Shown here piece by piece: positions 1-31,970 of a DNA stretch of 31,970 bases (positions are counted from its first letter, which is position 1; each line of letters starts with the position of its first letter). Origin of the DNA: a virus. Lineage: Duplodnaviria; Heunggongvirae; Uroviricota; Caudoviricetes. The stretch lies in IMG/VR virus record IMGVR_UViG_2537562192_000019; one strand, written 5' to 3'. Both the position numbers and the translations under genes were made by a program. Under the pieces are notes generated by a model. That model was not told where the DNA came from, made no database searches, and saw nothing but the letters and a program-made list of their open reading frames with translations.

Positions 1-152
1 TTATATATGACTTTCTTTCAAAATAATTACCCACATTTTTAATGTGTATGTTTTTTTAGCGCCGTTGAGAACAACGTGTGCTGTCAAAACTACCCCGTAG
101 ACTCCGATCTTTTCAAACATATTGCACCATCCGTGTACATCGGGGTGAGGAT

Positions 153-368
153 ATGAAATCAATGGATAAGTTAACAACAGGTGTTGCCTATGGCACATCG
201 GCGGGTAATGCTGGTTTCTGGGCATTGCAGTTACTCGATAAAGTAACTCCGTCACAGTGGGCTGCAATCGGTGTGCTGGGTAGCCTGGTTTTTGGCCTGC
301 TGACGTATCTGACAAATCTTTATTTCAAGATTAAAGAAGACAGGCGTAAGGCTGCGAGAGGAGAATAA
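153..368 (+). CDS. essQ: Class II holin (pinholin), phage 21 S21 / EssQ-like, 71 aa
   Basis: ORF 78..368 trimmed to the ATG at 153, which follows a GGGGTGAGG Shine-Dalgarno. The product begins MKSMDK (dual-start motif typical of S21-type holin/antiholin) and has two hydrophobic segments and a charged C-terminus [13 protein letters not shown]. Sits immediately upstream of a SAR endolysin. Confidence 0.85.
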
Positions 369-372
369 TCCA

Positions 373-679
373 ATGACTCAAGACTATGAACTGGTTGTGA
401 AAGGAGTCCGTAATTTTGAGAATAAAGTTACGGTAACTGTAGCCTTACAGGACAAAGAACGCTTTGACGGTGAAATTTTTGGCCTGGATGTCGCCATGGA
501 CCGTGTTGAAGGAGCTACGCTGGAGTTTTATGAGGCAGCAGCCAGAATGAGCGTCCGGCAAGTCTTCCTGGAAGTAGCAGAAAAATTGTCAGAAAAGTTG
601 AGTCTTATCTGCAGCATCAGTACTCCTTTAAGATTGAAAATCCTGCCAATAAGCACGAGCGTCCTCATCATAAATATCT

Positions 680-683
<4 letters not shown>
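373..683 (+). pseudogene. ydfR: YdfR-like small protein (DUF1327-type), reading frame broken by a 1-nt change in an A-run
   Basis: ORF 373..762 reads MTQDYELVVKGVRNFENK... and runs on into the lysozyme gene. Entering the alternate frame at 597 gives 28 more codons (VESYLQHQYSFKIENPANKHERPHHKYL) ending at TGA 681..683, which overlaps the lysozyme ATG at 680 as ATGA; that restores a 103-aa product matching my memory of K-12 YdfR. The shift maps to the AAAA run at 593..596. Confidence 0.55.
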
Positions 684-1707
<1,024 letters not shown>

Positions 1708-1957
1708 GGTAATATTAAATCGGAACATTTACATCGCGGAATGTAAAATTTAAATAAAAAGGACTCTTCCATGAGCCAAAATTCCTGAAATCTTAAGGGT
1801 AAGATAAAAGGTCTTAATCAGAATGACACGTTTTATTAATAAATAAAGCTATTCTTTCATTGCTGTGTTTTTCTTTACAAAAGTAATCCTTGCTATGGGT
1901 GGTTAATCATGCGTTAATGGTGTTCTGGTTTGTTACAAATTTATCTGAAGCAGTCAT

Positions 1958-1966
1958 TGTTATAAT
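1958..1966 (+). promoter_or_regulatory. Candidate extended -10 promoter (TGtTATAAT) for the cold-shock gene, implying a ~100-nt 5' UTR
   Basis: TGTTATAAT at 1958..1966 in an AT-rich region about 105 nt upstream of the csp ATG; csp-family genes characteristically have long 5' UTRs. No good -35 was found, which is acceptable for extended -10 promoters. Confidence 0.4.
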
Positions 1967-2069
1967 TTTATTATTTGTACCTCTTGAGATTTCCTTGTTG
2001 GTTTTTCTCTCTGATATTTTTTTTCGGACCATTCTGCCCAAGGGCTAATTTCTTCAAAAGGTAATAATT

Positions 2070-2282
2070 ATGTCTAACAAAATGACTGGTTTAGTAAAAT
2101 GGTTTAACCCTGAAAAAGGTTTTGGTTTCATCACGCCGAAAGATGGCAGCAAAGATGTGTTTGTCCATTTCTCAGCAATTCAGAGCAACGATTTCAAAAC
2201 ATTAACTGAGAATCAGGAAGTTGAATTTGGTATTGAGAACGGACCTAAAGGTCCTGCCGCTGTTCATGTAGTGGCGCTTTGA
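2070..2282 (+). CDS. cspI: Cold-shock protein, CspA family (CspI/CspB-like), 70 aa
   Basis: [41 protein letters not shown]... carries the RNP1-like KGFGFI and RNP2-like VFVHF motifs of cold-shock domain proteins; GGTAA Shine-Dalgarno upstream. Confidence 0.92.
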
Positions 2283-2488
2283 GGTAGACAATATTACAAA
2301 CCATATTCACTTTAGATGCCCGTGTTGTCATGGTTCCCAGTATAGAACATCATCTTTTGATGTTTCTGACATGAATCCTTTCGGGGCAAAATGTATCTTT
2401 TGTAAATCAATGATGATTACATTTGATAATATTTCACAATACTTAAATGCTAGCCGTCTGTCGTTGGATTTAAAAAAGTGAAAATGAA

Positions 2489-2508
2489 GGCTCCTTCGGG
2501 AGCTTTTT
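2489..2508 (+). terminator. Rho-independent terminator (GGCUCC-UUCG-GGAGC stem-loop followed by U5)
   Basis: GCTCC / TTCG loop / GGAGC followed by TTTTT at 2504..2508, immediately after a TGA at 2478..2480. Confidence 0.6.
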
Positions 2509-2553
2509 GGCTTGGTGTCTATTCGATGGATACTCACATACTACGGTAACATC

Positions 2554-2784
2554 ATGAAAAAAATCATAGTTTTTTTTAACTCTGAACCAGCAGTGGTAGT
2601 GCCAGCGATGACTGGAGTTAACACCATCATGCGTGAATATCCAAATGGCGAAAAAACACACCTTACTGTAATGGCCGCAGGGTTTCCATCTCTGACCGGA
2701 GATCATAAAGTCATTTATGTAGCCGCGGATCGACATGTTACTTCAGAAGAAATTCTGGAAGCAGCAATAAGGCTCTTGAGTTGA
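2554..2784 (+). CDS. Hypothetical small protein (76 aa), prophage moron region
   Basis: ORF 2512..2784 trimmed to the ATG at 2554 (MKKIIVFFNSEPAVVVPAMTG...). No recognisable motif; weak Shine-Dalgarno. Coding status uncertain. Confidence 0.35.
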   Translation: MKKIIVFFNSEPAVVVPAMTGVNTIMREYPNGEKTHLTVMAAGFPSLTGDHKVIYVAADRHVTSEEILEAAIRLLS

Positions 2785-2955
2785 TTTGATGCTATTGCAT
2801 TGATAATTCAGGAAAATTCTCTTTGTCTGTTTGTGTAAAATTTAGACTATCGTATGTTGATTATTGCGATGTTTCATCTTATCTTTTACACGTTTGCACC
2901 ATATAATCGACTTACTGTGTAACTGGAAAGTCATAACAGACTAAAAGAGGAAATG

Positions 2956-3129
2956 ATGAATATTGAAAACTTAAAAACAAAAGCAGAAGCAGATATTTCT
3001 GAATATATAACAAAAAAAATTATTGAACTTAAGAAAAAGACCGGGAAAGAAGTTACCAGTATTCAGTTTACCGCACGGGAAAAAATGACGGGTCTTGAAA
3101 GCTATGATGTCAAGATTAATTTAATCTGA
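2956..3129 (+). CDS. gnsB: GnsA/GnsB-family small protein (57 aa)
   Basis: Short ORF below the 60-aa cutoff of the supplied track: MNIENLKTKAEADISEYITKKIIELKKKTGKEVTSIQFTAREKMTGLESYDVKINLI. AAAGAGG Shine-Dalgarno 6 nt upstream of tandem ATGs at 2953 and 2956; followed by a terminator. Confidence 0.75.
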   Translation: MNIENLKTKAEADISEYITKKIIELKKKTGKEVTSIQFTAREKMTGLESYDVKINLI

Positions 3130-3158
3130 TGTATTCAATAATAAAATTTATCCATAAA

Positions 3159-3178
3159 CCTCGTTTTTACGGGGTTTT
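3159..3178 (+). terminator. Rho-independent terminator after the gnsB-like gene
   Basis: CCTCG / TTTTTA loop / CGGGG stem (one G-U pair) followed by TTTT at 3175..3178. Confidence 0.5.
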
Positions 3179-3280
3179 GTTATATTTGAATGGTTCCGAA
3201 TATCTAAATCACAATTGTTGATGGTTTTTATTAAACCAATGCAGTCCGGCTCAGGAGTGAGAGAAGCCGGACGTTATGGT

Positions 3281-3706
3281 TTAGCGTGGTAAGATCTGTG
3301 TAGTTTTCTGGATGCTTTCAGTAAATAGTAATGAATTATCAAAGGTATAGTAATATCTTTTTTGTTCGTGGATATTTGTAACCCACCGAAAAACTCCTGC
3401 TTTAGCAAGGTTTCTTCTGTATTCCTGAAATGTGATCTCTCTGGATTTCAGCTTATTAGAGGTCGTTTCTATAAGATGCCTATCCTTTGAAAATTTGACA
3501 GACACAATGTTTTTTAGGCCCTTTAATAACACTGTATTATCATTTTTTAATACAATATGAACATTCTCTGTGGCTAAATAGTAAATGTAATGTGAGACAT
3601 TGTGACGTTTTAGCTCAGAATAAAACCATTGATAGTTTAAATCGTTTCGAACTTTATCAAATATTTGTTTAAAAATGACTACCTGATCCATAGATAAACC
3701 TTCCAT
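3281..3706 (-). CDS. ydfO: DUF1398-family protein (YdfO-like), 141 aa
   Basis: Minus-strand ORF, AT-rich codon usage unlike the flanking phage structural genes (moron-like). Lies downstream of, and is probably co-transcribed with, the RHH-like gene at 3749..3982. Family assignment is from memory of K-12 Qin gene order. Confidence 0.65.
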
Positions 3707-3748
3707 GTGATATGAGGGGGCGTAGTCTGCACGATTATCTAAATTGCT

Positions 3749-3982
3749 TCAATCTGGTCTGACCTGTTTTCTGAGCAATTCAGTAATGTCACTCTTTTCT
3801 TTGTTTGCTTCAGAAGAAACTCTTTTTTCTGAGCACAGTCTCCGGCGGCAGGCTTCAATGACCCAGGCTGAGAAATTCCCGGACCCTTTTTGCTCAAGAG
3901 CGATGTTAATTTGTTCAATCATTTGGTTAGGAAAGCGGATGTTGCGGGTTGTTGTTCTGCGGGTTCTGTTCTTCGTTGACAT
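3749..3982 (-). CDS. Small basic protein with predicted ribbon-helix-helix-like DNA-binding region (77 aa); possibly YnfO/YlcI-like
   Basis: Minus-strand ORF MSTKNRTRRTTTRNIRFPNQMIEQINIALEQKGSGNFSAWVIEACRRRL... has a basic N-terminus, then a short beta-strand-like segment (IRFPNQM) followed by two helices, consistent with the RHH/Arc-MetJ pattern. Located just upstream of cos. Confidence 0.55.
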   Translation of the reverse strand: MSTKNRTRRTTTRNIRFPNQMIEQINIALEQKGSGNFSAWVIEACRRRLCSEKRVSSEANKEKSDITELLRKQVRPD

Positions 3983-4181
3983 GAGGTTGCCCCGTATTCA
4001 GTGTCGCTGATTTGTATTGTCTGAAGTTGTTTTTACGTTAAGTTGATGCGGATCAATTAATACGATATCTGCGTCATAATTGATTGTTTGACGTGGTTTG
4101 ATGGCGTAGATGCACGTTGTGACATGCAGATGATAATTATTATCATTTTGCGGGTCCTTTCCGGCGATCCGACAGGTTACG

Positions 4182-4193
4182 GGGCGGCGACCT
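4182..4193. other. cos: cosN cohesive-end site (GGGCGGCGACCT) of lambda-type DNA packaging; cosB lies between it and nu1
   Basis: Sequence ...CCGACAGGTTACG|GGGCGGCGACCTCGCGGGTTTTCGCTATTTATGAAAATTTTCCGGTTTAAGG... matches the joined right and left ends of phage lambda as I recall them; 177 nt upstream of the nu1 start. Confidence 0.9.
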
Positions 4194-4370
4194 CGCGGGT
4201 TTTCGCTATTTATGAAAATTTTCCGGTTTAAGGCGTTTCCGTTCTTCTTCGTTGTAACTTAATGTTTTTATTTAAAATACCCCCTGAAAAGAAAGGAAAC
4301 GACAGGTGCTGAAAACGAGCTTTTGGGCCTCTGTCGTTTCCTTTCTCTGTTTTTGGCCGTGGAATGAACA

Positions 4371-4890
4371 ATGGAAGTCAACAAAAAGCAGCTGGCTGAC
4401 ATTTTCGGTGCGAGTATCCGTACCATTCAGAACTGGCAGGAACAGGGAATGCCCGTTCTGCGAGGCGGTGGCAAGGGTAATGAGGTGCTTTATGACTCTG
4501 CCGCCGTTATAAGATGGTATGCCGAAAGGGATGCTGAAATTGAGAACGAAAAGCTGCGCCGGGAAGTTGAAGAACTGCGGCAGGCCAGCGAGACAGATCT
4601 CCAGCCAGGGACTATTGAGTACGAACGCCATCGACTTACGCGTGCGCAGGCCGACGCACAGGAACTGAAGAATGCCAGAGACTCCGCTGAAGTGGTGGAA
4701 ACCGCATTCTGTACTTTCGTGCTGTCGCGGATCGCAGGTGAAATTGCCAGTATTCTCGACGGGATCCCCCTGTCGGTGCAGCGGCGTTTTCCGGAACTGG
4801 AAAACCGACATGTTGATTTCCTGAAACGGGATATCATCAAAGCCATGAACAAAGCAGCCGCGCTGGATGAACTGATACCGGGGTTGCTGA

Positions 4891-4916
<26 letters not shown>
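4371..4916 (+). CDS. nu1: Terminase small subunit gpNu1 (181 aa)
   Basis: MEVNKKQLADIFGASIRTIQNWQEQGMPVLRGGGKGNEVLYD... essentially the lambda Nu1 sequence, with its N-terminal winged-HTH region; downstream of cos. Confidence 0.95.
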
Positions 4917-8596
<3,680 letters not shown>

Positions 8597-8616
<20 letters not shown>

Positions 8617-9916
8617 TCTCCCGCATATTGCCAGCATGGCCTTTAATGAGCCGCTGATGCTTGAACCCGCCTATGCGCGGGTTTTCTTTTGTGCGCTTGC
8701 AGGCCAGCTTGGGATCAGCCGCCTGACGGATGCGGTGTCCGGCGACAGCCTGACTGCCCAGGAGGCACCCGCGACGCTGGCATTATCCGGTGATGATGAC
8801 GGACCACGACAGGCCCGCAGTTATCAGGTCATGAACGGCATCGCCGTGCTGCCGGTGTCCGGCACGCTGGTCAGCCGGACGCGGGCGCTGCAGCCGTACT
8901 CGGGGATGACCGGTTACAACGGCATTATCGCCCGTCTGCAACAGGCTGCCAGCGACCCGATGGTGGACGGCATTCTGCTCGATATGGACACACCGGGCGG
9001 AATGGTGGCGGGAGCATTTGACTGCGCTGACATCATCGCCCGTGTGCGTGACATAAAGCCGGTATGGGCGCTGGCCAATGACATGAACTGCAGCGCAGGT
9101 CAGCTGCTTGCCAGTGCCGCCTCCCGGCGTCTGGTCACGCAGACCGCCCGGACAGGCTCCATCGGCGTCATGATGGCTCACAGTAATTACGGCGCTGCGC
9201 TGGAGAAACAGGGCGTGGAAATCACGCTGATTTACAGCGGCAGCCATAAGGTGGATGGCAACCCCTACAGCCATCTACCGGATGATGTCCGGGAAACACT
9301 GCAGTCCCGGATGGATGCAACCCGCCGGATGTTTGCACAGAAGGTGTCGGCATATACCGGCCTGTCTGTGCAGGCTGTGCTGGATACCGAGGCTGCAGTG
9401 TACAGCGGTCAGGAGGCCATTGATGCCGGACTGGCTGATGAACTTGTTAACAGTACCGATGCGATCACCGTCATGCGTGATGCACTGGATGCACGTAAAT
9501 CCCGTCTCTCAGGAGGGCGAATGACCAAAGAGACTCAATCAACAACTGTTTCAGCCACTGCTTCGCAGGCTGACGTTACTGGCGTGGTGCAAGTGACGGA
9601 GGGCGAGAACGCCAGCGCGGCGCAGCCGGACGTAAACGCGCAGATCACCGCAGCGGTTGCGGCAGAAAACAGTCGCATTATGGGGATCCTCAACTGTGAG
9701 GAGGCTCACGGACGTGAAGAACAGGCACGCGTGCTGGCCGAAACCCCCGGTATGACCGTGGAAACGGCCCGCCGCATTCTGGCAGCTGCACCACAGAGTG
9801 CACAGGCGCGCAGTGACACTGCGCTGGATCGTCTGATGCAGGGGGCACCGGCACCGCTGGCTGCAGGTAACCCGGCATCTGATGCCGTTAACGATTTGCT
9901 GAACACACCAGTGTAA
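8597..9916 (+). CDS. C: Capsid assembly protease / scaffold gpC (439 aa), GTG start
   Basis: ORF 8462..9916 trimmed to GTG at 8597 (VTAELRNLPHIASMAFNEPL...), preceded by GAGGAGGAG; S49/ClpP-like peptidase domain; overlaps the end of B. Confidence 0.9.
9521..9916 (+). CDS. nu3: Scaffolding protein gpNu3 (131 aa), nested in-frame in the 3' end of C
   Basis: Internal in-frame ATG at 9521 preceded by AGGAGGG; product MTKETQSTTVSATASQADVT... corresponds to lambda Nu3. Confidence 0.8.
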   Translation: MTKETQSTTVSATASQADVTGVVQVTEGENASAAQPDVNAQITAAVAAENSRIMGILNCEEAHGREEQARVLAETPGMTVETARRILAAAPQSAQARSDTALDRLMQGAPAPLAAGNPASDAVNDLLNTPV

Positions 9917-9925
9917 GGGATGTTT

Positions 9926-10258
9926 ATGACGAGCAAAGAAACCTTTACCCATTACCAGCCGCTGGGCAACAGTGACCCGGCACATACGGCAACCGCGCCC
10001 GGCGGATTGAGTGCGAAAGCGCCTGCAATGACCCCGCTGATGCTGGATACCTCCACCCGTAAGCTGGTTGCGTGGGATGGCACCACCGACGGTGCTGCCG
10101 TTGGCATTCTGGCGGTTGATGCTGACCAGACCAGCACCACGCTGACGTACTACAAGTCCGGCACGTTCCGTTATGAGGATGTGCTCTGGCCGGAGGCTGC
10201 CAGCGACGAGACGAAAAAACGGACCGCGTTTGCCGGAACGGCAATCAGCATCGTTTAA
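9926..10258 (+). CDS. D: Capsid decoration protein gpD (110 aa)
   Basis: [64 protein letters not shown]... matches lambda gpD; start at the second ATG (9926) with AGGGA Shine-Dalgarno. Confidence 0.95.
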
Positions 10259-10279
10259 CCTTACCCTTCATCACTAAAG

Positions 10280-10300
10280 GCCGCCTGTGCGGCTTTTTTT
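10280..10300 (+). terminator. Terminator-like stem-loop in the D-E intergenic region (GCCGC-CUGU-GCGGC + U7)
   Basis: GCCGC / CTGT / GCGGC followed by TTTTTTT at 10294..10300, flanked upstream by AAA. Lies inside the late operon, so it would be read through under Q antitermination. Confidence 0.5.
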
Positions 10301-10313
10301 ACGGGATTTTTTT

Positions 10314-11339
10314 ATGTCGATGTACACAACCGCCCAGCTGCTGGCGGCAAATGAGAAGAAATTTAAGTTTGATCCGCTGTTTCTGCGTCTCTTTTTCCGT
10401 GAGAGCTATCCCTTCACCACGGAGAAAGTCTATCTCTCACAAATTCCGGGACTGGTAAACATGGCGCTGTACGTTTCGCCGATTGTTTCCGGTGAGGTTA
10501 TCCGCTCCCGTGGCGGCTCCACCTCTGAATTTACACCGGGATATGTCAAACCCAAGCATGAGGTGAATCCGCAGATGACCCTGCGTCGCCTGCCGGATGA
10601 AGATCCACAGAATCTGGCGGACCCGGCTTACCGCCGCCGTCGCATCATCCTGCAGAACATGCGAGACGAAGAGCTGGCCATTGCTCAGGTCGAAGAGATG
10701 CAGGCAGTTTCTGCCGTGCTTAAGGGCAAATACACCATGACCGGTGAAGCCTTCGATCCGGTTGAAGTGGATATGGGCCGCAGTGTGGCGAACAACATCA
10801 CGCAGTCCGGCGGTACGGAGTGGAGCAAGCGTGACAAGTCCACGTATGACCCGACCGACGATATCGAAGCCTACGCGCTGAACGCCAGCGGTGTGGTGAA
10901 TATCATCGTGTTTGATCCGAAAGGCTGGGCGCTGTTCCGTTCCTTCAAAGCCGTCAAGGAGAAGCTGGATACCCGTCGCGGCTCTAATTCCGAGCTGGAG
11001 ACAGCGGTAAAAGACCTGGGCGAAGCGGTGTCCTATAAGGGGATGTATGGCGATACGGCGATCGTCGTGTATTCCGGACAGTATGTGGAAAACGACGTCA
11101 AAAAGAACTTCCTTCCGGACAACACGATGGTGCTGGGGAACACTCAGGCACGCGGTCTGCGCACCTATGGCTGCATTCAGGATGCGGACGCACAGCGCGA
11201 AGGTATTAACGCCTCTGCCCGCTACCCGAAAAACTGGGTGACCACCGGCGATCCGGCGCGTGAGTTCACCATGATTCAGTCAGCACCGCTGATGCTGCTG
11301 GCTGACCCTGATGCGTTCGTGTCCGTACAACTGGCGTAA
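10314..11339 (+). CDS. E: Major capsid protein gpE (341 aa)
   Basis: ORF 10287..11339 trimmed to ATG 10314 (MSMYTTAQLLAANEKKFKFDPLFLRLFFRESYPFTTEK...), matching lambda gpE (HK97 fold). Confidence 0.96.
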   Translation: MSMYTTAQLLAANEKKFKFDPLFLRLFFRESYPFTTEKVYLSQIPGLVNMALYVSPIVSGEVIRSRGGSTSEFTPGYVKPKHEVNPQMTLRRLPDEDPQNLADPAYRRRRIILQNMRDEELAIAQVEEMQAVSAVLKGKYTMTGEAFDPVEVDMGRSVANNITQSGGTEWSKRDKSTYDPTDDIEAYALNASGVVNIIVFDPKGWALFRSFKAVKEKLDTRRGSNSELETAVKDLGEAVSYKGMYGDTAIVVYSGQYVENDVKKNFLPDNTMVLGNTQARGLRTYGCIQDADAQREGINASARYPKNWVTTGDPAREFTMIQSAPLMLLADPDAFVSVQLA

Positions 11340-11341
11340 TC

Positions 11342-11366
11342 ATGGCCCTTCGGGGCCATTTTCTCT
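11342..11366 (+). terminator. Stem-loop with UUCG tetraloop downstream of E (partial terminator or mRNA-stabilising hairpin)
   Basis: ATGGCCC / TTCG / GGGCCAT followed by TTTCTCTCT, 3 nt after the E stop codon. Confidence 0.4.
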
Positions 11367-11380
11367 CTGTGGAGGAGTCC

Positions 11381-11776
11381 ATGACGAAAGATGAACTGAT
11401 TGCCCGTCTTCAGGTGCTGGGTGAGCAACTGAACCGTGATGTCAGCCTGACGGGGACGAAAGAAGAACTGGCACTCCGTGTGGCAGAGCTGGAAGAGGAG
11501 CTTGATGACACGGATGACGCTGCCGGTCAGGACACATCTGTCAGCCCGGAAAATGCGCTGACCGGGCATGAAAATGAGGTGGTATCAGCGCAGCCGGATA
11601 CCGTGATTGATACGGCTGCTCTGGTCACGGTCGTGGCACTGGTGACGCTGCATACTGATGCACTTCACGCCACGCGGGATGAGCCTGTGGCATTTGTGCT
11701 GCCGGGAACGGCGTTTCGTGTCTCTGCCGGTGTGGCAGCCGAAATGACAGAACATGGCCTGGCCAGAATGCAATAA
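11381..11776 (+). CDS. FI: DNA packaging accessory protein gpFI (131 aa)
   Basis: ORF 11342..11776 trimmed to ATG 11381 after GGAGGAG; MTKDELIARLQVLGEQLNRDVSLTGTKEELALRVAELEEELDD... matches lambda FI with a few substitutions. Confidence 0.9.
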   Translation: MTKDELIARLQVLGEQLNRDVSLTGTKEELALRVAELEEELDDTDDAAGQDTSVSPENALTGHENEVVSAQPDTVIDTAALVTVVALVTLHTDALHATRDEPVAFVLPGTAFRVSAGVAAEMTEHGLARMQ

Positions 11777-11787
11777 CGGGAGGCGCT

Positions 11788-12141
11788 GTGGCTGATTCCG
11801 ATAACCTGTTCGATGCTGCCATTGCCCGCGCCGATGAAACGATACGCGGGTACATGGGAACGTCAGCCACCATGACATCCGGTGAGCTGTCCGGTGCTGT
11901 GATACGTGGTGTTTTTGATGACCCTGAAAATATCAGCTATGCCGGACAGGGGGTGCGCGTTGAAGGCTCCAGCCCGTCCCTGTTTGTCCGGACTGATGAT
12001 GTGCGGCAGCTGCGGCGTGGAGACACACTGACCATCGGCGAGGAAAACTTCTGGGTGGACCGGGTTTCGCCGGATGATGGCGGAAGCTGTCATCTCTGGC
12101 TTGGGCGGGGCGTACCGCCTGCCGTTAACCGTCGCCGCTGA
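11788..12141 (+). CDS. FII: Head-tail joining protein gpFII (117 aa), GTG start
   Basis: MADSDNLFDAAIARADETIRGYMGTSATMTSGELSGAVIRGVFDDPENISYAGQGVRVEG... matches lambda FII. Confidence 0.93.
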   Translation: MADSDNLFDAAIARADETIRGYMGTSATMTSGELSGAVIRGVFDDPENISYAGQGVRVEGSSPSLFVRTDDVRQLRRGDTLTIGEENFWVDRVSPDDGGSCHLWLGRGVPPAVNRRR

Positions 12142-12152
12142 AAGGGGGATGT

Positions 12153-12731
12153 ATGGCCATAAAAGGTCTTGAGCAGGCCGTTGAAAACCTCAGCCGTATC
12201 AGCAGAACGGCGGTGCCCGGTGCCGCCGCAATGGCCATTAACCGCGTTGCTTCATCCGCGATATCGCAGTCGGCGTCACAGGTTGCCCGTGAGACAAAGG
12301 TACGCCGGAAACTGGTAAAGGAAAGGGCCAGGCTGAAAAGGGCCACGGTCAAAAATCCGCAGGCCAGAATCAAGGTTAACCGGGGGGATTTGCCCGTAAT
12401 AAAGCTGGGTAACGCGCGGATTGTCCTGTCCCGACGCAGGCGTCGTAAAAAGGGGCAGCGTTCAGCCCTGAAAGGTGGCGGCAGCGTGCTTGTGGTGGGA
12501 AACCGTCGTATTCCCGGCGCGTTTATTCAGCAACTGAAAAATGGCCGGTGGCATGTCATGCAGCGTGTGGCCGGGAAAAACCGTTACCCCATTGATGTGG
12601 TGAAAATCCCGATGGCGGTGCCGCTGACCACGGCGTTTAAACAAAATATTGAGCGGATACGGCGTGAACGTCTTCCGAAAGAGCTGGGCTATGCGCTGCA
12701 GCATCAACTGAGGATGGTAATAAAGCGATGA
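12153..12731 (+). CDS. Z: Tail completion protein gpZ (192 aa)
   Basis: ORF in lambda position with lambda Z-like sequence; ATGA overlap with U. Confidence 0.92.
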   Translation: MAIKGLEQAVENLSRISRTAVPGAAAMAINRVASSAISQSASQVARETKVRRKLVKERARLKRATVKNPQARIKVNRGDLPVIKLGNARIVLSRRRRRKKGQRSALKGGGSVLVVGNRRIPGAFIQQLKNGRWHVMQRVAGKNRYPIDVVKIPMAVPLTTAFKQNIERIRRERLPKELGYALQHQLRMVIKR

Positions 12732-13123
12732 AACATACTGAACTCCGTGCAGCCGTACTGGATGCACTGGAGAAGCATGACACCGGGGCGACGTTTTTTG
12801 ATGGTCGCCCCGCTGTTTTTGATGAGGCGGATTTTCCGGCAGTTGCCGTTTATCTCACCGGCGCTGAATACACGGGCGAAGAGCTGGACAGCGATACCTG
12901 GCAGGCGGAGCTGCATATCGAAGTTTTCCTGCCTGCTCAGGTGCCGGATTCAGAGCTGGATGCGTGGATGGAGTCCCGGATTTATCCGGTGATGAGCGAT
13001 ATCCCGGCACTGTCAGATTTGATCACCAGTATGGTGGCCAGCGGCTATGACTACCGGCGCGACGATGATGCGGGCCTGTGGAGTTCAGCCGATCTGACTT
13101 ATGTCATTACCTATGAAATGTGA
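12728..13123 (+). CDS. U: Tail terminator protein gpU (131 aa)
   Basis: [63 protein letters not shown]... matches lambda gpU. Confidence 0.95.
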
Positions 13124-13130
13124 GGACGCT

Positions 13131-13871
13131 ATGCCTGTACCAAATCCTACAATGCCGGTGAAAGGTGCCGGGACCACCCTGTGGGTTTATAAGGGGAGCG
13201 GTGACCCTTATGCGAATCCGCTTTCAGACGTTGACTGGTCGCGTCTGGCAAAAGTTAAAGACCTGACGCCCGGCGAACTGACCGCTGAGTCCTATGACGA
13301 CAGCTATCTCGATGATGAAGATGCAGACTGGACTGCGACCGGGCAGGGGCAGAAATCTGCCGGAGATACCAGCTTCACGCTGGCGTGGATGCCCGGAGAG
13401 CAGGGGCAGCAGGCGCTGCTGGCGTGGTTTAATGAAGGCGATACCCGTGCCTATAAAATCCGCTTCCCGAACGGCACGGTCGATGTGTTCCGTGGCTGGG
13501 TCAGCAGTATCGGTAAGGCGGTGACGGCGAAGGAAGTGATCACCCGCACGGTGAAAGTCACCAATGTGGGACGTCCGTCGATGGCAGAAGATCGCAGCAC
13601 GGTAACAGCGGCAACCGGCATGACCGTGACGCCTGCCAGCACCTCGGTGGTGAAAGGGCAGAGCACCACGCTGACCGTGGCCTTCCAGCCGGAGGGCGTA
13701 ACCGACAAGAGCTTTCGTGCGGTGTCTGCGGATAAAACAAAAGCCACCGTGTCGGTCAGTGGTATGACCATCACCGTGAAAGGCGTTGCTGCAGGTAAGG
13801 TCAACATTCCGGTTGTATCCGGTAATGGTGAACTTGCTGCGGTTGCAGAAATCACTGTCACCGACAGTTAA
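13131..13871 (+). CDS. V: Major tail tube protein gpV (246 aa) with C-terminal Ig-like domain
   Basis: ORF 13101..13871 trimmed to ATG 13131 ([43 protein letters not shown]...), matching lambda gpV. Confidence 0.95.
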
Positions 13872-13886
13872 TCCGGAGAGTCAGCG

Positions 13887-25124: not shown

Positions 25125-28088
25125 ATGGCAGTAAAGATTTCAGGTGTACTGAAAGACGGCACAGGAAAACCGGTACAGAACTGCACAATCCAGCTGAAAG
25201 CAAAACGTAACAGCACCACGGTGGTGGTGAACACGGTGGCCTCAGAAAATCCGGATGAAGCCGGGCGTTACAGCATGGACGTTGAGTACGGTCAGTACAG
25301 CGTTATTCTGTTGGTGGAAGGATTCCCGCCGTCACATGCCGGGACCATCACCGTGTATGAAGACTCCCGACCCGGTACGCTGAATGATTTTCTCGGTGCC
25401 ATGACGGAGGATGATGCCCGGCCAGAGGCACTGCGCCGTTTTGAGCTGATGGTGGAAGAGGTGGCGCGTAACGCGTCCGCGGTGGCACAGAACACGGCAG
25501 CCGCGAAGAAGTCAGCCGGCGATGCCGGCACATCAGCCCGTGAGGCGGCAACCCATGCGACTGATGCTGCAGGCTCAGCACGCGCAGCCAGCACGTCAGC
25601 CGGACAGGCCGCGTCGTCGGCTCAGTCAGCATCTTCCAGCGCAGGAACGGCATCAACAAAGGCCAGTGAAGCATCGAAAAGTGCTGCTGCTGCAGAGTCC
25701 TCAAAAAGCGCGGCAGCTACCAGTGCCGCTGCGGCGAAAACGTCAGAAACGAATGCTTCAGCGTCACAACAATCAGCAGCCACATCTGCATCCACCGCGA
25801 CCACGAAGGCATCAGAAGCTGCGACCTCGGCCCGGGATGCGGCGGCCTCAAAAGAGGCGGCAAAATCATCAGAAACGAGCGCAGCCTCGAGCGCCAGTAG
25901 TGCAGCTTCCTCGGCAACGGCGGCAGGAAATTCCGCGAAGGCGGCAAAAACGTCCGAGACGAACGCCAGGTCTTCTGAAACGGCAGCGGGACAGAGCGCC
26001 TCAGCTGCGGCAGGCTCAAAAACAGCGGCTGCGTCGTCTGCCAGTGCAGCGTCAACAAGTGCCGGGCAGGCCTCAGCCAGTGCCACCGCCGCCGGAAAAT
26101 CGGCAGAAAGCGCTGCATTGTCCGCTTCAACAGCCACAACGAAGGCTGGCGAAGCCACTGAACAGGCCAGCGCAGCAGCGAGTTCTGCTTCCGCAGCGAA
26201 GACATCCGAAACGAACGCGAAAGCGTCGGAAACCAGCGCAGAATCCTCAAAAACGGCTGCCGCATCGTCAGCCAGTTCGGCGGCGTCATCGGCATCATCG
26301 GCGTCTGCTTCAAAAGATGAGGCGACCAGACAGGCGTCAGCAGCGAAGGGCAGCGCCACGACAGCATCCACGAAGGCGACAGAGGCAGCTGGCAGTGCGA
26401 CGGCGGCAGCACAGAGCAAAAGTACGGCGGAATCCGCGGCAACGCGCGCCGAGACAGCGGCAAAACGGGCAGAGGATATTGCATCCGCCGTGGCGCTTGA
26501 GGATGCGAGCACGACGAAAAAGGGGATAGTACAGCTCAGCAGTGCGACTAACAGCACTTCCGAGTCACTGGCGGCAACGCCAAAAGCCGTTAAGGCCGCG
26601 TATGAGCTGGCTAACGGGAAATACACCGCACAGGATGCAACGACAGCACAGAAAGGGATAGTTCAGCTTAGCAACGCGACCAACAGCACATCTGAAATGC
26701 TGGCGGCAACGCCAAAGTCGGTAAAGGCAGCCTATGACCTTGCTAACGGGAAATATACTGCTCAGGACGCTACGACAACACAAAAAGGAATTGTCCAGCT
26801 CAGTAGTGCAACCAACAGCGCATCTGAAACGCTTGCCGCGACACCGAAAGCAGTGAAAGCAGCTAATGATAATGCGAATGGTCGGGTACCTTCTGCCCGT
26901 AAGGTGAATGGTAAGGCGCTTTCAGCTGATATAACACTGACGCCGAAAGATATTGGTACTCTTAACTCAACAACAATGTCATTCAGCGGTGGTGCTGGTT
27001 GGTTCAAATTAGCAACGGTAACCATGCCACAGGCGAGTTCTGTTGTTTCAATTACGTTGATTGGTGGCGCGGGATTTAACGTGGGGTCACCTCAACAGGC
27101 AGGTATATCTGAACTTGTTTTGCGTGCAGGTAATGGTAATCCGAAGGGGATTACTGGTGCTTTATGGCAGCGCACATCGACAGGGTTTACAAATTTTGCC
27201 TGGGTCAATACATCTGGTGATACTTACGATATTTACGTTGCAATCGGAAATTATGCGACTGGTGTAAATATTCAATGGGATTATACCAGTAATGCCAGCG
27301 TGACGATTCATACGTCACCAGCATATTCTGCTAATAAGCCGGAAGGGTTAACGGACGGTACAGTTTATTCACTCTATACGCCATCAGAGCAGTTTTATCC
27401 GCCTGGCGCACCAATCCCGTGGCCATCAGATACCGTTCCGTCTGGCTATGCCCTGATGCAGGGGCAGACTTTTGACAAATCTGCATACCCGAAACTTGCA
27501 GCCGCTTATCCGTCAGGCGTGATCCCTGATATGCGTGGCTGGACGATTAAGGGCAAACCCGCCAGTGGTCGTGCCGTATTGTCTCAGGAACAGGACGGCA
27601 TTAAATCGCACACCCACAGCGCCAGCGCATCCAGTACGGATTTGGGGACGAAAAACACATCGTCGTTTGATTACGGAACCAAATCCACGAATAACACCGG
27701 GGCGCATACCCATAGTATTAGCGGGACTGCAAATAGTGCCGGTGCGCACCAACACAAGAGTTCCGGTGCATTTGGTGGCACGAACACGAGCATTTTCCCT
27801 AATGGTTATACCGCGATTTCAAATCTAAGCGCGGGGATTATGAGCACAACAAGCGGTAGTGGCCAGACTCGTAATGCAGGGAAGACATCATCAGATGGTG
27901 CTCATACCCACTCGCTGTCCGGCACTGCTGCAAGCGCAGGCGCACATGCACATACTGTCAGTATTGGTGCTCATACGCACTCCGTTGCGATTGGTTCACA
28001 TGGACACACCATCACCGTTAACGCTGCTGGTAACGCGGAAAACACCGTCAAAAACATCGCATTTAACTATATTGTGAGGCTTGCATAA
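25125..28088 (+). CDS. stf: Side tail fibre protein Stf (987 aa): lambda-like N-terminus, Ala/Ser/Thr-rich low-complexity shaft, triplicated 42-aa fibre repeat, HxH-rich C-terminal tip
   Basis: Starts [37 protein letters not shown]... (lambda Stf-like); C-terminus ...[61 protein letters not shown] matches the lambda Stf / T4 gp37-type His-x-His tip. The frame is intact. Confidence 0.93.
26520..26888 (+). repeat. Three tandem, diverged copies of a 126-bp (42-codon) unit inside stf
   Basis: Protein repeats KGIVQLS[SN]ATNS[TA]SE[SMT]LAATPK[AS]VKAA[YN][ED][LN]ANG... begin at about 26520, 26646 and 26772. The DNA copies differ at many synonymous positions, so the triplication is not recent. Confidence 0.75.
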
Positions 28089-28663
28089 TGGCATTCAGAA
28101 TGAGTGAACAACCACAGACCATAAAAATTTATAATCTGCTGGCCGGAACTAATGAATTTATTGGTGAAGGTGACGCATATATTCCGCCTCATACAGGTCT
28201 GCCAGCAAACAGTACCGATATTGCACCGCCAGATATTCCGGCAGGCTTCGTGGCTGTTTTCAACAGTGATGAGGCATCGTGGCATCTCGTTGAAGATCAT
28301 CGGGGAAAAACCGTCTATGACGTGGCTTCCGGCGACGCGTTATTTATTTCTGAACTCGGTCCGTTACCGGAAAATGTTACCTGGTTATCGCCGGAAGGGG
28401 AGTTTCAGAAGTGGAACGGCACAGCTTGGGTGAAGGATACGGAAGCAGAAAAACTGTTCCGGATCCGGGAGGCGGAAGAAACAAAAAACAACCTGATGCA
28501 GGTAGCCAGTGAGCATATTGCGCCGCTTCAGGATGCTGCAGATCTGGAAATTGCAACGGAGGAAGAAATCTCGTTGCTGGAAGCATGGAAAAAGTATCGG
28601 GTATTGCTGAACCGTGTTGATACGTCAACTGCACAGGATATTGAATGGCCAGCACTGCCGTAG
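28088..28663 (+). CDS. tfa: Tail fibre assembly chaperone Tfa (191 aa)
   Basis: [71 protein letters not shown]... matches lambda Tfa; TAATG overlap with the stf stop. Confidence 0.93.
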
Positions 28664-28760
28664 GGTAAAACATATAAATTCTATAATTAGATGTATCTTT
28701 CCATTTACGGCAAGGAAGGGGGCTTGGAACACGTAAAGCATCTCACACCGAGATTATTTT

Positions 28761-29351
28761 TTATATGTCAGGTGTCTGAAGTTTTGCTTTGGCTCTTAAA
28801 ATGGTTTGCCGCGAGGTTTTGAATTCCCGGGCAATGGCACTTATACTTACACCTGACTTAATTCGTTCGAATACCACCTGTTTCTGTTCTTCATTTAACA
28901 CAGGTGGTCGACCAAAACGTTTCCCTGCGCCGCGGGCTCTTACTATCCCGGAATGAGTGCGTTCAAGTAAAAGGTCTCGTTCAAATTCAGCGACTGCTGA
29001 AATTACTTGCATCATCATTTTTCCTGTTGGACTGGTCAGGTCAATGCCACCCAATGCCAAGCAATGCACTCTGATACCTGTTTCGGTCAGTTGTTCCACT
29101 GTTTTCCTGATATCCATTGCATTACAACCAAGGCGATCCAGTTTTGTCACAATCAATTGATCACCACATTTCAGGCGAGCAAGCAACCGGTTAAAACCAG
29201 GACGCTCACTGGTTGCTGCTGAGCCGCTAATGTGTTCTTCGATTATTTGCTGAGGTTTGATTTTAAAACCTGCACTTTCGATTTCCCGGCGTTGATTTTC
29301 GGTGGTCTGATCCAGCGTTGATATCCGACAGTAAGCAAAAATTCGAGACAT
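28761..29351 (-). CDS. pinQ: Serine recombinase, small invertase/resolvase family (Pin-like), 196 aa
   Basis: Minus-strand [32 protein letters not shown]... with the catalytic Ser in the conserved YxRxSTxxQ N-terminal motif and a C-terminal HTH ([19 protein letters not shown]). It sits right after the tail fibre genes, where Pin/Gin/Cin invertases are found in e14, Mu and P1. Confidence 0.85.
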
Positions 29352-29667
29352 AGTGAGACTCTATACGAAATTGGTGTTCATATCATAATGCATCTCAGAA
29401 AATAATTATGATTATTTTTGTGCATATTTGTATGTACACGTTCGAAAATAAACGAATGCGTATGCAACCCCGTAATTTTGGTGAGACCCAAAATTGATTT
29501 TGTGAAAAATGGCTTTAACTCGGTTTGTTTTTCGAGTTCCGGGCGGACTCAAGGAAGAAGAATAGTGTTGCGTGTTATTTTAACCAGATTTCAAGTTGTT
29601 TGGACGTGGAAAAGTGGAGCAAAATGTTGTTGAAGTGGAAAAATGATAAAAAAGTAAGTTTATTATA

Positions 29668-29901
29668 TTACATTTTACCATTTAAATTTTGGTTGTCTTT
29701 AAGAACTGATATCGCTGTTTGTAATAATTCTTTGTTATCCAGCCATGATTTTTTCTTTATGTTTCCTTCAATGTAATCAAGCAATGTTCTGGTATTAATA
29801 GGTCTTCCCTGTTTTGCTACTTCCACTACAGCATCCCCTAGGATAATTCTTACTTCAGGAAGCTGCGCAGGGAACCACTTTAGGGTGTCTTTTGATTTCA
29901 T
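29668..29901 (-). CDS. ydfK: YdfK/YnaE-family small prophage protein (77 aa)
   Basis: Minus-strand ORF 29668..29934 trimmed to the internal ATG (29899..29901), which has an AAGGA Shine-Dalgarno: MKSKDTLKWFPAQLPEVRIILGDAVVEVAKQGRPINTRTLLDYIEGNIKK... Family assignment is from memory of the K-12 Qin/Rac gene order next to pin. Confidence 0.6.
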   Translation of the reverse strand: MKSKDTLKWFPAQLPEVRIILGDAVVEVAKQGRPINTRTLLDYIEGNIKKKSWLDNKELLQTAISVLKDNQNLNGKM

Positions 29902-30686
29902 GAAGATATTCCTTAAAATATTATTGATTTTCATTGCGATATTGTATGTCTGATTCAGGATATGTTGACTTATACATCGGTTTTGTCTGGGTTATTGGAT
30001 ATGCCAATCCCTAATTTTATTAGGGCATGACTAAAAATGCTGAATATGATAAGGAGAGAAGTGATTATCAGTATGCTGTTCATATAGCCTCGAATTAGTA
30101 ATGTGTTATATATGATATAGTTGACAATTTTTATCTTGGGTGTTCTTAAAGTTCGTAGATAAACATTGTCGTTTCAGGTATACAGGAATGCTAACAGGTG
30201 GCAGCAAAAATCAGGCGGTTTATGGCGCAAGCTGAAGCGGCAACTGCAAACTATCTTATGCAGAGACTCTACACGGATTGGGTTTAAAAGTATACATAGA
30301 TAACAGTTTTTATCTGAAGAAGAAAAATATCAAGGTGATATAGCCTATATGCCTTTGATGCGGAGGAATGAATGTGATGGGAGTGATGTATCTGAATAGT
30401 TGAAAAACCGCAGACACGCCTTATGCAAGAACGTGCTGCGGTTGGCTGGTAAATTTTTCGATAGTGTGAGTATTGAATGATTTCCAGCCGTTCTTGATTT
30501 TACGCATAAATCCATGAAAAAACTACTTATCTGTTGGGGAGTTTTTTTGGGGCATATATGGGACAGAAATAGGCCCCAGATAGACACTGAGATCGAACTT
30601 AGGATGCTTTTTAAAAAATGCAACTATCTGAAAAAACCTAGAAAACGCCAAGGAAACCACAGGATGGGAAAAAACACCTGTGAATT

Positions 30687-31970
30687 ATGGATTTCCAGTT
30701 ATATTCGCTCGGCGCAGCGTTAGTGTTTCATGAAATATTTTTTCCTGAATCATCAACGGCAATGGCGTTAATTTTGGCAATGGGAACCTACGGTGCAGGT
30801 TATGTGGCGCGTATTGTCGGAGCATTTATTTTCGGCAAAATGGGCGACAGAATAGGGCGTAAAAAAGTGCTCTTTATTACCATCACCATGATGGGGATCT
30901 GTACCACCTTAATTGGTGTGTTACCGACCTATGCACAGATTGGTGTTTTTGCCCCCATCTTGCTGGTGACGCTGCGTATTATTCAGGGGTTGGGTGCAGG
31001 TGCGGAAATTTCCGGTGCCGGTACGATGCTGGCGGAATATGCACCAAAAGGTAAGCGCGGAATTATCTCCTCATTTGTAGCTATGGGAACTAACTGCGGA
31101 ACCTTGAGCGCAACGGCAATCTGGGCCTTTATGTTCTTTATTCTCAGTAAAGAGGAACTGCTGGCGTGGGGATGGCGTATACCGTTCCTGGCGAGCGTTG
31201 TCGTGATGGTCTTTGCTATCTGGTTACGTATGAATCTGAAAGAAAGCCCGGTCTTTGAGAAGGTTAATGACAGCAACCAACCCACAGCAAAACCTGCACC
31301 TGCTGGTAGCATGTTCCAGAGCAAATCCTTCTGGCTGGCAACAGGGCTGCGTTTTGGTCAGGCGGGTAACTCCGGGTTAATTCAGACTTTCCTTGCAGGC
31401 TATTTAGTGCAGACGTTATTGTTTAACAAAGCAATTCCAACAGATGCATTGATGATTAGTTCGATTCTCGGCTTTATGACCATTCCGTTCCTTGGTTGGT
31501 TATCCGATAAAATTGGTCGCCGGATCCCGTATATTATTATGAATACCTCCGCGATTGTGCTGGCATGGCCAATGCTTTCTATCATTGTAGATAAAAGCTA
31601 TGCCCCGAGCACCATTATGGTTGCACTGATTGTGATTCATAACTGTGCGGTGCTGGGATTATTTGCTCTGGAAAACATTACCATGGCAGAAATGTTCGGC
31701 TGTAAAAACCGCTTTACCCGGATGGCTATTTCTAAAGAAATTGGTGGTATTATCGCTTCCGGTTTTGGTCCTATCCTGGCGGGTATTTTCTGCACCATGA
31801 CGGAATCCTGGTATCCGATCGCCATTATGATCATGGCATATTCAGTAATTGGTTTAATCTCTGCGCTGAAAATGCCAGAGGTGAAAGACCGTGATTTAAG
31901 TGCGCTGGAAGACGCTGCGGAAGATCAACCGCGTGTTGTAAGAGCTGCGCAACCTTCCAGAAGTCTGTAA
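30687..31970 (+). CDS. ydfJ: MFS transporter (metabolite:H+ symporter-like), apparently N-terminally truncated host gene at the prophage junction
   Basis: 427-aa ORF with multiple TM segments. The MFS signature GxxxDRxGRKK occurs at residues about 51..59, whereas it normally follows TM2 at about residue 70..90, and an in-frame stop lies 3 nt upstream of the ATG. This fits a 5'-truncated MFS gene. The ORF ends at the last base of the window. Confidence 0.8.
   Translation: MDFQLYSLGAALVFHEIFFPESSTAMALILAMGTYGAGYVARIVGAFIFGKMGDRIGRKKVLFITITMMGICTTLIGVLPTYAQIGVFAPILLVTLRIIQGLGAGAEISGAGTMLAEYAPKGKRGIISSFVAMGTNCGTLSATAIWAFMFFILSKEELLAWGWRIPFLASVVVMVFAIWLRMNLKESPVFEKVNDSNQPTAKPAPAGSMFQSKSFWLATGLRFGQAGNSGLIQTFLAGYLVQTLLFNKAIPTDALMISSILGFMTIPFLGWLSDKIGRRIPYIIMNTSAIVLAWPMLSIIVDKSYAPSTIMVALIVIHNCAVLGLFALENITMAEMFGCKNRFTRMAISKEIGGIIASGFGPILAGIFCTMTESWYPIAIMIMAYSVIGLISALKMPEVKDRDLSALEDAAEDQPRVVRAAQPSRSL

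Follow-up and report, generated by a model that had tools for sequence, protein, structure and literature searches.

ynfQ, a conserved small gene behind cspI in a lambdoid prophage, and its probable AUU initiation codon

According to Hecht et al., infC and pcnB are the sole genes with confirmed AUU starts in E. coli. The codon is a weak one. Reporter expression from AUU was six- to eight-fold below that obtained with AUG or GUG (PMC3592434), and the initiation factor IF3 discriminates against it (PMC5499595). In the cold the IF3-to-ribosome ratio goes up and the fidelity function of the factor is reportedly weaker (PMC5499595). In vitro, AUU mRNAs nevertheless competed worse, not better, at low temperature (PMC5499595), which counts against a cold-favoured initiation at AUU. 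At short gaps between cistrons about half of the initiation on the second cistron is due to re-initiating ribosomes (PMC3592434).

In E. coli K-12, two small genes of the YmcF-like family are found behind genes of cold-shock proteins. The chromosomal ymcF (b4723) lies downstream of cspG and is the paralogue of the prophage-borne ynfQ (b4724); the cassette cspG-ymcF-ymcE-gnsA has a layout like that of the cspI-ynfQ locus, with the same 10-nt gap. In published transcriptomes the ynfQ mRNA moves together with that of cspI (PMC11228462; PMC11728337), and ynfN also changes along with both of them. A review of 2026 modelled YnfQ as rubredoxin-like. The literature on ynfQ and ymcF that we searched contains no paper mapping the N-terminus of YnfQ or YmcF or detecting either protein, and the same search extended to PF23641 found neither a functional study nor an experimental validation of the AUU start; ynfQ is not mentioned in the E. 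coli start-site profiling papers searched. The name itself is subject to a collision. The 'YnfQ' of VanOrsdel et al. 2018 (PMC6001520) is a different protein of 37 residues, encoded at K-12 coordinate 1632890 between ydfJ and ydfK, and is apparently the product of the gene named ynfT in a 2024 gene list, while ynfQ in the present work always means b4724, with 62 residues.

The locus considered here lies in a stretch of viral DNA of 31,970 nucleotides (IMG/VR virus record IMGVR_UViG_2537562192_000019), referred to below as the window. The original prediction, made from the letters of this sequence, had pointed to a reading frame from position 2317 as an unannotated, zinc-ribbon-like gene that has no canonical start codon and is followed by a terminator, and had offered a lost start, an unusual start, recoding or chance as possible explanations. 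The features discussed below are collected in Table 1.

Table 1. Features of the cspI-ynfQ region, in window coordinates
Feature	Position	Strand	Basis and details
cspA-type thermoregulator RNA	1924..2309	+	Rfam RF01766, 115 bits against a gathering threshold of 78, E 2.9e-30, model 1-428 of 428
cspI, cold-shock protein, first cistron	2070..2282	+	ORF listing; RefSeq annotation of identical DNA
Shine-Dalgarno-like GAGG	2281..2284	+	overlaps the cspI stop TGA (2280-2282); 8 nt before ATT
Probable AUU (ATT) initiation codon of ynfQ	2293..2295	+	RefSeq, including K-12 b4724; comparative alignment
ynfQ CDS, YmcF-like Cys4 small protein	2293..2481	+	62 codons and TGA; Pfam PF23641, homologue clusters, dN/dS
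First putative metal knuckle, C9-P10-C11-C12	2317..2328	+	C9, P10 and C12 invariant in 34 sequences
Second putative metal knuckle, C34-I35-F36-C37	2392..2403	+	C37 invariant, C34 in at least 90% of 34 sequences
ynfR, 21-codon small ORF	2484..2549	+	RefSeq; begins 2 nt after the ynfQ stop, runs through the hairpin
Intrinsic-terminator-like hairpin	2486..2508	+	9-bp stem 2486-2494/2499-2507, UUCG loop, U-run 2504-2508 (5 U)
ynfN	2554..2784	+	RefSeq; PHROG 3425 (phrog_3425), E 7e-54

Identity and conservation of the gene

The frame from 2317 translates as CPCCHGSQYRTSSFDVSDMNPFGAKCIFCKSMMITFDNISQYLNASRLSLDLKK. Upstream it is open only to 2272, where the TAG at 2269-2271 bounds it, and a scan of the window sequence from 2272 to the first Cys codon returned no ATG, GTG or TTG in this frame, as had been claimed. 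The ORF listing likewise bears out that the ATG at 2371 is the first canonical in-frame start and that its use would cost the protein its first Cys pair. Several particulars have to be corrected. The stop codon TGA occupies 2479-2481 and not 2478-2480; the out-of-frame ATG, which does run into a stop after 9 codons, is located at 2316-2318 instead of 2315; and the two CxxC pairs, both of which are present, are separated by 21 residues and not by 22 (CPCC-(21)-CIFC, from C12 to C34 of 62 aa).

The frame cannot be called unannotated, since the K-12 RefSeq record (b4724) and Pfam already carry the gene. On DNA identical to the window RefSeq annotates ynfQ as WP_071524604.1, over the interval given in Table 1, with an ATT start 24 nt upstream of 2317; the K-12 gene has the same ATT and an identical start-region sequence. 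The products are entered in RefSeq as 'cold shock small protein YmcF' or 'cold-shock protein'. The Pfam family PF23641 (YmcF-like) matches residues 1-62 on profile positions 1-62 with 109.9 bits (E 6.9e-32), the cut-off being 27 bits. A megablast search of complete E. coli genomes found the segment 2060-2800 at a coverage of at least 80% in 2113 genomes, the RefSeq gene order on the matches being cspI, ynfQ, ynfR, ynfN, and 1519 E. coli records contain this 741-base segment around ynfQ with an identity of 99% or more. By these sequence matches, window positions 2293-2481 are ynfQ, a known and catalogued E. coli prophage gene.

Among 5.8 billion proteins searched, 131 homologue clusters were found, nearly all of them from Enterobacteriaceae. 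The family is narrow: when 1.84 billion cluster representatives were searched exhaustively with a profile, just 42 clusters came up, and no informative distant relative of ynfQ was among them. For the comparative analysis 80 loci were fetched from species-representative enterobacterial genomes; the 75 that possess the core motif, together with the window, make up the 76 loci analysed, and a 34-member protein alignment was used for residue conservation. Over codons 2-46 of the 76 loci the mean pS was 0.78, which means that synonymous sites are saturated, against a mean pN of 0.10, and the median dN/dS was 0.058 where it was measurable. Variable sites are distributed over the first, second and third codon positions as 20/15/45. 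Chance and pseudogene decay are therefore excluded, because the synonymous sites are saturated and the replacement sites are not (dN/dS ~0.06). Absence of constraint at the amino-acid level among relatives had been named as the sign that would speak against the gene; the pS and pN values reveal such constraint. Judging from the substitution pattern, ynfQ is a real protein-coding gene under strong purifying selection.

The opposite strand of the same region also contains an ORF (2328-2537, minus strand, 69 aa), which the record of phage HannyBb (PP925841.1, locus L085, positions 1245-1445) lists as a hypothetical protein, ynfQ itself being missed. One might thus take the antisense ORF for the real gene, or the plus-strand frame for a chance ORF. 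It is the plus-strand frame, however, that has the Pfam match, the variable sites are overwhelmingly at the third positions of this frame, and the antisense ORF, which extends across the terminator hairpin, is backed by no protein family. This reading may be practically dismissed, and the suggestion of chance made in the original prediction falls with it, given the Pfam score, the dN/dS and the conservation of the ATT across genera described below.

HannyBb is one of several cases of this kind, since the ynfQ-like gene is unannotated in 5 of the 9 phage records that carry it. Mis-annotation of ynfQ in phages stems from the ATT start, because gene callers require a canonical one; database proteins beginning with MLWRFKVTII are the result of callers extending the ynfQ-like gene into csp.

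The initiation codon

The conserved part of the protein extends upstream of the Cys pair at which the original frame was drawn. The 34 sequences share 16 invariant columns, among them F7, C9, P10, C12, G14, Q16, R18, S20, D23, N28, P29, G31, F36, C37 and K38, and the segment I5-H6-F7-R8, before the first Cys, is conserved, so YnfQ must begin before 2317. The same alignment bears on the possibility that translation starts from ATG 2371, the sole canonical start in the frame, which would yield a protein of 36 residues and leave the upstream part untranslated. Conservation in the protein is highest over residues 5-38, which take in the first Cys pair, and 12 of the 16 invariant columns precede M27. 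Position 27 is variable, with K, R, G, S, Q, N or E in place of M in relatives, and the dominance of third-position variation is maintained throughout codons 1-46. An internal start is, on these grounds, hardly credible.

In the alignment of the 76 loci, 56 show ATT at the 2293 codon, 16 show ATG and the remaining 4 ATC, unlike codons 2-4, which vary freely. ATT or ATC followed by an intact 62-codon frame is found in Escherichia, Citrobacter, Salmonella, Kosakonia, Yokenella, Scandinavium, Atlantibacter and others, and about a fifth of the species have ATG as the start codon. Neither the window nor 22 of the 75 other loci contain a canonical start between the upstream stop and the Cys pair, and in all these loci the frame opens just 9-57 nt upstream of the aligned codon (21 nt in the window). 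A Shine-Dalgarno-like motif of at least 4 nt is placed 5-8 nt before the aligned start in all 69 distinct loci; it usually reads TAAGG or TGAGG and includes the stop codon of the preceding csp gene. This stop lies 9-10 nt upstream of the ynfQ-like start in at least 49 of the 76 loci, and 4 nt upstream in the ATG lineages of Klebsiella and Raoultella, as read by eye. With respect to the features expected of an AUU gene, ynfQ has GAGG 8 nt upstream of the codon and no canonical in-frame alternative before 2371. The share of ATT at codon 1 relative to ATC and ATA (49/53) is only modestly above that at internal Ile codons (139/198), and the loci are phylogenetically related. The best reading of the comparative data is that ynfQ translation would start at AUU 2293. 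Of the explanations initially offered, an unusual start was the right one: the start in RefSeq is ATT 2293, and the comparative data back the same codon.

A lost start was another of these explanations, and it may be conceived in two ways, as a decaying pseudogene or as an indel near 2300-2345 that hides the true ATG. The frame does have no in-frame canonical start, and an ATG is found just one base out of frame at 2316. The sequence of the start region is, however, the same in K-12 and in the other Qin-type loci retrieved, which argues against a homopolymer indel at 2300-2345, as does the near-identity of the 741 bases among the 1519 records. The pseudogene variant is contradicted by the ATT or ATC with an intact 62-codon frame across genera and by the low dN/dS of ~0.06 combined with synonymous saturation. 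We consider either variant scarcely tenable.

Recoding deserves more attention, as the end of cspI resembles the programmed frameshift site of prfB. Positions 2277-2283 read CTT TGA G, and the +1 frame of cspI, open from 2272, is that of ynfQ; from UUU it runs through GAG GUA GAC AAU AUU straight into ynfQ, so that a CspI-YnfQ fusion could be produced by a prfB-like +1 shift at the end of cspI. The RF2 site CUU UGA C shares its shift-prone core with CUU UGA G, and CTT followed by a stop codon in the +1 frame relation is present in 10 of 39 distinct csp-adjacent loci. Thus cspI has the site and the frame of a prfB-type frameshift; what it does not have are the upstream stimulator and the conservation. 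There is no Shine-Dalgarno-like element 3 nt upstream of CUU (GTAGTGGCG), and the one that does exist is downstream, where it is placed for initiation. CTT TGA occurs in only 4 of the 39 distinct loci, and the endings of the others (CTC TAA, CGC TAA, CGT TGA, GTA TAA) cannot slip in this way. The six loci with a 9-nt gap, which belong to Kosakonia and relatives, show no change of frame between csp and the ymcF-like gene. Finally, Klebsiella and Raoultella have ATG at the very same codon, and in Pseudescherichia the ATT persists although the csp ORF is missing. Family-wide support for a recoded gene was not found among these 39 loci, and a fusion by frameshifting appears very improbable also for the Qin-type locus.

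Folding of the cspI-ynfQ junction (2262-2330) revealed no structure beyond that of shuffled controls (z +0.13), so nothing points to a structure that would hide the ynfQ start or lay it open.

The cspI transcript and a possible role of the AUU codon

The match to the thermoregulator RNA model spans the long 5' UTR of cspI together with its coding region and ends inside the first ynfQ codons. The consensus promoter scan found no convincing promoter before ynfQ, only one weak internal match, which is consistent with co-transcription with cspI. Genes of the ynfQ type lie directly downstream of a cspA-family gene, the gap after cspI in the window being 10 nt. In Pseudescherichia (locus L019, positions 1483-1509, and also L020-L027 and L049) a csp-like leader and an ATT-started ymcF-like gene are kept and the csp ORF is absent; in loci of the L019 type it is replaced by an 8-codon mini-ORF, ATGAAAAAAGGATACTATTATTACTAA, the stop codon of which overlaps the first codons of the ymcF-like gene.

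The terminator noted initially after the frame is supported both by folding and by comparison. The 42-nt stretch 2479-2520, which includes the hairpin, folds with -14 kcal/mol (z = -2.65 against shuffles), the base of the stem being formed by G-U and A-U pairs. The K-12 hairpin has 6 U and -12.4 kcal/mol, as against 5 U and -14 kcal/mol for the 42-nt stretch of the window. The consensus scan listed a terminator on the minus strand only and missed it on the plus strand, probably because the stem extension used by the scan consumes part of the 5-U run. A stem followed by a T-run and beginning no more than 13 nt after the stop codon was found in 40 of 70 distinct homologous loci. The stems vary by lineage (GGCTCC/GGAGCC, GGCCCC/GGGGCC, CAGGTCAG/CTGACCTG), which speaks for a terminator conserved as a structure and not as a sequence.

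The small gene ynfR spans this hairpin. SPA-tagged YnfR was detected in K-12, with a strong rise after cold shock (PMC6001520), and since a gene that runs through the hairpin yields a tagged product, only some of the transcripts can be terminated at this point. Residue 9 of YnfR is W in the window and L in K-12; the T-to-G change that gives W9 also cuts the U-run of the terminator from 6 to 5. Among the loci fetched ynfR is limited to those of the Qin type, and it therefore looks evolutionarily young. The following gene, ynfN, is annotated by PGAP with 76 aa in most genomes, the phrog_3425 profile covering all 76 residues; the K-12 reference has a 51-aa form (1637954-1638109), which corresponds to ATG 2629 of the window.

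These observations may be united as follows. Given the thermoregulator at 1924-2309, the absence of a convincing promoter before ynfQ and the co-varying mRNAs, we read ynfQ as the second cistron of a cold-inducible mRNA that begins with cspI and carries a predicted cspA-type RNA thermosensor in its 5' part. AUU 2293 would be read by the initiator tRNA as fMet, being placed by GAGG, with the cspI stop 10 nt upstream; initiation would probably be coupled to cspI translation, ribosomes fresh from termination on cspI accounting for a part of it. YnfQ may then be made in small amounts, mainly when the cspI mRNA is abundant and translated, i.e. after cold shock. Such an output is expected because AUU is weak, because IF3 discriminates against it and because the gene stands behind the very heavily translated cspI. 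The weak coupled start most plausibly would keep YnfQ at a low ratio to CspI and confine it to periods of heavy cspI translation. The hairpin with its U-run (2486-2508) would end most of the transcripts, and read-through would yield ynfR and ynfN. Identity, selection, the ATT/ATG conservation, the Shine-Dalgarno element, the adjacency to csp and the terminator come directly from the present analysis, and the rest of the scheme we infer. As a whole, the explanation of ynfQ as a real, AUU-started second cistron of the cspI mRNA with a coupled weak start and a terminator behind it is very probably right.

One may go a step further and suppose that the AUU codon of ynfQ and ymcF is a conserved regulatory device, gated by the fidelity function of IF3, coupled to csp, active in cold acclimation only and holding the product at a fixed low ratio to Csp. 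We put this forward as a rather doubtful proposal. If it were true, the natural genes of E. coli that start with AUU would number four, ynfQ and ymcF being the third and fourth.

The YnfQ protein and comparison with known systems

At the level of motifs, the supposed zinc ribbon withstood the comparison: all four Cys residues are nearly invariant, and even the most divergent relatives preserve C9, C12, C34 and C37, but not C11 and H13. C11 is replaced there, giving CPKC, CPTC or CPSC, while CIFCK is retained in every divergent relative fetched. YnfQ may thus be described as a 62-residue Cys4 zinc-ribbon-like protein, with support at the motif level, that probably binds zinc via C9, C12, C34 and C37; the zinc-ribbon fold as such is weakly supported. 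A profile search of the PDB gave no solved structure related by sequence, the marginal hits being a UvrA zinc finger and the Rieske box II (E of at least 0.027).

The latter resemblance is curious in itself. The segment CPCCHGSQY (residues 9-17, 2317-2343) nearly equals the Rieske box II CPCHGSQY of cytochrome b6f PetC (PDB E 0.06-0.9). A Rieske-like or Fe-S reading of the segment was dropped because C11 and H13 vary among the divergent relatives, and the resemblance is probably a coincidental likeness of metal knuckles.

YnfQ is mildly basic (pI 8.7). This property and the fixed linkage to csp genes led us to guess, with low confidence, that its partner might be RNA or the translation or transcription machinery, i.e. 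the ribosome or the polymerase.

The gene is real and curious, and it is not new; what remains is a small testable question and not a discovery. For genome scanning it offers a calibration case, in which a conserved gene under selection seems startless since it starts with ATT. It also draws attention to the pairing of the gene of a cold-shock RNA chaperone with that of a small Cys4 protein behind a weak AUU start, a pairing that is conserved in a large part of the Enterobacteriaceae and occurs in lambdoid phages as well.

The closest known relative of the locus is the Qin-type ynfQ of K-12. The window protein is 100% identical over 62 residues to those of the best-matching loci (L004-L007), and at the DNA level the K-12 gene differs from that of the window by one synonymous coding change, GCC to GCT. 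The two share the ATT start, the 10-nt gap after a cspA-family gene and the downstream genes ynfR, ynfN and gnsB, so that in the gene itself there is no substantial difference. The surrounding prophages do differ, as the window ynfQ resides in a more complete lambdoid prophage with full terminase and head genes, unlike the Qin remnant of K-12, which we take to have no full set of either.

The terminase of this prophage presents a separate observation. The ORF of the large subunit (4891-6858) contains a run of 7 A at 6609-6615, where an intact homologue has 8 A, which shifts the frame of the last ~67 residues (DGRKKYCGTAK... in place of DGRKKILWDSKK...). The ORF thus comprises 655 aa, compared with 641 in the unshifted form. 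Among the matches listed, the 4 E. coli genomes with 100% identity to the 501-base query have the A7 form, and the next-best matches (99.8%) are one base longer. Either the prophage has truly acquired an inactivating mutation here, or the missing A is an artefact of homopolymer assembly.

Among protein families, the ECs_2282 family of putative zinc-binding proteins (NCBIfam NF047912) likewise comprises small proteins with CxxC that are encoded in enterobacterial prophages. YnfQ does not belong to it: the match is weak, covering residues 5-49 with 17.8 bits, far under the cut-off of 37 bits. It was the only one returned by the NCBIfam search, in which nothing rose above threshold, and the PHROGs search assigned YnfQ to no family. 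Cys4 zinc-ribbon and rubredoxin-like miniproteins, such as the TFIIE-alpha zinc finger and the zinc modules of tRNA synthetases, are also among the closest known systems.

With respect to initiation, the counterparts are infC and pcnB. The AUU of ynfQ has a Shine-Dalgarno element in front of it, and with infC the gene shares the location of the site a few nt after the stop codon of the preceding cistron and the inducibility by cold. The comparison has its bounds: infC and pcnB are the two AUU genes confirmed by experiment, whereas for ynfQ and ymcF the AUU is supported by annotation and comparison. In infC the AUU was experimentally shown to serve the autoregulation of IF3.

Follow-up and report, generated by a model that had tools for sequence, protein, structure and literature searches.

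Probable origin of the prophage gene pinQ in a decayed Tn3-family transposon rather than in a tail-fibre inversion switch

Why does a gene that databases name as a DNA invertase stand beside prophage tail-fibre genes with no segment to invert? The Din invertases, among them PinE of e14 with its P segment, Gin of Mu with the G segment, Cin of P1 with the C segment, and Hin of Salmonella with the H segment, are recognized by several hallmarks: members from phages and prophages that are about 55–90% identical to each other; an invertible segment next to the gene, bounded by a pair of inverted 26-bp crossover sites (12 + 2 + 12); inverted alternative fibre C-termini or chaperones within the segment; a Fis-dependent enhancer in the 5' part of the invertase gene; and a capacity for inverting heterologous Din segments in trans. 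The gene analysed here, pinQ, resembles this family in encoding a small serine recombinase with Resolvase and HTH_7 domains and in lying beside tail-fibre genes. It is carried by a stretch of viral DNA of 31,970 nucleotides (the window), and the initial annotation described it as a Pin-family invertase that was either an orphan or had lost its segment, with a 22-bp palindrome upstream. The analysis points to a different ancestry. Positions 28718-29464 are probably what is left, in decayed form, of the right-hand end of a replicative transposon of the Tn3 family, comprising a terminal inverted repeat (IR), the resolvase gene (tnpR, here pinQ), and its res site; this DNA would never have been a Din switch, and the role left to its product would be one of DNA binding.

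The right end of the window is that of a Qin-type lambdoid prophage inserted in ydfJ, with the gene order J-lom-stf-tfaQ-pinQ-ydfK-ynfT. The locus is already known and named: the module tfaQ-pinQ-ydfK-ynfT is that of pinQ (Qin) and pinR (Rac) of E. coli K-12, where the presence of these genes without an adjacent invertible segment was previously described (PMC12529663). Gene order, IR relic, and insertion in ydfJ are all as at K-12 pinQ, and the difference is that the prophage of the window retains a full-length stf and tail genes. The intact pinQ reading frame (28761..29351, minus strand) encodes 196 amino acids with Pfam matches to Resolvase (E 2.5e-36) and HTH_7; the protein is 100% identical to annotated pinQ, and shares 99% identity with PinQ and 100% with PinR of K-12. 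The locus has a 100% DNA match in strain 2012EL-2448, and the stretch 28000-30700 (2.7 kb, from the 3' end of tfa to the ydfJ junction) is at least 80% covered in 2062 complete E. coli genomes.

If pinQ were a Gin/Cin/Pin-type invertase orphaned by deletion of an adjacent invertible tail-fibre segment, as its position next to stf and tfa (like that of gin, cin, and pinE) and the database names ‘DNA invertase’ or ‘Pin’ would suggest, traces of such a segment could be expected nearby. The single side-tail-fibre gene stf (25119-28088, plus strand) and the fibre assembly gene tfaQ (28088-28663, plus strand), identified by annotation and by the Pfam domains phage_tail_N, Phage_fiber_2, Collar, and Caudo_TAP across 25119..28663, lie outside the relic and are, as initially described, single-copy and co-directional. 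The reported lack of inverted partial fibre genes also holds, in that tblastn over all 31,970 bases with Stf and Tfa of the window and StfP, TfaP, TfaE, and StfE of e14 detects no second or inverted copy. The same applies to the lack of a gix/hix-like site: the best match to TTCTCNNAAACCNNGGTTTNNGAGAA has 6 mismatches in 18 positions, equal to shuffled sequence, versus 1 and 2 mismatches in the e14 control. Paired Din-type sites (gix, hix, or pix) do not rise above background in the window, and long inverted repeats flanking the gene, which might connect the pin region with stf or tfa, are limited to chance-like weak pairs (71-86% over 20-28 nt). Thus, the paired site and alternative fibre fragments that might have lain beyond the regions first inspected are absent across the whole window. 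Comparison with the e14 P region reveals neither a pix site, nor fibre copies, nor a matching orientation: pin converges on tfa, with only 97 bp between the two stop codons, whereas pinE diverges from its invertible segment. Fis sites are too degenerate to be recognized from sequence, and the 5' part of pinQ has no DNA similarity to pinE from which an enhancer could be transferred.

The protein itself is equally distant from the Din family. PinQ shares 38-39% identity with PinE and 37-39% with all phage Din invertases, compared to 55-96% between PinE and the latter. Bit scores against Gin are 312 for PinE, 105 for PinQ, and 108 for the TnpR of a transposon on plasmid pMOO-32; against the gamma-delta resolvase, PinE scores 112 and PinQ about 82. 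Searches with NCBIfam profiles gave generic sub-threshold matches only. The label ‘Pin-family’ is therefore no more than nominal (38% identity to PinE, and 105 versus 312 bits against Gin). Likewise, ‘orphan’ is an apt description of a gene with no segment, paired site, or fibre fragment, but the proposed loss of a segment is not borne out, as the flanks are those of the IR-R/tnpR/res end of a transposon and not fibre DNA. The gene and both flanks are colinear with this end of Tn3-family transposons, and for this reason pinQ was in all likelihood never part of a fibre switch of the Gin/Cin/Pin type, which would also explain why there is neither an invertible segment nor a gix or pix site. What lies upstream of pinQ is a res relic and not a pix site, and there are no flanking 26-bp inverted sites or alternative fibre and chaperone genes. 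Deletion of an invertible segment is already contradicted by these data and is extremely improbable; a Pin-like gene beside tail fibres does not in itself amount to evidence for a lost host-range switch.

Transposons, on the other hand, harbour close relatives of PinQ. Identity is 84-85% with TnpR of the pMOO-32 transposon, and 77-78% with TnpR of chromosomal elements of Shewanella and Erwinia. Of 16 sampled relatives, 15 have a divergent transposase gene about 160 bp upstream. Such a transposase, with DUF4158 and DDE_Tnp_Tn3 domains, is found at this distance in L013, in L031, in seven of eight contexts of an 84%-identical homologue (P0014), and in all eight contexts of a 78%-identical one (P0100); that of L013 is a full 1033-aa transposase, and pMOO-32 has an annotated Tn3-family transposase. 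The closest sequenced element found is a 3,815-bp Tn3-family element of plasmid pMOO-32 (NZ_MK169211, about 103103-106917), bounded by IRs of 52 bp and flanked by the duplicated 5-bp target TATAG. Its positions 3121-3808 match 29407-28722 of the window with 83.3% DNA identity over 688 bp, a stretch that begins in res subsite II, takes in tnpR, and ends at the IR-R tip. Tn5403 may be a name for the group to which such elements belong. As in compact Tn3-family transposons with the divergent tnpA-res-tnpR organization of Tn3 and gamma-delta, res lies upstream of tnpR and the IR overlaps the end of tnpR.

The right terminal inverted repeat is present as a relic at 28718..28765 (plus strand), and is of the GGGG...ACGNTAAG type. 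It has 37 of 48 identities to the 52-bp IR of pMOO-32 (GGGGTCCGCTTGGAAAACGGAAAATATCCCACGCTAAGACTG...) with one 3-bp deletion, lies in the correct orientation by local alignment, and is the best match to this IR in the whole window on both strands. Its outer GGGG starts at 28718, and its inner end overlaps the pin stop codon. K-12 pinQ has this IR relic downstream as well. The rest of the transposon is missing: tblastn with TnpA detects no tnpA remnant in the window, and there is no IR-L or second IR anywhere in it, including the DNA between pin and ydfJ. The element is thus a relic and not a complete mobile transposon. It differs from pMOO-32-type transposons in the absence of tnpA and IR-L, in mostly degenerate res half-sites, in the 3-bp deletion of the IR, and in one catalytic residue (Cys at the R71 equivalent). 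The transposase half would have been lost at or beside res subsite I, and with it the ability to move. The motif GGGGTTG (29461-29467) was considered as the start of a Tn3-type IR and rejected, as relatives have no IR at that place.

The relic sits in the accessory region of a Qin/Rac-type lambdoid prophage, between the tail-fibre genes and ydfK. In the pin-less phages lambda, mEp332, and ev099, homology to the window ends at the tfa stop codon (~28653-28669), which indicates that the pin module includes, as DNA moving along with it, the 50 bp that separate tfa from the IR. When an empty site was sought in these three phages to place the insertion point, no target duplication could be defined. 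On the other side, the DNA towards ydfK (29465-29940) was considered as a piece of another plasmid or transposon; this was rejected, as it occurs in E. coli prophage contexts only.

Upstream of pinQ, the res site is recognizable to different degrees. The relatives of PinQ have res sites of three dyad subsites, built from the half-site TGTMCGAAA. As in gamma-delta and Tn3, site I spans 26 bp and site II 32 bp, and together with site III they precede tnpR, with subsites overlapping the promoters of the tnpA-tnpR intergenic region; nevertheless, the relatives form a subfamily distinct from gamma-delta/Tn3, with TGTMCGAAA as its half-site motif. Identities between the window and the relatives, counted from a MAFFT alignment, fall with distance from pinQ (36/41, 20/32, 12/26, background). 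The element resembling subsite III (29362..29383, minus strand) lies in a stretch, 29352-29392, that matches pMOO-32 at 36 of 41 positions. Among the half-sites of the relic, only TATACGAAAT, the pin-proximal half of this element, still fits the consensus TGTMCGAAA (PWM score 13.2 of a possible 16.3), and the element is adjoined by a conserved hexamer similar to TATAAT, namely TATGAT (29382-29387). The subsite II relic, TGCACAAAAATA-ATCATAAT-TATTTTCTGAGA (29393..29424, minus strand), matches site II of pMOO-32 in register at 20 of 32 positions and keeps the 32-bp geometry of the relatives; an O145-type copy of the locus (L003) has the intermediate sequence TGTACAATAATAAGCGAAATAATTTTTGGATA. This relic also holds the other palindrome with 8-bp arms (29399-29418), and homology to the pMOO-32 transposon detected by blastn extends into it, to 29407. 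A probable, strongly decayed relic of subsite I, the crossover site, follows at 29439..29464 (minus strand) as CATACGCATTCG-TT-TATTTTCGAACG, 26 bp that align ungapped and in register with six relatives at 12-14 of 26 positions. Beyond it identity drops to 5-8 of 22 and then to about 33%, and Tn3-family homology stops. Of a three-subsite res upstream of tnpR, the window shows recognizable subsites III and II and a weak match to site I. The consensus is lost in five of the six half-sites, and with similarity this weak at site I (12-14/26) neither a precise breakpoint nor a complete res is assured. A single decayed res nearby would leave a resolvase without a substrate to resolve.

Resolvases of Tn3 and gamma-delta repress themselves. 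By this precedent PinQ may bind the surviving res subsites over its own promoter and so repress itself, and it could now be mainly a DNA-binding protein with at most weak strand exchange. A consensus scan places a sigma-70 promoter of pin, TGTACA-N16-AATAAT, at 29411..29438 (minus strand), overlapping the relics of sites I and II; by genomic SELEX, the same hexamers were listed for pinQ and pinR as their constitutive RpoD promoter (PMC3946193). Binding of PinQ to the res relic is uncertain, since the half-sites that retain the family consensus number one or two at most.

One catalytic position of the protein is changed as well. In the alignment, Cys76 of PinQ stands opposite the catalytic R71 of the gamma-delta/Tn3 resolvase, and Gin has an Arg at this position too. 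The Cys is found in PinQ and PinR of K-12, in the window, and in one diverged allele, whereas all transposon relatives, and also PinE, retain the Arg. The catalytic set (Y6, R8, S10, D36, R68, and R71 in Tn3 numbering) is therefore incomplete: PinQ has Y7, R9, S11, and R73; Glu takes the place of D36 throughout the PinQ clade; and the R71 change is confined to the prophage lineage. In Tn3 resolvase, R71A and R71K abolish recombination, but the R71 mutants were described as ‘not inert’ (PMC2794168), so residual catalysis by PinQ is possible. At the same time, dN/dS of pinQ is 0.15 relative to tnpR of pMOO-32 and 0.34 relative to the diverged prophage allele, values that indicate an open reading frame under purifying selection.

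What, then, is selected? One proposal comes from Kirigo et al. (2025), for whom, as in genome annotations, PinQ is a genuine invertase that directly flips the DNA of another prophage (PMC12529663). On this account, PinQ acts in trans at the pix sites of e14 and switches StfE/StfP chimeras as a defence against T2. Over-production of PinQ raised the inverted e14 P segment from ~30% in the wild type to 88% (pCA24N-pinQ, qPCR), deletion of pinQ lowered inversion, T2 survivors over-producing PinQ carried the 1797-bp P inversion, and the effect was abolished by deleting stfP, stfE, or e14 (PMC12529663). The intact reading frame under purifying selection also fits a working enzyme, and such activity is compatible with a transposon origin, although it demands real catalysis on Din-type sites. 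Several observations argue against it. Deletion of pinE alone locks the P segment with pinQ and pinR still present, and over-production of PinQ without pinE is not among the tests listed (PMC12529663). A simple invertase is expected to approach an equilibrium of roughly 50:50, and PinE gave 49% inverted (PMC12529663), whereas 88% in one orientation suggests selection or an indirect effect. PinQ lacks the R71-equivalent Arg that Tn3 resolvase requires (PMC2794168). In addition, pix half-sites score at most 5.4 of 16.3 on the half-site model of PinQ's own family, whose crossover site is 2 bp longer than pix between half-site motifs. Direct inversion in trans is on balance doubtful. With PinQ as a transposon-derived resolvase, any effect on the P segment would come about either through direct but inefficient catalysis under over-production or indirectly, via PinE. 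These sequence features argue for direct testing of the published claim.

A tentative and more far-reaching alternative is exaptation of a transposon resolvase. On this view, PinQ and PinR go back to a single capture by a lambdoid phage, lost the catalytic Arg and the cognate res, and persist under purifying selection, in viable phages as well as in E. coli prophages that number thousands, as a non-catalytic or very weakly catalytic DNA-binding factor. Eleven lambdoid phage records contain PinQ at 99% identity or above, and the next best match among phages has 61%, a distribution that fits one single capture. If so, PinQ could bias or stimulate the PinE-driven inversion of the P segment or regulate neighbouring genes, and the ‘PinQ invertase’ defence would work indirectly. 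Alternatively, tnpR and res might have been kept for resolving multimers of the circular phage genome, in the manner of the resolvase/res cassettes of plasmids, where related resolvases are widespread; the module is indeed carried by viable lambdoid phages, e.g. Tritos, 2H10, and mEp460_ev081. This is very unlikely, given that five of six res half-sites are without consensus, that the catalytic Arg is replaced, and that lambda-type phages have no need of such a system. Two points are thus added to what was known of the locus: a corrected ancestry for pinQ, which would be a Tn3-family resolvase relic with remains of its IR and res and not a Din invertase, and the lineage-specific replacement of a catalytic arginine. 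In the literature searched, the coverage of which was incomplete, no link of pinR or pinQ to Tn3-family elements was found.

There remains the 22-bp palindrome, AATTTTGGTGAGACCCAAAATT, which occurs exactly at 29474..29495 as first reported and only once in the window; it does lie upstream of pin, at a measured 123 nt from the ATG instead of 120. The proposal that it is a regulatory site or a recombination half-relic was not upheld. It is an AT-rich dyad with no detectable function, 9 bp distal to the res relic in non-transposon DNA, outside the res homology, and missing from all transposon relatives of PinQ. As a candidate for res site I it was rejected: site I aligns at 29439-29464, the palindrome has only 7 of 22 identities, and its TTTTGG/CCAAAA arms are wrongly oriented relative to the half-site TGTMCGAAA. 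Perfect dyads (arms ≥8 bp, spacer ≤8 bp) number seven in the window versus 5.1 ± 3.1 in dinucleotide shuffles, and two in the AT-rich stretch 28664-30686 versus 0.45 expected, with 31% of shuffles containing at least one; the palindrome is thus not more than chance would provide. As RNA it folds no better than shuffled sequence (z = -1.0), with no terminator call, U-tract, or Rfam family. The window holds no second copy, inverted or otherwise, at up to three mismatches, nor the arms with any other spacer.

A function as an operator of pin or ydfK, a terminator of ydfK, or a recombination site is improbable on these grounds, although some features would suit one. The palindrome is situated upstream of the mapped promoter, ~36 bp from its -35 hexamer. 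Most E. coli copies retain some dyad symmetry (TTTTGG...CCAAAA) upstream of pin, a diverged lineage keeps 7-bp arms despite a changed spacer (TTTTGGT-TAC-ACCAAAA), and the dyad is lost in a decayed pseudogene copy (L024). The exact form is variable among homologous prophages, and the varying spacer length counts against a fixed site for dimer binding. Twelve copies have CCAAAGTT, others have TTTTAGG or an inserted A, and none of these changes is compensated. The palindrome is probably incidental AT-rich sequence just beyond the relic; 7-bp arms are the commonest form among prophage copies, and the 8-bp arms are peculiar to the minority variant present in the window, in which a G-to-A SNP at 29496 converts the usual 7-bp arms.

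The window ends, over its final 11 kb, in the right-hand arm of a Qin-type lambdoid prophage, in which gpJ (20914-24393), lom (24461-25060), stf (25119-28088) and tfaQ (28088-28663) are followed by pinQ (28761-29351, minus strand), ydfK (29668-29901/34, minus strand), ynfT and the truncated host gene ydfJ (30687-31970). The gene names derive from the annotation of E. coli 2012EL-2448, which is 100% identical to window positions 28000-30700. Of 5426 complete E. coli genomes, 2062 cover at least 80% of this region, and K-12 carries two copies of the module, tfaQ-pinQ-ydfK-ynfT in Qin and tfaR-pinR-ynaE-ynaM in Rac. The gene singled out in the initial annotation as an orphan Pin-family invertase is pinQ; what was noticed there is genuine, if ordinary. 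The intact ORF, whose product shows the Resolvase (E 2.5e-36) and HTH_7 domains of a small serine recombinase, is constrained (dN/dS 0.15 against tnpR of the pMOO-32 element, a Tn3-family plasmid transposon, and 0.34 against a diverged prophage allele).

An orphan invertase, or one that has lost its invertible segment, was the reading first proposed, since stf and tfa appeared single-copy, without inverted fibre pieces, and no gix/hix-like site was evident. These observations hold. Searches by tblastn with Stf, Tfa and four proteins of the e14 P region revealed no other copy or fragment on either strand of the window, and the best match in the window to the consensus site of the Din invertases (Gin, Cin, Pin and Hin) has 6 mismatches in 18 positions, equal to shuffled sequence; the same scan recovered both pix sites of e14, one with 1 mismatch and the other with 2. 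Orphan status also stands, and was already known, as Kirigo et al. state explicitly that the target of PinQ is another prophage and not adjacent DNA (PMC12529663). The lost segment is not supported: its place is very probably taken by an origin of the module as a transposon relic.

PinQ is only 38% identical to PinE, the invertase of prophage e14. True Din invertases resemble one another far more closely: PinE shares 83% identity with P1 Cin, 78% with Mu-type Gin and 55-96% with a range of phage invertases. Bit scores against the Gin crystal sequence are 312 for PinE and 105 for PinQ, and those against gamma-delta resolvase are 112 and 82, respectively; the PinQ values do not exceed generic invertase-resolvase similarity. 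Homologues with 57-78% identity are found in Shewanella, Erwinia, Photorhabdus, Budvicia, Burkholderiales and others (scanning one genome per species), and 1858 records of a plasmid collection contain homologues, with a top identity of 85%. The 85%-identical protein, on pMOO-32, adjoins an annotated Tn3-family transposase, and upstream of the Shewanella homologue, in divergent orientation, stands a Tn3-family transposase gene, a 1033-aa ORF in which DUF4158 and DDE_Tnp_Tn3 were recognised. A divergent transposase gene is located about 160 bp upstream in 7 of 8 contexts of an 84%-identical protein and in all 8 of a 78%-identical one. The 18-residue HTH recognition region of PinQ is nearly the same as in transposon resolvases.

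The DNA around pinQ is likewise that of a transposon. The pMOO-32 element measures 3,815 bp, ends in 52-bp inverted repeats (GGGGTCCGCTTGGAAAACGGAAAATATCCCACGCTAAG...); a 5-bp target duplication, TATAG, on its two sides shows that it has transposed. Its positions 3121-3808 match window positions 29407-28722 by blastn (83.3% over 688 bp). Just past the pinQ stop codon, a terminal inverted repeat relic, GGGG-GCTTGGAACACGTAAAGCATCTCACACCGAGATTATTTTTTATA (28718-28765), is present in the correct orientation with a 3-bp deletion; it is the top match to the inverted repeat across the two strands of the window, and K-12 pinQ carries it as well. Upstream, the half-site TGTMCGAAA makes up a res-like array common to all transposon relatives: two dyads, one of 26 bp (TGACCGAAACCG-GT-CGGTTTCGTACA) and one of 32 bp (TGTCCGAAAGTAAGTGAAATTCATTTCGTACA), are accompanied by a third site and by a TATAAT that is conserved. 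The window aligns in register with this array. The promoter and site III (29352-29392) match pMOO-32 at 36/41 positions, site II (29393-29424) at 20/32, the spacer at 8/14, and the probable relic of site I, the crossover subsite (29439-29464), at 12/26. Past site I identity is at background (7/22 over the palindrome noted in the initial annotation, 22/65 farther out). Only one relic half-site, TATACGAAAT at 29362, retains a family-consensus score. Site II has an intermediate sequence in the E. coli copy of O145 RM9154, which has diverged further; this supports homology over coincidence. No trace of a transposase gene or a second inverted repeat was found anywhere in the window. Taken together, the inverted repeat relic, the in-register decayed res and the missing transposase identify the module as the right terminal repeat, tnpR and a decayed res, truncated at or beside the crossover subsite. 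The top res half-site match in the whole window, TGACCGAAAC (29071-29080, minus strand; 13.6 of 16.3), lies within QLTETG codons of pinQ, where the coding sequence probably gives rise to it by coincidence.

The palindrome upstream of pinQ, AATTTTGG-TGAGAC-CCAAAATT, occupies exactly 29474-29495 and occurs nowhere else in the window, but its proposed role as a regulatory site or recombination half-relic was not borne out. Perfect dyads of its class number 7 in the window versus 5.1 +/- 3.1 in shuffles, and 2 versus 0.45 expected in the AT-rich 2-kb stretch, where 31% of shuffles contain at least one, so that it is within chance. Its folding energy is unremarkable (z = -1.0), and it yielded no terminator call or Rfam match. 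The res relic ends 9 bp short of it, and the ydfK-side DNA in which it lies has matches in E. coli prophage contexts only. Among about 75 prophage copies, the commonest form, CGATTTTGGGTCTCACCAAAATT, has 7-bp arms and also gives an overlapping perfect palindrome, CAAAATCGATTTTG; the window's 8-bp arms result from a G-to-A change that no copy other than the window and its 100% match shows. The form CCAAAGTT occurs in twelve copies, others show TTTTAGG, an additional A or a different, shorter spacer (TTTTGGT-TAC-ACCAAAA), and one decayed copy has lost the dyad wholly. Such variation is typical of a drifting sequence rather than of a fixed protein-binding dyad, and the palindrome is incidental. 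A second perfect palindrome with 8-bp arms, AAAATAATTATGATTATTTT (29399-29418), is more meaningful since it occupies the centre of the site II relic; it overlaps the mapped pinQ promoter at the -10 hexamer.

The locus is a dead transposon end with no local substrate for inversion or resolution. PinQ would still bind the res remnants, and because these overlap the sigma-70 promoter TGTACA-N16-AATAAT (29438-29411), assigned to both pinQ and pinR in a genomic SELEX study (PMC3946193), it would repress itself in the manner of Tn3-family resolvases. Strand exchange would be weak at best. The whole explanation, this present-day role included, is considered likely. Window PinQ, K-12 PinQ, K-12 PinR and a diverged allele (P0009) share the motif KLDRLGCN, whereas PinE and every transposon relative have KLDRLGR. 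In HMMER alignments Cys76 (TGC, about 29124-29126, minus strand) stands opposite R71 of gamma-delta resolvase and the corresponding Gin Arg, and it is old and retained, being common to two prophage alleles that differ by a dS of about 0.23. Substituting any of six residues of Tn3 resolvase, R71 among them, abolishes recombination and slows cleavage about 1000-fold, although R71 mutants are 'not inert' (PMC2794168).

Over-production of PinQ was reported to leave the e14 P segment 88% inverted, with protection against phage T2 (PMC12529663). Direct inversion of the P segment by PinQ in trans appears doubtful. The sequence gives three cautions: PinQ is without the catalytic Arg, pix half-sites fit the PinQ-family half-site model poorly (at most 5.4 of 16.3), and the PinQ-family crossover site has 2 bp more than pix between half-site motifs. 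Moreover, in the same study deletion of pinE alone locks the P segment although pinQ and pinR are present, the strain list includes no pinE-deleted strain with PinQ over-production, and a single orientation reaches 88% with PinQ versus 49% with PinE; these data leave direct catalysis and an indirect effect unseparated. The ancestry of PinQ and its Arg-to-Cys change are modestly useful new points that bear on this recent claim; the resolvase or transposon affinity of PinQ is not mentioned in that paper.

Some further observations concern relatives of these genes and their surroundings. In Erwinia oleae (L017, 1268-2652), two divergent genes for PinQ-type resolvases (72% and 78% identity to PinQ) flank a shared, roughly symmetric res-like array, III'-II'-I-II-III, as though two inverted res sites had recombined. 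Two chimeric proteins (P0004 and P0006) are transposon-type, with Arg76, over the N-terminal 90 or so residues and PinQ-type in the remainder, and a third (P0008) is PinQ-type in its last 11 or so residues only; they suggest either that plasmid-borne transposon copies have recombined with the pin genes of prophages or that the metagenome-derived entries include assembly chimeras. Rfam gives a weak match, below threshold, to CssrB, a Shigella sRNA, at 30303-30440 (plus strand; 28.7 bits where the gathering score is 76, E 0.0024), in the AT-rich DNA that separates ynfT from the ydfJ junction. The E. coli allele of NZ_CP134663 (P0009 cluster, 374 member sequences), compared with window positions 28500-29800, has about 90% DNA identity from the tfa 3' end through pin and 97-99% from 29400 on, with the mosaic joint close to the res relic. 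The 50 bp separating tfa from the inverted repeat are present only in phages with pin. Phages Tritos, HannyBb and PhiR63_1, compared over window positions 28552-28760, have different tail-fibre genes and share only the last 110 or so nt of tfa and the pin module, while in the pin-less phages lambda, mEp332 and ev099 homology ends at the tfa stop codon; from the positions of these joints, the pin-ydfK module travels as a cassette, joined within the tfa 3' end.
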